From positions 32,001 to 96,000 of the forward strand of contig JBEKHN010000006.1 in the NCBI GenBank assembly GCA_050012255.1: DNA of 64,000 nucleotides. The letters are read 5' to 3'. This document shows positions 1 to 64,000 of the stretch, piece after piece (position 1 is the stretch's first letter; each line of letters starts with the position of its first letter). The position numbers and the translations under genes are program-made. The notes under the pieces were generated by a model. That model had not been told where the DNA came from. It made no database searches and saw only the letters and a list, made by a program, of their open reading frames with translations. This stretch comes from Candidatus Bathyarchaeia archaeon (GTDB lineage: Archaea > Thermoproteota > Bathyarchaeia > Bathyarchaeales > Bathycorpusculaceae).

Positions 1-573
1 CGAAAGAAGTGACCTACTTCTGGTCTTTCTCGAAATATTGTGGAAATCATGTTGAACACGTCCAACAATATAACCAAAGAAAAGAGGCGCATAGTAATGG
101 GCAAATGCGAAAAGAGCCACGAAAAGAGTTTGTTTCTGAATTTGCAGTTTGATTGAGTCAATATAAAATCGGAAGATTTCGGAAAACTTTAATAGGATGT
201 CCTGACACTACGAATTGAGGGGGGCAAGCAATAAGAGAGCGGGAAAGTGATGTGATGGATAGATTTCAGCCATTCTCGGTGGAAGCCAGCCGAGCCTATT
301 CATCCTTCACCCCGAGAGATGCATAATCTAATATACGTTGGCTATTTCAACCTTGTGCCCCAAAACTGGTTCTAGTCAAACTGAAGCGCGCGCGCATCGC
401 GGAGCCTTACACTGGGACCTTCAGCTTAACCCCCCACAGTTCGAGAAAGGCGGACACTCCAAGAAGGCCGAAAGCTGACGCGAGGCCTAAAATTGTCCCC
501 AAATCACAAAAGACGATCGATCGAAAAGACGAATTAAGACCATTTTTAACCATTTTCGGAACGGGCATGCGCG

Positions 574-3339
574 CTATTTCCGTGAGCATATCTTTTGCCA
601 GTCACAGTAAACGCAATTCCTTGAGGGCTTGGGAGTAAAGGCGCGATCGATTATACGTGAGATTGCATGACTTGCTTCTTTTGTGGCTTTCTCAAGATGA
701 AGAGGAGCAATCTTTACGTATTCTTTCTGACGCTTGTGCTTTCGGTCTAGATGGTGAATGCATGCGCGCTTAGGGTTCAGGCCTAGTGATCTGAGACAAG
801 CAATGGCATAGAGCCTCAGCTGCAATTCATAGTCCTTCTTGTACAGATCGTCAGTTTCTTTCTCGGTTTTGAAATCTATGATTTCGACCTCCTTCACATT
901 TCCTTTCTCATCGAGTTTTTTCAGAAGGTCGATTTGCCCTGTTATCAGAGCTTCGCCAAGGACGAGCTCGAATCTTTTTTCGGTTTCAAGCACCTTTGTG
1001 AAGTCTGTCTTGTTTACCATCACATAGTTCTTGATTACTCTCTTTCCAGCTTTTTTCAGGTTGTCGGTAATCTTGGTCGTTGCATATCTTAAGAAGAAGT
1101 ATTTGTCAAAAAGCCCGTCTATGCTCGGCTCATCAGGGATTTTCTTACTGGTAATGAAGTCTTTGTAGATGATGTTAAGTATGTTGTGGAGTCTCGTTCC
1201 ATATCCGAATGCTGGCGGGACGCCTGCTTGATATCCATAAATGTTTCTGAGTAGATAGTCGTAGCCACATCTTCTGTAGCAGTTAATGTCGCTGAAGGAA
1301 GTGGGGAATATGCTACCGCTGATTTTTCTTGCAGGATATCCTGAGCGTTTCCTTGTTATGACCGCGTTGTGAGAGAAATTGGCGCAATGTGCGAGTTCGC
1401 CCATGAAAGGATGCGGTTCGAAAGCCGCCGGGCGCTTGTATGGGGTTCCATCTTTCTTTTTTCGTTTTGCTGAGCCCGTTATGAAAAGGTATTTCATGGA
1501 CCTCGTTATCGCAGTGTAATAGACTCTTCTCTCATCTTCTATGTCGCCCTCATACTTAGCTACGTCATATAGTTTCTCATCGATCAGGGTTCCCCCGAAC
1601 GCTCTGTGTCTTTCCTTGACAAAGCTTGGAATGAAGACCACAGGAAATTCAAGGCCTTTTGCCCGGTGTATTGTTAGGACTTTGACCGCGTTTATGAGTG
1701 CAGGATCATTGTGGCTGGTGTCTGCGTAGCTGTGCTTGCCGTAACCTTCGACAAACCCGAAGAAGTATTTGACTTCTGAAGCGCGCAGTCTTATCCACAC
1801 AGATTCATAGTCTGCTATTGCGCGGCTCAGGATCGCTAGGTTGTAGTTGTAGACATCGCGAAATTCGAATCTGTCAGCCCCAAAAGCTTGGATTATCTCA
1901 TGGAAATATGGTTGCAGGCCATATGCAAGATAGCCTCGTTTGCCTGTAGCCATGATCTTGCGAACAGCTTTCTTCATTCTCCCGAGAATTCTGACAAAGC
2001 GTCGTGCGTCAGACTTAGGATATTCACGTTTTGGAAAGACGGTGGTATATTCTGTCATTAACTCTCTGCTGGTCACTGTGTTGTCTTCAAAGGACAGGTT
2101 GAACAGATATGCCAAGCACTTCAGACTCAGTACGACCTCAGGTCTATTGAACACTTCTTCGCCTATGTCGAGGACGCAGTCGATGCCTTCCTCATCTAAG
2201 CGTCTGACTATCTTGGCGGCTTCGTCTCGTTTTCGGGTCAGGATCGCAAAGTCACCATATGATAGGGAAAACGGTGTGCCCTTCTTATCGCAAAAATCAG
2301 TTCCAGAAAGTGCTCCGATTCTGTCGACTATGAATGAAAACTCGTCATCTTCGGTGTCAAAATGGGTGTAGAACAGGTCATCGTTTTGAGGCTTGTTGGC
2401 CTGCTTCTTGCTGGGTTTCATTTCTTTGCGAAGCCTTCGTTTGTTATGTCTAATGAAATTCTTTGCGCAATCGATGATCTGAGATGTGCTCCTGAAATTA
2501 TGGGGAATAGGTACCGTGATCACATTATGATAGTTCTTCGGGAAGTTGATGATGTTATCAACAGTGGATCCGCGCCAGTTGTATACGCATTGATCGTCGT
2601 CGCCGACCACGCAAAGACTCCTGCCCCCTTTGGAGATCAGTTTTATCAACTTCTCCTGAAGAGGGTCCACGTCTTGATATTCATCCACTATGAGGTGCTG
2701 TACCTTTTCATGAAGCCTCTTTCTAGCGTCTTTGCTTTTCTCAAGTAGATCCACAAGACGATATATCATCGAAGTGAAATCGAGAAATCTATCTCTGTCC
2801 AAGAATGCATCATATTCATTACAACATCTCCGGAAATCCTTGTTTGAGAGGTCACTGGGGTTGACGTTTTCCATTCGCAGAATGTCATAGCTGTTTGAGA
2901 ATTCGAGAATGGTGTGAAACTTGCCGCCATCTTCCAGTTGAGGAAGGTTGGAATAGTTGTAGCGACGTGGCATTGCGAGAAAGGCCACTCTTTTTGGTTC
3001 GTCAAGTACATCGTAGCCTCTGTAATGGGGCTCGAGCTCTTTGAGCATCTCAAAACAGAAGCTATGTATTGTCCCAACGTACATGTCCCCTAGATCAGCC
3101 TTACTCGGACATTCTCTATCAAGAATGGATCTTATACGCGCTTTCAGTTCTTCAGCTGCCTTTTCAGTGAAAGTGAATGCAACGATTGACGCTGGTTTTT
3201 CGCCTTTTTTTACTAGTTCGGCGATTCTACTTGAAACAACTTCGGTTTTTCCTGATCCTGCACATGCAATGACCTGCAGATTGCCGGATAGATTGTTGAC
3301 GGCCTTCTTTTGTTGCTTTGTGAAAGGGAATTTTGGCAA
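574..3339 (-). CDS. UvrD/REP (SF1A) helicase fused to a C-terminal RecB-type PD-(D/E)XK nuclease with Fe-S staple
   Basis: Walker A IACAGSGKT, FTFTEKAA, VDEYQD, VGDDDQCVY, NFRS, LTIHRAKGLEF, EDERRVYYTAITR; nuclease GQIDLL..IIDFKT..QLRLY; Cys in RRCGY plus CVYCDWQKIC. Confidence 0.9.
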   Translation of the reverse strand: MPKFPFTKQQKKAVNNLSGNLQVIACAGSGKTEVVSSRIAELVKKGEKPASIVAFTFTEKAAEELKARIRSILDRECPSKADLGDMYVGTIHSFCFEMLKELEPHYRGYDVLDEPKRVAFLAMPRRYNYSNLPQLEDGGKFHTILEFSNSYDILRMENVNPSDLSNKDFRRCCNEYDAFLDRDRFLDFTSMIYRLVDLLEKSKDARKRLHEKVQHLIVDEYQDVDPLQEKLIKLISKGGRSLCVVGDDDQCVYNWRGSTVDNIINFPKNYHNVITVPIPHNFRSTSQIIDCAKNFIRHNKRRLRKEMKPSKKQANKPQNDDLFYTHFDTEDDEFSFIVDRIGALSGTDFCDKKGTPFSLSYGDFAILTRKRDEAAKIVRRLDEEGIDCVLDIGEEVFNRPEVVLSLKCLAYLFNLSFEDNTVTSRELMTEYTTVFPKREYPKSDARRFVRILGRMKKAVRKIMATGKRGYLAYGLQPYFHEIIQAFGADRFEFRDVYNYNLAILSRAIADYESVWIRLRASEVKYFFGFVEGYGKHSYADTSHNDPALINAVKVLTIHRAKGLEFPVVFIPSFVKERHRAFGGTLIDEKLYDVAKYEGDIEDERRVYYTAITRSMKYLFITGSAKRKKKDGTPYKRPAAFEPHPFMGELAHCANFSHNAVITRKRSGYPARKISGSIFPTSFSDINCYRRCGYDYLLRNIYGYQAGVPPAFGYGTRLHNILNIIYKDFITSKKIPDEPSIDGLFDKYFFLRYATTKITDNLKKAGKRVIKNYVMVNKTDFTKVLETEKRFELVLGEALITGQIDLLKKLDEKGNVKEVEIIDFKTEKETDDLYKKDYELQLRLYAIACLRSLGLNPKRACIHHLDRKHKRQKEYVKIAPLHLEKATKEASHAISRIIDRAFTPKPSRNCVYCDWQKICSRK

Positions 3340-3492
3340 TTTGCCTCACACAAAGGTAGGAAAAGGAAGAGTTATTAGATTTGCGCATTGACCATTCGCA
3401 TTGAGAGTCAGATTAAGACGGGCGTGACAGTATTGCAACTCCACTTTTCTGATAAGGACGGGTCTTTGTTGGCTTTTCAGAATGCGCACAGA

Positions 3493-4131
3493 ATGTTCAA
3501 TATCATATCCAAGACGTGGAATCCGGTAGTCGGGTGTCTGCATTCGTGTTCCTATTGCTGGGCAAGAAGACTGGTGGGCACTAGGCTGAAGAACTCGGAG
3601 AAGTATAAAGATGGTTTCACACCCAAACTTGTTGAGAAGGAACTGAGAAAGAGATTCTACAATCAGTTTGTTTTTGTCTCTGACATGGGTGACCTATTTG
3701 GAGAATGGGTGCCCTCAGAATGGATAACGAAAGTATTGGATACTGTCAGACAAAACCCTGACAGTACATTCCTATTCTTGACTAAGAACCCAGGAAAATA
3801 TAAGGAATTCCTTGGTTTGTTTCCTGAAAACATAGTTCTTGGAGCCACACTGGAATCCAATAGAGAATACGCAGTCTCCAAGGCCCCTTTGCCCTTTGAG
3901 AGGTACAGAAGCATGGCAGACATTCAATTCGATCACAAGCTTGTCTGTATAGAGCCGATAATGGACTTTGATCTGGAAACGTTTGTTCAATGGATCAAGG
4001 ACATAAAACCATCAGTAGTCTATGTTGGATATGACAACTATAACAACAGGCTCACTGAACCCAATCTGACCAAAACTGAACAGCTAATAGATCAACTAAG
4101 TGCCTTTACAAAGGTGAAGACAAAGTTTTAA
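3493..4131 (+). CDS. DUF5131 / phage Gp37Gp68-like radical-SAM-type protein
   Basis: TWNPVVGCLHSCSYCWA (CxxxCxxC), FVSDMGDLFG, FLFLTKNP, IEPI; ORF is open from 3388 but ATG 3493 is the likely start. Confidence 0.8.
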   Translation: MFNIISKTWNPVVGCLHSCSYCWARRLVGTRLKNSEKYKDGFTPKLVEKELRKRFYNQFVFVSDMGDLFGEWVPSEWITKVLDTVRQNPDSTFLFLTKNPGKYKEFLGLFPENIVLGATLESNREYAVSKAPLPFERYRSMADIQFDHKLVCIEPIMDFDLETFVQWIKDIKPSVVYVGYDNYNNRLTEPNLTKTEQLIDQLSAFTKVKTKF

Positions 4132-4231
4132 GCGCGCGAAAAGACAGAGGGGTGCACGAGGAGCGTTGGCTGTTAAAGTCTTATTAGAGTAGTGCCCGCA
4201 CTGCTTTAGCGAGTTTAGGAGATCGGACAGA

Positions 4232-5305
4232 ATGGAGCGCACCGTTGCCGTCAGCTACCTGCAAAACATTATGGGAAGTAACAAGGCCATGGGGCTTGTC
4301 GCTCAAGCTGATTTTCAAAAATGGGTACATGAGTGCGGTGGCAATGTCGAAAGAAAGTACTTTAATGGTTGCTGGGTTATGTCTCCGAAGGGTTCAACCG
4401 CAAACAAGAGAATGTGTTTTTTTGTTCATGAGAAAATTGAGACAAAAGAAGCACTTCAATCTGCCGTTGATTCCTTGATTTTGAATAGAGGTTTTCATGG
4501 TCTTTGCGGTTCTATGGTTCGGTCCGGATTCGGTGTTTTCCACTGCTTTGCGATTGGCAACTCCAATACTGGGAACCTCGGGGATCTAGAATGGACATTG
4601 TACAGATATCGAAACGAGAATCTTAGCCAAATAGACGCTCAGCAACTCTTTGCGATCTGGCCAGGAAGAGGAAGAGCAGGCCGCAGGGCTGCATGGGATG
4701 CTCGCGTCATAGACAGGTACCAAGTTCTCGATCTCCACGTCCTCGAATCGCTCGTGTTGAATCAAGTCTTCTTTAATTCATTCGTTAAAGAACTGATGAA
4801 AAAGCCTGTTGCCGATCCCTATGATGTCGATGGCTTTTTTGTTTCATATGAAGGAAAGATCCTGCCGTTGGAGATAAAGGAAAAATTTCCTTTTGAGGCA
4901 AATAGGGTCAAGCTTCTTGGAATTGACGCGGGGAGAATACTCATGCTGATGCGGATATGTCTTCCTTTGGACTGTAATGGTCTCTACATAATTAGGGAAG
5001 TTGAGGATTCTCCGCAGAGACGTTTTGTGGGTTGGAAAATGACGACCCTTGATTCTATAGTCATGAACTCCAACTGGACCCTTCAAGCTGGCGGTACAGG
5101 CATGACAGGTGGTCCAACACAGACCGTGACATTTCCATACGAGTGCTTTTCAGATCTCAATGCACAGACATTTTCTGATGAAAGCCTGCATAGAATCAGC
5201 GAATTTTCGAAGATTATCAAGGAAAAGGCAGCTGCTTTTCAAGACGGGGTTGAGAGATTTATTGAGTCTGCTTCATCTCAATCTCAGCGGAGCCTACCTG
5301 CTTGA
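4232..5305 (+). CDS. Putative type II restriction endonuclease (PD-(D/E)XK)
   Basis: DPYDVDGF...LEIKEK motif; convergent with, and overlapping the end of, a C5 methyltransferase. Confidence 0.55.
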   Translation: MERTVAVSYLQNIMGSNKAMGLVAQADFQKWVHECGGNVERKYFNGCWVMSPKGSTANKRMCFFVHEKIETKEALQSAVDSLILNRGFHGLCGSMVRSGFGVFHCFAIGNSNTGNLGDLEWTLYRYRNENLSQIDAQQLFAIWPGRGRAGRRAAWDARVIDRYQVLDLHVLESLVLNQVFFNSFVKELMKKPVADPYDVDGFFVSYEGKILPLEIKEKFPFEANRVKLLGIDAGRILMLMRICLPLDCNGLYIIREVEDSPQRRFVGWKMTTLDSIVMNSNWTLQAGGTGMTGGPTQTVTFPYECFSDLNAQTFSDESLHRISEFSKIIKEKAAAFQDGVERFIESASSQSQRSLPA

Positions 5306-6296
5306 GAATGCTGTCCCCAATTGCTTTGGCAAGAAGCACAGGAACTGCATTACCGACTTGCCTGTACTGGAACTGGAATTTGACATAGTTCAGGGCCATT
5401 ATGGGTCCGCAGAAAACGTAGTCGGTTGGAAAACTCTGAAGCGTTGCGACCTCTCTAACTGTTCCCGTTCTTGGTTCCGAAGGATGCGTCCAGTCATCTC
5501 GACAATGTCCGGTTATGCATCTCGACGGTTTGTCCAAGTCGTCTCTAAACCTCCAGTTCTTCCAAGCAGAGCCCGGAGCTAAACTTGCCAGTTTCTTCTT
5601 TTTCTTTTCGGTATGTCTTGGCATGTCCTGATTCGGCATGTCTGGCGTCAGCTTCGAGAATGCCTGTCTGATTGTGACATACAGCGGGAGTCCGAGAAGA
5701 TTATGCACTGGAGAATACGTTGGTTCAGGGAACCTCAGAAGGAGCCCATCTCTCGAACCAAGAAGAAACAACCGCTTTCTTATTTGGGGAACACCATAGT
5801 TGGCCGAATTTAGTATTTGGGGATTCACTTTGTAGTCAAGTGAGCTGAAAGCATCCAGCACTCTTTGAAAGACCTCGCCACCCGCTTTGTTCAGCAGTCC
5901 GGGCACATTTTCCATGAGGAAAGCTCTTGGGCGAATCTCTCTTACGAATCGACGGAAGTGAAGGAACAAGTTATCGCGGGGGTCGTCAACTGACCTGCCT
6001 CCTTTAGGGATCTTTGCTATAGTAAAGGATTGACATGGAGGGCCTCCCGCGATTAGATCTATCTGTTCTTTTTCCAATCGTATAGATTTCAGAACTTTCG
6101 ACACGTCTAGTTTCGTGATGTCTCTTCGAAAGACCTTTGCATCTGGAAAGTATTTGGGGGCATTACGTCGCAACGTCTGGCAGCAATATTTGTCGATTTC
6201 CACCAAGGCTGTTGTCGAGAACCCTGCCGCTTCGAGACCTAGAGCTAGCCCCCCAGCACCCGCGAAGAGTTCGATTGATTTGGGCCTTCTCTCCAT
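5259..6296 (-). CDS. DNA (cytosine-5)-methyltransferase
   Basis: Motifs LFAGAGG, GGPPCQSF, MENVPG, PQIRKR, QVGNAVP; ORF is open to 6362, likely ATG 6296. Confidence 0.95.
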   Translation of the reverse strand: MERRPKSIELFAGAGGLALGLEAAGFSTTALVEIDKYCCQTLRRNAPKYFPDAKVFRRDITKLDVSKVLKSIRLEKEQIDLIAGGPPCQSFTIAKIPKGGRSVDDPRDNLFLHFRRFVREIRPRAFLMENVPGLLNKAGGEVFQRVLDAFSSLDYKVNPQILNSANYGVPQIRKRLFLLGSRDGLLLRFPEPTYSPVHNLLGLPLYVTIRQAFSKLTPDMPNQDMPRHTEKKKKKLASLAPGSAWKNWRFRDDLDKPSRCITGHCRDDWTHPSEPRTGTVREVATLQSFPTDYVFCGPIMALNYVKFQFQYRQVGNAVPVLLAKAIGDSILKQVGSAEIEMKQTQ

Positions 6297-6364
6297 GATG
6301 ATACAACTGCTCAATTCTTCTTTTATATTTGGTGCCTTCTCATATATGAATCGGTAGGACACCG

Positions 6365-7024
6365 ATGGAAGCTTCGGTCAAGGCCAAATCTGCCTTTGCA
6401 GCGTTGCTTTTGGAGTGGTACCAGAAGAACGGCCGGTGTTTTCCGTGGAGGAACAAGAAAGATCCTTATCAAATCCTGATAGCTGAAATAATGCTTCAGC
6501 GTACAAGAGCGGGTCAGGTTGTCCCTGTTTATCTGAATTTTCTTCGAGATTTTCCAACCATAAATGCGTTGAAAAAGGCACCGGTTGAGCGGATTGAGCG
6601 ATATTTCGGCAAGTTGGGGCTACGTTGGAGGGCCGGTCGAGTTAAACAAATGGCAGAAGACATCGCTGAAAGGTTCAAATCTGGGATCCCATCTGATCGT
6701 GAGCAACTTCTTTCCATTCCATCGATTGGAGATTACATTGCTGACGCCATGCTGGCATTTGCCTATGGGAAAAACGTTGCAGTGGTCGACTCGAACGTCT
6801 GCAGGGTAATTGGTAGAGTGTTCGGTCTTGACTCGAAAAGGGAAGCAAGAAGGAAACTGCTATTCAGGAATATTCCGAATAGTCTGCTTCCCGCTGGAAA
6901 GGCGAGGGAGTTTAACTGGGCGATGATAGATCTTGCTTCGCTTGTATGTCTGCCAAGAAAACCTCTGTGCTCGAAATGTCCACTCAACAGGGTCTGTGAT
7001 TTCGCTCAAACTCTTAGCTTTTAA
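6365..7024 (+). CDS. HhH-GPD DNA glycosylase, Mig/MutY-like (probable T/G mismatch glycosylase)
   Basis: FPWR..DPYQILIAEIMLQRT, IPSIGDY, VDSNVCRV, CX6CX2CX5C cluster; 219 aa with no MutY C-terminal NUDIX-like domain. Confidence 0.85.
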   Translation: MEASVKAKSAFAALLLEWYQKNGRCFPWRNKKDPYQILIAEIMLQRTRAGQVVPVYLNFLRDFPTINALKKAPVERIERYFGKLGLRWRAGRVKQMAEDIAERFKSGIPSDREQLLSIPSIGDYIADAMLAFAYGKNVAVVDSNVCRVIGRVFGLDSKREARRKLLFRNIPNSLLPAGKAREFNWAMIDLASLVCLPRKPLCSKCPLNRVCDFAQTLSF

Positions 7025-7039
7025 ATTCCGAGCGGTCCA

Positions 7040-8386
7040 TTGACGAATCAATCATCATGTTGCCCGAGCATGCAACAAACATTTTTCGGCACCCTCAAGG
7101 TCATCGATAATATCATGACCGTGTTCCTCACAGATTTCATCGACAACGATTTTGCGATGAAGAGCCAAGACCACCGTGTGGCCGTTGCAGGATTCGTTGA
7201 CCACGATATTCCTCAACGATTGGCCTCGGCAGAAAGTTTCCTGAGCGGCGCTGACGCTTTTCTTAACAGATTCTCGCTTTCCCCTCCCGATGAACGTAAA
7301 GAGAAGATGAAACAGGAATTTGGGAATGATCTGGCCAATTTTCTTTTCATAAGCTCGGTCTTAAACTATGGCAACATAGGAACTTCTGAAACTCTTTTTC
7401 TGAATCTGATGGATTTGTATCGAAGATATCGGTTTCTTTTTCGGCCGAACGATCAGTTCTGGGTTAAGCTTCGACAGATGAATGCAGAGCAGTCAAAAAG
7501 AGTTATGGAGAGTCTTCTAGTCCCGTTGAGTGGGTTGTTCAGAACAGATTTCAGAAAAGTGATAGTCCCTAGTTGGACGGCCAGCATAAACTTCATTCGA
7601 AATGCCTGCGAGGGCGATTCCGGTAACCTATTCCATCATATCGCTAGATCCTTGATGATAAATGAAGATAATCCGTCGGCTCTTGCAATAATACAAGGTT
7701 TACTTAGTGGTAAAGGAAGAAACAGGGTCAAAAAGCAACTTGGCATGAATTTCGCGTTGGGACCCAAGACGGTTTTACTTCTATTGTCAGTAATGACGGA
7801 AAATCGCCGGGGATTCGGCGTTTTGAGAGGTGTGACGAGGGAGCAGATCAAAGAGTTGAAAGCCCCAGTAGACTCGGCCGTTGTCAGGGTGATGCTCAAT
7901 ACAGGCTTAGTCAAGATAACCTTTGTCAATCCAACACTAGCACAGGGGAAGCTTGCTAGGACAGATCTAACGGATGTCTGTCAGCGCGGAATGGACTTGT
8001 TAGCAGAAAGGCTAGGCATTCTGCCTATCGAATTAGATGAATACGTGTGGGCAATAGGGACGATACCGTGCAAGCATCGGGGTGCCTTCTGTTTCATCTG
8101 TCCGCTGACTGAAATCTGCGATTCTTGGAGGCAGGGATACGTAAGAGAAAGCAGTGGAGCTGAGTATCTCAATAGGTGCTTCTCGTTCGCAAGGCCGCAA
8201 ACAGAAAAGAATGCATTATACTTGCGAGGGTGTCAAACATGTCCTCAACAGTCATCTTGCATACTTATCGATGCCGAAAGGGGGATTCGGCATCCAAGAT
8301 ACGGGCCGGAGTATTTGTCGAGACGGTTTAGCAGTTTAGCCGAAAAATTGCTCCCAGAAGAACTTGAAAGGATCGTGACATCCTAG
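7040..8386 (+). CDS. Divergent enlarged EndoIII/HhH-GPD-superfamily protein with Fe-S cluster loop
   Basis: LGPK (HhH-like), PVDSAVVRV, CKHRGAFCFICPLTEIC (CX6CX2CX5C); start uncertain. Confidence 0.55.
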   Translation: MTNQSSCCPSMQQTFFGTLKVIDNIMTVFLTDFIDNDFAMKSQDHRVAVAGFVDHDIPQRLASAESFLSGADAFLNRFSLSPPDERKEKMKQEFGNDLANFLFISSVLNYGNIGTSETLFLNLMDLYRRYRFLFRPNDQFWVKLRQMNAEQSKRVMESLLVPLSGLFRTDFRKVIVPSWTASINFIRNACEGDSGNLFHHIARSLMINEDNPSALAIIQGLLSGKGRNRVKKQLGMNFALGPKTVLLLLSVMTENRRGFGVLRGVTREQIKELKAPVDSAVVRVMLNTGLVKITFVNPTLAQGKLARTDLTDVCQRGMDLLAERLGILPIELDEYVWAIGTIPCKHRGAFCFICPLTEICDSWRQGYVRESSGAEYLNRCFSFARPQTEKNALYLRGCQTCPQQSSCILIDAERGIRHPRYGPEYLSRRFSSLAEKLLPEELERIVTS

Positions 8387-8407
8387 CAATATTGAAGATG
8401 AATCGTT

Positions 8408-8686
8408 TCAGGTTATTTCTCCGCTATGAAAATCAAAATCGATTTTGCTTCGCACAATTCTGTAGCGTATATCCCTTTCTCTATTGTCATAGTATTTTTC
8501 CACAAGTCCTGCGGCCGCGAGTTTCTCGAGAGCCCTGTAGACGGATTCTCTGTACTTAATTTGGAATCCCCGTAGGTTAAGCTGGTCAAGAACCTCCCTA
8601 ACGGTCTTTGATTTAACTGCCAATATTTTGATGATTTCGATTCGTGTTCCGGAACTCAAAGCTGCGAATATTTTTTGCGGTTGCAT
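8408..8686 (-). CDS. ArsR-like winged-helix transcription regulator
   Basis: FAALSSGTRIEIIKIL...VYRALEKLAAAGLV pattern, 92 aa. Confidence 0.75.
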   Translation of the reverse strand: MQPQKIFAALSSGTRIEIIKILAVKSKTVREVLDQLNLRGFQIKYRESVYRALEKLAAAGLVEKYYDNRERDIRYRIVRSKIDFDFHSGEIT

Positions 8687-9136
8687 TGCATTTCTAGCAG
8701 AAGATTGCAGGATATATCACTTTGTTGCGTACTCAGACAACAAAGGCATTTCATTCTGGGTTAACAAAAGCAAGATGCTGTTGTAACGGCGACTACGAAG
8801 GATGGAGAAGAAAATGCCATTTGAGAGCCTATCGCACAGACACACAGTCTCTATTGGAGACTTCCCCTCACAATGGCTTCCGTTTATCCATCTTTATGAC
8901 GCGGATCTCATCATGTTTCCACTTCAGTATTTTCATATCCTCTCTCCTGATCTCAAGGCGGGGCAGTCACCGGGAACGGATGACAGGGTCTTTGGCTACA
9001 TAGAGAGAACACGCTTTGTGGATTCACGAGCGCGCGCGCTAACTTTTCCGCAAAACCAAATATGCCGAAGGCATTATGTCGAAAGTGCAGAACAGAAAAA
9101 CAAGTTCTTAATACCGAGTTGAATGCCTATTAAAGC

Positions 9137-9598
9137 TTAGAATTTTTTTCGGAAGCCGTTTGAGAGTTTGGGTCTTCCAGCTAAGTATCGATACAAGAGA
9201 TAAGTTTCCAATTTTGGGTCTTTGGACTCTGCGTTTATCATGTGAAGTAGCAGAAATAGTGCTGTATTTGGACTTTCGTTAGAGATAACGGCGAGAGTGC
9301 CGTCAATTATTATTCCTTTTTTTGTCAAGTCTGTATTAAAGAGAAGGTCGGTGTTCAGCATTGCCTCTCTTATTTTGTGGATTTCTTCATAATTTTGCGC
9401 TTTAGCTACTCGGATTATTTCAGACCTGATGTTATTCCAATTTTGCTTACTGACTATGGCAAACGCTGTTTTCCTATCTGAGGGGTATTGAGTATCAATC
9501 GCCTCCTTCACCCAGCTGACTACCTCTTCTGCTGAATGTTTCTCGAGGTTTTGAAGAGCTTTTATTTTCGTTTTCGCTTCTAAGTACATATCAGTCAT
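9137..9598 (-). CDS. Hypothetical protein
   Basis: 153-aa ATG ORF with protein-like composition in AT-rich DNA. Confidence 0.6.
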   Translation of the reverse strand: MTDMYLEAKTKIKALQNLEKHSAEEVVSWVKEAIDTQYPSDRKTAFAIVSKQNWNNIRSEIIRVAKAQNYEEIHKIREAMLNTDLLFNTDLTKKGIIIDGTLAVISNESPNTALFLLLHMINAESKDPKLETYLLYRYLAGRPKLSNGFRKKF

Positions 9599-9797
9599 TT
9601 TGTCTTCCCAGCTATTTAGTATTGCAAGCGTTTAAGCGTTGTTTTTGTCAGCCATAAGGGTATAACGGAAGCGCGAGCACTTAGCCATCACCGAAAGTTG
9701 ACATGGAGAAGGTTTCACCGAAGACTTGACAGCTCCCGAGTCTAACAAAGACAGAAATCTTAAAACAGCATAGCAACAGAGGACAAGTGCAGAGATT

Positions 9798-10175
9798 ATG
9801 GAAATAACAGAAAAAGAAAGACTAATGCTCACTAAGAAAAAAGAGCTAATATGTGGATTAACGCTGAAAGTTTTGGATATGGCACATGACCCAGAATGTT
9901 CCTTAGAAATTAAGAAGACTGTGACAACTATATTATCAGAACTAAATACAATAGCATCTTATTCAAATTCCAAAAATCACGGTTTAGATAGATTTGAAGA
10001 CGGTGCCAATATAATTTTCAAACACTTTGACCTTAAAGAGTACGTTCTTGCCGAGTGTATGTGTGAAGTTTTCTGCAATGCGGTGAATTCCGTAAGATTC
10101 GATTTTACGAAGAAAGGGTTAAAGATACGCTTCCCTAAGATAAATCTCAATCTGGGTTTCATCACCAACAAGTAA
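9798..10175 (+). CDS. Hypothetical protein
   Basis: 125-aa ATG ORF, AT-rich. Confidence 0.55.
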   Translation: MEITEKERLMLTKKKELICGLTLKVLDMAHDPECSLEIKKTVTTILSELNTIASYSNSKNHGLDRFEDGANIIFKHFDLKEYVLAECMCEVFCNAVNSVRFDFTKKGLKIRFPKINLNLGFITNK

Positions 10176-10308
10176 CAAAAGGCTCTAGTCAAGCTGAAAG
10201 AGGGTTAATAGAAATCTTTAATCTGCACAACACCATAAGACAAACTAGAGGTTCAAAAATGACTCCACAAGTTCCGTCACCGTCAAAACGCTAAGGAGAA
10301 AGCCGATG

Positions 10309-10623
10309 CTAGAAGTCTGCGCGCGCGCTCATTATTTGAACTGAATCAGACGTTCTTTTCTGTGTTTGTTCATTATGCGAATTTGACCCTTCTTGACTCT
10401 TTGCATAACTTTCCATTATTCTCAATACGACTACTCCGAATGAATCTGGCTTCAATAAACTCCCAACGCCGAACACACCCAAAGCACCCGTAAAAACCGA
10501 AAGTGTGAGACTGGATATATTCCAACCATAATTGATTGCTAGGTAGCCCGCAAAAATCCCAAGTAAGATAGAACCCAGTAGGCAGATTGCTCCCCCAGCA
10601 TACACTTCTTCTCTTTTCTTGTA
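10309..10623 (-). pseudogene. Probable fragment of a two-TM membrane protein gene bounded by (GC)n runs
   Basis: Two hydrophobic helices (GGAICLLGSILLGIFAGYLAI; LTLSVFTGALGVFGVGSLL); no clear start; the longer ORF-track frame runs through the tRNA. Confidence 0.4.
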
Positions 10624-10748
10624 GCGCGCGCGCGCTGACGTGTAGAATATCCTTAGTGTAGTGGTATTCCATTGTGGCCTTCCAATGTCGGAGGGTGTGG
10701 AAGAACATAAAAAAAGGGGAAACTCCGTATAAATTCGCGCTTGAGCGT

Positions 10749-10824
10749 TGGTAGCCCGGGAGAGATTCGAACTCTCGTCAGCGGCTCCAGAGGCCGCCAT
10801 GTTTGACCACTGCACCACCGGGCT
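10749..10824 (-). tRNA. tRNA-Gln (anticodon CTG), CCA encoded
   Basis: AGCCCGG acceptor stem, anticodon arm GCGGC-CT-CTG-GA-GCCGC, T-loop TTCGAAT, 3' ACCA. Confidence 0.95.
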
Positions 10825-10906
10825 TTGTCACAAAGGGATCAAACAATGAAGTTCGGGATAAATACTTTAGTGCGGAATGGGGAAGGATGAAAACAACGTG
10901 TGCTTC

Positions 10907-11110
10907 CTATTTTTGCTTCTTCAGCGTCTCTTCGATGCAGTGGCATTCTTGGGCGCCGGGGTACCATTCTTCGCAGCACCAAAGCGTTGACACTATTGCG
11001 TCTTGGTTCTTCAAGTATCGTCTGGTGCAGAACACTTGGCATGGGAAGTCGTAGGCGTTGTGGCTGGTGCAGTTTCCGCAGAATTTGTGTTTGGAAGGTT
11101 TCTTCTTCAT
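10907..11110 (-). CDS. Small Cys-rich (metal-binding) protein
   Basis: 67 aa, 8 Cys (FCGNC..C..C..WCC..CHC), 7 bp downstream of dys. Confidence 0.6.
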   Translation of the reverse strand: MKKKPSKHKFCGNCTSHNAYDFPCQVFCTRRYLKNQDAIVSTLWCCEEWYPGAQECHCIEETLKKQK

Positions 11111-11117
11111 GCGGATT

Positions 11118-12140
11118 TCACTCCTTAACGATGGGGTCTTCGAATTTCACGTTCCGCGCTCGCTTGAAGTCTTTGCCGAGTCTCTCCACGACTGAGGCCA
11201 CGATCGTTGGGAAGACGATCATCGCGTCGCTGATGACCATTACTTTGTCTGCTTGACCCTTCAGCTTCCCCCAGCTGACGGTCTCTTCGAGTGTCGATCC
11301 TGAAAGCCCACCCGTTTCTGGGCGGTCCATAGTTATCACGACGGCGTAGTCTATGCCTGACTTTGTGGCCAGGGCTGCTGACTGTATGGTGTTTCTCGGC
11401 ACTCCACCGCCTATGACTATCATGCCGTTTCTGGAAGCGCCTCGACAGATGCTGATTATTTCCGACACGTCTTTGAAGCTGTCTACGACCAGCGTGTTCT
11501 TAAAAGCCCTGCGAGAGGCGTGGAGATGGTAGATGTAACCGAATTCTGAGTCGCGGACCGCTGGAATAAAAATTGGGGCTTTTGCTTCGTAGGCCGCGCG
11601 CAGAATCGAATTAGGGTCTTTGAGTCTTCTGCCCAGTTCCCAAGCAAAATCCCTCGAGGACAGAGGCTTCCCCTTGGATTCTGTGGCCATCTGGTCGTAT
11701 ATTTTCACGAGCTCACAGTCGAGTTTTATGAAGTCTTCCTCTGGGACGAAGACGTCGTATATGCGGTAGGTATGGTTTTTGTAGAGCATGTAATCGTCTA
11801 CAAACCAGTGTCCTTTGTAGTGGTGGCCTCCTATGGCTTCTAAGGCGTCGTGAACCATGTTTGCTCCCGTTGTTACGAGGACGTCGATGAGGTTTTCACG
11901 AATCATGTCTGCAATCAGCGAGCGCATGCCTGCTGGAACCATGGCTCCTGCTAGGGCTAAGAAAACCGTGCAATCGTCGTCCCGAACCATGCGCTCGTAG
12001 ATGTCGCATGCCGTTGAAACTCTTCCTGCCCCGAAGGATCCCGAGTTTTGAAACTGTCGAACGAGCTGGTCTACGGTGAGTCTTCCCCTGATTCTCATGT
12101 GTTTCACTTGCTCGCGAAGGATCTCTTTCCTCTGCATCAA
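11118..12140 (-). CDS. dys: Deoxyhypusine synthase
   Basis: LAGAMVPAGM, TTGANMVHD, IGGGVPRN, GGLSGSTLEETVSWGK. Confidence 0.9.
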   Translation of the reverse strand: MMQRKEILREQVKHMRIRGRLTVDQLVRQFQNSGSFGAGRVSTACDIYERMVRDDDCTVFLALAGAMVPAGMRSLIADMIRENLIDVLVTTGANMVHDALEAIGGHHYKGHWFVDDYMLYKNHTYRIYDVFVPEEDFIKLDCELVKIYDQMATESKGKPLSSRDFAWELGRRLKDPNSILRAAYEAKAPIFIPAVRDSEFGYIYHLHASRRAFKNTLVVDSFKDVSEIISICRGASRNGMIVIGGGVPRNTIQSAALATKSGIDYAVVITMDRPETGGLSGSTLEETVSWGKLKGQADKVMVISDAMIVFPTIVASVVERLGKDFKRARNVKFEDPIVKE

Positions 12141-12259
12141 AATACACGCTCAGAATCTCACTCTTTGGTTGACTAAGAAGAAATATTTTGCTGTGCTGCT
12201 GCGTTAGTGAAGATTGAGATTAGAGGGGGACAGATTCTGCGTCTGAGATGAGAGTTGGC

Positions 12260-12727
12260 TCATTTGACAACCAAGACTGGGCAGTGTGCGTTTTTTATGA
12301 CGCCTTCGCTGACGCTTCCCATGAGAAGCTCTCTTATCCTGCTTATGCCTCTGGCACCCATAACTATCAAGTCGAACTCTCCTTCTTTTGCCAGTGCGAC
12401 GGTTTCCTGCACGGTGTTTCCTTCCCTGAGAGTAGTTTCGACCCTAACGTTTGCAGACTTGGCTTTCTGCTCACCCTCTGTTAGAATTCTGTTACCAACC
12501 ATGCGTGCGGCCTCGACTATCTTCGCGACTTCTGCGGAGGTTACAACGGGAACTCCTGCTGGGGTCAGAGTAGTCGGTTCAGGAGCAATCACAGCTGGCA
12601 CAGTGACAGAGTAAACATGGAGTAGCGTCATCTTTGCGCCAAATTTCTTGGCGATTTGAGTTGCAGTTTCTAAGGCTCTCTCTGAATGTTCTGAACCGTC
12701 TAAAAGGACCAAAACCTTCTCAAACAT
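12260..12727 (-). CDS. Universal stress protein
   Basis: LDGSEHS...DLIVMGARG...LMGSVSEGV...CPVLVVK. Confidence 0.92.
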   Translation of the reverse strand: MFEKVLVLLDGSEHSERALETATQIAKKFGAKMTLLHVYSVTVPAVIAPEPTTLTPAGVPVVTSAEVAKIVEAARMVGNRILTEGEQKAKSANVRVETTLREGNTVQETVALAKEGEFDLIVMGARGISRIRELLMGSVSEGVIKNAHCPVLVVK

Positions 12728-12827
12728 TTTGGCTGCTCCCGCACAGAAACTGCTGTACAGTTTCAGATATAACCTTTGAATTCTTTTAAACTAGGCGTTA
12801 TGGCGGGCTTAAGGTTTGGGTTTTTTG

Positions 12828-13061
12828 TTAGAGTAGGGCGAAGCTTGTTGACTTTATTCTTCCCTTGGTGTCAACGATAACTTCGAACCTCTCAGCCCAT
12901 GGGTGTCCTTCCAGGTCTATTGGGCACGTGCCCCGGATTACCCAGATGTCGTTGTTGTGGTCGACTCCGGATACTTCCACGTTGGGGGTGTTCTTCCTTT
13001 TCTTTAGAAAATCAATCGCTATCTGCTGGGCTGATTCTACGCTGATGCTCTTTTCCTTCAC
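12828..13061 (-). CDS. Small hypothetical protein (PepSY-like pattern)
   Basis: AQQIAIDFL...WVIRG...EVIVDTKGRI. Confidence 0.55.
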   Translation of the reverse strand: MKEKSISVESAQQIAIDFLKKRKNTPNVEVSGVDHNNDIWVIRGTCPIDLEGHPWAERFEVIVDTKGRIKSTSFALL

Positions 13062-13248
13062 CGCGTTTCCTCCGAAGCGTTGGTTTCACTATCTTCATGA
13101 GCGGCATAAAAAGGGTTATGAACGAGGAATATTTAGCGAAAATAAGTGCGACTGGAGTGGCAATGTGTTTCTGCTTATGCTTCGATAGGTTCAAATCAGC
13201 AGACGCTTATCGTAGAATTGATGCAGTTCTGGCTGGAAAAGGAATGTC

Positions 13249-14322
13249 ATGAGCGAAAGGAAGAGGATAATATTCCATTTGGACATGGACCATTTTTTCT
13301 CGGCGGTTGAGGAGGGGGAGCATCCGGAGCTCAAGGGTAAGCCTGTCATTGTTGGGGCTGCCCCCCTGGGTGGAAAGGGCAGAGGGGTTGTGAGCACTAG
13401 TAACTACGAGGCTAGGAAGTTCGGAGTGAGGTCGGGTATGCCTATTTCTAGGGCTTGGAAGCTTTGTCCACAGGGGGTCTATTTGCCTGTCAATTATGAG
13501 CTGTATGCAAGGGTCTCTAACGAGATAATGGATATTCTGCGGAAATACGCTGACAAGTTTGAACAGTGGGGTATCGACGAAGCCTTCCTTGATGTGTCCT
13601 CAAGAGTGAGAGATTATGCGGAAGCGGGAGCTTTGGCACGGGAGATAAAGAGGAAAATCTACGAGAACGAAGGGCTGACTTGCTCGATAGGGGTAAGCTC
13701 AAACAAGCTCGTCGCCAAAATAGTCAGCGAAGCCCAGAAGCCCGACGGTCTGACAATTGTCAGGGAGGAGGCTGTTGAAAAGTTTCTTGCTCCTCTTCCA
13801 GTTCGGAGGTTGCTGGGCGTCGGAAGGAAGACTGGGCAGATACTCGAAGAGATGGGCATAAAGACCATTGAAGACCTAGCTCATTTTGACCCTGCGGTCT
13901 TGGCTGAATCTTTCGGTGTCATGGGCACTCAGCTTTACCTTATGGCTCATGGGATTGATAGAAGTGAGGTTGAGGAAAGAAGTGAGGTCAAATCCATCGG
14001 GCGAGACGTGACTTTTCCGGAGGATACCGACGACTTCGGCTATGTTTTGAATACTTTGTACGGGCTTTCTGAGGAGGTGAGCAGGAACGTTTTGGACCAG
14101 CGGCTTTACTTTAAGACGGTAACGGTTAGGGTGCGTTACGAGAATTTTGAAACGCACACACATGGCAAGACCCTGCCTTTCATGACAGACCGTTTGCAGG
14201 ATTTGAAGAAAGCCTCTGGGGAACTGATGCAATCTTATCTTAAACCTAGCAGGAAAGTCAGGCTCGTCGGCGTCAGAGTGTCCAGTCTTGTTTCGGGTTT
14301 CAAGCAGAAGAAGCTGCTCTAG
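13249..14322 (+). CDS. dinB: DNA polymerase IV (Y family)
   Basis: HLDMDHFFSAVE, SNYEARKFGVRSGM, IDEAFLD, NKLVAK..KPDG. Confidence 0.95.
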   Translation: MSERKRIIFHLDMDHFFSAVEEGEHPELKGKPVIVGAAPLGGKGRGVVSTSNYEARKFGVRSGMPISRAWKLCPQGVYLPVNYELYARVSNEIMDILRKYADKFEQWGIDEAFLDVSSRVRDYAEAGALAREIKRKIYENEGLTCSIGVSSNKLVAKIVSEAQKPDGLTIVREEAVEKFLAPLPVRRLLGVGRKTGQILEEMGIKTIEDLAHFDPAVLAESFGVMGTQLYLMAHGIDRSEVEERSEVKSIGRDVTFPEDTDDFGYVLNTLYGLSEEVSRNVLDQRLYFKTVTVRVRYENFETHTHGKTLPFMTDRLQDLKKASGELMQSYLKPSRKVRLVGVRVSSLVSGFKQKKLL

Positions 14323-14463
14323 TCCGCTGTGGGCTGATGGGAACTATCTTTCATGTGGGAGCAGGATCTGGACTTTGCGATCTGGCCAACAATAGTTATT
14401 AATAAGACATTTGAGAAATTCTGTGCGTTCAGATTATAGAGCGAAGGCGAAAGGGTAAGGAAG

Positions 14464-16029
14464 ATGCCGGCTAAGTCGGGCGTGAAGGTTGTGCTGACTG
14501 CTTCAGCGACGGAGATGAGTGACTTTGCCGATAATCCCTTTGTTGCCTTCGCAGGTGGTTTTGCCAAGGGACCAGTGCCTTTGTGGTTTTTGAGGAGAGC
14601 ATTGTACCCACCGGTCGAACGGAATGACGGTGACGGAAGGGCAAAGTATGCGCCCTACGGTTTAAGGAAGGTTGAAGCTCTGCTCTTGCAGAATGGTTTT
14701 GAAGAGTCAGAAGTGGCGGTCGTTCATCCGAGCAACCTTGACGAGTTCGTTGGGCCGAACACGAAGGTCGTAGGCATAACTTCCATGGACCCCACTGGAA
14801 TGGCATACGTTAGCAAGACATATTCTTCAATAGTCGGCGGTGGAGAGCCGATGAACGCTATTGAATTCAAAAAGCTGATCAAGCACAGGAGTATCCGAAG
14901 ATATAGGCCTAAGGTGATCGTTGGAGGCTTCGGGTCTTGGCAGCTGGAACGGAAGAGAGTGGCTGAAAGATACGGTGTGGACTGCGTGGTCATCGGTGAG
15001 GGGGAAACGGCTGTCACAAATGTTTTCAAGAAGGCCGTGAACGGTGAACCCGTTCCCCGCGTCGTTCGTGTCAGGAGCAGCGTTGAATGTGACAAAGTGC
15101 CGCTTATCAGGCATCCAGCGATCCACGGCTGCGTGGAAATCTCCAGAGGCTGCGGTAGAAATTGCCAGTTCTGCACTCCTACGATGCAGAAAAAGCGGGA
15201 TGTGCCGCTGGAAAGGATACTGAAGGAAGTTGAAGTCACTACAAAGGGAGGATCCCCTCGTATCACGCTGGTGACTGAGGACCTTTTCCTTTATGGTTCG
15301 AAGGATCCTGGTTTTGTACCAAACAGAGAGGCTGTTGTGAGGCTGGTTAGGAGCGTGGCGTCGGTTCCAGGGGTCAAGGCTGTGCAGCCGTCGCACAGTT
15401 CTTTGGCTCCCGTTGTTGCTGACCCTGCGATGGTCAAGGAAGTTGCTGACGTTCTGATTGAGCACAACTGGTATTATCACGGGAAAAAGAGGATTGTGAC
15501 TTCTGAAGTGGGGTTGGAGACTGGCAGCGTTAGGCTCATGCGGAAGTACATGGCTGGGAAGATGCTTCCCTTCAAGCCTGAGCAGTGGAAGGAAGTCGTG
15601 GCTCAATCCTTTGGAATAATGAATGATAACGACTGGTACCCTCTTGCCACGCTGATAATTGGGCTCCCAGATGAACGTGAAGAAGATGTTTTGGAGACGC
15701 TTGGACTGATGGATGACCTGAGGGATTACAGCGCCTTCTATGTTCCTCTGTTCTTTGTTCCCCTAGAGAATTGTCTCCTGATGAACGGGCGTGGAGCGGA
15801 GCTTGATTCTCTCACGAAGGCGCGGTGGGAGCTTTTCGCGCGTTCCTGGGAATACAACGTCAGGATATGGGGAGACACTTTCTTGCAGCACAGGATTCCG
15901 AACCCGCTGCTCTTCAAGCTCGTGAAGAGGGTGGCGATCCCCTTCGGCGGCAAAGTTGCAGGATTATATTATGGAATGAAGCACGGCGAAGAAATGGAGA
16001 AGGCCATCTGGCGGATGGCAAACGCCTGA
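14464..16029 (+). CDS. B12-binding-domain radical SAM protein
   Basis: PYGLRKVEA, VIVGG, GEGE, SRGCGRNCQFC. Confidence 0.85.
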   Translation: MPAKSGVKVVLTASATEMSDFADNPFVAFAGGFAKGPVPLWFLRRALYPPVERNDGDGRAKYAPYGLRKVEALLLQNGFEESEVAVVHPSNLDEFVGPNTKVVGITSMDPTGMAYVSKTYSSIVGGGEPMNAIEFKKLIKHRSIRRYRPKVIVGGFGSWQLERKRVAERYGVDCVVIGEGETAVTNVFKKAVNGEPVPRVVRVRSSVECDKVPLIRHPAIHGCVEISRGCGRNCQFCTPTMQKKRDVPLERILKEVEVTTKGGSPRITLVTEDLFLYGSKDPGFVPNREAVVRLVRSVASVPGVKAVQPSHSSLAPVVADPAMVKEVADVLIEHNWYYHGKKRIVTSEVGLETGSVRLMRKYMAGKMLPFKPEQWKEVVAQSFGIMNDNDWYPLATLIIGLPDEREEDVLETLGLMDDLRDYSAFYVPLFFVPLENCLLMNGRGAELDSLTKARWELFARSWEYNVRIWGDTFLQHRIPNPLLFKLVKRVAIPFGGKVAGLYYGMKHGEEMEKAIWRMANA

Positions 16030-16039
16030 CTTTTGATCA

Positions 16040-16312
16040 CTATTTTGGTTTTTTCTTCTTTGCTCGTCGAATCTCGAACACGACGGGGTTCTCGCCGTCT
16101 GGGCACGCGTTGAAGATGACGTCTTTGTCTTCAGCCCAAGGAAAATCGGCGTCGTAACGCATCGCGTAGACTTTTGGAAGCAGAACCATCAAGGCGCTGT
16201 AGCAGATGTCTCCTTTGACGGTTCTCCCGTCGAAGACAATCTTATCGCCGACTCTGTGTCCGAAGTTGCACTTCCCTTTCTGACTCTTCACTGTCACTTC
16301 GACGACAGACAT
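16040..16312 (-). CDS. TIGR04076-family-like Cys protein
   Basis: GKCNFGHRVGD..IC..AL..ACPDGENPVVFEI. Confidence 0.7.
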   Translation of the reverse strand: MSVVEVTVKSQKGKCNFGHRVGDKIVFDGRTVKGDICYSALMVLLPKVYAMRYDADFPWAEDKDVIFNACPDGENPVVFEIRRAKKKKPK

Positions 16313-16325
16313 GCTTGTTCACCCA

Positions 16326-16652
16326 TTATTCTCCAACTGCCTCTGGGTATTTCTCTCTTATCTCTTCGTCTGCTATCTTCGCGATCATCGCGCTAGAGAT
16401 GAGCACGTGTTTGACCCCTCTGAGGGCAGCCAAGTCTGCGGGTTTCTGGTCCTGTGTGACCAGCAAGAGGTTGTTTCTTCTCGCGAACTCGACTATGTCC
16501 TTGTCTTTCGCTCCTTTCAGGCCAACATTCTGTGCGGTCACTGCTTCCCAGCCTAGGGTTTCAAAGTACTCTTTCAAGCCTGCGTACATTTCGTCGAGCA
16601 GAAGCTTCAATCCTGCCGCCTCTTCGGTCGGTCTTAGATGTGCAGTGTTCAC
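16326..16652 (-). CDS. DUF5615 / Mut7-C-like PIN-domain protein
   Basis: KLLLDEM...GAKDKDIVEFA...LLVTQD. Confidence 0.75.
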   Translation of the reverse strand: MNTAHLRPTEEAAGLKLLLDEMYAGLKEYFETLGWEAVTAQNVGLKGAKDKDIVEFARRNNLLLVTQDQKPADLAALRGVKHVLISSAMIAKIADEEIREKYPEAVGE

Positions 16653-16734
16653 CTATTTAGACGCTTCCACAAGTCTTGGCTGACGCTACATCCCTGTATT
16701 CGCGTTTTGACCCCGTCTATTCCACCCTCCCCCT

Positions 16735-16960
16735 CCCCCCTAGGGTACTAGTACTGCACGTAGGCTTTCGTGAAGGCCCTAGTGGATTGGCGTGGGTCCG
16801 AGGCCAGGTGTGTGCGGAAGGCTTCGCAGAGGGTCTTGGCAAGGGTCGTAACTTTTCAATGCACTCCAACATCAAGCCGCTTACTGGTTTCAGCTGCCCC
16901 GCGCAGACCTTGCCGACACGCCTGTCCCTCCCCTCCAGGGTGCCCGTTCTTACTAGACTA
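16735..16960 (+). ncRNA. Putative structured non-coding RNA of unknown class
   Basis: GC-rich non-coding gap with several nested helices whose G-U pairs work on the + strand (see findings). Confidence 0.35.
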
Positions 16961-17060
16961 TATCGAAGAAACTGCCGCATCCGGCCTCTTCTGCTGTTTC
17001 GGCCGCTGGGAGAAAAGTCTTTAGGACGACAGGGGTTACGTAAGCTTGAGGTTGTAACGT

Positions 17061-18047
17061 TTGGTCTCTTTGAGGGCTTTGGCCCCTTCTTTGACGCGGA
17101 TCACGGTGGCTGCTGCTGTCGGAGCGGCTTTGCACATCGGCCAAGGGAATGCCGATTTGGTGGATGCGAAGGCTGTCGAGTTTTCGAGAGCTGTGCTGGC
17201 TCAGACGGATGTTGAAGGAGAAGTGATTGCTTGTGAAGGGCCTAAGGACAATGCGCCTGCGTTCCTGCGCAGAGAACTTGTGGGAACCGGGAAGGGCCCG
17301 AAGGTTCAGTTCGTCATCGACCCAGTTGACGGCACAACAGCTGCCTCAAAGGGCAGAAAAGACGCGATCTCGGCTCTCGCGTGTGCACCAGCAGGATGCT
17401 TCCAAGTGCTTCCAGACGACGGATACTACTTCAAGGTGGCAACGGATCACCGTTCAATCGGAAAAATCTCGTTAGAAATGTCGGTGGACGACATTGTGCG
17501 CACGGTTGCCCGCGAAAAGGGCTTGCCCCTTGAGAACTTCACCGTCATAATGTTGGAACGCGACAGGCACACGGGGATTCTGCAAAGTCTGAGAAAGCTG
17601 GGCGTAAGGATAATTCTCATTCCCGACGGTGACATCGCAGGAGCGGTTGTCACGTGCCGACCAGGCTCAGGCATTGACCTTCTCGTCGGTGCAGGCGCAG
17701 GTCCAGAAGCGACCATTGCTGCAACAGCGATCAAGTGTCTGGGAGGCACGATGCTCGTCAAGGTTTGGAGAGACGAGAAAGATGATCAGAAACGGCTGGA
17801 AAGGTTGGCTACCGAAGGAGTAGACGTGGACAAGACTTATAGCGAAGACGAGCTTGCCAAGGGCAACGAACTTGTCTTTGCAGCCTCAGGCGTGACGAAG
17901 GGCGAACTCTTAGACGGCGTGCGTTTCATCCCAGAAGGCGCCGTGGTGAACTCCCTTTGCATGCGATTACCCAGCGGAACAGTGGAAAAGTCTGAAACGA
18001 CTTTGCGCTTCAAAGGACACCCCGTGTACAAGAAGTTCCTACCATGA
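17061..18047 (+). CDS. glpX: Fructose-1,6-bisphosphatase class II
   Basis: ACEGPKDNAP, IDPVDGT, ERDRH, IPDGD, GAGPEA, ASGVTKGELLDGV. Confidence 0.88.
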   Translation: MVSLRALAPSLTRITVAAAVGAALHIGQGNADLVDAKAVEFSRAVLAQTDVEGEVIACEGPKDNAPAFLRRELVGTGKGPKVQFVIDPVDGTTAASKGRKDAISALACAPAGCFQVLPDDGYYFKVATDHRSIGKISLEMSVDDIVRTVAREKGLPLENFTVIMLERDRHTGILQSLRKLGVRIILIPDGDIAGAVVTCRPGSGIDLLVGAGAGPEATIAATAIKCLGGTMLVKVWRDEKDDQKRLERLATEGVDVDKTYSEDELAKGNELVFAASGVTKGELLDGVRFIPEGAVVNSLCMRLPSGTVEKSETTLRFKGHPVYKKFLP

Positions 18048-18465
18048 TCCTGTGGCGAAAGAGTTTGAAAGTGGAAATGCTGGGAAAGTGTACGCGGTTC
18101 GAAGCCCAATCTGGCTTTGATGAGGAGTTGGGAAAGTGACTGGAAAGACGACCACTTTGCCTTGCGGATGCAAGTATCAAGACGACGGATACATGGTTGT
18201 TCGTGTCCATGAATGCGCTTACCACATGCAGAGACGAACAAGAAAGCGACCGTACCGGCCTAAGGCTGAGTGCGTAAGGCCCTAAACGCTCGCCAAAACA
18301 AGTCTTTACCCAAACTGGTGAAGCCAAATCTATGGCAAATCTGATTTCAGTGTCGAGCGCGCCGATAGCTGGCTATGGCAACAAAGTCTTGGATAAAATC
18401 AGAAGAAAGTGGAAGTTATTGTTGCAAGCGGTTGATTTCCAAGCTTTACGGAGTGCCTGAACGAG

Positions 18466-19122
18466 ATGGTTAACAGTAGGATGATTGTGTTTGCTCCCCA
18501 CCCAGACGATGAAACGTTGGCCTGCGGCGGAACCATGCTTAGAAAAATCCAAGAAGGGTTTGATGTCCACGTCGTTGTCATGACGGATGGGCGCCATTCT
18601 CATGATGTCACGCTTGGCCTCGCGGAGCCTTCGCCTGAAACAATAGCGGAAATACGTGCGACAGAGTTTAGCGAAGCCACCCGTGTCTTGGGAGTCAATC
18701 TTAGTAATCTGCTTCTCCTGGGGTTTGAGGATGGCAAGCTAAGGGAGCAAATGAGTGAAGCAAGAGAAAGGACTGTTCGGATTCTTCGCGAGGTGCGTCC
18801 AGTCGAGATATACGTGCCTTACAGAGACGACGCCAATGAAGATCACCGGACAACTTACGAAATCGTTGCTGGCAGTGTCAGGGAAGCTGATCTGCTCCCT
18901 AAAATGTACGAATACTCCGTATGGAATGGAAAGATCCCTCGCCCAGGATTGAAAGTGTTTGTGATGGATATTCACGGGGAATTGGGAAGAAAAATGGAAG
19001 CCATCTCCAAATACAAGAGTCAGATCTCAACGTGTTTTCCAAAGCAGGAAAAAGCAGTCCTAAGCGAAGAGTTCGTAAACATGTTCCGTTCTGAAAGTGA
19101 AGTATTCTACACAAAACAATAA
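18466..19122 (+). CDS. PIG-L/LmbE family deacetylase
   Basis: APHPDDE, TDG, D-x-H (NEDH), YKSQ. Confidence 0.9.
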   Translation: MVNSRMIVFAPHPDDETLACGGTMLRKIQEGFDVHVVVMTDGRHSHDVTLGLAEPSPETIAEIRATEFSEATRVLGVNLSNLLLLGFEDGKLREQMSEARERTVRILREVRPVEIYVPYRDDANEDHRTTYEIVAGSVREADLLPKMYEYSVWNGKIPRPGLKVFVMDIHGELGRKMEAISKYKSQISTCFPKQEKAVLSEEFVNMFRSESEVFYTKQ

Positions 19123-19361
19123 CCAAGACCCATAACGTGCTTGTCTTGCACGCGCGCTGTTCTGGAGCTTCCTTCGTTGCTTATTCCGCCCCCGTCTATG
19201 ATAGTGACGTTGTTGGCAGTGGTGGTCCGCAGAAGAAAACGCATGTTCTAGTACCCTCTGCATAAGAGAAACTTGAAGCACCAGACTCCTGACATAGAAA
19301 GTGCCTCTGCATGACTTTGGCACAGAATGTCTTAAGAATGATCCCCCTGCTTGATATGTGC

Positions 19362-19994
19362 ATGACAAAGCTGTATTTTCTCGGCGGGGAAGATGTGGCA
19401 GAAAGAGACTCTAGAGAAATCAATGAAAAAGCGTTTATGGAAGCTGGTGGGACACCTGTTGTTCTGATTTTCAATTGGACAGCAGAATCGGCTGACAAAA
19501 TGGGAAAATACGGGAAGATAATGGTTGATTACTTTGAAGACATTGGTGCAAGCGCTGTCGAATTTGCAGAACGTTCAGATTCGTCGGAAGAAATTGCTCA
19601 GAAGGCTAAGCGTTCAGATTTGATATACCTGCCCGGCGGAGTCACGAGAATTCTGCTTGAACGTATACTAGATGCAAAAGTCGACAGCTTGTTGCGAGAA
19701 TACGACAAAATCATCGTTGGAAACAGTGCAGGTGCCCTAGCGCTTGGCAGAGACTGCATACTCACCAGAGGTAAACTCAACAAGAGAACCGTGATAATTC
19801 CAGGCCTCGGTCTGGTGGACTTCAGTGTTAAAGTTCACTACAAAGCTTCAAGGGACCGCGAATTGAAACAGCTTTCATACGCAAGAACAATATACGCCAT
19901 CCCCGAGCGCTGTGCACTCATTTATGACGGCGGCTCTGTATCCGGCATTGGGGACATCTACCTGTTTCAAAACGGAGAGAAGACCAAGCAGTGA
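19362..19994 (+). CDS. Peptidase S51 (peptidase E/cyanophycinase-like)
   Basis: LGGED, IYLPGG, GNSAGA, VHY. Confidence 0.85.
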   Translation: MTKLYFLGGEDVAERDSREINEKAFMEAGGTPVVLIFNWTAESADKMGKYGKIMVDYFEDIGASAVEFAERSDSSEEIAQKAKRSDLIYLPGGVTRILLERILDAKVDSLLREYDKIIVGNSAGALALGRDCILTRGKLNKRTVIIPGLGLVDFSVKVHYKASRDRELKQLSYARTIYAIPERCALIYDGGSVSGIGDIYLFQNGEKTKQ

Positions 19995-20125
19995 ATGGAA
20001 ACATTTGCTCAGAGTCTAAGCTTCTCTGAACTTGTTGAAGCCTATTATTTCTTTGATGGTCTTCCTTTTTCTGGTCGTCAGGCAACGGCGAAAATCCTCC
20101 TTCTTGCTGCTGGATGCAGTACCGC

Positions 20126-21091
20126 TCAGAGCAAAAACTTGCTTACCAACAACACGATAGAGATTATGCTGTAAGTCTGTGTGATCATCATTATCCACTG
20201 AGGATTGTGTGCAGACAGACGCACGATGTTTGCCTCAGTGCTACTGCTCTTCGATACCATGAATTCTTTGGAAAGCGAGTAGAGCTTCCTGAACTCTGTC
20301 AACACAACAGATCCGGCAACTGGTATAGCAACTAAGAGAACAGCCAAGAATAAGTGTTGAGCGTAAGCGAATTGCAGAAGGAATGCAAGCGCAGTGAGCG
20401 CTGCTCCTGCAGTTAGAAGTGCCATGGCGATCAGTGATGCTTTAACGAGACCCACGTGCACCGTCAATGTTTCGATGCCCATTGCTTTGTCTCCGAAGTA
20501 GTCTCGGATTTCAGTCGGTACGATCACGCCGTACACTGTCAGAGCGAGCCCTGTGAGCGACATGAGAAAGAAGGGGTTCATTTCCGTTGTGAAGGTGTAG
20601 TAGGCGAATAGCACCGGGAAAAAGGCGAGTACGAGAATTAACGAGATCGGAGCTAGCCAATTTCTGGATTTCAGTCTTATTGGCGGAAGAGAGTAGGCAC
20701 AGCCCAGACAGATTCCGACTATCCACAGAAGTAGCAAAACAGGCTTCTGCAGAATCAGCATGAACAGAAAGACCAGAATCAGCGTAAGAGCAAATTCGAT
20801 GATAAGCGCCTTTTTCAGTCTGTCTGCTCCAAAAAAATTCATTGCTTCCACAAGCTGTTTCTTGCGCTCATCCTTTGAATCTAATTCACGGTCCGAGAGA
20901 GTGTTGGCTTGTGCACCAATAGCAGAGCTTAGATTGATTATTGCAAAGGACAAAACTATCATAACCACCAAGCCACTAACACTTGTAGACAGTGTTGCTC
21001 CCCAAGCAAGTCCCATAATGAGCGAACCCAAATTCGGCAGCAGAAACTCTGCTCTGGAAACAGTACCGAACAATCGTACGGTTTCGAACAT
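20126..21091 (-). CDS. UbiA-family prenyltransferase
   Basis: NTLSDRELD, YSLPPIRLK, EIRDYFGD, multiple TM helices; ORF is open to 21208. Confidence 0.85.
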   Translation of the reverse strand: MFETVRLFGTVSRAEFLLPNLGSLIMGLAWGATLSTSVSGLVVMIVLSFAIINLSSAIGAQANTLSDRELDSKDERKKQLVEAMNFFGADRLKKALIIEFALTLILVFLFMLILQKPVLLLLWIVGICLGCAYSLPPIRLKSRNWLAPISLILVLAFFPVLFAYYTFTTEMNPFFLMSLTGLALTVYGVIVPTEIRDYFGDKAMGIETLTVHVGLVKASLIAMALLTAGAALTALAFLLQFAYAQHLFLAVLLVAIPVAGSVVLTEFRKLYSLSKEFMVSKSSSTEANIVRLSAHNPQWIMMITQTYSIISIVLLVSKFLL

Positions 21092-21308
21092 GGCATTGCC
21101 AAGAGGGCTATAAGATCTAGGAGAATAAAAAGCGCATGCTAAAAGTAACACTATTTGTAATGGTAAAAGGTAATTAGGTGAACCTTCTGGCCGAACTCGC
21201 GTACGCATTAGGTTCGAAATTTCGAAGTTTTGTGGAAGGCAGAGTTTCTTGAGAAGTGAATGCGAAATCGTTAAAACCCCGTGTTACAAATTCAACTGAG
21301 GGGTTCTT

Positions 21309-22541
21309 ATGATTAACAATCGAAGGTACCTGTTCACTTCGGAGTCTGTGGCAGAAGGTCATCCAGACAAGGTCGCCGACCAGATATCAGATGCTGTCCT
21401 TGATGCTGTCTTAAGCAAGGATCCTAAAGCAAGAGTTGACTGTGAAACACTGGTGATGCAAGGAAACGTGATAGTCACTGGTCAGATCACGACGTCTTGC
21501 TACGTGGACATTCCCTGCATTACTAGAAAAACTCTGAAGGAAATAGGCTTGGATAACGCCAAAGATGGAATGGACTGGGAGACCTGTGGCGTGTTGGTTT
21601 CGATAACCGAGCAGTCCCCAGATATTGCCATGGGAGTCAACGAGTCCGAGGCTCATGAACAGGGAGCTGGAGACCAAGGAATGGTGTTCGGCTATGCCAC
21701 AAACGAGACGAAGGAATTGATGCCTTTGCCGATCATGTTTGCGCACAACCTTGTGAGACGACTTTCCGAGTGCAGAAAGAACAGAATTTTGCCATACCTG
21801 AGGCCAGATGGCAAGTCACAAGTCACGGTTGAGTATGCTGGTGGAAAACCAAAAAGAGTGGAGGCCGTTGTGATAGCTGCTCAACACGTTGAGAGCGTTA
21901 ACAGAGAGAAGATGAAGGAAGACGTGATAAATCAAGTCATAAGAAAGGTCATACCTTCCGGCATGTTGGACAAGGAAACAAAATACTACGTTAATGAGAC
22001 TGGAAGGTTCGTTGTCGGAGGAACTCTAGCAGATTCAGGTTTAACCGGAAGAAAAATAATAGTCGACACCTACGGAGGCGTCGGCAGCCACGGTGGAGGA
22101 TGCTTTTCAGGAAAAGACCCATCAAAAGTCGATAGATCTGGCTGTTACATGGCAAGGTACATTGCAAAAAACGTCGTAGCAGCAGGTCTGGCAGACCAGT
22201 GCGAGGTCCAGATATCTTATGCAATTGGCCTCGCACAGCCAGTTTCTGTGATGGTAAACACGTTTGGCACAGGAAAGATACCTGACGAAAGAATTCTCGA
22301 ATTAGTGCGAACACATTTCGACTTAAGACCCAAAGCAATAATAAATCATCTGAATTTGCTCAGACCAATATACAGAAAAACGGCTGTGTTTGGGCACTTT
22401 GGCAGAGACGACCCAGACTTCACATGGGAAAAAACCGACAAAGCAGAGATTCTCAAGAAGCACGCCAGATTACCACGACCAGCTCAGAACTGTAGTAAGA
22501 GACAGGAACCAAGGCGTGGTTTTCATGAATCTTCAGGATAG
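21309..22541 (+). CDS. metK: Methionine adenosyltransferase, bacterial/eukaryotic type
   Basis: [56 protein letters not shown]. Confidence 0.95.
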
Positions 22542-23262
22542 GCTCGTAATTGTCACTGGTGCTTCTTCAGGGATAGGTCTGGCGACAGCTAGACTTCTCG
22601 CTAAACAGGGCGCGAAACTGGCTCTCGTCTCCCGTTCAAAAGGGGAGTTGGAGCAGCTCTCAGATGATCTTCCAGGCTCGTTAGCGGTTCCCGCCGACAT
22701 GACGAGAATCTATGATATCGAGAGCATGATTAGACGGACGATGGAGCACTTCGGGAGAATCGACGTTCTAATGAACTGTGCAGGTCAGGGATATGACGCT
22801 CCAGTTGAGAAGACTAACATTGACACTTTCCATCACATCTTCGACTTGGACGTGGTGGGCCCGGTTGTCGCGATGGAGCTGGTGATTCCTATCATGAGGA
22901 ACCAGGGCGGAGGAACGATTGTCAACGTTAGCTCTGGCACTGCCCTGATGTATTTGCCGTACAACGGTGCATATTCGGCCTTAAAACGCGCGCTTGCTAA
23001 TATCAGTTTGACTGCAAGGGAGGAGTTGAAGAAGGACAACATTGTTGTCAGTGTCGTGTACCCGTACATGACGCTCACGAATTTCGAGAAGAACACGATT
23101 AAAGATGCTGTTCCCGAGGGAGGGGAGCAGGATGGTGGCCCTCCTTTTCCAGCTGACACGGCAGAGTATGTGGCTCAGAAGATACTGGAAGGAATAGAAA
23201 GCGGAGAAGCAGAAATCTTCGCCCACGATTGGATGAAGAAAAGAGCCGACGCAAACCCCTAA
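22525..23262 (+). CDS. Short-chain dehydrogenase/reductase
   Basis: [21 protein letters not shown]. Confidence 0.9.
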
Positions 23263-23425
23263 CCTCGCTACTTCGACGCTTTTAGATATTCTGAGAAACC
23301 CCTGCTAGTGGATCAATTTGAACAAGCGTTAATCAGTAAGATGCTGCAGCTTCAGCGCAGGCTAGACTTATATGCGAAAATTCATCTAGAGGAAAATCAC
23401 AGGCGCAAGTGGTTCAAGTTGGGAG

Positions 23426-24154
23426 ATGATGGTTATGGCTGATGTCTTGAAAATCATTCAGCAGAGACGGTCAATCAGGGTTCCTTTTAATCCGAATCGT
23501 CCAGTTTCCAAGGAGAACCTGAGGCAGATCCTCGAGGCGACGCGTTGGGCGCCGACGGCTCACAACATGCAGAACTTCGAAATTCTTGTCGTTGATGACA
23601 AGGAGGTTCTGGAGGAGATTGGAAAAATCAAATCCCGTGTGTCGGAAGCGTTCATCCGTGAGAACTACCAGCAGCTGTCATTCTCGGAAGAGGAGTTGCT
23701 TCAGAAGAAGGTCGGAATCCTCGGCACCAATTTTCCGCCGGATTGGAGGGATCCTGACAAGCTGGACAAGGCTGTTCGTGAGAGCACGCCTTCGCCCCTG
23801 AACCAACGCATCAGAGGTAGTCCGCTGCTGCTGATAGTGATTTATGATTCTAGGAAGAAAGCGCCTGCTTCCGAGGGGGATGTTTTGGGTTTCATTAGCC
23901 TGGGCTGTGTGATGGAGAACATGTGGCTTATGGCCCAGTCGCTTGGGATAAGCGTTCACATATTGAGTGTGTTCAGCGGAGATGCCGTGGAAAAAGAGGT
24001 GAAGCGAATTCTCAACATCCCTGAAAACATGAAGGTTGCTTTTGCCATCCGTCTGGGATACCCCGTCTCCAGGCCGGCTAAACACCTGAGAGTGCGCCGT
24101 GACATGGAAATGCTCACGCATCATAATGGGTTTGGGAACAAGGGCTTCAGTTGA
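23426..24154 (+). CDS. Nitroreductase family protein
   Basis: RRSIR, WAPTAHNMQ, ENMWLMAQSLG, LGYP. Confidence 0.88.
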   Translation: MMVMADVLKIIQQRRSIRVPFNPNRPVSKENLRQILEATRWAPTAHNMQNFEILVVDDKEVLEEIGKIKSRVSEAFIRENYQQLSFSEEELLQKKVGILGTNFPPDWRDPDKLDKAVRESTPSPLNQRIRGSPLLLIVIYDSRKKAPASEGDVLGFISLGCVMENMWLMAQSLGISVHILSVFSGDAVEKEVKRILNIPENMKVAFAIRLGYPVSRPAKHLRVRRDMEMLTHHNGFGNKGFS

Positions 24155-24184
24155 GAAAACCTTGTCTTGTTTTCGCGCGCGCTG

Positions 24185-24227
24185 GTGGACCGGTGGGGAC
24201 TTGAACCCCAGACCTCCTGAGTGCAAG
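24185..24227. repeat. att direct repeat, copy 1 (displaced 3' half of tRNA-Ala)
   Basis: GTGGACCGGTGGGGACTTGAACCCCAGACCTCCTGAGTGCAAG, identical to 32390-32432. Confidence 0.97.
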
Positions 24228-25076
24228 ATGATTAATGATGCAATATGGGAAAACTTTGGTACTTGGCTATTGAAAACACACAAACAAAGGAATGCAAAAG
24301 AAGCTCTAAGAAATGCTAAGAAGTATGCTGCAATCCTGGAAAAACCCAGCATGGCTTCACAGCTTCTAATGTTAAACAAAGACCTTAGAAGAGTAGCAAT
24401 GAGTTCACTGAGCAATCTATCCAAGTATTTAGGAGTCTATGATCAATGGAAACAGACAATAAGAAATTATGGCTTGAAATGGGAAAACACAACCAGTCTA
24501 GAAACATTTCTCAGCATTCTAAACAGCAATCTGGAAGAGACAGAAATCTGGCTTAGACAAGTCATTAAGAAGCTACCGAGTGACTACTCTACAATTTTGG
24601 TATTTGATGTCTTAACTGGATTGAGACCCAGTGAAGCAGCAATGTCATGCAAACTGATAACAGACCTTTCAAACATGAACAAGCTGGACTCGTATCTGGA
24701 TGGAGATCTAATGATGTTACAGCATTTCAGATTTCCAGACTTGTTCCTAAGGAAATCAAAGAATGCATACATATCATTCATAACCCCAGAACTGCTTCAG
24801 CTTGTTCTGAGAACAAAACCAAGTATCAAATATTCAGCAATAGACACAATGATTGGCAGACAGGGTTTCAATACCAGAACAAAGCAGTTGAGAAAACTCT
24901 ATGCAACCAGGCTGAGAAACGATTTGCCTCAAGAGCTCGTTGATTTATTGCAGGGAAGAATAAGCCAAACGATATTTATGAAATTCTACTATAAGCCTCT
25001 ACTAAGAGACATCCAACAGAAAACAATCAAAGCACTGCAACCTCTACAAATGGAACTCCTGTCTCAAATACAGTGA
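24186..25076 (+). CDS. Tyrosine integrase, C-terminal (catalytic) part int(C)
   Basis: TGLRPSEA (R), KQLRK, LLQGR, KFYY (Y); begins with the att-encoded WTGGDLNPRPPECK; in-frame ATG at 24228. Confidence 0.9.
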   Translation, partial: WTGGDLNPRPPECKMINDAIWENFGTWLLKTHKQRNAKEALRNAKKYAAILEKPSMASQLLMLNKDLRRVAMSSLSNLSKYLGVYDQWKQTIRNYGLKWENTTSLETFLSILNSNLEETEIWLRQVIKKLPSDYSTILVFDVLTGLRPSEAAMSCKLITDLSNMNKLDSYLDGDLMMLQHFRFPDLFLRKSKNAYISFITPELLQLVLRTKPSIKYSAIDTMIGRQGFNTRTKQLRKLYATRLRNDLPQELVDLLQGRISQTIFMKFYYKPLLRDIQQKTIKALQPLQMELLSQIQ

Positions 25077-25182
25077 GTCCTAGAAACCATGCTCATAAGA
25101 GACTACTGAAGCCCATCATCCAGCAGAACTCAGAGACAGAACACTCAAAGCAATATCAGAGCTAGAACAAACACTAAACTAA
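25077..25182 (+). pseudogene. Relic 3' end of a second, related integrase
   Basis: VLETMLIRDY*SPSS/AELRDRTLKAISELEQTLN* (one stop, one frameshift) aligns without gaps to the int(C) tail ISQTIFMKFYYKPLLRDIQQKTIKALQPLQMEL. Confidence 0.6.
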
Positions 25183-25279
25183 GTGTTGAAACAAACCGAA
25201 ACACTTCTCCCTCTTTTCCATGTATACAGAACTACGGTGAAAAACTTCTAGAGGGTCTTTGAAATCTTTGAAGGAAGCT

Positions 25280-25804
25280 TTAGGCTTTTGATTGTTGAAG
25301 CTGTTGTTCTCTTTTCTTCAGTTCGTTGTATAGATATTCAAACTGCTGTAGTGACCTTGGAGACTGGAACTGTTTTCTATATCCGTCTACTACCAGCTTG
25401 ATTTTTTCCCATAGAGGTATAGCTATATAGCCAAAGAGGTCGTCAACTAATCCGAGGTCTATGAGCTTTCTATTCAGAAGCACGCCTATTTGTTCGAACA
25501 TCACGTTGACTATGCTCATACCGATAATTTCTGGTGAATCAACAAACCCCGTAGTAGTAGAATAATACTTTTTCACGAATTCATCATAGTCCTTGAAATC
25601 CAAGTTGAACGTTCTTGTCAAGGCTTTCCAGAATTCTTCACTACCAAAAGTTGAGTAAATTCTCATAAGAAGGTCTGCTTGCCTTGTCTCAATTTCTGCT
25701 TGTCTCGTCTTACTCTGATGTCTTATCTCCAGAACGTAGTAGACAACCCCAACTAACACACCTGCTGCTGCCACCATTGCAGAAATCTCGGTTATGTCAA
25801 CCAT
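25280..25804 (-). CDS. N-terminally membrane-anchored protein (DUF4760-like), paralog 1
   Basis: TM SAMVAAAGVLVGVVYY; RQADLLMRIY; FEQIGVLL..IDL; FEYLYNELKKRE. Confidence 0.7.
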   Translation of the reverse strand: MVDITEISAMVAAAGVLVGVVYYVLEIRHQSKTRQAEIETRQADLLMRIYSTFGSEEFWKALTRTFNLDFKDYDEFVKKYYSTTTGFVDSPEIIGMSIVNVMFEQIGVLLNRKLIDLGLVDDLFGYIAIPLWEKIKLVVDGYRKQFQSPRSLQQFEYLYNELKKREQQLQQSKA

Positions 25805-25806
25805 TC

Positions 25807-26364
25807 TTAACACCTAGAAGACTCGTCAGGAGAATTAGAATCTAAGACTGCTGGGAGAATTGCTTTCGCCCAAGTTTTCCTTAGTTGTGGTTCTTTTCTC
25901 AGAAGCTCATTATGGAGATACTCGAATCCCGCCCCTAACACTGGTTCATTGAGTTCTCTTCTAAATCCCACTGTCAGTGGCTTGGTCTTTTCATAGATTT
26001 CCTTAATCGCTGAAACTCCAAAGACATCGTAGGTCAAGCCTAGGTCAATGTGTTTTCTGTAGAGAAGAGTGCCAACCAATTCAAAGAATCCACAAACAGT
26101 AGAGATTGCCTTGTTAATTTCTAGCCTTGCTTCGGAATGTCGTGGATAATTCTTTAGGAAGTCCTCGTAGTCTTTGAATTGCAGCCTCATGATTTTCGAG
26201 AATGCATCTTGAAATTCGTTGCTATGCAACCTTGAATACAGTCTTATGAGTAGGTCTGTCTGCTTCTGCTCGTGAAGATGCCTAAGCTCCAAAACAGTCA
26301 AGGCAACACCTATCAACACACCTATTGCTGCAACAATAGCTGAAATAGAAGGTATGTCCAACAT
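25807..26364 (-). CDS. N-terminally membrane-anchored protein (DUF4760-like), paralog 2
   Basis: Same motif set: QTDLLIRLY, FELVGTLL..IDL, FEYLHNEL. Confidence 0.7.
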   Translation of the reverse strand: MLDIPSISAIVAAIGVLIGVALTVLELRHLHEQKQTDLLIRLYSRLHSNEFQDAFSKIMRLQFKDYEDFLKNYPRHSEARLEINKAISTVCGFFELVGTLLYRKHIDLGLTYDVFGVSAIKEIYEKTKPLTVGFRRELNEPVLGAGFEYLHNELLRKEPQLRKTWAKAILPAVLDSNSPDESSRC

Positions 26365-26493
26365 CCTTGTCACCCAGAAGACAAGATTAGGTGAGATCAG
26401 TATTAAAGACTACATCATAAACCATGAAAAGAACATCAAATAGAAAAGAAGCCCAATAGTAGCTTATTATGTTAATAACAGACAGAATATTGT

Positions 26494-27036
26494 TTACTTC
26501 TTTTCAGTCCTTGTCAGTATCTTTGGTTCTTTCCACTCTTCCCTGAGGATGCTGTAGACAAAGGAATCTCTCCATTCTCCTCTCGTGAAGAAGTTTCTAC
26601 GATGTGTTCCTTCCTTCTTGAAACCAACTTTCTCTAAGACCTTCTGAGAGGCTACATTTCTAGGGTCTGTCTGAGCTTGAACACGGCCTATGTCTTTGGA
26701 GAGAAACAAGTAATCCACCATAATTTTGACAGCTTCAGAGCAGTAGCCTTTCCCCCTCTCGTTTGGCACCAAACTGTAGCCGATTTCTAGTTGCCTACCT
26801 GCAATGTGTAGGACGTAGAAATGGGCTATGAAACCAATTTTGCTTCCATCTTTCTTCTCTATTATGAATGGTTTCAGCTCGTTAGGGTTCTCGAGCATCT
26901 TTTCTATATCTGTTCTGGACCCCTGATGCAAGGGATTGTATTCACCGAAGACCTCAGGCTTGTTGAACCATTCTGCAAATAATGGCAGATCCTCTTTCTC
27001 TATAGTTCTCAGATTTACATTCTTACCTTCAAGCAA
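26494..27036 (-). CDS. GNAT acetyltransferase, RimJ/RimL type, paralog 1
   Basis: EIGY..ERGKGY..EAV, NVASQKVLEKVGFKKEG, YSILREEWKEPKILT. Confidence 0.9.
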   Translation of the reverse strand: MLEGKNVNLRTIEKEDLPLFAEWFNKPEVFGEYNPLHQGSRTDIEKMLENPNELKPFIIEKKDGSKIGFIAHFYVLHIAGRQLEIGYSLVPNERGKGYCSEAVKIMVDYLFLSKDIGRVQAQTDPRNVASQKVLEKVGFKKEGTHRRNFFTRGEWRDSFVYSILREEWKEPKILTRTEKK

Positions 27037-27347
27037 CCTCTTTCACCTTTGATTCTTGTCTTCTTGTTTCAGTTCTTATGACTTGTGGAAACATCCATGA
27101 ACGAAACACTGGCAGCGCCAAATAGCTCTATCCATGAGAACCAATCTCAGATTCCTTCTCACAAGGACTAGGCATGGATTCAATATCTCTACTATTATTT
27201 CAACGATGCTAAGAGACCTATCATTAGAGTGCCTGGTAGGCCAAAGGTAAAATACTATGCATTTTCGAAGTCACAAACTTCTAGGGAGTCCCTGAAAAGG
27301 AAAGTTCACAGAGAAAGAAAAGGAAGGAAGCTATTTTCATCAAGCTG

Positions 27348-28013
27348 TTATTTTAGCTCAAATGTATGGATAGCATCGAGTTTTGGATATTTTTTGAATA
27401 AGTGAGCGTTCACTAACTCTATGGAATTAACAGCTATTTTTCCAAACTCTGTGTCCCTCAGCTTTTCTAGGTGACTAATTAGTCTGGTGAAATCCTTATT
27501 CTTCTGAAAATGCATTATGCTGATGTGAGGCAAGAAAGGATAGTCAAATTTCCTCTCTATCATCTCGTGTATTGTTTGTAGTCTTCCAAATATTTCTTCG
27601 ATTTTGCCTCCATCATGAACCTCCACGAAGACAACATCAGGGAAAATGTTGAGTTTAGAAAGGAAAACGTCAAATCTGCTAAATGGTTGTAAGACTTCTT
27701 TCGCTTGATTGATTATTCTTTGCAGGTTCTCAATCAAAATATCGTCTTCATATTTCTCTGATTTTGCTAGGAATCCAAGTCCCATTACGGATATGTGAAA
27801 ATAGTCTTTTGGGAATGGGGCTACACAAGAAATAGTGGATAGCCTATTCTGAATTTCAACTATCTTCTCAATCAGTTCTTCATTTCTGATTCTTACATGA
27901 AAAGTCAGATATTGACTTCTTCCTTTGGTCCAATCATTGTCAATCCAATATTTCTTTACATTCAATTGGATATTCTTTCTTCTTTCCCAAACATCCCTGA
28001 ATCTGTTGTTCAT
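27348..28013 (-). CDS. 2H phosphoesterase (2'-5' RNA ligase family)
   Basis: Two HxS motifs (FHISV, PHISI). Confidence 0.8.
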   Translation of the reverse strand: MNNRFRDVWERRKNIQLNVKKYWIDNDWTKGRSQYLTFHVRIRNEELIEKIVEIQNRLSTISCVAPFPKDYFHISVMGLGFLAKSEKYEDDILIENLQRIINQAKEVLQPFSRFDVFLSKLNIFPDVVFVEVHDGGKIEEIFGRLQTIHEMIERKFDYPFLPHISIMHFQKNKDFTRLISHLEKLRDTEFGKIAVNSIELVNAHLFKKYPKLDAIHTFELK

Positions 28014-28229
28014 ATACTGAATTGATAATCCTTTTCGCCTAAAGTCTTTTTGAACTATGCAGTTCAGTTAGTGCACACTACAGCACATCAAAAACACTCA
28101 AACAACCAGAACAGTCATTCAACACTATCGCAACAATTCGACAAAACAAAATTAATCTATCCTTATGCACACACTTTCTGAACTACGATGAAAAACTTCT
28201 ACAGACCCTCTGAAATCTTTGGAGAAATG

Positions 28230-28697
28230 CTAGGTTTTTGGTTGTTGAAGCTTCTGGTCTCTTTTCTTCAGTTCATTATAGAGATACTCGAACCAAAAGC
28301 ATTTGTCTGAATGCATTTCTTTAAGTGTAGACTCGTTCTTTTCCCATACCTGTTTCACTGGTTCAGCGAACAGTTCTCTAGCCATATCTATGTCCAAGAG
28401 TTTTCTATAGAGTAACAACCCGACTTCTTCATAGTATGTGCTCATTTTAAGAAGCTCCTTCCAACCTTGTCCCTTGATATATTCATTGAAGTCTTTCTCT
28501 CCCCTGACCTTCAGTTGATACCAGTAATTCATGACCTCTTCAGTCAATATCCCTTGGTATAATCTCAAGGTAAGGTCTGTTTGCCTTGTTCTGTTCTGAT
28601 TTCTCATATCAAGTATATAGTAGACAACACCAACTAGCACACCAGCAGCAGCTACCATTGCTGAAACAGAAGTTACGTCAAACTCCATTTGTTTCAC
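28230..28697 (-). CDS. N-terminally membrane-anchored protein (DUF4760-like), paralog 3
   Basis: SAMVAAAGVLVGVVYY; RQTDLTLRLY; YEEVGLLL; FEYLYNELKKRD. Confidence 0.7.
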   Translation of the reverse strand: MKQMEFDVTSVSAMVAAAGVLVGVVYYILDMRNQNRTRQTDLTLRLYQGILTEEVMNYWYQLKVRGEKDFNEYIKGQGWKELLKMSTYYEEVGLLLYRKLLDIDMARELFAEPVKQVWEKNESTLKEMHSDKCFWFEYLYNELKKRDQKLQQPKT

Positions 28698-28818
28698 CCA
28701 AAAGACCAGATAACCCGCAATCAGTATTAAAGACTACATCACAAACCATGAAGAGAATGATTATTTAGAAAAGAAGCCTAATCTAAGCTCTATATGTTAA
28801 TAACAGACAGAATATTGT

Positions 28819-29379
28819 TTACTTCTTTTCGGTCCTTGTCAGTATCTTTGGTTCTTTCCACTCTTCTCTGAGGATGCTGTAGAGATGGTAATCGGTCCAT
28901 GCTCCTCGCACGAACAGCAGTTTTCGAATAGTCCCTTCTATCTTTAAGCCTGCTTTCTCCAAAACTTTCTGTGCCGTTTTGTTCCTTACATTTGTGCATG
29001 CTTGTATACGACCAATGTTTTTTGAGAGAAATAGGTAATCAACCATTAACTGAGTCGCTTCTGCTCCGTATCCTTTCCCTCTTTCGCTAGGAACAAAAAA
29101 GCAACCGATTTCCATCACCCCGTATGGCTGATTAATAAAATGCCAGACAAACCCCATTCTATTTCCGTCCTTCTTCTGAACTATAAACTTCTTCCACTCA
29201 ATCGAAATCGCTATGTTCGGGGGATTGTCAAAATTTTGCATCAATCCTGACTTCGAAGTCTGCTCAAATACAGGATTGCTGTATTCCCCCCAGAAATACA
29301 TGTTATTGAAGCATTCAGCTAGAAAATCAATGTCGTCTCTCTCCAAAACCCTCAGATTCACAGTCTTCCCTTCAAGCAA
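28819..29379 (-). CDS. GNAT acetyltransferase, RimJ/RimL type, paralog 2
   Basis: ERGKGYG, VLEKAG..EG, EEWKEPKILT. Confidence 0.9.
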   Translation of the reverse strand: MLEGKTVNLRVLERDDIDFLAECFNNMYFWGEYSNPVFEQTSKSGLMQNFDNPPNIAISIEWKKFIVQKKDGNRMGFVWHFINQPYGVMEIGCFFVPSERGKGYGAEATQLMVDYLFLSKNIGRIQACTNVRNKTAQKVLEKAGLKIEGTIRKLLFVRGAWTDYHLYSILREEWKEPKILTRTEKK

Positions 29380-29452
29380 ATCAAGTCACCATTCAAACCA
29401 ATTACTTTCGGTTCAGCTATAACTTTTCCGCAAAACCAAAAACTGACTATCT

Positions 29453-30004
29453 TCAAGCGGTTTTTGTCAGTATTTTTGGTTCTTTCCATTCTTCTCTTAG
29501 AATGCTGTGGAGATAGTGATCAGTCCATACTCCTCTAACGAGCGTAAGTTTTCGGATAGTCCCTTCTATTCTGAAACCTGCTTTCTCCAGAACCCTCTGT
29601 GACGCTTTGTTCCCCACGTTTGTCGTTGCTTCTATCCGAACGATGTCTTTAGAGAGAAATAGATAATCAACCATTAACTGGACTGCTTCTGTTCCATATC
29701 CTTTCCCCCTTTCGCTGGGAAGAAGAAAGTACCCGATTTCCATCGTCCCGTATGGCTGATTAGTCCTGTGATGGACAAGCCCAATTCTGGTTCCGTCCTT
29801 CTTCTGAATGATGAACATCTTTAAGCCAAGCATTTTTTGAAACTCTGTAGGATTATCAAAACTCTTCATCCATTCTGACTTCGACATCTGCTCCTCAATT
29901 GGGATGTAATCCGCACAGAAACCCCCGTCATTATGGCATCCAACCTCAAAATCAATGTCATCACTCTCAATTACCCTCAGATTCACAGTCCTACCTTCAA
30001 GCAA
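29453..30004 (-). CDS. GNAT acetyltransferase, RimJ/RimL type, paralog 3
   Basis: ERGKGYG, NKASQRVLEKAGF..EG, EEWKEPKILT. Confidence 0.9.
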   Translation of the reverse strand: MLEGRTVNLRVIESDDIDFEVGCHNDGGFCADYIPIEEQMSKSEWMKSFDNPTEFQKMLGLKMFIIQKKDGTRIGLVHHRTNQPYGTMEIGYFLLPSERGKGYGTEAVQLMVDYLFLSKDIVRIEATTNVGNKASQRVLEKAGFRIEGTIRKLTLVRGVWTDHYLHSILREEWKEPKILTKTA

Positions 30005-30079
30005 CTCAGTTCACCAAACCACAGAGTCACTTTCGGTTCAGCTATAACTTTTCCGCAAAGTAGGAGAACTGAAAAACCT

Positions 30080-30841
30080 TCAAGCTCTTTTTGTCAGTAT
30101 CTTTGGTTCTTTATCAATAACAGCTATGTATGCTGAGTCACCAGAATCTATGAATTCCCTGATCTTCCATCCTGTTCCTTTGAGTATCTCTTCCATTTCT
30201 TTCTTGGATACTATCAGGTAATCGAACCATCTGCCAACGCATTTCCTGAATCTTATTCTTACTCTTAACTGTCCTGCCATTCTGCCTTTTTTCTTGTTGA
30301 GCTTGTGATATTCCAAGTGGTCAGGATTGTCAGTCTTGTATGTGTCACGAGTACTGGCAATAATCAATCCATTCTTGGAAGTCATTCTATGAAACTTCTT
30401 CAGCAATCTTCTTGCCTTCTTGAAACTGCCAAACAGCCCAAAATTGCTTCCCATCATAATAATCGTGTCGAAGGAATTGGGCTTGAAATTCAATTCTTCA
30501 ATTGACATAACTCTTGCCCGTTTCAAGCCTCTCAACTTGCAGATTTTGATCGCAAGAGGAGAACTGTCAATTCCCAACACGTCAAAACCCATCTTCTGCA
30601 AATACGGAGAATGCCTACCAGCTCCGCAACCGATGTCCAAAACCCTTCCTTTCACGAATTCCATAGCCTTTCTATCAATGAGATCCCAATTTTCATACTC
30701 TGAAAAATAGAATCCTGGACCCTTTGGGGATGCATTAAAGTAGCCATCATCCCTTTCCACTATCTCAGAAGCTTCTTCACGTTTGTAGCAAGCCCACATC
30801 TCCTGACCAAACGTATCTTCCTCAGGCTCAAGTTTCTTCAT
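30080..30841 (-). CDS. Class I SAM-dependent methyltransferase carrying the GNAT-type KEPKILT tail
   Basis: [22 protein letters not shown]. Confidence 0.88.
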
Positions 30842-31392
30842 GTCAAATCATTGATTACATCTTTTCCTGTTTCAGTTCTTATGACTTGTGCTAATCCGAC
30901 AATTTAACATCGAAAATCATGTCCAGCCACTTTTAATGTCAAGAACAGCATGTCAAGTGGAGCACTTACGATTAAAAAAGTCTGTCTTCAGAGTTTGACC
31001 TTTGCTTTCTAGAAGTGGAAAATCCAGATATCTGGCTGTAGCAGTGTTTTAAACGGTCCTAGCAATTGGAAAAGAAACACACAAAGCAAATGGAATGCAT
31101 CTCTCATGAAGACAGAAAGAGAGAAGCAAACAAACCTTTGTACCTTGCTAGGTATGAATGAATACAATCCTTTTCTTATTAATTGAACATGTTGCACGCC
31201 CACACATGCATAGACACAATGATGTACTCCAATACAACAAGGTTCATTGAAGAAACAAACCTGATTTCCTTCTTCTTACAGAAGCTAAGCATAGACCAAT
31301 ATCTCCTATTGTTATCTCAACGATGCTAAGAAACAATCATCAGAATACCAGGTATTCGCAAGGAGGAATTCCTAGCAGCTACGATGACTGCT

Positions 31393-31767
31393 CTACCTCC
31401 ATTTATGAGGTGTAAATCTACTCTTAGGAACTGCTTTTCTGTTGTAAGAGGCTAGTCCAAACTTGTGCAATATTCTTAGCAGTATGGATGCTTGGTGCAT
31501 AATCTCTCTGTGACTAAACTCCCTGCCGTTCCAGGTTTCTTTGGTAGTAAACAACTGTCCATCCTTGATTATGAGTAATGGCTTTCCTGGATACCGATAG
31601 AATATCATGCCAGACTCATCCCATATTTCTGGAATTGCTTTAACCGACAACTCATCGAAAAGTCCTTTGATTGAATCAGCATCAAAGTTGGATAGTTTAT
31701 ACCCATAGTATCTAACTATCCTATTCTTCTGATATTCAATGGGAGTGACTAATTCTAACTCACTCAA
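31393..31767 (-). CDS. Hypothetical protein of the integrated element
   Basis: 124-aa ORF with protein-like composition, TTG start. Confidence 0.55.
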   Translation of the reverse strand: MSELELVTPIEYQKNRIVRYYGYKLSNFDADSIKGLFDELSVKAIPEIWDESGMIFYRYPGKPLLIIKDGQLFTTKETWNGREFSHREIMHQASILLRILHKFGLASYNRKAVPKSRFTPHKWR

Positions 31768-32174
31768 ATCTTGACCATTCCGAACTAAGCCTGGATTAGT
31801 ACTCGATCATTTAGAAGACATATCATACTATATCTGCTCTGTGTAGATACACAGTTAGTGCATAGGCTTTCTATGGACAAACAATGGAGATCAACATATG
31901 CAAAAGCACCCTAACTTACTCTTTATAATAGAATGACCCTCCATCACTTCTAATGTCACGTTCTAAATCGGGAGTCACATTCTGGACAGAAGCTATAGAA
32001 ACTAGCTCTCTTCTCTGTTGAAAGGATGTTTTCCTTTGTGCCTTTGTAGGTTGAAAGATGTCTTAAAGCACATCCGAGTTTTGATGGAACAAATAGAACG
32101 TATCCAGCCTCTGAAGAATGGTCTTTAAGGGTCCTTAAATTCTCTGATTGCTCGTCAGGAGGTCAGTGATTAGA

Positions 32175-32453
32175 ATGACTAAGATTGAATGCCCAGTATG
32201 TGGAATTTCTGGCTTTCTGCAAGTAAGAGGGACTAATGTGATGGTCCAACACTACCAAGGATTCAGGGATAATAGAAGAATTTACATTTACCATAGAGTT
32301 CCTTATGAACTGTTTCAGAACTTGCAAGTAAATGCAAGTAAAACTAAGCAAGTAAATGAGCCTGATTTGAACCTTATTTCTAAAATGAAGTGGACCGGTG
32401 GGGACTTGAACCCCAGACCTCCTGAGTGCAAGTCAGGCGTTCATACCAACTGA
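32175..32453 (+). CDS. Tyrosine integrase, N-terminal part int(N) with CxxC..H..H motif
   Basis: MTKIECPVCG...QH...YH; runs into the att repeat as WTGGDLNPRPPECK, the same frame as int(C). Confidence 0.8.
   Translation: MTKIECPVCGISGFLQVRGTNVMVQHYQGFRDNRRIYIYHRVPYELFQNLQVNASKTKQVNEPDLNLISKMKWTGGDLNPRPPECKSGVHTN
32390..32432. repeat. att direct repeat, copy 2 (within the intact tRNA-Ala)
   Basis: Identical to 24185-24227. Confidence 0.97.
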
Positions 32454-32464
32454 ACTACCGGCCC
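32391..32464 (-). tRNA. tRNA-Ala (anticodon TGC), CCA not encoded
   Basis: GGGCCGG acceptor with G3-U70, arm CCTGA-CT-TGC-AC-TCAGG, T-loop TTCAAGT. Confidence 0.95.
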
Positions 32465-32641
32465 GGGCTGCTTTCAGGAAAGAACCCGCGGTATCGAATT
32501 TAGAGCTTTCGGTATCATAGCTTTGGGAAGACGCGCTTCTGTGACTTATGATCGAGCCTTTCGAAACATGTGTGAAAAAAGTTTGTACTGGGATAAGAAA
32601 AAAGTTAGAATGGTCGATTCTGCAAGATCGATTAGTTTGGT

Positions 32642-32782
32642 CTAGAATCTTCTTGTCGAAGTTCTTCGCTTGGACCAGCATTCTCGGCAGTAAACAGGTC
32701 TGCTTGGGTCAGGTTTGAAGGGAACTTCGCACTCCTTTCCACAATCAGCACAAACTGCCTTATGCATCTCTTTCTCTGCCAT
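32642..32782 (-). CDS. CxxC-x17-CxxC small zinc-ribbon protein (46 aa, below the ORF-track cutoff)
   Basis: Own translation: MAEKEMHKAVCADCGKECEVPFKPDPSRPVYCRECWSKRRTSTRRF. Confidence 0.85.
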   Translation of the reverse strand: MAEKEMHKAVCADCGKECEVPFKPDPSRPVYCRECWSKRRTSTRRF

Positions 32783-33047
32783 ATACTATTTCAACTCCTT
32801 TGATTGGTTTGTGCAGAAATTGCTTCTTGCACGACGCTATGAAATGGACTAGCAACTTATAAAACTTGCCGTGAAGAAACAAGGCCCAACGGTGGCTTCT
32901 TCCATAATGTTAGACCATGTTTCTCAATGAACGCAGTTCATTGGGAGGCCAGCTGGAGCAGACTCCTTGTCGTATCTGGCGATCCTTCAGCATCACGTTT
33001 TTAAGCAAAGTCTTGCTACCTTAGGGTTCCCTCAAACGGTGAGGCGA

Positions 33048-34145
33048 ATGGTCGACCAAAGAATTGAAAAGCTCGCAAGACTCTGCGTCAACTACAGCGT
33101 TGACGTGAAACCTAATGAACTAGTGCTTATACAAGGAAGCGAACAGGCTTTCCCGCTGATTAACGAAATCTTCAAGGAATGCCTTCTAAGCGACGCGCAG
33201 CCGATGATCCTTGCAAACCTTGATACGCAGTACACATTCTTCAAGTACGCAAAAGAACATCAACTGAAGTTCGTTTCCCCCATTCAAAAGTTTACGATGG
33301 AAAACATAGACGTGCGCATAAGCATATTCTGTGAACCGAGCCCGAAGGGACTGTCTACCGTGGACCCGTCGAAGATCAGAACCCGCATGGCTTCTGGAAA
33401 AGAGCTAACAGAGATCTTCTACAGACGTATTGCGGAGGGCAAACTCAGATGGACTGGCTTACCTTACCCGATAAACGCTCAAGCACAAGAAGGCGACATG
33501 GCACTAAGCGAGTACGAAGACTTTGTCTACAGCAGCTGTCTAATCGGCAAGGAAGACCCGATTGCTGAATGGAAGAAAATTCATCAACAGCAGCAGAAAA
33601 TCTGCGAATTTCTAGACCAAACAAGCAAAATTCGTGTGGTGGGCGAGGACACAGACTTGACGTTCAACGCAGAGAAAAGGAAATGGATAAACTGCAGCGG
33701 AAAAGAGAACATGCCTGACGGTGAAGTGTTTACAGGACCGATCGAAAACTCGGCCAACGGAACCATAAGATTCACCTTCCCAGGAATATTCTCCAGCAGA
33801 GAAATCGAAGACATAAACCTCACATTCAAAGACGGAAGAGTAGTGAAGGCTTCAGCAGCAAAGGGTGACGATTTTCTTCAACAAACACTGAAGATAGAAG
33901 GAGCGGACCGCCTCGGTGAAACCGCGATTGGCACAAACTACGGAATAACTAGATTCACCAAAAACATGCTCTTTGACGAAAAAATGGGCGGCACGGTGCA
34001 CATGGCTCTAGGCAACTCTTACCCAGAATCAGGAGGCAAAAACAGGTCAGCAATACACTGGGACATACTGAAAGACATGAAAAAAGACGGAGAGATCTAC
34101 GCAGATAACAAGCTGTTCTACAAGAACGGCAAGTTCCTAATCTAG
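33048..34145 (+). CDS. Aminopeptidase (M29, AmpT/PepS type)
   Basis: NMPDGEVFTGP, LGETAIG, LFDEKMGGTVHMALG, SAIHWD. Confidence 0.92.
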   Translation: MVDQRIEKLARLCVNYSVDVKPNELVLIQGSEQAFPLINEIFKECLLSDAQPMILANLDTQYTFFKYAKEHQLKFVSPIQKFTMENIDVRISIFCEPSPKGLSTVDPSKIRTRMASGKELTEIFYRRIAEGKLRWTGLPYPINAQAQEGDMALSEYEDFVYSSCLIGKEDPIAEWKKIHQQQQKICEFLDQTSKIRVVGEDTDLTFNAEKRKWINCSGKENMPDGEVFTGPIENSANGTIRFTFPGIFSSREIEDINLTFKDGRVVKASAAKGDDFLQQTLKIEGADRLGETAIGTNYGITRFTKNMLFDEKMGGTVHMALGNSYPESGGKNRSAIHWDILKDMKKDGEIYADNKLFYKNGKFLI

Positions 34146-34203
34146 CGAAACCCCCTTATTTTCGATTGACTCGCCATCTTCAGGAATCTGTCAAACTGAA
34201 AGA

Positions 34204-35517
34204 GTGATTCTTTGGATGGCAAACAATGAGATTGAAACTCAGAAGCGACGAACATTTAGAAACACTTTCTTCAACCTGAGTGTCTTCGAGTTTCTCACGT
34301 TCCTCAGAAGAGGAGTATTCTACACTTTCATGATCTACTACCTTTACAAACTGATGGGCACCGTAACGTCGACAGCCGCCCTTGGAACTATGACCATGGT
34401 GGCATCTTCGCTTGGCCAAAATCTGCTGTGGGGAAGAATATGCGACAAGTATAAGATCAGAACAAAGCTGATAGTGATGGGCGAAACAATCGCCGCATTC
34501 ACCTATTTGATGGTCTTTCTGGTCCACAAATCATTGATTAATGGTGGAAACAATTTCGCGGCCGGTTTGGCAATAATCTTCGGCCTGTCAATTCTTGAGT
34601 TCTTCTGGTCCATGTCAGACGTTGGGTGGGCGGCCCTCCTCACTGACATCACAACTCCTGAAACACGGGGCAGAGTGGTGGGCTCAATGAACTTCATCGC
34701 TTCACTGGGAAGGATGGTGGGCATACTCTATTCCGGCTTCTTATACCTCGGAGGCGAAGGCTTCGAGAACGGAACAATCTTCTACATAGTTATTGTCATG
34801 CTTCTCATAGGTGCCGCTCTGATGGCTTTCACGTCAAGACGCATCGGAGCAAAACGTGCAATACCACAGCAAGCCGCTACAACGGAAACAGAGACAGAAG
34901 AAAACGAGCCGGATATTCAAAGTGAGAAACCGTACCATTGGTTCCTGGCGTCCCTTGTGATAATAGTCTTTGGGGCAGCCTCAATTAACCAGATATTTCT
35001 CCTCTTCCTACAGCTTCCACAAGGCTTGAACTTCACTGACACCCAGGTTACTTTTGTGACGTCAGCGTGGACCGTGGGCGGAATGATAGCCAGTTTAGGC
35101 GCAGGAAGACTTTCAGACAGGTTTGGAAGGAGCAAGGTTTTGCTTCTGGGACTCAGTCTGGCAACAGTCACGCCGGCGTTCTATCTTTACGCTTCCACTG
35201 TGCCTTTGATGGCTTTCATTTACGGATTGAACGGCATTTCGTTCTGGACTATTCAAACAGTGGGCTTCGTACTCGCAGGAGATCTTATTCCGAAACACAG
35301 GAGAGGAAGACTGCTAAGCAGGTACAACACGGTCATAGCACTGAGCTGGGGACCAGCTGGAATCCTTATCGGCGGACCCTTAGCGGATCTGCAAGTCCAA
35401 AGGTTAGGACTGTCATCTTACGCCTCATACGTGAACGCTTTTTACGCAGCGTCAATCATAGTGGCCGTTGGCACGGCGTTGTTCGCCATGAAAGTCGCAA
35501 GGCTGAAACACGATTAA
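34204..35517 (+). CDS. MFS transporter
   Basis: About 12 TM helices; GRICDKY and GRLSDRFGRSK motif A. Confidence 0.88.
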   Translation: MILWMANNEIETQKRRTFRNTFFNLSVFEFLTFLRRGVFYTFMIYYLYKLMGTVTSTAALGTMTMVASSLGQNLLWGRICDKYKIRTKLIVMGETIAAFTYLMVFLVHKSLINGGNNFAAGLAIIFGLSILEFFWSMSDVGWAALLTDITTPETRGRVVGSMNFIASLGRMVGILYSGFLYLGGEGFENGTIFYIVIVMLLIGAALMAFTSRRIGAKRAIPQQAATTETETEENEPDIQSEKPYHWFLASLVIIVFGAASINQIFLLFLQLPQGLNFTDTQVTFVTSAWTVGGMIASLGAGRLSDRFGRSKVLLLGLSLATVTPAFYLYASTVPLMAFIYGLNGISFWTIQTVGFVLAGDLIPKHRRGRLLSRYNTVIALSWGPAGILIGGPLADLQVQRLGLSSYASYVNAFYAASIIVAVGTALFAMKVARLKHD

Positions 35518-35591
35518 CGAAGTTTTAAATTCAGGCGTCCTAGAATCAGCTGAGGGACACTATACTGGAACTCAAGACTGTCAAGGTTGAA

Positions 35592-36050
35592 GTGCCAGAA
35601 GGTTGCAACGTGATTTTGGGCATGGCACACTTCATCAAAACTGTTGAAGACCTTTATGAGGCCCTCGTAAACGCCGTTCCAAACGCAAAGTTCGGGATAG
35701 GCTTCTGCGAAAGCTCAGGACCCTGCTTGGTTAGACATGAGGGAAATGATGAAGATTTGAGACAGCAGGCGGCGAAAAAAGCTCTGGAAATCGGCTGCGG
35801 CCACAGCTTCATAATCTTCTTGAAAAACGCGTACCCCATAAACGTGTTGGATAAGATTAAGACTGTGCCAGAAGTATGCGCAATCTACGCGGCCACGGCT
35901 AATTCTCTGGAGGTTATTATAGCAGAGACTGAGCAGGGTCGAGGAATAATCGGCGTAGTAGACGGCTTCTCGAGCAAGGGCATCGAAGCCGAGAAAGACA
36001 TCAAGGCACGAAAGGATTTTCTGAGGAAGATAGGTTACAAACTCGGCTGA
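35592..36050 (+). CDS. Adenosine-specific kinase family (DUF355-like) protein
   Basis: [32 protein letters not shown]; true start may be ~35565. Confidence 0.8.
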
Positions 36051-36136
36051 GAAGTTGTTCAAAAAATAGGCGCCGCAGGGTGAACGTGCCTGCGGATAGC
36101 GATGCTGTTCGGGTGATAAAGAATGGAGGCTATGTT

Positions 36137-36403
36137 CTATCTGTTCATAGCTATTTCTTCTCGCAGTTCAAAGGGCATCTTCTCGTTCATTCTTTGAGCT
36201 GCATAGGTTGCTAATCTCTTAAACTGGCGTTCTGTCAGAACATGTCGTGCTCTGGATAGAATTTCAAGGCAGATTTCTTTAAAAACTAAGTCGGCGCATC
36301 CCATTTTGGCGTCGTCGATCAATTCTTTGCAAGCTTGAAAGATTTGTTCGTTCAAAGGCACTTCACCCTGCAAGCAACACTTGCAACTTGTGGAATTAAA
36401 CAC
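36137..36403 (-). CDS. Small hypothetical protein
   Basis: Helical ORF; start probably downstream (LNEQIF..). Confidence 0.5.
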   Translation of the reverse strand: MFNSTSCKCCLQGEVPLNEQIFQACKELIDDAKMGCADLVFKEICLEILSRARHVLTERQFKRLATYAAQRMNEKMPFELREEIAMNR

Positions 36404-36590
36404 TTATGAAAACAAAAATCTAATTGGAAATCCATCTCCAGCCTACCGAAACAATGTTTAGAGCTTGCCCGGAGGCACGCTCCACCTCCATTTAGGGTCG
36501 TCAGACACCTTGACCGCTTCTCCGCTCACCACGCGCGTTAACCTTTTAAACATAAGCGTTGAATATGGTACTCGAAAAGAGGATGAAACC

Positions 36591-37130
36591 GTGGCTAATG
36601 AGGTTCTGGACGCCATCAGGAACAGGCGCAGCGTCTTAAGGTTTGAAAGCGCCCAAGTTGAAGAAGATAAGGTTGAAGCCATTCTCGAAGCCGGACGGTG
36701 GGCACCCTCTTGGATCAACAAGCAACCTTGGAGTTTTATAGTCGTCATAGACCAAGAAACCAAGGACGAACTCAGCGAGGTCGTTCCAACCACCTTCGTG
36801 CAGGGGCTGAAGGAAGCTCCAGTCTGCATCGCGGTCACCGTTGACGCTGACGAAGACCCGTATCACCACGTGGAAGACGGGGCAGCGGCCACACAGAACA
36901 TGGCACTGGCCGCGCACAGCCTAGGACTAAACACCTCATGGATCGGAGTCTACGACCTGACGAACCAGAAGAACTCAGCCGAATCCAAAGTCAAGGATAT
37001 TCTCGAGCTTCCGAAAAAACATCGAGTGATCGCGCTCTTGCCACTTGGCCACGTTAAATACGAGGTTCCAAAGAAGGACAGAAAGACGCTTCGCCAGATA
37101 GTGTACCGAGAAAAATTCGGAAAGCGTTAG
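36591..37130 (+). CDS. Nitroreductase family protein
   Basis: RRSVLRF, WAPS..NKQPW, QNMALAAHSLGL..SW. Confidence 0.9.
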   Translation: MANEVLDAIRNRRSVLRFESAQVEEDKVEAILEAGRWAPSWINKQPWSFIVVIDQETKDELSEVVPTTFVQGLKEAPVCIAVTVDADEDPYHHVEDGAAATQNMALAAHSLGLNTSWIGVYDLTNQKNSAESKVKDILELPKKHRVIALLPLGHVKYEVPKKDRKTLRQIVYREKFGKR

Positions 37131-37242
37131 AGTACAGAACCCGTCACATCGTCTCAGGTTTTTGATTTTGACTTGATCCTGTTTGGATGGCAATCGCTAT
37201 ATAATGCTGCTTGCCTAACCCCTGTGGAGCGGCGACCGTTAC

Positions 37243-37785
37243 ATGGGTCACGTTGCTGTTTGGAAAGCTCTGGAACAGATGGTCACAGACTTTCGCAAGA
37301 AAGGATTAAGAGTTCCAGCAGAAATCATGAGCGACCTTAAAAATGCGAAGACCCTGATTAAAATCTTGAAGGCTGAACCGAGCCGCGTAGAAAACATTCA
37401 GAAAATTGAGAAATGCTTGGAAAACGTCGAATCCTACCTCATTTCTGAAGGCCAAAAAGAGTTCGGGGTCGAATACGCTGACCGATGGCTTGAGCAGTTG
37501 GACAAGGCCAGCAGAGAAATCCTTGATGAGGAGGACAAAGAAACGAGGTTTATCCCTGGACTCCCAAGGCACCGAAAGTGGATTCGCGTCACATCCTCAG
37601 CAGACTTACCCCTTGAAAAACTGACGACAATTGCGGATCAGATGAGCCTCTCTTACAACGTTCACAAGAACGGCTCTCTGCTCGTCTACGGCGAAGACCA
37701 GAGCATAAAAGATTTTGTCAAGAAGATGGCTTCGAAATACGAGTCAAAGGCTGAGAAATATCGCAAAAAAGTACATAACCGTTAA
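37243..37785 (+). CDS. DUF2096-like archaeal protein
   Basis: WKALEQMVTDFRKKG..VP..DLKNAKTLI pattern. Confidence 0.65.
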   Translation: MGHVAVWKALEQMVTDFRKKGLRVPAEIMSDLKNAKTLIKILKAEPSRVENIQKIEKCLENVESYLISEGQKEFGVEYADRWLEQLDKASREILDEEDKETRFIPGLPRHRKWIRVTSSADLPLEKLTTIADQMSLSYNVHKNGSLLVYGEDQSIKDFVKKMASKYESKAEKYRKKVHNR

Positions 37786-37880
37786 AGCTTCATGGCACAG
37801 TAAATGCTTTTATAAAAAGTGCCACAGACTGTCTGCAAAAGAAAAATGCGGACGTTTCGAAGCGTGAGGGCGCAGACTCA

Positions 37881-40800
37881 ATGCCCTACATCAAGAAAAT
37901 GGAACTCAGGGGTTTCAAATCATTCGGACCGCAGGACGTTAAAATAGTCCTAGACAAGGGTTTCACGGCGATAACAGGCCCAAACGGAAGCGGAAAAACA
38001 AACGTCCTCGATGCTTTTCTATTCTCACTCGGCGAACTGAGCACAAGAAGACTCCGTGCAGAAACCGCCGCGAAACTGATCTTCCACGGGTCAGAAAAGG
38101 CCGGGTTAGAAAGGGCCAAAATGGCCAAGGTAGTGATCCAGTTCGACAACTCAGACGGGCGCATGCCCGTCGACACAACAACAGTTACGATTTCTAGGGA
38201 AGTCTACAGGAACGGACTAAGCGTGTACAGGCTTAACGGCAGAAGAATCTCCAGAACCCACATCATGGAAATCCTTTCCATGGCCGGAATAAGCTCCGCA
38301 AGCCAAAACATAATCCTGCAGGGCACTATTACTCGACTGACGGACATCTCCCCTATGGAACGTAGAAGAATCATCGAAGACCTGATTGGAATAGGCCAGT
38401 ACGACACCGAAAAAGCCGAAGCAGAAGAAAAGCTGCGAGCAGCAGACATCTCCATACGCACCGCCATGGGCAGAATTGACGAAGTGCAGAAGAGGCTTGA
38501 CGACCTAGAAAGAGAACGCAACGAACTGCTCAAAGTCAGCTTCATCCAGGCCGAACTGAGACAGTTTGAAGCGGTCAAGATCTCACACGATATGACTCAG
38601 ATACAGAAGAAGGTAGAGGAAAATTCGTCGCAAGCAGACAAGGTTAAGACCAGAGTTGAAAAACTCAGAGAACTGCGTGACGGTCACAGGTCGAAAAGAA
38701 GAGAAGTTGAGGGTGAATGGCGAAGACTAAGCTCCGAAATGGTCGAGGAAGGCGGCTCTCAGGTAGTCAAGGTGCAGATAACAATCGGAGAGCTGAAATC
38801 AAAACTGACGGAGTTGGCGACCAGAATAAGCTCCGGGAAAACAACCCTGGAAGGACTCACGAGAATCAGGGAAAACAACCTCCAACAACACCAGACAATT
38901 CAAAAGGAAATTCACGAAAACCGGTTAAAGACAAGGCACTTCAGAAGCGAACATGAAAGAATTCTTGGCCAGATAAACGAGAAACAAGCAGAACATGATA
39001 CTCTAGCAAAAGAAGCCGCCCAGCTTTGGGAAAACCTTGGAAAAAACAGCAAGAAAATACGGGAGATCGAGCTTAAAATCGAGGGAGACAACAAGAGACT
39101 CGTATCCTTGAGGTCGGAATACGTAAAGAATCAGACAGCCATCAAGGTGCGGACGAGAAGACAGAAGGACTTGAACGACCGCAAGCAACGGTTTGCAGCA
39201 ACACTCACCGAGCTTGAAAAGTCTTTCTCCGAGCTTGAAAAAGTTCAGAAAGAACAAAAAATTCAGCTGAAAAACCTGGAACGGAACCTTGAAAGAAGAA
39301 GCGCTCAAAAAGAAGCTGTTGAGAGAGAAATAGTTGAAGCAGGCAAGATAGCTGATTCAGCACGTGAAGCGGTCGTCGAGTTTGCAACCCAGAGAGAACT
39401 TGCAGAAACCGTGGCCTCAGAGGAGAAAGCCCTCAGAAGCATAGAAGAGCTGGGCGAACTGGGCGTCATCAAGGGCGTGTACGGAAGACTTCGCAACCTA
39501 GCGAAAATCGACAAGACCTACCAAAGAGCAATGGAAGCTGCATCAGTAGGATGGCTTGACGCCGTCGTCGTAAAAGACTTCGACTCGGCTTTCACGTGTA
39601 CAGAAACGTTGAGAAGGATGAAACTTGGGAGAATAAAGATCATTCCCCTCGAAGGAACCACCGCGGCCAAGCCGTTCAAGATTCCCGAAAAGGAAGGCGT
39701 TCGCGGCGCTGCTGAGGCTTTCATAAAGTCTGAAAAGAGTTGTGGACCTGCGGTCCGCTTCGTTTTCGGAGACACACTCGTTGTAGCGGACGACAAGACC
39801 GCTTTCACGTTGGCCAGCCAGGGCTATCGCAGTGTAACAGTTGAGGGAGACCTCTACGAGGTTGGCGGTGCATTTGAAAGCGGTTACTACCGTGCTCCCA
39901 TAGACTTTTCCACCATAATCCCAAGTGAAACAGCCATCAAGAGCCTAGACGAGGCTGTCAACGCTCTTCAGCAGCATCTTTCAAGGAGAAACGATGACAT
40001 AACCAGCTATGAAGACGAAATCGACCGAACTCGCGTTGAAATCGCCCGCTTGTCCGAAGCCATAACAACGTTAGACAGGGAAATCGTCAGGGTGAAAAGA
40101 AGCGTCAGGAGAACAAGGTCCAACGTTAGACGCGTTGATCACTACATCGTTCGAATCAACAAAGAAATCGAGAATGAGAAAGCCCAGATGTGGGTGCACA
40201 GCGCTGAGAGGAGCTCGATCCTGAAGGAGATGCGAAGACTCCAGAACGAGTTGGCAGTTCTGAGAAAAAGGACAGACCCTGGGCACATTCAGGAAATGGA
40301 AGTCAATAGGGAGAAACTGTCAGAAGAGATAATCACTCTGAGGCAGAAGCTGGGAACAAGCCAGACGGAAATCTCAACGCTGCAGTCGCAGTTCGACAAC
40401 GTTCTGAGGGTTGGGTACCAGAACTCAAAGATTCAGACCTCAAAGGTTGAGCAGCAATTGCGGAAGGTAGAGAAAGATGTGGAGGATGCATTGCAGCAGA
40501 GGGAAGGACTGAAGCAGGAACTTTCGCAACTGGAGAAGAACCGAGTTGAACTTTCAAAGACAGTTTTCTCAGCAAGGGAGGAGGCAAAGAAATTCACGAG
40601 CCAGATTGACGACATAGACAAAGAACTTCGCAAGGTTGACGCTGAGTATGAACAAGTCGACCGTCTGCAAAACCAGCTCCAGCTGAACGTCCAAACGTCT
40701 CTTCTGCAGCTTGAACAGTACCAAAACCAGCTGAGACTTTCCGGTTATAAACAACCACTGACTGTGACTCCGAAACAGGTTGAGGAAGCTGAAACCTCCA

Positions 40801-41432
40801 TGAAGATGATGCAGTTTGAACTTGAAAGAATAGGCGCAGTCAACCAGCTTGCGTTGTCGCATTACGCCGACCAGATTTCACGTTACAAGGAACTTTCGAT
40901 CAGGTTGAACGAGCTTGAAAAAGAAAAGCAGGCAATAGTACAGTTCATGGACGAGATCGACCGGAAGAAACGCAAAATCTTCATGGAAGCCTTCGAAAAA
41001 ATCAACCAAAACCAGAACGTATACTTCTCGAAGCTCACAGGAGGCGGCACCTCCACGATGACGCTTGAAAACGTCGAAGACCCCTTTGCAGGAGGCATAG
41101 ACATGCTCGTCCAATTTCCCAACAAACCCTCAATAGTCGTGAGCGCTGCCAGCGGAGGCGAACGCTCAGTAGCAGCCGTCGCGTTCCTGTTTGCCCTTAG
41201 GGAGTTCACACCCGCATCATTCTACATCCTTGACGAGATCGACGCTCACCTAGACGCTTTCCACGTTTCAAAACTGGCTGAGCTCCTGCGAGAAGAATCG
41301 GACAGAACACAGTTTATAGTTATCACCCTAAAACCCGAAATGGTGAACAAAGCTCAGAAAGTCTACGGGGCCTACATGAGCAACGGAGTGTCAAACGTCA
41401 TTTCCCTCAAACTGCTGGAGGTCCCAAGCTAG
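37881..41432 (+). CDS. smc: Chromosome segregation protein SMC
   Basis: GFKSF, GPNGSGKTN, coiled coils, hinge, SGGE, LDEID. Confidence 0.96.
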   Translation: MPYIKKMELRGFKSFGPQDVKIVLDKGFTAITGPNGSGKTNVLDAFLFSLGELSTRRLRAETAAKLIFHGSEKAGLERAKMAKVVIQFDNSDGRMPVDTTTVTISREVYRNGLSVYRLNGRRISRTHIMEILSMAGISSASQNIILQGTITRLTDISPMERRRIIEDLIGIGQYDTEKAEAEEKLRAADISIRTAMGRIDEVQKRLDDLERERNELLKVSFIQAELRQFEAVKISHDMTQIQKKVEENSSQADKVKTRVEKLRELRDGHRSKRREVEGEWRRLSSEMVEEGGSQVVKVQITIGELKSKLTELATRISSGKTTLEGLTRIRENNLQQHQTIQKEIHENRLKTRHFRSEHERILGQINEKQAEHDTLAKEAAQLWENLGKNSKKIREIELKIEGDNKRLVSLRSEYVKNQTAIKVRTRRQKDLNDRKQRFAATLTELEKSFSELEKVQKEQKIQLKNLERNLERRSAQKEAVEREIVEAGKIADSAREAVVEFATQRELAETVASEEKALRSIEELGELGVIKGVYGRLRNLAKIDKTYQRAMEAASVGWLDAVVVKDFDSAFTCTETLRRMKLGRIKIIPLEGTTAAKPFKIPEKEGVRGAAEAFIKSEKSCGPAVRFVFGDTLVVADDKTAFTLASQGYRSVTVEGDLYEVGGAFESGYYRAPIDFSTIIPSETAIKSLDEAVNALQQHLSRRNDDITSYEDEIDRTRVEIARLSEAITTLDREIVRVKRSVRRTRSNVRRVDHYIVRINKEIENEKAQMWVHSAERSSILKEMRRLQNELAVLRKRTDPGHIQEMEVNREKLSEEIITLRQKLGTSQTEISTLQSQFDNVLRVGYQNSKIQTSKVEQQLRKVEKDVEDALQQREGLKQELSQLEKNRVELSKTVFSAREEAKKFTSQIDDIDKELRKVDAEYEQVDRLQNQLQLNVQTSLLQLEQYQNQLRLSGYKQPLTVTPKQVEEAETSMKMMQFELERIGAVNQLALSHYADQISRYKELSIRLNELEKEKQAIVQFMDEIDRKKRKIFMEAFEKINQNQNVYFSKLTGGGTSTMTLENVEDPFAGGIDMLVQFPNKPSIVVSAASGGERSVAAVAFLFALREFTPASFYILDEIDAHLDAFHVSKLAELLREESDRTQFIVITLKPEMVNKAQKVYGAYMSNGVSNVISLKLLEVPS

Positions 41433-42133
41433 TGTCGGCCACGGCAACAAAGAAACCGTTCTACCTGTTTCCTCCATGGAACATCCTCTTCGAGTTCCAC
41501 AGACTGGAAAAGCTTGCACCATGGAACATCAGCATCGCATACTTACTAACATCGTTTCTTGAAAACATGGAGAAGACGGGCCAAGTAGATTTCAGGGCAT
41601 CAGGAGTGGCCCTTGACTCTTCAGCCCTCATATACCTAATGAAGTCAAGGCTTCTGCTGAAGCTTGAAGAACCTTCACCGCCGCCGAAGCCGCCAATGGA
41701 CTATTTGCCTCCGCCCTTGTTCCTGCCACTCAGACACGAATTGACGTCTACGACCATTGGAAACCTTCTGGAAGTACTGGACGACATCCTGAAACTGGAG
41801 AAGCTGGTTCGCCCAGAGAAGCTTGTCCAACAGCCTGTCTTGCCAACGCCCTCGGAAATACTTCCTCAACTGGACATGTACCTGATGGAAATTGAGCTTC
41901 AGATGGAAAAACTCCACGCCTCCCTTTCGGAACGGGTGAAAGGCGCGGGAATAATAGAGTTCTCAACCTTGATTAAGGGAGTCGGACGGTTTGAGGCGAT
42001 CCGCACGTTCATTCTTTTACTGTTCTTGGCGCAGGATGGAAAAATCAGCCTGTGGCAGAACGAAGAGACAGAGGAGATTTACATAGCTGTTGGTGACTTG
42101 AAACTTGCAGGAAGTAGAGAAACAGGCACCTAG
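41432..42133 (+). CDS. scpA: Kleisin ScpA
   Basis: PWNISI, KSRLLL, FILLLFLAQDGKI; between smc and scpB. Confidence 0.85.
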   Translation: MSATATKKPFYLFPPWNILFEFHRLEKLAPWNISIAYLLTSFLENMEKTGQVDFRASGVALDSSALIYLMKSRLLLKLEEPSPPPKPPMDYLPPPLFLPLRHELTSTTIGNLLEVLDDILKLEKLVRPEKLVQQPVLPTPSEILPQLDMYLMEIELQMEKLHASLSERVKGAGIIEFSTLIKGVGRFEAIRTFILLLFLAQDGKISLWQNEETEEIYIAVGDLKLAGSRETGT

Positions 42134-42707
42134 CCTAGGCGAAGAGGAAAGTGAGAAGCCGACTCCGGCAAGGACACATGATGACTTGTCGATGGTGGAG
42201 GCAGCCTTGTACGTTGCTGGACGCCCCCTAGACCTAAACGAGTTGTGCTCGGTCTTGAAGACCCGGTCAAAGAATAGGGCCAGAAGAACCACGAAGACCC
42301 TCATGCAGCAGTACGCATGCAGAAACACTGCTCTCGAAATTCTGGAACTAAAGGACGAAAGGTATGTTCTGCAGATTAAGGCCGACTTCACACCGCATGT
42401 CAAGAAGTTTGTCAACAGACCGTTGCTTTCTCTCGGTCCGTTAAAGACCCTTTCGTACATAGCCTACAGACAGCCAGTTTCTCAGAAAAGAGTGATCGAA
42501 GTGCGAGGTCGTCACGCCTACACTCACGTAAGAACCTTAAAGGAAATGAGGCTGATTGGAAGTGAAAGAAGTGGAAGGTCATCGGTTCTCAGGACCACAG
42601 AGTATTTCGCGGACTACTTCGGTCTCAGTCCAGACACAGCATCGATGAAAAAAGAGCTCAAACATGTTTTCGAAGAATTCCCAAAGGCAGACAAACGCTC
42701 AGACTGA
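42105..42707 (+). CDS. scpB: SMC-Scp subunit ScpB
   Basis: VEAALY, TLSYIAYRQPV, RG, TTEYFADYFGL. Confidence 0.92.
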   Translation: MQEVEKQAPSLGEEESEKPTPARTHDDLSMVEAALYVAGRPLDLNELCSVLKTRSKNRARRTTKTLMQQYACRNTALEILELKDERYVLQIKADFTPHVKKFVNRPLLSLGPLKTLSYIAYRQPVSQKRVIEVRGRHAYTHVRTLKEMRLIGSERSGRSSVLRTTEYFADYFGLSPDTASMKKELKHVFEEFPKADKRSD

Positions 42708-42781
42708 AAACGGATACGCTTATATTCGAAAGAGCCATGATAGTCCACACTCAAAATTCGGCAACACCGGAGAAATGAAGA

Positions 42782-43177
42782 ATGTCAGTTTGGCATGGCA
42801 AAATGCGCAAGAAAAAACCATCAGGAGGCAGAAGACACGTCTACAGAAAGAAGAGAAAGTTTGAGCAGGGCACGTTTCCAGCTGAGACCATGATGGGAGA
42901 GCAGAAGAAAAAAGTTGTTAGAGGAAGGGGTGGAAACCTGAAAATCAAGGTTCTGAGTGAAAAACAGGTCTGCGTCACCGACCCGAAGACTGGAAAAACG
43001 GAGAAAACAGAGGTTGTACGAGTTGTCAAGAACCCTGCGAACATCGATTACAACCGCAGAGGCGTGATCACTAAGGGAGCCGTCGTACAGACTCCTTTAG
43101 GCCAAGCAAGGATAACATCCCGCCCTGGACAACACGGAATACTGAATGCTGTCCTCATAAGTGCGGAGAAAAGCTAA
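42782..43177 (+). CDS. rps8e: 30S ribosomal protein S8e
   Basis: SGG..RKKRKFE, RGGN.K, ITKGA, TSRPGQHG. Confidence 0.95.
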   Translation: MSVWHGKMRKKKPSGGRRHVYRKKRKFEQGTFPAETMMGEQKKKVVRGRGGNLKIKVLSEKQVCVTDPKTGKTEKTEVVRVVKNPANIDYNRRGVITKGAVVQTPLGQARITSRPGQHGILNAVLISAEKS

Positions 43178-43181
43178 CTTC

Positions 43182-43481
43182 TCATTCCACTTTAGCAACA
43201 GAGCGCATGTTTGAAAGTTTTTTTGCAATCATCGTGATCGTTTGGTTCTTAGAGCCTTTCTTCTCGACCAGAACCATACCGGTTTTCAACCAAGATGCTT
43301 TGGGGTAGCCAGCGTCTGGAAAAAGTTCGCAGGCCAAACTCAGTTTTTCCGCCGCCTCTTTCACCTCTGCAATTTTCGGAGAAGCAACAGCGATGCTTTT
43401 TGGCACTCGCCTTCCATCCTCTCTGCTTCTGGTTAGGTCAAAGTAGGCTGGCCAGATGATCACTTTATCTTGTTTTCGCAA
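43182..43481 (-). CDS. srp19: Signal recognition particle 19 kDa protein
   Basis: IWPAYFD..SR..GRRVP, YP. Confidence 0.92.
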   Translation of the reverse strand: MRKQDKVIIWPAYFDLTRSREDGRRVPKSIAVASPKIAEVKEAAEKLSLACELFPDAGYPKASWLKTGMVLVEKKGSKNQTITMIAKKLSNMRSVAKVE

Positions 43482-43499
43482 GTTCTTTTTCTCCTAAGC

Positions 43500-45251
43500 T
43501 CATTTTTGAGCGAAATAGGCTGTTAACCCATTGTTGATTTCGTCAACTCTGACAAAACCGAACCGTTCAAACTGTATTATGTCGTTCGGCTTCAACTTCT
43601 TACAAGCGCTCTCTGCCACTCCTTCTGCCACGCTTGCGTCAGGCATGACGACCCGGCAAGGCACGTCGTGTCCTATGAGCACCCAGTGGATCAGCTGAGC
43701 CTTAACCTTTCTTGCATCTTCGTAGGACTCGCTGACGAAAAGGCTTTGAGCTGAATACACGTTTGCGTTCTCGATCTTTACGTTGAACAATTCCATCAGG
43801 CGAAGCATCGCGCCCACGCTTGATGAGTCGACGTCTTTCTTCGAAACCCATAGAGTCACGCGGCATTCTTCGCCCTGGGGCTGCACCGTGTATTCTCTGA
43901 ACCCTCTGCCAGACTCGTCTGGATGCAGCTTGAGCCTAGCTTCAAAAAGCTTCGGGACTCTTCTGACCGTTAGCTCTATTGGGTTATTCACGAAAAAGTA
44001 CCTATCAGCGGTTGGATCCAATATCTTGCGGTTGTACGCGTAGAGGTTTTCCCAGCTCAGAGTGACATCCGAAGTCTTCGGCCCGATATCGATAATCATC
44101 TTCTTGATCGCATCAGGCTTTATTCCACGCCTTCGTAAGGCGACAAAAGTTGCCAAGCGCGGGTCATCCCAAGCCTTGTACAGCCCGTCCCGCATTCCTT
44201 GAACTATCTTTGACTTGCTCAGAGACGCCCCCGTGATCTTCAATCTTCCATAGTGTATGGACTCCGGATAATTCCAGCCTAGATGCCGATACATGTACTC
44301 TTGGCGAGCCTGATTTGTCAGGTGCTCCTTCCCCCGGATGATGTGGGTTATGCCAATTAGGTGGTCATCCACACCGCTTGCAAGGTTGTAAAGCGGCCAA
44401 ACCCTGTACTTGCTTCCAACCCTTGGATGTGGATACTTCAGAGTGTCAATGACTCGAAGCGCAGGCCAGTCTCGAACCGCGGGGTTCGGGTGGTCCAAGT
44501 CTGTTTTGACTCGAACAACAGCTTCACCCTCTCTGTAGCCCCCGTCCAGCATCCGTCTCCATCGTTCAAAATGCTCTTCAACTGAAAGGTTGCGGCAATC
44601 GCATGGCCTTTGAGCAAGTATTCTCTTTCGAAACTCTTCCGGTTTGCACGTGCAGACGTACGCGTTTCCATCCCTGACCAGTCTTTCAGCGTGCTCGTAG
44701 TAAATCGGAATTCTGTCGCTTTGAATGTACTCCTCGTCGGGTTTACAACCAAGCCAAGCCAGGTCCTCCCTGATATCGTCATAGAATTCTAAGACGGGCC
44801 TTTTCAGCTTCGGGTCCGTGTCCTCAAAGCGAAGAACAAACTTGCCCTTGTACATCAGCGCATACTCATGGCACAGTACAATCGCTCTGGCTGAGCCCAA
44901 GTGCAGTACACAGTCAGGGTTAGGCGCATAACGAGTGACTACCTGCGGATAATTGGAAACGTTCGGCAGAGGCGGAAGACGTTTTTCTTCAGCCTTCTCC
45001 TTGACAAAGGCTTCTGGCCACTCTGTGTCGACCATGCGCTTCTGCTCATCCGGTGAAAGACCGTTGACCTCTTCAACGATTTCATTGATGAGAGCCGATA
45101 CTTCCTTAACCTTGTCTCTATATTCTGGTCTTTCACCCAGTATCTTTCCAACAACCGCGCCCGTCTGCGCCTTGCCACCATGCTTAACAGCGTTCAACAG
45201 GGCGAACTTGCGAACAAGTTTTCGGAGCCCTGCTTCTTCTCCTAGATTCAA
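43500..45251 (-). CDS. gltX: Glutamate--tRNA ligase (archaeal type)
   Basis: RYAPNP..HLGS, RFEDTDP, LSKSK, QFERFGF. Confidence 0.95.
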   Translation of the reverse strand: MNLGEEAGLRKLVRKFALLNAVKHGGKAQTGAVVGKILGERPEYRDKVKEVSALINEIVEEVNGLSPDEQKRMVDTEWPEAFVKEKAEEKRLPPLPNVSNYPQVVTRYAPNPDCVLHLGSARAIVLCHEYALMYKGKFVLRFEDTDPKLKRPVLEFYDDIREDLAWLGCKPDEEYIQSDRIPIYYEHAERLVRDGNAYVCTCKPEEFRKRILAQRPCDCRNLSVEEHFERWRRMLDGGYREGEAVVRVKTDLDHPNPAVRDWPALRVIDTLKYPHPRVGSKYRVWPLYNLASGVDDHLIGITHIIRGKEHLTNQARQEYMYRHLGWNYPESIHYGRLKITGASLSKSKIVQGMRDGLYKAWDDPRLATFVALRRRGIKPDAIKKMIIDIGPKTSDVTLSWENLYAYNRKILDPTADRYFFVNNPIELTVRRVPKLFEARLKLHPDESGRGFREYTVQPQGEECRVTLWVSKKDVDSSSVGAMLRLMELFNVKIENANVYSAQSLFVSESYEDARKVKAQLIHWVLIGHDVPCRVVMPDASVAEGVAESACKKLKPNDIIQFERFGFVRVDEINNGLTAYFAQK

Positions 45252-45263
45252 CAGTTCTACACT

Positions 45264-46334
45264 CTAGATTTTTCTCTCGATCAAGAAGACTGCGAAGGCT
45301 TTTAGTTTTTCCTTTCCCGCTGAGGGGGGCAGTAACATCTCGACCTCACTCCAGCTTTCTTTGACCATTCTTCTTGCCACCTGCTTCGCGTATTCTGTTG
45401 AGTCGTACTTCAGCATTATGGCGATAGCAGCGTCTCTCAAATCCTGATGTGAAGTGTGCATTTCTAGAATTTCAGTGAGTTTCTTCCTATCCTGGGTTTG
45501 TGCAACCTTCAATGCGTGGATTACTGGTAAGCTCCTCTTCCCCTCTGTTATGTCCTGCCCTCTTCCACCTTTCTTTTCCCCGAACTTCTCGCTGGTCAAG
45601 TCTAGAACGTCATCTTGTATCTGAAAAGCCACCCCTATGCTCTCTGCAAAAATTCCAAGCTTTTCGACGAGTTCATCACTCGCATCAGCCAGAACACTCG
45701 CGATCTTTGCTGCCATTCTTGCCAGAGTTCCCGTCTTGTAGGCGCACATCTGCAGGTAGTCCTTTTCGTCGATTGTGTCAGCGTCTGCTAAGCCTCTGTG
45801 CCAGGCTATGTCCATGGCTTGGCCGAGACTTACGTTGATCATTTCTTGAGCGTAGATCTCGTAGATCCTGCTGATTTTTTGAGGTGATAGCTTCTGGTTT
45901 TTTTCCATCAGTGGAAGAAGTGGCAGGTAGTACATGGCGTTTCCGGCGTTTATGGCCACGTCGAGCCCGAAGATTTTGTAGGTGCAAGGTTTTCCCCTTC
46001 TGTATTCGGATGAATCCTCTATGTCGTCGACCATGAGGGTTCCGTTATGAATGACTTCTGGTATGATGGCATAGTCAGCGTAGTCCTCTGGGTCTTTGCC
46101 TAATGCTTCGCAGACCAGTAGGAACATGGTCGGCCGCCATCTTTTGCCGCCTCTGTCAAGAAATTCCCATATAGGGTCTGCGACTGCCTTGTTCAAGGCT
46201 TCCAAGTTGTACGAGTATCTTGGTGGACTCAGTTTGAACAGAACGGCGTTCTTGGAGAATACTCTTGGAACGTATTTTTCAACGGCCTTGTTTATCAAAG
46301 GGGCCTTTTCTCGAAGAATTTCTTCAATGTCCAT
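45264..46334 (-). CDS. idsA: Polyprenyl (geranylgeranyl) diphosphate synthase
   Basis: GGKRWRP, DDIED..RRG, GQAMD, FQIQDDVLD. Confidence 0.88.
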   Translation of the reverse strand: MDIEEILREKAPLINKAVEKYVPRVFSKNAVLFKLSPPRYSYNLEALNKAVADPIWEFLDRGGKRWRPTMFLLVCEALGKDPEDYADYAIIPEVIHNGTLMVDDIEDSSEYRRGKPCTYKIFGLDVAINAGNAMYYLPLLPLMEKNQKLSPQKISRIYEIYAQEMINVSLGQAMDIAWHRGLADADTIDEKDYLQMCAYKTGTLARMAAKIASVLADASDELVEKLGIFAESIGVAFQIQDDVLDLTSEKFGEKKGGRGQDITEGKRSLPVIHALKVAQTQDRKKLTEILEMHTSHQDLRDAAIAIMLKYDSTEYAKQVARRMVKESWSEVEMLLPPSAGKEKLKAFAVFLIERKI

Positions 46335-46336
46335 GC

Positions 46337-47440
46337 TTAAGCCTTCTGTCTCCGCGCGTAGTTTTCAGTCCCGTAGCCCCTCGTGCGAAGCCATTCTGAG
46401 GTCTTGCCTTTTATCACAATTGGTGCTCTGCGCAGTGATTCGGTCGAACCTGCTCCAACAAGGAACATGACATTTTTCAACTCGTCCATGAGGAGGGAAA
46501 GCGTTTTGCATGTTTCTTTGACTCCTTTAACTGCTGATTGCAGAATTGGCTGGGAAAGGCTTGCCAAGCTGGCGCCCAGCGCGAAACTCTTCGCAGCATC
46601 CACTCCGCTGCGTATTCCTCCGGAAGCGATGACGGGTATACTGACAGATTGAGACACTTCAACAATGCTTGCCACGGTTGGGATTCCCCAGTCCCAGAAG
46701 ACGGCGCCTAGCCTGCGCTTTGAACTGCTCTCGAGCCCTTCTGCACGGTAGTATTCGACGGCTGCGAAGCTTGTGCCGCCTGTTCCGCTCACGTCTATGC
46801 CTTTCACGCCCACGTTCTCAAGCTTCTTGGCCTCTTCAGCAGCTATGCCGGCGCCTGTCTCCTTTGCAATAACCGGCTTGTCTAATTCTTGAGCGACCTC
46901 CCCTATGCGTTCGAGAACGCCTCGAAAGTTTGTTTGGCCCTCGGGCTGGGCAGTCTCCTGGAGCGCGTTTAGGTGTATTGCCAAGGCGTCTGCTTCGATC
47001 ATTTCCACGGCTCTTTTTGCTTCTTTCAAGCCATAGCCGTTGACAAGTTGCACACCACCGATGTTTGCGATGAGGAAGGCGTTTGGAGCTTTTTCCCTAA
47101 CTACCGCGAAGGTCTTCTCAAGTCTTTTATCCTCTATCGCTGCGCGTTGACTTCCTACACCCATTCCCAAGCCCAGCTCTTCGACTGCTTCGGCTATCGT
47201 TGCGTTGATCTTTCCGGCCTCGCGGGTTCCACCCGTTATTGCTCCTGCAATCAATGGCGCGGTAAACCTGTGGCCGAAAACCACGGTGGAGAGGTCTATT
47301 CTTTTCCGGTCAACTTCAGGCAGGGCCTTGTGCACGAAGCTTATGTCCTCGAAACCTGTGGTTACGCTCTTTGCTTGAACGTTCTGGTTCAATGAGATTT
47401 TGATGTGCTCTGACTTTCGCTTCGCTGTTTCTTTTGACAA
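46337..47440 (-). CDS. fni: Type 2 isopentenyl-diphosphate isomerase
   Basis: RKSEH, TGG, GSQR, HLNALQE, KETGAG, GGTSFAAVE. Confidence 0.95.
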   Translation of the reverse strand: MSKETAKRKSEHIKISLNQNVQAKSVTTGFEDISFVHKALPEVDRKRIDLSTVVFGHRFTAPLIAGAITGGTREAGKINATIAEAVEELGLGMGVGSQRAAIEDKRLEKTFAVVREKAPNAFLIANIGGVQLVNGYGLKEAKRAVEMIEADALAIHLNALQETAQPEGQTNFRGVLERIGEVAQELDKPVIAKETGAGIAAEEAKKLENVGVKGIDVSGTGGTSFAAVEYYRAEGLESSSKRRLGAVFWDWGIPTVASIVEVSQSVSIPVIASGGIRSGVDAAKSFALGASLASLSQPILQSAVKGVKETCKTLSLLMDELKNVMFLVGAGSTESLRRAPIVIKGKTSEWLRTRGYGTENYARRQKA

Positions 47441-47444
47441 GACT

Positions 47445-48245
47445 CTATTCCTTCTCTATTACCGTACCCTTTACTGCTTCTCTTTCAAGGGCCTTGTAAA
47501 CGTAACGGGGTTTTGATGCGTTGACAACGGTAACCGGAATGTTCAGTTCGACAGCTGGTATGAGCTCCGCCATTTTACCGAACATGCCGCCGGTGACGTC
47601 GCAGGCCGTTGCCTTGCCCAGCTTGCCTTGAAGACCCTTCAGCTCTTCGAGTGTCAGATGGTCCAGCATCTTCGCGGTTTTTACAAGTTTCGGGTCCGCA
47701 TCATACACTCCGTCAACGTCGACTCCGATTATTATGCGGGCTGCCTCGAACCGTATAGCAAGCGTTGAGACAAGCTGGTCGCCCGACAGCACCGTGAAAC
47801 CTAGCTTTGTGTCCAACACGGCGTCTCCGTAGAGGACGGGTGTGAAGCCCATCTTCAACAGCGACTTTACCGAGGCATCCTCGAACTGTTTGATTCTTCC
47901 GTTTTCTGTGATTATGCATGATAATGGTGTCACGCTTACTGCTGGCAAGTCGTGCCAAATGAGAGAATCCATGAACAAGCCGTTGAGCACAGTCATGTAG
48001 TGATGAGTAACGGAGAAACCGACCTTCTGTGACTCTTCTTTGTAACCTTCCTTTATCGCATACTCTTCCGCTGAGGGATGACCGAAGCTTCCGCCTCCGT
48101 GGACGATTATCAGGTTTTGCACGCGAGCCCCGTGTATCTCACTTGCCAGACGGTTTATCTCATCCGTCTTAGCGGCAAGCTGCCCTTCCTTGTCTGTTAT
48201 CACTGAACCGCCGATTTTCAGGATCGTAGGTTTAAGGCTGCTCAA
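47445..48245 (-). CDS. ipk: Isopentenyl phosphate kinase
   Basis: KIGGSVIT, HGGGSFGH, SGD, DVTGGMFGK; isoprenoid operon context. Confidence 0.9.
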   Translation of the reverse strand: MSSLKPTILKIGGSVITDKEGQLAAKTDEINRLASEIHGARVQNLIIVHGGGSFGHPSAEEYAIKEGYKEESQKVGFSVTHHYMTVLNGLFMDSLIWHDLPAVSVTPLSCIITENGRIKQFEDASVKSLLKMGFTPVLYGDAVLDTKLGFTVLSGDQLVSTLAIRFEAARIIIGVDVDGVYDADPKLVKTAKMLDHLTLEELKGLQGKLGKATACDVTGGMFGKMAELIPAVELNIPVTVVNASKPRYVYKALEREAVKGTVIEKE

Positions 48246-49215
48246 CCCTTACGCCCTCGTCTGTTTTTCTAGCCTTGAAAGGTCTGCCTCCAGCCCTCAT
48301 GATTCCCTGCAAAACATCCTCAAGCTTGTCATCTTCGGCCAAAGCAATCATGCATCCGCCTCCGCCTGCTCCAGTCAGTTTCGCCCCCAGAGCTCCTGAT
48401 TTTTTCGCCGCGTTTATCAGCCATTCAAGCGATTCATCGGAGACACCCACTCCGTAGAGCAGGGCATGATTGATGTTCATAAGGTCCCCAAGAGTCTTCA
48501 GGTCGTTCGCTCTTAAGGCATCTATGGCTCTGAGCACGATTTCCCGCGCAGCCTTCCTTATAGGTTCAGCGATCCGCGGATAGTTGTCCATCAAGTTTCG
48601 CACTTTTTCAACCTGAACTCTCGTGGACCTTTCAACACCGGTGTTTCCGACGACCAAGGGAATGTCTGTTTTTACTTCAAGAGCCTTGAACCCTGTGTCC
48701 GTTTGAAACAGGAGGGCTCCACCGAAAGTAGCTATCGCCGGGTCCACGCCTGAAGGTGTGCCGTGCACAAGCTTCTCAGCTTCGAGGGCAACACGGAAAA
48801 CGTCTTCCTTCGACATTTTCACGTTCAGAAGAGCGCCAACCGCCGCAGTTACAGCGGTCACCACTGCGGCAGAAGACCCAAGACCGGCAGCAACAGGCAC
48901 GGTTGAGTTGATCTCGATGTCCAGACCGATATCGCTTTTGTGTGCAGCCAGGACTTTTTCCACGGCCAACTTGACTGGCTCAAACCTCAACCTGGCTTCT
49001 CTCACGTCTCCCTGTTCAACCTTAAAGACTCCGTCTTCAAAGTAGCCTTTCAGGTTCAGGTTTGCCGACCGGACGTGGACGCGTTTGTCCTCGCTGCGAT
49101 CCACCGTTGCGTAGGCTCTCCTGTCTATGGCCAAAACAATCGCGGGCTCGCCGTAGACTACGAAGTGTTCTCCGAAAAGTATGACTTTTGCTGGAGCTGA
49201 GGCAACGACCCTCAT
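48232..49215 (-). CDS. mvk: Mevalonate kinase
   Basis: PAKVILFGEHFVVYG, GLGSSAA, HGTPSGVD, KLTGAGGGG. Confidence 0.95.
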   Translation of the reverse strand: MRVVASAPAKVILFGEHFVVYGEPAIVLAIDRRAYATVDRSEDKRVHVRSANLNLKGYFEDGVFKVEQGDVREARLRFEPVKLAVEKVLAAHKSDIGLDIEINSTVPVAAGLGSSAAVVTAVTAAVGALLNVKMSKEDVFRVALEAEKLVHGTPSGVDPAIATFGGALLFQTDTGFKALEVKTDIPLVVGNTGVERSTRVQVEKVRNLMDNYPRIAEPIRKAAREIVLRAIDALRANDLKTLGDLMNINHALLYGVGVSDESLEWLINAAKKSGALGAKLTGAGGGGCMIALAEDDKLEDVLQGIMRAGGRPFKARKTDEGVRVEQP

Positions 49216-49224
49216 CCTAGACCA

Positions 49225-50076
49225 CTATTTTGTGAAACACACGGCGGCGTACCCAACGACGCTTGAGTAGTCGCCAATCACATCTCCACTGGTCTTATAG
49301 CATAATAATTTTGCCTCTTTTGCCCCCAACACCTTTGCGGCACTTATTAGGGCCGCTATTGGCCCAACGCCGCACGCGCTGATTTGATGAGACTCGACGG
49401 TTGAGATGAAACGGGCTTCATCCATTGCCTCCACTCCTTCAAGCGCTTTTCTGTCCTTTCTTTCGGCGATTTCCTGAGGCTCGTAGTGAGTCATGTCGGA
49501 AGAAGCTATGATAACAGCGTTCTTCTGAGAGGCAACCTTCGCCACGGCCTCTCCCACTTCTCTTGCTGAGGACAAATCCTGCATTAGGAAACAGATCGGC
49601 ACGATCTTGAATTCTGAACGATAAAGATACTGGAGAAATGGAAGCTGAACCTCGATTGAATGTTCATAATTGTGGGCAGAATCATCGATGTCAATGATTC
49701 GAGAATCTCGTGCGACTTGATCGGCTGCTTCACCGTCAACTTCAACGTCGCCCAGCGGCGTGCGCCAAGAACCCTCGTTCACGATGGCCAAGCCGCTTCC
49801 CACTCCTGTGTGGTTCGGTCCGAAAAGGAACACAACATCCGGTTTGCCGTCAACAGACAGACGGTAATAGGCGTGAGCGGCAACGGGGCCTGAAAACATG
49901 TAACCAGCGTGCGGACAGATGAGGCCTACAACTCGCCTAGGCCCAGTCGTCACAACTTCTGGAAGCTCTCCGGGCCCGAGCCTGCTGAGGAAGCACCCTT
50001 CTATCTGGCGCCTCAGCGGTTCAGCCTTCGCCTCGTAGAACGCTCCGGCTTGGCATGGACGCCGAACCCCTCCCAT
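49225..50076 (-). CDS. MEMO1 family protein (AmmeMemoRadiSam protein B)
   Basis: AGAFY, PHAGY, GPNH, EHSIEVQLPFLQ, SSDMTHY, CG. Confidence 0.92.
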   Translation of the reverse strand: MGGVRRPCQAGAFYEAKAEPLRRQIEGCFLSRLGPGELPEVVTTGPRRVVGLICPHAGYMFSGPVAAHAYYRLSVDGKPDVVFLFGPNHTGVGSGLAIVNEGSWRTPLGDVEVDGEAADQVARDSRIIDIDDSAHNYEHSIEVQLPFLQYLYRSEFKIVPICFLMQDLSSAREVGEAVAKVASQKNAVIIASSDMTHYEPQEIAERKDRKALEGVEAMDEARFISTVESHQISACGVGPIAALISAAKVLGAKEAKLLCYKTSGDVIGDYSSVVGYAAVCFTK

Positions 50077-50080
50077 CCTG

Positions 50081-50830
50081 TTAGGTTTCCTCCTCCTCCC
50101 TCGTGATCTTGGCTTCAAAATCATCAAGCGTAAGAGGTAAATCCTTGTCAGCGGCCAGTTCACCGCGTTCCCTCAGCACCTGCCTTGCAAGGAGCCAGTA
50201 GATGACGGCCAAGGCTCGCCTACCCTTGTTGTTTGTGGGAACAACAAAGTCGACCCCTACAAACTCGTTGTCCGTGCTGCACAAGGCCACGACTGGTATG
50301 CCGACGGCGGACGCCTCCTTAACTGCCTGAAGATCTGCCCTCGGGTCGGACACTATCAACACGTCCGGTTCAATGCGGTTAGGATACAACGGGTTTGACA
50401 AGAGCCCAGGGATGAACCTTCCAGCCACTGCAGTTGCTCCAGTAACCTTACAGAACTTGGTAACAGGCTCTTGCGCGTAAAGCCTAGCCGCCACCGCAGC
50501 GATTTTTGCAGGCTCGAACCGAGCTAGGAATTTAGCTGCCACCCGTATTCGATCATCTGTCTTCTTGACATCCAAAACGAAAAGTCCGTCAGGCCTCACG
50601 CGGTATATGAATTGTTCCATGTCTCCTGTTTTCATTCTTGTCCCGATGTGTACCCCAGCAGACAGCAAGGTATCCTGTGGCAGAAGAAGCTCTTCTTCAG
50701 GGGCCACCACCTCGGTTGTTCCTGCTGCCTCCGCGTTCTCTGCAGGTTTTACTTCTTCCTTCATCTCGTCCTGCTTGTCTTCTTCTTCATTTCCTTCTTT
50801 GATTTCTTCGTCTTCTGACAAACCTTTCAT
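50081..50830 (-). CDS. rps2: 30S ribosomal protein S2
   Basis: [23 protein letters not shown]; acidic N-terminal extension; ATG overlaps the eno stop. Confidence 0.95.
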
Positions 50831-52089
50831 GCTCCTTTCGAAACCTCTAGATCCGCCATTCTGGCTCTGTCTCCAAGAAACTCCTCGATCCTTATCAGCT
50901 CGTTTATCTTTGCCGTGCGTGCAGCCTCGACGACTCCAGCCTTTATCACTGGACACTTATAAGCCACGGCCAGTTGGGCTATGTGCCAGTCGCACGTGTC
51001 ACCCGAACGGTGGGACATCACTGGAACGTACCCGTGTCTTTTTGCCATTTCAATCGTTTCCCAAGCATCAGAGAGAGTTCCCACTTGGTTCACCTTTATT
51101 ATGATCGCGTTTGCCGCGTGCATCCTTATTCCACGATTAAGTCTTTCACTGTTTGTCGTGAAAAGGTCGTCTCCACAGACCAAGCAGCCCTTGATCTTCT
51201 TGGAGAGCTCTGCAAAGCTGCTAAAATCTTCCTCGTGAAAAGGGTCTTCAACGTAGACCAAGTGATACTTCTTGGCCAGTTCAAGAACAAACTCCAACTG
51301 TTCGCCTGAATCGCGCTTCTTCTTTTCCCTTTCGTAGTTGTATTTTTTCTCTTTGCCATTCCAGAGGGAAGACGATGCAAAATCGACGCCCATACTGCAC
51401 ACAAGACCCAGTTCGCCGCCTTTTTCCTCACAGGCCTGGGTCAAAACCTCGAATGCCTCCGCGTCTCCTATGTTGGCGACCCAAGCCCCCTCATCACTTC
51501 TTCCGCCGCTGAAAAGCTTGTCCTTCTTGCTCAGTATTTCACCGACTTTCTTGTGAACCTGAACGTTTGCCGTAGCAGCTTCCAAGAAGGACTCAGCTCC
51601 GTGAGAAATCACCAGAAACTCTTGAATGTCCGGAGATTTTCCGCGCGTGTGTTGTCCACCGCTTAAAATGTTTCCCAATGGATAGGGAAGCTCACAGGCA
51701 ACGTGTCCGCCTAAATATCGGAAGAGAAGAAGTCCGCTGGAGTTTGCGGCTGCCTCGGCACTGGCCAGTGAAACGGCGAAAGCAGCGTTGCCGCCGATCG
51801 ACCTGAAGTCTTTTGAACCGTCGATTTCGTGCAGTGTATTGTCGATTTCTTCTTGGCAATCAGCGTTTAGCCCTATGATCTCTGGGGCTACAAGCTCTTC
51901 AACCCTTTTTATTGCCTGTTCAACCCCGCCCTGCGGATAGTAGACGACCTCCGCTTTTCCACGGCTCTTTCCGGCGGGCGCTGCGACTCTCCCGAAGCCT
52001 GAAGCGGTTATTACATCAACTTCTATAGTTTCCTCTCCCCGGTTGTTGAACACTTTTCTTGCTATGACATCCTCAATCACAGCCGCCAT
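50827..52089 (-). CDS. eno: Enolase
   Basis: GGQH..DIQEF, DEG, EDP, GDDL, KVNQVG, SHRSG. Confidence 0.93.
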
Positions 52090-52112
52090 TGCTTTCTCCT
52101 CGATTGTCCTCG

Positions 52113-52340
52113 CTAGTAGTTTCTTGCCTCTTTCCGTTTTTCAGCCTCTTCACAAAAGCGCAGGACTTCGTCCAAAATCTCCACGTGCGACAGTAGCATG
52201 CGCCTGCAGCAGTAGCGTGTTACTCCCAGGTTGTCCAGCACTTCACCGGCGTTTTCACCCGCTTTGACTCTTCTGGCAAATTCTTCCCATTTGTCCCCGA
52301 TCAGTTTGCCACACGTGAAACATCTTACAGGGATGATCAA
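52113..52340 (-). CDS. rpoN: RNA polymerase subunit N (Rpo10)
   Basis: PVRCFTCGK...RYCCRRM. Confidence 0.97.
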
Positions 52341-52355
52341 CCCGGTTCAACCTCT

Positions 52356-52766
52356 TTACCGGTAGCTCTTTTGGTCTCTCGACCGAGCGCCTGACCCGCC
52401 GAATTTTTTAGGCTCTTTCTTCCTGGAGTCTCCTGCAATCATTGTTCTGTCGTATTCCGCGAAAAGAGTCCGTAAATGAGTGCTCTTAGTCCACTTCAAT
52501 ATCGCGTTAGCAATGGCCGTGCGGGCGGCCTCTGCCTGGCCCATGTAACCTCCCCCCGAGGTTTTCACGTCCAAGTCTAGCTGTTTCCAAATCTCATCTC
52601 CAGCCTGCATGAGCGGTTCCATCATCTTCTCACGCGCGATTTCGGGTTCAAAAATCTCCAGGGGGATTCGGTTTACGTAGACTCTTCCAACCCCCGGTCT
52701 CACGACTACGCGTGAAAGGGCTGTTTTCCTCTTTCCGCTCACCACGAGAGTTTTCTTAGCTGGCAC
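52356..52766 (-). CDS. rps9: 30S ribosomal protein S9
   Basis: GKRKTA, GGG..GQ, EPKKFGG..AR..QKSYR. Confidence 0.97.
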   Translation of the reverse strand: MPAKKTLVVSGKRKTALSRVVVRPGVGRVYVNRIPLEIFEPEIAREKMMEPLMQAGDEIWKQLDLDVKTSGGGYMGQAEAARTAIANAILKWTKSTHLRTLFAEYDRTMIAGDSRKKEPKKFGGSGARSRDQKSYR

Positions 52767-52768
52767 TC

Positions 52769-53224
52769 TTATTCACCCTGGTTCCACCCTATATCTTTCG
52801 CCAACTCGCCGACTGTGAAGCATGGGCATGTTAGCCTTTTTGCCTGAGCTTCGGGTACGGTTTCCATCTTCTGGTTTTTGAGGTCGTCCGGAATTCCTAT
52901 AAACACTCTCAGCCGTTTGTACGCTTGTTTTCCCTTAGGTTTCTTTGACGGTATCATGCCGCCGACGGTCTTTCTGACTATTCTGTCAGGTCGCCTGTAG
53001 TGGAATGGTCCCCGGTTAACACCTCCCACCGCCAGAAATTCTTTGGCTTCGGCTACTTTGCTTCTTTTTCTTCCGGACATCACCGCTTTCTCAGCGTTCA
53101 CAATGACTATTTCCTCACCGGTCAACAGACGTTTGGCAATTTTGCTTGCCATCCTGCCCAGTATCAGCCCGTCAGCATTCACTACAGTGACAGGTTTACT
53201 AGTTGTCTCCATATTTTCACCCAA
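52769..53224 (-). CDS. rpl13: 50S ribosomal protein L13
   Basis: ILGRMAS..AK.LL, NAEKA, GPFH..RP. Confidence 0.95.
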   Translation of the reverse strand: MGENMETTSKPVTVVNADGLILGRMASKIAKRLLTGEEIVIVNAEKAVMSGRKRSKVAEAKEFLAVGGVNRGPFHYRRPDRIVRKTVGGMIPSKKPKGKQAYKRLRVFIGIPDDLKNQKMETVPEAQAKRLTCPCFTVGELAKDIGWNQGE

Positions 53225-53579
53225 TAATCTTGACGTTTGACCCCTTAGGGTTTTTCTTGATAAGGTCGAAGAAGGACAAACACTTCCCCCTCGCAGCTGC
53301 TATCTTTTCCCTTGCCCTTGCAGAGAACGCAAACGCTGCTATCGTTACGGGATGGCTTAATTTGCCCGTGGCAAGCACCTTGCCAGCAACGGCTACTGTC
53401 TCGCTCCTGCGCGTGAACCTGTTCAAGCGGCTCAGGTTCACGACGATGCCTCTTCTTCTTGGCTTGGCAAGACGATCGGCAACGTCCCACCAGATCTCAG
53501 CATCGTTTTCTCTGCATTGCTTCTTGAGGAAATTAATGACTTCCAAGAGTTCTGGGTTTGTGGCCTTAATCTTCTTCAC
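53217..53579 (-). CDS. rpl18e: 50S ribosomal protein L18e
   Basis: TNP, VNLSRLNR, GKVL, AFAFS..A..KI. Confidence 0.95.
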   Translation of the reverse strand: MKKIKATNPELLEVINFLKKQCRENDAEIWWDVADRLAKPRRRGIVVNLSRLNRFTRRSETVAVAGKVLATGKLSHPVTIAAFAFSARAREKIAAARGKCLSFFDLIKKNPKGSNVKIIG

Positions 53580-54387
53580 TTTTTTTCACCTTGATTTGAT
53601 TCTCAAGCTCCTTCAGCTGCTTGTCCAGTGTCTTGACGGCTTCTGTGAGGATTCGTTCGGCAGGAAGTGCCTGTGTGGACTCGATATTGAATATGTAGGC
53701 ATCTTCTTCTCCGGAAGCCGTTATTGCACGCGGGTTCTCTGGGCAAGCTTCAGCGCAGTCTTGGCAAAGTGTGCAAGCCATCAGGTCGCGGACTTCAATT
53801 CTGTTGTCAGTCTTGACCAAGACCTTCCTTGGACACATTTCCACGCATTTTCCGCAGACACTGCACTTCTTGCTTATCTCGATCTTGGGGAAGTACTTGT
53901 ATGTGCACATTGAAACTGGCTGCCACTTTGCGTGATTTTTCCCTTTCCCAAGCCTGGCGTAGGCCTCAAGCCTTATTTTCTGCTCTTTGGCCAGTTTCAC
54001 GATTGGAATCTTGTCGCTCACCGCTACAACCGATTCGCTCTCTGATTTAAGGTCGCCTGAATAGATTGTCTTAGACCCCTCCTTTGCTTCGACGTCAAGA
54101 GCAAGTGTCACCCTGCAGAGGTTGCATCCGAATTCGCTTTTGCATGGACATTCTTCGGGCAGGTTATAACTGTCCAAGTCGGTCTTAAGAGGAATAAGCC
54201 CAAGTCTGTGGGCGATGATCTCATCCTGAATTATCGACGAATTCTCAACCATCACGATTTCGTCTATCGCCATGCATGGCACCTCTGAGAGCACTATCCT
54301 TCTCAGGGCGTTAACGTACGGAACGTTCACTCCTCGAATGAGCAGGCGCAGATTGTCCTCGTCTTTCTTGAGCACCTTTATTTCCAC
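53566..54387 (-). CDS. rpoD: RNA polymerase subunit D (Rpo3) with ferredoxin-like insert
   Basis: NALRR, DEIIAHRLGLIPL, HAKWQP, CSVCGKC..CP and CTLCQDC; start approximate. Confidence 0.95.
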   Translation of the reverse strand: MEIKVLKKDEDNLRLLIRGVNVPYVNALRRIVLSEVPCMAIDEIVMVENSSIIQDEIIAHRLGLIPLKTDLDSYNLPEECPCKSEFGCNLCRVTLALDVEAKEGSKTIYSGDLKSESESVVAVSDKIPIVKLAKEQKIRLEAYARLGKGKNHAKWQPVSMCTYKYFPKIEISKKCSVCGKCVEMCPRKVLVKTDNRIEVRDLMACTLCQDCAEACPENPRAITASGEEDAYIFNIESTQALPAERILTEAVKTLDKQLKELENQIKVKKSEED

Positions 54388-54492
54388 TTGCTTGGACACT
54401 CCATAACGGACTATGCTAACCAGCGTGCCGTTCAATAAGACATTGGTGCATTATTTCAATTTTTCTATCAGGAGAAGAACAGCAGGAACCTC

Positions 54493-54894
54493 TTAGACTC
54501 TTCTTCCCCTTCTGCCGCCTGGCCTCCTTGTGCCATCATGCGGGATAGGTGTAACCTCTTCTATCCGTTCTATCCGGAAGCCTGCCCTTGCTAGCGCTCT
54601 GATCGCTGCCTGAGCGCCTGGTCCAGGCGTTCTTGGACCTGCGCCTCCCGGAGCTCTCACCTTGATGTGTATCGCGGTTATGCCCTTGTCCTTGGCCGCG
54701 TCAGCCGCCAGCGAAGCTGCACGCATTGCAGCGTACGGCGAAGATTCCATCCTGTCGGCTTTCACAACCATGCCTCCAGACGTTCTGGCTATTGTTTCTG
54801 CACCAGAGATGTCGGTCATGTGGATTATTGTGTTGTTATAGGAGCTGAAAATGTGAACAACCGCATATTTTTCGGTCTTCTTGCTGGAACTCAA
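54493..54894 (-). CDS. rps11: 30S ribosomal protein S11
   Basis: [34 protein letters not shown]. Confidence 0.97.
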
Positions 54895-55466
54895 AAGCCC
54901 TCTCCCTCCCCTCTTACCTTCTCGCGGCTAGCCTGTGACTGGGGCGCCACAGTTATTGTCTGGCGCAAAGGGTGACTTGGATTTGCAAGTGAGCTTTGAG
55001 TCATGTAGTCTATTTGGCCCTCTTCAGGCTTTGTCACCATACGACCAGGTATCTTAACCCTCTGGCCCCCTATCGTTACGTGTCCATGAGTAATAAGCTG
55101 ACGGGATTGTTGGATCGTCTTTGCTAGGCCCTTACGCAAGACGATCGTTTGCAGTCTTCGTTCAAGGATGTCTTCTATCGTCATGTCCAGAACGTCGTCC
55201 AAGACTGCCGTTTCAGGAAGAATGCCCAGCCTCTTCAAACGGGTTAAGAGTTCTTCCTCCATTTTCTTGCGTTCCTCAGGTGTCTTGCCTATGAGCGAGC
55301 GTGCCGTGCCCCTGAACGTCGACAGCATCGTTTCTTGCCGCCAAAGTTCATGCTTGTTTCTCAAACCGTACTGGCCAATTAGCTTAAGCTCTTCCTGCAT
55401 TATGTCTGTTCGCCATGGAAATCGCGGAGTATCGTACTTCTTTCTCTGCTTCCTAGGGTCGCCCAT
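54891..55466 (-). CDS. rps4: 30S ribosomal protein S4
   Basis: [27 protein letters not shown]. Confidence 0.97.
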
Positions 55467-55948
55467 TACTTCTTACTCTCCGCGGCACCCGGCCTTTGCA
55501 TGAGCGTTTTCTTCTTAACCCCAAGAGCCTTGCCTGCCCTGCCAGTGGTCTTGGTTCTCTGACCCCGCACCTTCAGCCCGTAAGCGTGCCTGTATCCACG
55601 CCAAGACTTTATCGACTTCATCTGGTCTATGTCCATCTTGGTCCTCAGAACGAGCCCAGCGCTGATCAAATGTCCATCCTTTCCGGTTTCCGCGTCTTTC
55701 CGTCTGTTCAAAAGCCAGCTTGGCAAACCGTGCGATGCCGGGTCCTTAATTATCTCTTCCACCGAATCTATTTCCGTTTCCGTAAGAAAACCTGCCCTCT
55801 TGTTCGGGTTTATTCCCGCCTTCTTCAGTATCGCGTTTCCCAAGCTCAGACTGATCCCTTTGACTTTTGACAGCGCGTAAGACACTTTCAACGTGCCGTC
55901 AACGTCAGCGTCTATTATTCTGAGCCTGTACCTGAACTCCTCTGACAT
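55466..55948 (-). CDS. rps13: 30S ribosomal protein S13
   Basis: WLLNRRKD, WRGYRH..GLKVRGQRTKTTGR. Confidence 0.97.
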   Translation of the reverse strand: MSEEFRYRLRIIDADVDGTLKVSYALSKVKGISLSLGNAILKKAGINPNKRAGFLTETEIDSVEEIIKDPASHGLPSWLLNRRKDAETGKDGHLISAGLVLRTKMDIDQMKSIKSWRGYRHAYGLKVRGQRTKTTGRAGKALGVKKKTLMQRPGAAESKK

Positions 55949-56148
55949 TCATCGTCATCCATTATTGACCGAAGCTACCTAGAGATAAACCGTATTTTAT
56001 TTAAGAATATCGGTCTCCCAACAAGACTTCATGCTTCCCGCCGACTCTCCGTGAACAGTTTTGCCCCTTCATTTTGAAACATGTTCACGTTTTCTTTTGT
56101 CAACCCTCTAGTGTTTAGTCCAACGCATCCTGCACGTTCGGGGGCCCA

Positions 56149-57513
56149 CTAGGGATTCGTTTTCCCGAAGTTCTCGGCCATGATTATTGCATCGTAGATG
56201 TCCACTGCGTTATCACCGTTGATATCCGCGTTAGGGTTCCAGTTTGAGTTACCAGAAGAAGAGTTAAACGCGTTAGCCAATATGATTGCGTCGTATATGT
56301 CCACGCTTCTGTCGCCGTTCAAGTCGCCTGGAATTGTGATGGTTACCAAGCCATCAACACGCGAGTTGTCTGATGTGTCCGTTTCCCCCGAAACAGGACC
56401 AGCACTGGCGCTCACATTATATTTGCCCTTTGTCATGTTCACGGTGCTACTGTTAAAGATAAGTTCTGCTTCCTCTGCACTTGCAAGAGTTACCATCTGT
56501 GTTCCAACGAGTGTCGCGTTAGCGTAAGCTGTGACGTTGAACGTTTCACTGAACACTCCGTAGTCTTTCACGAAGACTCCTATGCTCATGTTATAGCCTT
56601 GACCTACAACCGTTTTCAACAGTATCAAACCGATAACGGCTATATCATGGCCCGGAGTAAGTATGGTAACCGGCGTATTTGCTATTCCCGTATTGTTTCC
56701 CGTGTTCACTTCTCCCGGGGCAAGGCTTACTGAAGCCGAGATTTTGTAGTCTCCTTTTCCAAAGCCGGAGGTGTTCCACGTGAAGGCAAGGTTTGCAGAA
56801 GAACCGATAGTCAAGTAGACTGGCTGCATCCCGATGACCTGCGAGTTGGCGTAGACTGTGACGTTGAAGTTCTCGTCGAAACCGCCTAGGTCCTGAACAG
56901 TGACGTTGATGCCCACGAGAGTTCCGATAGGCACTGCGGTGGGTGAAACTTGAACATCCTTGACTGCTACGTCATGTGGGGAGGTGAAGTAGCCGTAGCC
57001 GCCCACAACTTGGCATGGGATATCCGTCGGATTGGTGGAGTTGCCATCCACTAGTGTCGCATTGTACAAGTGTAAAGAAGATTGGCCTACATCTTTAACG
57101 TAGAAGGTTAATGTGGCCAATATTCCATCGCCATTGACTCCCGGGGCTGCTCCTTCTAGCGTGCAGTCCACTATCATGTGACCTTGCGTGCCGCTGTTGT
57201 AAGTGAAGAAAGTCGTGCCGCCGGCCTTCAAGAATGGACCTTCGATGATGTCAACCGAGTCCAGCAGGGATGCAGTCCAGTTAAGCGTGAACTCCCAACC
57301 GTAGACGCCGTAAGGGTCTGAAACGTTTCCGACTGTGACGTTTACGCTGAAGCTTTGGCCGACGCTGGCTGTTATAGATGGAGGAGATACAGCAACTGTT
57401 GCAGAACCTGCCTGAGCTGAGCATTCAAGTACGGAAACTGGTAACATAACCGAGAAGAGGCACAAGACAAGGCAGACGCATATTGAACATTCTTCATGCC
57501 TGCCTCTCTTCAT
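56149..57513 (-). CDS. Secreted cohesin + two CARDB-like + dockerin protein
   Basis: Signal peptide; cohesin-like FSVNV..YGWEF.L.W..EGPFL..G.GILATLTF; two HD(V/I)AV repeats; dockerin GDLNGDRSVDIYD / ADINGDNAVDIYD. Confidence 0.8.
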   Translation of the reverse strand: MKRGRHEECSICVCLVLCLFSVMLPVSVLECSAQAGSATVAVSPPSITASVGQSFSVNVTVGNVSDPYGVYGWEFTLNWTASLLDSVDIIEGPFLKAGGTTFFTYNSGTQGHMIVDCTLEGAAPGVNGDGILATLTFYVKDVGQSSLHLYNATLVDGNSTNPTDIPCQVVGGYGYFTSPHDVAVKDVQVSPTAVPIGTLVGINVTVQDLGGFDENFNVTVYANSQVIGMQPVYLTIGSSANLAFTWNTSGFGKGDYKISASVSLAPGEVNTGNNTGIANTPVTILTPGHDIAVIGLILLKTVVGQGYNMSIGVFVKDYGVFSETFNVTAYANATLVGTQMVTLASAEEAELIFNSSTVNMTKGKYNVSASAGPVSGETDTSDNSRVDGLVTITIPGDLNGDRSVDIYDAIILANAFNSSSGNSNWNPNADINGDNAVDIYDAIIMAENFGKTNP

Positions 57514-57600
57514 AGTGCTACTGCTTCCATATCAAACCAGTGTATAATCGCGGCTAATTTACGTTGTTCTCGAAAAAAAGAAGAGGAAATGGTTTAGAGT

Positions 57601-58461
57601 TTAGCCCTGTATGTTTGCAGCAATCGTTGTTAGGTCGCCGATGTCGATTTTACCGTCGCCGTTCAAGTCTAAGCTAGAGTCGTAGTTTCCGAACCCTGGT
57701 GCCTCCCCATAGTGCTTGGCCACCTTCACGAGATCGTTTATGTCAACTTTGCCACGCGGGTTACCTTGTGCGTCGCCTAGGTCACATATGTTCAACTCAT
57801 GGGTCCACTCTATCCCTTTCCGCGCGAAGCCGCTCAGCGTCCCCACGCCGTCAATGCTTAGCGCGAACTTTCCTATCCACCCATAAACTCCTCCCCAGTC
57901 GGCAACGAGTGTACCGTTTGCGTTGGTAGCCACAGGGGTATCCGTCCATGTGACTGTTATCTGTCTCATATGTTCGCCCCATGTTATGTTGATGGTCTGT
58001 GTCCTTTCTGAGACATTCCAGTAGCCCGCTAAGTAGAAGTCATGACCTGTCTCTGTCTTGTTAAAGCCTAGCTCAGTAACGTTGAGTAACCTTGCAGTGT
58101 AGAAGGAAAACGTGTAGGAGAAATTTCCCATTTCCGTTTCACTGACGTTGACCTCGCCTAGTGGATGGTCACCCAACGGGTAGGCGCGCATGATATCCGA
58201 CCAAGTCGCGTGCGCCATGGCCCACTCGTGAACTGTGCCATTCTTGTTTACTACTGCAGCGTTGGCCACGATCCAGCCAAAGGTCTTAGTCGTGTTTCCA
58301 TTGGTCATATTCCATTGGGTGATATATCCATTCATTCGAACCCACGTGCCCTGTGATTGGACATCTGCATTAGCAAAATTCGGAACGAAGCTAAAGACGC
58401 TCATTGCCATCATTGCAAGCATGATTCCAGTTATTGCCTTTTTCATATGTTTTCGCTCCAA
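57601..58461 (-). CDS. Secreted protein with C-terminal dockerin-like domain
   Basis: Signal peptide; GKVDINDL..VAKHYG and DLNGDGKIDIGDL EF-hand-like repeats. Confidence 0.75.
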   Translation of the reverse strand: MERKHMKKAITGIMLAMMAMSVFSFVPNFANADVQSQGTWVRMNGYITQWNMTNGNTTKTFGWIVANAAVVNKNGTVHEWAMAHATWSDIMRAYPLGDHPLGEVNVSETEMGNFSYTFSFYTARLLNVTELGFNKTETGHDFYLAGYWNVSERTQTINITWGEHMRQITVTWTDTPVATNANGTLVADWGGVYGWIGKFALSIDGVGTLSGFARKGIEWTHELNICDLGDAQGNPRGKVDINDLVKVAKHYGEAPGFGNYDSSLDLNGDGKIDIGDLTTIAANIQG

Positions 58462-58817
58462 TTTCCTTAAACCATTTAGTAGACGTGAAATAAAAGCATT
58501 TCTGAGGTGCTTTTCCGTTTTTATTGCTTGTAATCGTTTATTTCAGTTCAATATAGTTCATCTTAGTCTTATTTTGGTTCAGAAGCGCAATTCTTGACTC
58601 TTAGTATCTTCGCAGCGGAAAGATTGGATTCTTACAAGAAGGCCCAACAAGTGCCAAAGCAATGTGTTCCCAAAGCTCAGAGCGGCTCATTGGCGGTTCG
58701 ATGCACGATTTGCCCAGATAGCACCTCAGTGTTACAAGCAGTCGCCGCTAGAAATTTGGATTCCGAGTTTATAATTCTTAAATACCTCCGAACCACTCTC
58801 CAACATGAAGATAACTG

Positions 58818-59741
58818 ATGAAAACTTTTATGCTGATTGCTACAGCTTCTCTACTTCTGCTCCTAATTCCTTATGCAACAGTGCTGTGCGAAAGCCAACC
58901 CACGTACGCAATTCAAATTGGCAGCGATGGCTCGGCAAAGTGGACCGTGACCCAGACTCTAGAAATCAACTCTTCCATTGAAACCCTAGAAACGCTTCAG
59001 AACAGGATAACACTTCTTGTTGAGGCATCAGAAAGCACGACGGGAAGGGCCATGGCTGCCAGCGTGGATTCGTTAACGTTCACGCGACCAACGAACTCCT
59101 CGTACATTGAGGCGGAATACAAGTTTCAGTGGGAAAACTTTTGCGAGATCCTAGATACGCACATTGTGATAGGCGATGTGTTTCGAAGTCCAAACTTCTT
59201 CGATCAACTCTATGGTGACGGCGAGGTTTACATAACGTACCCGCCGCAGTACGTCGTTCAAACCGTCCAGCCCGCGCCCTTTACGCGGAACGATTCCATC
59301 CAGACCCTCAAGTGGCTTGGGACGAAGGATCTCCAAAACGGCACAAGAATAGTTTTAACGCAAGAATCGACAACTCTGAGCTTCATTGACACGTTGAAAG
59401 GGAATGCAGTTCTAATTGCAGGTCTCCTGGCAATCGCCGCTGGTTCTTCGGTAGGCTTCTACATCTTCAGGCAATATAAGAAAAAGAAGAGCAAGGCTCC
59501 AGAAAACGTTGAATTCAGAAGTCTTGCGGGAATGGAGAGTGATGAAGAGAAAACCGTGAAGCTGATCAGATCCGCAGGGGGGAGCCTCTATCAATCCGCT
59601 ATCACAAATCAACTCGGATTCTCGAAGGCGAAGACCAGTCAGCTTCTAGGAATCCTAGAGCAAAAGGGAGTGATTAGGAGATACAAGAAGGGAAGAGACA
59701 AGATAGTAGTCCTTCTGGAAAAAGACAAGAGTGAAATATGA
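58818..59741 (+). CDS. Membrane-anchored protein with extracellular domain and cytoplasmic winged HTH
   Basis: Signal, single TM, then GGSLYQSAI..LGFSKAKTSQLL..LEQKG.I.R.KKGR. Confidence 0.8.
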   Translation: MKTFMLIATASLLLLLIPYATVLCESQPTYAIQIGSDGSAKWTVTQTLEINSSIETLETLQNRITLLVEASESTTGRAMAASVDSLTFTRPTNSSYIEAEYKFQWENFCEILDTHIVIGDVFRSPNFFDQLYGDGEVYITYPPQYVVQTVQPAPFTRNDSIQTLKWLGTKDLQNGTRIVLTQESTTLSFIDTLKGNAVLIAGLLAIAAGSSVGFYIFRQYKKKKSKAPENVEFRSLAGMESDEEKTVKLIRSAGGSLYQSAITNQLGFSKAKTSQLLGILEQKGVIRRYKKGRDKIVVLLEKDKSEI

Positions 59742-60442
59742 TGACGCTCAGATTCATCAAGTCGAGAATAATCCTAATCGCTCTATTTGCCTTATTCTCT
59801 TCATCAAATTTATTCATTCGAACAAACGTTGTTCGAGGATCTCCTGAAACAGTCGTAGAGGTAGTTCCCTACACAAGCACAGCTGACGTGGGCCAATCAT
59901 TCACTGTAAACATTACAGTTCTTAATGTGCAAGACCTGTACGGCGTAGAAGCTACTGTTAACTGGAATTCGTCCGTTTTAGAACTCAGCAACGTCGACAT
60001 TCGCCTAGGACACACGGATGCCGATGGAGTCCTGTACAACACCAGTTCCACTAGTCCACCTTTCATCGCTGAGAACTCAACGCAAGACGGCCAGTATGTT
60101 ATTGCTGCCACATCCACGGGTCCTGCACCTTCTTTCAACGGCAGCGGAAACATAGTCCGAATCACCTTCAACGTGACTAATTCAGGCCATTCTAACATCG
60201 ATTTGGAATCCCAATTATACGATTATCCCCCACCAGACCGAGAGCCCCGCGTATCCTTGCCAATACAACACACCACGATCGGCGGCCAGTTTAACACGAC
60301 AGTTGCAGAAATCCCAAATTCGGCCATTCTACTTGTCTTCACCGTTCTAACCGTCTCAACCCTCGTGCTTTCCAAGAAGATGACCAGAAAACGTGCACCT
60401 ACATCTGTTTTATCTACAAAACAAGATTTATTAACGAAGTGA
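59738..60442 (+). CDS. Cohesin-domain protein with C-terminal TM anchor
   Basis: GQSFTVNI..DLYG..WN..FNGSGNIVRITF; AEIP + TM + basic tail (PEF-CTERM-like). Confidence 0.7.
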   Translation: MMTLRFIKSRIILIALFALFSSSNLFIRTNVVRGSPETVVEVVPYTSTADVGQSFTVNITVLNVQDLYGVEATVNWNSSVLELSNVDIRLGHTDADGVLYNTSSTSPPFIAENSTQDGQYVIAATSTGPAPSFNGSGNIVRITFNVTNSGHSNIDLESQLYDYPPPDREPRVSLPIQHTTIGGQFNTTVAEIPNSAILLVFTVLTVSTLVLSKKMTRKRAPTSVLSTKQDLLTK

Positions 60443-60472
60443 AAGGCTACTAAATACGCAAGGCCCGCCACA

Positions 60473-60979
60473 ATGAACAGAAAAACCATCATAGTTGCCT
60501 GTCTGCTTGCCATTCTCGTTGTAGTTCTAGCTTACGTGATCTTGTCCATTCCCTCGTCAACGGTGTTGTTCGTGGAGCCTAAGACCGTTCAAGGGACAAC
60601 TGGCCAGGATTTCACAGTTAACGTGAGCATTTCGAACGTTGCTGATCTTTACGGTTGGCAAATTGAACTCAGTTGGAATTCGTCGCTGCTGAACTTAACA
60701 AACGTCATAGAAGGCCCGATGCTGAAAAGCAGCGGCAACAGAACGTTTTTCAGCCCCGTAGTGAACAATGCTGCAGGAAATCTTAGCGCACTTTGCACGC
60801 GTCTCCTATCGTTTGGGTCGAACGTGACTGGAGTGAGCGGACATGGAACGTTAATGACCGTACAATTTGAAGTTATTGGAAGTGGAGCATGCGACTTGAA
60901 CCTTTATGACACCCAACTGCTTGATTCAAACAGCAGGGCCATAAGTCACACGGTTCAGAGCGGTCATTTTAACGCATAG
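60473..60979 (+). CDS. Cohesin-domain protein with N-terminal TM anchor
   Basis: GQDFTVNV..DLYGWQ..WN..EGP..GVSGHGTLMTVQF. Confidence 0.75.
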   Translation: MNRKTIIVACLLAILVVVLAYVILSIPSSTVLFVEPKTVQGTTGQDFTVNVSISNVADLYGWQIELSWNSSLLNLTNVIEGPMLKSSGNRTFFSPVVNNAAGNLSALCTRLLSFGSNVTGVSGHGTLMTVQFEVIGSGACDLNLYDTQLLDSNSRAISHTVQSGHFNA

Positions 60980-61411
60980 CCCGCATGCTTGTTCCTAAAT
61001 TTCGTTCAGGAGGGGTGCATAGTGTTTTCCGATGGGGGATGGTTACTGTCACGGTTCGGGCTGGGCTCTTGCGCTCTCACACCCTCCCCCAGGGGTATGC
61101 TATATGAGCCAAATATGGTTGAAGAGCAGAATGAGCAGCACAAGCCACTTCCCAAAAGAATTCAGGAACACGCTAGCGCGCACCGCGCGCAGAGCATAAT
61201 TCGGAATCGTGCACCATGCTTCATCGTTTTTCCATGAAAAGCCGTTCAATTGGCGTGAGAATTTTCTCGAAAGAGCCGAGCGACGCTGAGGATATTGCTA
61301 AATCTGAATGGAGATGTCTCCAGACATGTTTCAGATATCGTAATATAGGTTAAATCTTTTAAGGATGTACGGTATAATCAGAAAGTAGAAAAAAGGAATA
61401 AGCAGGTAATA

Positions 61412-61750
61412 ATGATGAAAACAGACCGAGAAACGGAGAAGGCTAAGCACATATTGACTGACCCTAAGCTGGCACCGATCAAGGCTATGTTGGAGAAGGA
61501 CCATGCCATAGACTGCATCCTACTGCTCCACGTAAACCGTGGAAAATGGAAGGAAGCGAAGGAATTCATGCGTGAAAACAAGCTGACCCTGAGTGATGGA
61601 ACTTTCAGAGCCAGGATGATCGAGATTGAACAGTTAGGGTTGGCGAAGAGCGAGAGGATAGACCCCTTGAAGAAGTACTACTTGAAGACAGAGTTTGGCG
61701 AGAAAGTTGCGAAGCTTCTGCTCGGGCTCTTCGACGAACTAGAGCATTAA
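61412..61750 (+). CDS. Winged-helix DNA-binding protein
   Basis: LSDGTFRARM.EIEQLGL...YYLKTEFGEKVA. Confidence 0.65.
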   Translation: MMKTDRETEKAKHILTDPKLAPIKAMLEKDHAIDCILLLHVNRGKWKEAKEFMRENKLTLSDGTFRARMIEIEQLGLAKSERIDPLKKYYLKTEFGEKVAKLLLGLFDELEH

Positions 61751-61945
61751 GCCTAGAAGCCTAGCTGCTCGTTGCCGTTGCATACGTTCTTTCTTCACGT
61801 TTTTTCACTTGTTACGCTTGTTCAGCTAATGGATGCTTCCTGATTTGGTGTATTCGTGTTTTACAGGCAGAAAATATGATGTAGTAAGTCGTAAGATTTA
61901 AATCCCTCACTTCCCCTAGCATACTTACAAGTCCCAAAAGGAGGG

Positions 61946-62398
61946 ATGAAAACAAAAATGAGAACAAAGAGCAGAAAAGCCCTAAGCCCCGTAGTAGCCT
62001 CAATCATACTCATCGCAGTCACAGTCGCAGTCAGCATAGCCGTCGCAGCATGGATGGGAGCCCTAACATTCGGCTTCATGGGATCCTCATCGATAACTGT
62101 AACCAACGTGGTCTTTGCTGACGTCAATGGAGTTGCAAATCAGGGAAGCGGTGCAACAACCAACATGATTATCTTAAGCTTGAAGAACACTGGAACAAAG
62201 CAGGTGACTATAGGACAGGTGAAAGTTAACAACAACATATACAACTACACCATAGCCGCCCCGATCAATGCTGGTTCTATCTCAAGTCTGAATATTACGG
62301 CTGTTCAATGGACAAACGGAAATCCATACAAGATTGACCTGTATGATGGTAGTGGTAACGGAGTGGGCTCTACTCAGCAGAACGCGCCTGGAGCATAG
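61946..62398 (+). CDS. Archaeal type IV pilin (class III signal peptide)
   Basis: RKA|LSPVVASIILIAVTVAVSIAVAAW. Confidence 0.88.
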   Translation: MKTKMRTKSRKALSPVVASIILIAVTVAVSIAVAAWMGALTFGFMGSSSITVTNVVFADVNGVANQGSGATTNMIILSLKNTGTKQVTIGQVKVNNNIYNYTIAAPINAGSISSLNITAVQWTNGNPYKIDLYDGSGNGVGSTQQNAPGA

Positions 62399-62484
62399 TT
62401 TCCCCTTTGCTTTGTTGAGATTAGGGGTAGGGTGAGAATGAAGTTCCCCAGTTTCCCTTTGTTTCATACGTGGAGGTGTAGTGA

Positions 62485-62910
62485 ATGACAGTTGAAATAA
62501 AAGAGTATGGTTCAGCAGTAGAGATTGCAGAAACACTGGAAAAGGAAATATCTGAAACAAAAAGCACGTTAGGCGAATACCTGCGTCGACTAGACGATAT
62601 AAGGGCCTTGGCTGAAAAATCAAAGAAGATCCATGAAGTGGTCATGAAGCTCGCAGGAAAGAAAGCCGCGTCAGAGAGCCTCGGTGAAATCTCGATCGGC
62701 GCCCTAAACCTTGTTCTGGACGCAAACCCGTTCCATGAGTTGACAGCGATAGAACAGGTTGTGCGCAGCCACCAGGAAAGGCTTCTGGTCCTGCAGAAGG
62801 CTCGTGAAGCACTGAAGTGGTTAGACCAGCTCGGAGACACTGAAGGCCTCAAGTATCTCGTAGTGGAAGACGACGGCGTTCCTGAACGAATACTCTTCAG
62901 AATTTCATAA
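62485..62910 (+). CDS. Hypothetical coiled-coil protein
   Basis: 141-aa ORF with GGAGG upstream and heptad pattern. Confidence 0.65.
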   Translation: MTVEIKEYGSAVEIAETLEKEISETKSTLGEYLRRLDDIRALAEKSKKIHEVVMKLAGKKAASESLGEISIGALNLVLDANPFHELTAIEQVVRSHQERLLVLQKAREALKWLDQLGDTEGLKYLVVEDDGVPERILFRIS

Positions 62911-62932
62911 AAAGAAATGGCGAAGTGAAAGA

Positions 62933-63730
62933 ATGGATAATGAAGTCTACGCGTTTGCCTTAAAGAACACTCTGGATGAAATACAGAAGATCTGCCCCGA
63001 CATCAAGAACGCCTTCGTGCTCACGAAAAACCGTGAACTCATAGCAAGCGACGGGGACACCCCTGAAAAAACGATCACTCGCGCTGTAAACGCATTCGAA
63101 GAGATGCTGGAGAAAGCTCAGGCCATAGGCGGAGTTGAAGACGTGACGATCGAGGGCATCAACGGTAGGCTGAACGTTTCTCGACTGGACGAAATTTACC
63201 TTGTCACGGTCACTTCCAAGCAGGCAGACTTAGACTACGTGAACACGGTGACCCACGTTATCGTCCCGACGATTCTAAGGCTAATGGAGAAACTCAGCCC
63301 TGCCCCCCTCAAGAAAAACCCGCCAACGCCCGACATAGAACCCGAAGAACCAACTGTTGAACGCGATGAAGAGCCTGAGACGGAAAAACATGAAAAGCAG
63401 TTAGAGCCTAAAGAAGAATCAGAGACGATTCTACCAGAAACACCAGTCAACCAGCTCATAGTAGAAGACCTGAAAGGCTTACTCGCACCATCAGACACGA
63501 TCCGCATAGACAGCACCATAATAGAAGAATGGAACGAACTCTACGAGGACAGGACCATAGAGGAAGCAGACATCGAAACCTTCGGCGGAAAATCAACCCG
63601 GTGCAAAGTCAAACCCATAAAAGAATCGAAGCTTGACGGACAGGGAAAGATACAGATACCTAGCAAGGTGCAACTAACTCTGGATGTCAAGAAGGGCGAG
63701 CTCGTGAGAGTTAAGCCCGCGGTTGAATGA
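62933..63730 (+). CDS. Roadblock/LC7-like domain + acidic linker + C-terminal beta-barrel-like domain
   Basis: LDEI..ICPDIKNAFVLTKNRELIA roadblock-like N-terminus; GKIQIP..LDVKKGELVRVKP C-terminus. Confidence 0.6.
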   Translation: MDNEVYAFALKNTLDEIQKICPDIKNAFVLTKNRELIASDGDTPEKTITRAVNAFEEMLEKAQAIGGVEDVTIEGINGRLNVSRLDEIYLVTVTSKQADLDYVNTVTHVIVPTILRLMEKLSPAPLKKNPPTPDIEPEEPTVERDEEPETEKHEKQLEPKEESETILPETPVNQLIVEDLKGLLAPSDTIRIDSTIIEEWNELYEDRTIEEADIETFGGKSTRCKVKPIKESKLDGQGKIQIPSKVQLTLDVKKGELVRVKPAVE

Positions 63731-63746
63731 TGGAGGTTCATGGATC

Positions 63747-64000
63747 ATGGTCAAGAAAAAGAAGGACGAGCTAGAAATCACAACCGTATCAGAGCCGACA
63801 CTGATCGAGACCACAGACTACGAGAGCAACTTGCGCGCAAACCTGGAAGAAATCAAAAAATATAACGGTGTGGTAGGCTACATCCTCAGGAACACCACGT
63901 CCGCCTCGATTGACCTCAAAGACCCGGCTAAGATAATAGACTATGCGATCCTCTCTTCCACAACGTTTGACGCGACCGAAGAAGTCTCAGACCTTTTCGA
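63747..64000 (+). CDS. Roadblock/LC7-like protein (truncated by the window edge)
   Basis: Own translation: ...LEEIKKYNGVVGYILRNTTSASIDL..IIDYAILSS. Confidence 0.55.
   Translation, partial: MVKKKKDELEITTVSEPTLIETTDYESNLRANLEEIKKYNGVVGYILRNTTSASIDLKDPAKIIDYAILSSTTFDATEEVSDLF

Follow-up and report, generated by a model that had tools for sequence, protein, structure and literature searches.

Integrated element and its cargo

The window, i.e. the whole 64-kb stretch of DNA that was analysed, comes from a Bathyarchaeia-like archaeon and contains an 8-kb mobile island that carries small enzyme genes. The gene array under study makes up the cargo of an element of 8.25 kb, which an SSV-type integrase inserted in tRNA-Ala(UGC). 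Insertion occurred into the 3' part of the tRNA gene, and the GC content of the element is 39.6%, against 47.3% for the window. The att site lies inside the integrase ORF and the integrase gene is split into N- and C-terminal parts at the two element ends; both ORFs (32148-32453 and 24099-25076) read WTGGDLNPRPPECK in frame across the 43-bp repeat. The C-terminal part matched Phage_integr_3 (PF16795) with 22.2 bits (23.5 bits in the genome scan), below the 27-bit cut-off that was passed by the integrase paralogues on C15 and C25, and is 35% identical to the C25 integrase. As already read from the ORF list in the initial annotation, all eight cargo ORFs are on the minus strand. Pfam assigned them to DUF4760 (three), to the Acetyltransf_3 GNATs (three), to 2_5_RNA_ligase2 (one 2H phosphoesterase) and to the class I SAM methyltransferases (one MTase). 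The features of the island, in window positions, are:

24185-24227, unstranded: attL, a 43-bp exact direct repeat and copy of the tRNA-Ala 3' end, 100% identical to 32390-32432 (family D12)
24228-25076, plus: C-terminal part of the split SSV-type integrase (Phage_integr_3); ORF 24099-25076 reads through attL
25237-25264, minus: gene-end motif M4, copy 1 (family D10), sense TTTCA-N9-TAGAAGTTTTTCA, with a T-run, terminator-like, 15 nt past the DUF4760a stop
25280-25813, minus: DUF4760a (ORF and Pfam)
25807-26373, minus: DUF4760b (ORF and Pfam)
26396-26417, minus: M6, a 22-bp exact repeat about 25-45 nt before the DUF4760b start, promoter-like, sense TTTAATAC
26468-26532, minus: GNAT1 3'-end identity island, 93-100% identical to 28793-28857, spanning the last ~13 codons (tail KEPKILTRTEKK), the stop and ~26 nt downstream
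26494-27036, minus: GNAT1 (Acetyltransf_3; ORF and Pfam)
27061-27087, minus: M2 core before GNAT1 (family D19), promoter-like, sense CACAAGTCATAAGAACTGAAACA; CACAAG to start codon 51 nt
27270-27297, minus: M4, copy 2, 50 nt past the 2H stop, the usual 3' extension absent
27348-28013, minus: 2H phosphoesterase (2_5_RNA_ligase2, Pfam), with a paralogue on C1 at 84% amino acid identity
28062-28067, minus: M1 remnant (CTGAAC half) before 2H; the C1 paralogue retains the whole core
28188-28215, minus: M4, copy 3, 14 nt past the DUF4760c stop
28230-28697, minus: DUF4760c (Pfam 22 bits, below the 25-bit cut-off; 41% amino acid identity to DUF4760a)
28819-29379, minus: GNAT2 (ORF and Pfam)
29410-29434, minus: M1 core before GNAT2, promoter-like, sense TTTGCGGAAAAGTTATAGCTGAACC; start codon 55 nt from the core start
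29453-30004, minus: GNAT3 (Pfam); the unit 29451-30058 recurs in G003:C176
30035-30059, minus: M1 core before GNAT3
30080-30841, minus: class I SAM methyltransferase (MTase); its last nine codons, EPKILTKRA (~30083-30109), are GNAT-type
30864-30890, minus: M2 core before MTase; 30888-30891 is the recurrent 5' homology edge of the MTase unit
30891-31166, minus: conserved stretch upstream of M2 with no convincing ORF, 92% identical in G007:C6 and ~89% in L078
31393-31767, minus: ORF of 124 aa (ORF list) with no family match
32148-32389, plus: N-terminal part of the split integrase; ORF 32148-32453 enters attR in the same frame
32390-32464, minus: tRNA-Ala(UGC); attR (32390-32432) covers its 3' 43 nt

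Repeats flanking the cargo genes

All repeats listed in the initial annotation were recovered at their positions: the 23-mer upstream of GNAT1 and MTase (27065 and 30868), the 22-mer at 26511, 28836 and 30091 (and, with one mismatch, at 29464), and the exact pairs of 22 bp (26396/28720), 38 bp (26468/28793) and 31 bp (29404/30029). Exact repeats of 22-38 bp within 8 kb are far above chance, with ~5e-7 pairs of 23 bp expected by arithmetic. In the identity profile, positions 26466-26540 were homogenised to 93-100% identity, against 45-70% for the gene bodies. GNAT2 and GNAT3 share ~77% identity in blastn and 72% in a global alignment, and belong to a tandem paralogue array with a period of 625-628 bp (28823, 29451 and 30078), in which the body of the third unit is the MTase; the DUF4760-GNAT block is duplicated at a spacing of ~2325 bp. 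The motif AAACTTCTA-N9-TGAAA has its only three exact matches of the 64-kb window at 25242, 27275 and 28193, and its T-rich sense strand (M4) suggests a terminator. The initial annotation had described the 2H gene as trailed by the same motif as the DUF4760 genes; the exact motif is indeed there, but it lies 50 nt past the stop (14-15 nt for DUF4760) and lacks the TTCATCGTAGTTC extension.

The GNAT2/GNAT3 spacer contains a sharply bounded core of ~32 nt, M1, with 16 solid copies in the source genome. Its 25-mer (up to 3 mismatches) was detected in 13 of the 41 genomes searched, and in nine of the ten other genomes of the genus; the reversed M1 control gave no match across all 41. Conservation among 86 copies is limited to about -7 to +24, at nearly 2 bits per position. 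ORFs of at least 100 aa starting 25-150 nt downstream were found in the sense direction for 53 of 65 copies and in the antisense direction for 11 of 65, the start codon lying 36-75 nt from the core start, on the gene's strand, in 48 of the 53. GGTG-like words precede the start codons behind M1. The 13-nt TATA-like part occurs just 12 times in the genome, so M1 is not a general promoter consensus. The core, at 25-32 nt, is longer than the usual BRE/TATA of archaea, in which an A/T-rich TATA-like element lies some 25 nt before the transcription start. A test for a palindromic operator found complementarity at 6 of 18 position pairs of M1, which does not support a palindrome.

The initial annotation had regarded flanks tied to a single gene family as counter-evidence to exchange, and many unrelated families were found behind them. 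In loci fetched around pattern matches, with copy counts ascertained by the motif, 78 of 88 M1 copies had a downstream ORF of at least 40 aa, and these formed 38 protein clusters. Named partners are GNAT (23), DUF4760, MTase, two 2H clusters, HD, alpha/beta hydrolases, PNP_UDP_1, ABC ATPase, dCMP deaminase, SRPBCC and creatininase. At least 12 Pfam-named families accompany the flanks in other parts of the genome and in the genus. Twelve of the 16 own-genome copies lie in DNA under the 10th GC percentile of random positions, and for 11 of the 16 (contigs or places) no PF16795 integrase was detected within ~10 kb. Comparable arrays are present in the one-contig genome G001, with cores at 2031231, 2031840 and 2032449.

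The repeat upstream of GNAT1 and MTase, M2, is the MTase family's own upstream core, also present ahead of GNATs, of an AsnC-type HTH gene and of other ORFs in several genera. In 28 of the 58 loci with an observable 5' end, homology of the MTase unit stops at 30888-30891, 18 different upstream contexts being represented. The position, polarity and TATA-like sequence of the M1 and M2 cores suggest promoters, and the flanks as a whole resemble promoter and gene-end signals scattered across the genus (M1) or the order (M2), mostly at a distance from any integrase.

Chimeric genes and recurring units

The MTase ends, as GNAT3 does, in a GNAT-type tail, and KEPKILT is foreign to the MTase family. 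The initial annotation had asked whether MTase homologues normally stop before this tail: the paralogues on C8 and C4 align only up to MTase residue 244 of 253, yet 16 of 119 database homologues carry the tail. It is always joined after IEK/IDK and occurs in TRTEKK and TKTA forms. Mapped on the MTase tree, the tail needs nine changes, at least two of them forced by well-supported branches, most internal branches being weak. The constant MTase/tail junction could reflect one old fusion instead of repeated exchange. The MTase-tail-M1-GNAT junction is present in the separate metagenome contigs L075, L076 and L078.

Ahead of the DUF4760 gene, MTase (L120, L142, L145) alternates with GNAT (GNAT1/GNAT2 here), both with the TRTEKK-type tail. 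This shared position fits the two expression "sockets" initially proposed, but there are more than two kinds of slot. Gene order, whose invariance had been named as a further argument against exchange, is not constant among relatives. An HD gene (C27, G001) opens with the GNAT leader MLEGRN before its own Met, and ~75 nt are common to HD and GNAT3, covering the 5'UTR and the opening codons beyond the core. In G004:C10 the GNAT1-DUF4760b module has 81% identity, its homology ends at the start codon and an M1 core stands in place of M2. The GNAT3 unit (29451-30058, 608 bp) is 96% identical in another species (G003:C176), with no similarity past either edge and no target-site duplication found around the G003 unit. 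Breakpoints vary and were located inside the core (2H), at the core 5' edge (GNAT3 and MTase units), at the start codon (GNAT1 vs G004:C10) and in the MTase tail, after IEK/IDK, ten codons before the stop. The anatomy of the array, the dispersal of its flanks, the chimeras and the varying contexts were observed directly.

Explanations and comparison with known systems

Exchange of payloads between conserved flanks, as initially proposed, is supported by the dispersed flanks, the chimeras and the alternation of MTase and GNAT before DUF4760, and gene bodies have probably been swapped in this way, most likely via ordinary recombination. The eight cargo genes would be separate expression units, most of them with a promoter-like core at a fixed upstream distance, of class M1 (TTTGCGGAAAAGTTATAGCTGAACC) or class M2 (TTCCACAAGTCATAAGAACTGA), and several closing in conserved sequence, namely KEPKILT (the GNAT tail) with its stop, or the T-rich M4. 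The flanks are dispersed lineage repeats in low-GC islands before dozens of unrelated genes. Units and gene bodies would have been reshuffled by general homologous recombination or gene conversion on these 25-75-nt repeats, with occasional illegitimate joins inside ORF ends, and selection would keep only products retaining promoter and ORF, so that unit edges look sharp. Such products in this island would be the MTase with a GNAT tail, GNAT1 behind an MTase-type promoter, the tandem GNAT2/GNAT3 and 2H with half an M1 core. Against this explanation, the joints in other metagenomes have short sides (20-36 nt) and 90% likeness, and may belong to other organisms.

Less probably, a lineage-specific regulator (e.g. 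the AsnC-type HTH protein from sibling elements) has its operator-plus-promoter sites in M1 and M2, which are conserved by selection, with sharing due to co-regulation and gene-body exchange incidental. Their fixed distance and polarity, a core longer and better conserved than plain BRE/TATA, the M2 core that precedes an AsnC-type HTH gene both in G007:C3 and in the C15 element, and the confinement of M1 mostly to one genus are all consistent with a regulon. Selection, however, cannot make the same 25-32 nt before unrelated genes, so copying or gene replacement would still be needed; homology often continues beyond the core to take in the 5'UTR and the opening codons (HD and GNAT3), a palindrome in M1 is unsupported, and recombination produced the ORF chimeras as well as the unit found at 96% identity in a foreign context.

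We consider it improbable that a dedicated cassette system operates here, in which a site-specific recombinase (the SSV-type integrase or another enzyme) would move promoter-plus-ORF units as an integron analogue free of IntI and attC, acting at the M1/M2 cores or at the GNAT start/stop word GCTTGAAG. The sharp, recurrent MTase 5' edge would also fit a site-specific process, and so would the clean GNAT3 unit of 608 bp, whose ends fall exactly on the core edge and on CTTGAAG. In arrays on C27, G008:C13 and G024:C6 the core separates unrelated same-strand genes, GCTTGAAG occurs at the start of GNAT units as well as at their stop, and several arrays adjoin tRNAs or SSV-type integrases. These features are opposed by the unfixed breakpoints, the 11 M1 copies with no integrase detected nearby, the target-site duplication not found at the G003 unit and the promoter-like distance and polarity of the core. 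Three inter-gene units and three M4 regions, each strand folded as single-stranded DNA, revealed no attC-like hairpin beyond 200 shuffles (z -0.77 to +1.19). The window integrase parts have no NCBIfam match, in keeping with the initial remark that no IntI is recognisable, and the C15 sibling scored 17.4 bits against the 265-bit cut-off of the integron integrase model TIGR02249; Pfam returned only the SSV-type Phage_integr_3 for these integrases. The initial proposal of an integron-like, site-specific system built on the SSV-type integrase was thus not borne out, the flanks being dispersed, their folding no better than that of shuffles and their junctions variable.

Plain tandem or segmental duplication within this island, combined with one chance fusion and no exchange on a wider scale, would account for the 625-628-bp period of GNAT2, GNAT3 and the MTase 3' end and for the DUF4760-GNAT block copied at ~2325 bp, but is very improbable given the flanks accompanying at least 12 Pfam-named families elsewhere, the tail fusion seen in separate contigs and in 16 of the 119 MTases from the database, and the different promoter classes of orthologous GNAT1 modules. 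We attach equally little probability to contigs mis-joined at short repeats common to strains in the metagenome: in the probable source run, each repeat interrupts the unitigs, so that gene order across repeats is that of the assembly and not of the reads, and the cores show very high summed depth in four metagenomes, but the exact repeats span only 22-38 bp, which typical read lengths exceed, the MTase-tail-M1-GNAT junction recurs in separate assemblies and the one-contig genome has comparable arrays.

In SSV-type ("suicidal") integrases of archaea, att lies within the integrase ORF and integration into a tRNA gene splits the gene, as described in PMC7253208. The present element resembles those described there in the position of att, the tRNA target and the small cryptic island. 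Here, however, the integrase accounts for insertion of the island alone, and nothing connects it to the internal reshuffling.

Cassettes of integrons are mostly promoterless, with attC, an imperfect inverted repeat, behind each ORF, and IntI is a tyrosine recombinase that has an IntI-specific domain. Integrons, including archaeal ones, are defined by IntI, attI and an attC that folds as a single strand (Ghaly et al. 2022, PMC9668308). Like the integrons portrayed in that work, the present arrays consist of small, unrelated accessory genes on one strand with a repeat between them, and their contents differ among relatives; unlike integrons, they show no IntI and no fold above shuffles, the repeat sits upstream at promoter distance and the junctions do not fall on one fixed nucleotide.

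Putative mobile promoters are highly similar sequences upstream of non-homologous genes, within or between genomes (Nijveen, Matus-Garcia & van Passel 2012, PMC3575422). Their route of movement is given there as unknown, and the existence of promoters that reach into coding regions is noted. The screen reported in that study set minimum values of 80% identity and 50 nt of length, at -150 to -50 upstream of non-paralogous genes, and its groups are centred on bacteria. Similar upstream sequences ahead of non-homologous genes are found here too, and M1 may work like such a promoter, yet outside the formal screen, since its 86 copies are conserved only over ~32 nt, single pairs sharing more (~75 nt, HD/GNAT3). 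Unlike the promoters presented in that study, M1 is archaeal, has its core at about -55 to -25 and is coupled to shared 3' ends and in-frame ORF chimeras.

Temperate phages exchange modules as mosaics at conserved gene-boundary sequences. Short conserved boundaries between unrelated modules, recombined into mosaics, are common to those genomes and the present arrays; here, in contrast, the boundaries look like promoters and gene ends of single-gene units, and they lie in a non-viral island and in chromosomal low-GC islands.

Integration of the island and its gene content

The repeats that the initial annotation had reported around the array were all confirmed in place, and a repeat finder returned the same families. 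The eight cargo ORFs lie on the minus strand throughout and were assigned by Pfam to DUF4760 (three genes, the third below the cut-off), Acetyltransf_3 GNAT (three), 2H phosphoesterase (one) and class I SAM methyltransferase (MTase; one). NCBIfam gave generic GNAT, 2H and MTase matches only, all sub-cut-off, and a PADLOC defence-system search matched only the MTase, to mad2, through a generic methyltransferase domain. An Rfam search of 24000-32600, with E up to 0.1, detected the tRNA only, plus a sub-threshold match on its opposite strand. The GC content of the island is 39.6%, against 47.3% for the window. The features at its borders are as follows.

24099-25076, ORF starting in the left repeat, with WTGGDLNPRPPECK in frame
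24185-24227 and 32390-32432, 43-bp exact direct repeat, equal to the 3' part of tRNA-Ala(UGC)
32148-32453, ORF running into the right repeat, with WTGGDLNPRPPECK in frame
32390-32464, tRNA-Ala(UGC)
32967-34145, plus strand, M29-like peptidase ORF with 26% identity (blastp) to an ORF on contig C27 that matches PF02073

A split integrase gene is the signature of SSV-type integrases (PMC7253208), and the split gene, together with the 43-bp tRNA repeats and the low GC content, therefore identifies the array as the cargo of an 8.25-kb integrated element. When the island was searched by BLAST against its own genome, pieces of it recurred on nine other contigs. A smaller sibling element adjoins tRNA-Asn in the same genome (C15:23506-27064; L002:3507-7065 as fetched locus), in the order M1-GNAT, M1-DUF4760, M4, M2-AsnC-type HTH gene, M4 and an SSV-type integrase that passed the Pfam cut-off, M1 and M2 being promoter-like cores and M4 a gene-end motif. 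Beside tRNA-Ser, again in this genome (G000), C4:85771-86630 (L008:3772-4631) holds an MTase paralogue with 62-66% amino acid identity, broken by a frameshift into two ORFs; this locus is probably a decayed element. M29-like peptidase genes are repeatedly found next to GNAT and MTase units, one of them lying just beyond attR of the island; further ones were found at L001:2430-3413 and L004:5826-7016 and in L093, L104, L114 and L115. Two of the DUF4760 genes, DUF4760a (25280-25813) and DUF4760c (28230-28697), have 77-87% identity at both gene ends, which encode an N-terminal hydrophobic segment and a C-terminal ...YLYNELKKR..., but 10-50% in the middle, and are thus paralogues with variable centres.

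The promoter-like cores M1 and M2

The 31-bp repeat of the GNAT2 and GNAT3 spacers is part of a unit, M1, with 16 solid copies in the own genome (nhmmer), which precede GNATs, a DUF4760 gene, a 2H paralogue, an HD gene, alpha/beta hydrolases and a PNP_UDP_1 phosphorylase; 12 of the 16 lie in DNA under the 10th GC percentile. Its 25-mer TTTGCGGAAAAGTTATAGCTGAACC, with up to three mismatches, was present in 13 of the 41 genomes searched, and within the genus in nine of the ten other genomes (1-15 copies each); the reversed control gave 0 matches in all 41. Among 88 copies, taken partly from this genome and partly from loci retrieved around motif matches, conservation was limited to about positions -7 to +24 and was near zero outside. 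Of these 88, 78 are followed by an ORF of 40 aa or more, and the ORFs form 38 clusters, the named ones being GNAT (23 members), DUF4760, another MTase family, two 2H clusters, HD, hydrolases, ABC ATPase, dCMP deaminase, SRPBCC and creatininase. For the 65 copies flanked on either side by 700 nt or more, an ORF of at least 100 aa starting 25-150 nt downstream was found in sense orientation in 53 and in antisense in 11, and the start codon lay 36-75 nt from the core start in 48 of the 53 sense copies. Because of this position and polarity, of a TTATAG element and of GGTG-like words before the starts, we infer a promoter role, and we read M1 as a putative propagated promoter core of the flexible genome. 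An identity of M1 with a genome-wide promoter consensus was rejected, its TATA-like 13-mer (up to one mismatch) occurring only 12 times in the genome, essentially as M1 copies, with 10 occurrences of the reversed control. A palindromic operator spotted by eye within M1 (GGTTTTGC...GCTGAACC) was also dropped, since complementarity in more than 60% of copies was reached at only 6 of 18 position pairs.

The 23-27-bp repeat that GNAT1 and the MTase have upstream, M2, shares the architecture of M1, with 51 nt (GNAT1) or 49 nt (MTase) from CACAAG to the start codon. Relatives of the MTase were compared in 80 fetched metagenome loci. In 28 of the 58 loci with an observable 5' end, which represent 18 groups of upstream context, homology to the window MTase unit extends no further than 30888-30891, where M2 has its upstream edge; in 14 more it stops at the start codon or in the 5'UTR, and the abutting gene is often a GNAT. 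M2 is native to the MTase family, and GNAT1 therefore stands behind an MTase-type core. In another genome, homology to a GNAT1-DUF4760b module with 81% identity (G004:C10) breaks off precisely at the start codon, M1 replacing M2. The M2 core was also found ahead of GNATs in six metagenome loci and of the AsnC-type HTH gene of the sibling C15 element, and unrelated ORFs follow it in several genera of the order.

The M2 consensus contains GTTCTT/AAGAAC. Four M2 cores lie on one strand, 594-1608 bp apart, in a genome of another genus of the same family (G024:C6:36267-39241; L183, L196, L200 and L203), and the ORFs behind them are unrelated and mostly predicted membrane proteins. At L074:1673-1765 an M1 core lies 6 nt upstream of an M2 core, as tandem promoter-like cores before an MTase. 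The stretch of about 280 nt upstream of the M2 of the window MTase (30891-31166) is matched at 92% in G007:C6 and at about 89% in L078, where the counterpart comes after a GNAT tail; its differences are not 3-periodic and it contains no convincing ORF; the stretch may therefore encode a non-coding RNA or have a regulatory role.

Gene ends and exchanged units

The MTase ends in the GNAT-type KEPKILT tail. Its alignment with the paralogues of C8 and C4 goes no further than residue 244 of 253. In the 57 metagenome MTase loci with an observable 3' end, homology is lost at the native stop in 40 and extends through the GNAT tail in seven; three go on into M1 and a GNAT. That MTase homologues normally end before the tail holds for most of the 119 database homologues kept (source names Candidatus Bathyarchaeota; partial row P0114 left out), whose usual C-terminus is ...IEK plus one to three residues. 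The tail was present in 16 of the 119, always joined after IEK/IDK and in both TRTEKK and TKTA/TKRA forms. In a quickly built tree, with the tail columns left out, all tailed rows were scattered inside one well-supported clade of 57 rows. The tail required nine changes at the fewest, at least two of them forced by well-supported branches; shuffled tail changes averaged 16.1, and 0 of 500 shuffles were as low as nine.

TRTEKK-tailed MTases (L120, L142, L145) are followed by the tail-plus-downstream DNA of GNAT1/GNAT2 and then by a DUF4760 gene, and TKTA-tailed ones (L075, L076, L078) by M1 and a GNAT, so the same position is occupied by an MTase or a GNAT. The match of the former three to the 3' context of GNAT1/GNAT2 bears out the earlier proposal that the two families are exchangeable in one slot. 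The C-termini of P0012 and P0017 (EPRDTDKG and TRDTNQD), seen as proteins only, resemble tail DNA in another frame, which would mean that the tail is kept as DNA and not as peptide.

Between the blocks of GNAT1 and GNAT2, identity is 93-100% across the final ~45 coding nt and ~30 nt downstream, against 45-70% in the gene bodies, a pattern that points to homogenised or exchanged flanks. The segment 29451-30058, bounded by CTTGAAG just behind the stop of GNAT3 and by the 5' edge of M1, is 96% identical to a stretch of G003:C176, with similarity absent on both sides. An HD gene on C27 starts with TTG-CTT-GAG-GGC-AGG-AAT (MLEGRN, the GNAT leader) before its own Met and has an M1 core upstream; G001, another genome, has an HD gene with a matching MLEGRN fusion. 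The window 2H gene retains the CTGAAC half of the M1 core only; in the C1 paralogue (84% identity) the core is complete. The word GCTTGAAG occurs at GNAT starts (TTG CTT GAA GG; 27026-27036, 29369-29379 and 29994-30004) and, in another frame, at the stops of GNAT3 and the tailed MTase (GCT TGA AG; 29452-29459 and 30079-30086), and the GNAT3 unit as found in G003 has CTTGAAG as exactly its last word, which may reflect either chance or a boundary signal.

A loose M4 pattern (one mismatch) was no commoner than its reversed control in most genomes. The real M4 family, of 16 copies, is defined by a G-rich inner part and a TTCATCGTAGTTC extension, in the form TTTCA-(G-rich 9-mer)-TAGAAGTTTTTCATCGTAGTTC. 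Its copies come after DUF4760 genes, the window 2H gene and at least five further ORFs, and in many cases an M2 core follows at 40-70 nt.

Logan contigs of the probable source run break at every repeat, and the gene order of the island rests on the assembly. Joints found in other metagenomes, with sides of 20-36 nt and 90% likeness, run for example from 27090 to 28182 (2H unit skipped) and from 30016 to 30862 (MTase skipped); these are only hints of other arrangements in those communities.

Proposed mechanism and comparison with known systems

Single-gene expression units would ride on a family of tRNA-integrating elements and on decayed remnants thereof, and would be reshuffled by general recombination and gene conversion at short shared promoter cores and gene ends, with rare illegitimate joins inside ORF ends and with selection filtering the products. 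We regard this mechanism, taken as a whole, as reasonably probable. In a compact genome, unit edges would look sharp in any case, as both genes keep working only when the break falls in the short spacer between the end of one and the promoter of the next.

A recombinase dedicated to the M1/M2 cores, moving promoter-plus-ORF units among integrative elements and chromosomal islands, appears to us improbable; of the M1 copies, those of the window, of C15 and possibly of C1 are the only ones within about 10 kb of an SSV-type integrase. If true, a Bathyarchaeia-like lineage would hold self-expressing gene cassettes in common, and the system would be a functional integron analogue whose recombination site is a promoter too.

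The integron-like system on an SSV-type integrase that the initial annotation envisaged is not borne out. Integrons are defined by IntI, attI and attC sites folding as single strands (PMC9668308, in whose main text the word 'Bathyarch' has 0 occurrences). No attC-like structure was detected when the inter-gene units and the M4 regions were folded as single-stranded DNA, the folds being no better than those of shuffles (z -0.77 to +1.19); the integrases are of SSV type and fail the integron-integrase model, in keeping with the lack of a recognisable IntI noted at the outset; each gene of the island has the repeat on its upstream side, at the distance of a promoter; and the breakpoints are of four positional kinds.

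Should general recombination on shared cores and gene ends be the right reading, an uncultured, abundant archaeal lineage of sediment and peat would rewire small accessory enzymes (acetyltransferases, methyltransferases, phosphoesterases and membrane DUF4760 proteins) through reuse of a handful of promoter-like cores and gene-end sequences, all very short and with sharp borders, with in-frame chimeric proteins among the products that persist in nature. M1 and M2 would then be candidate portable promoters for a group without genetic tools, and integron-like arrays would have to be viewed with caution, as they could arise without integron machinery. M1/M2 cores or such arrays in Bathyarchaeia were not found described in the literature searched. 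The closest described phenomenon is promoter propagation by putative mobile promoters (PMC3575422), although the cores of the island are too short and too near the start codon for the formal criteria of that screen. The island would thus represent an archaeal case of promoter propagation combined with module shuffling, in which the breakpoints can be read to the nucleotide.
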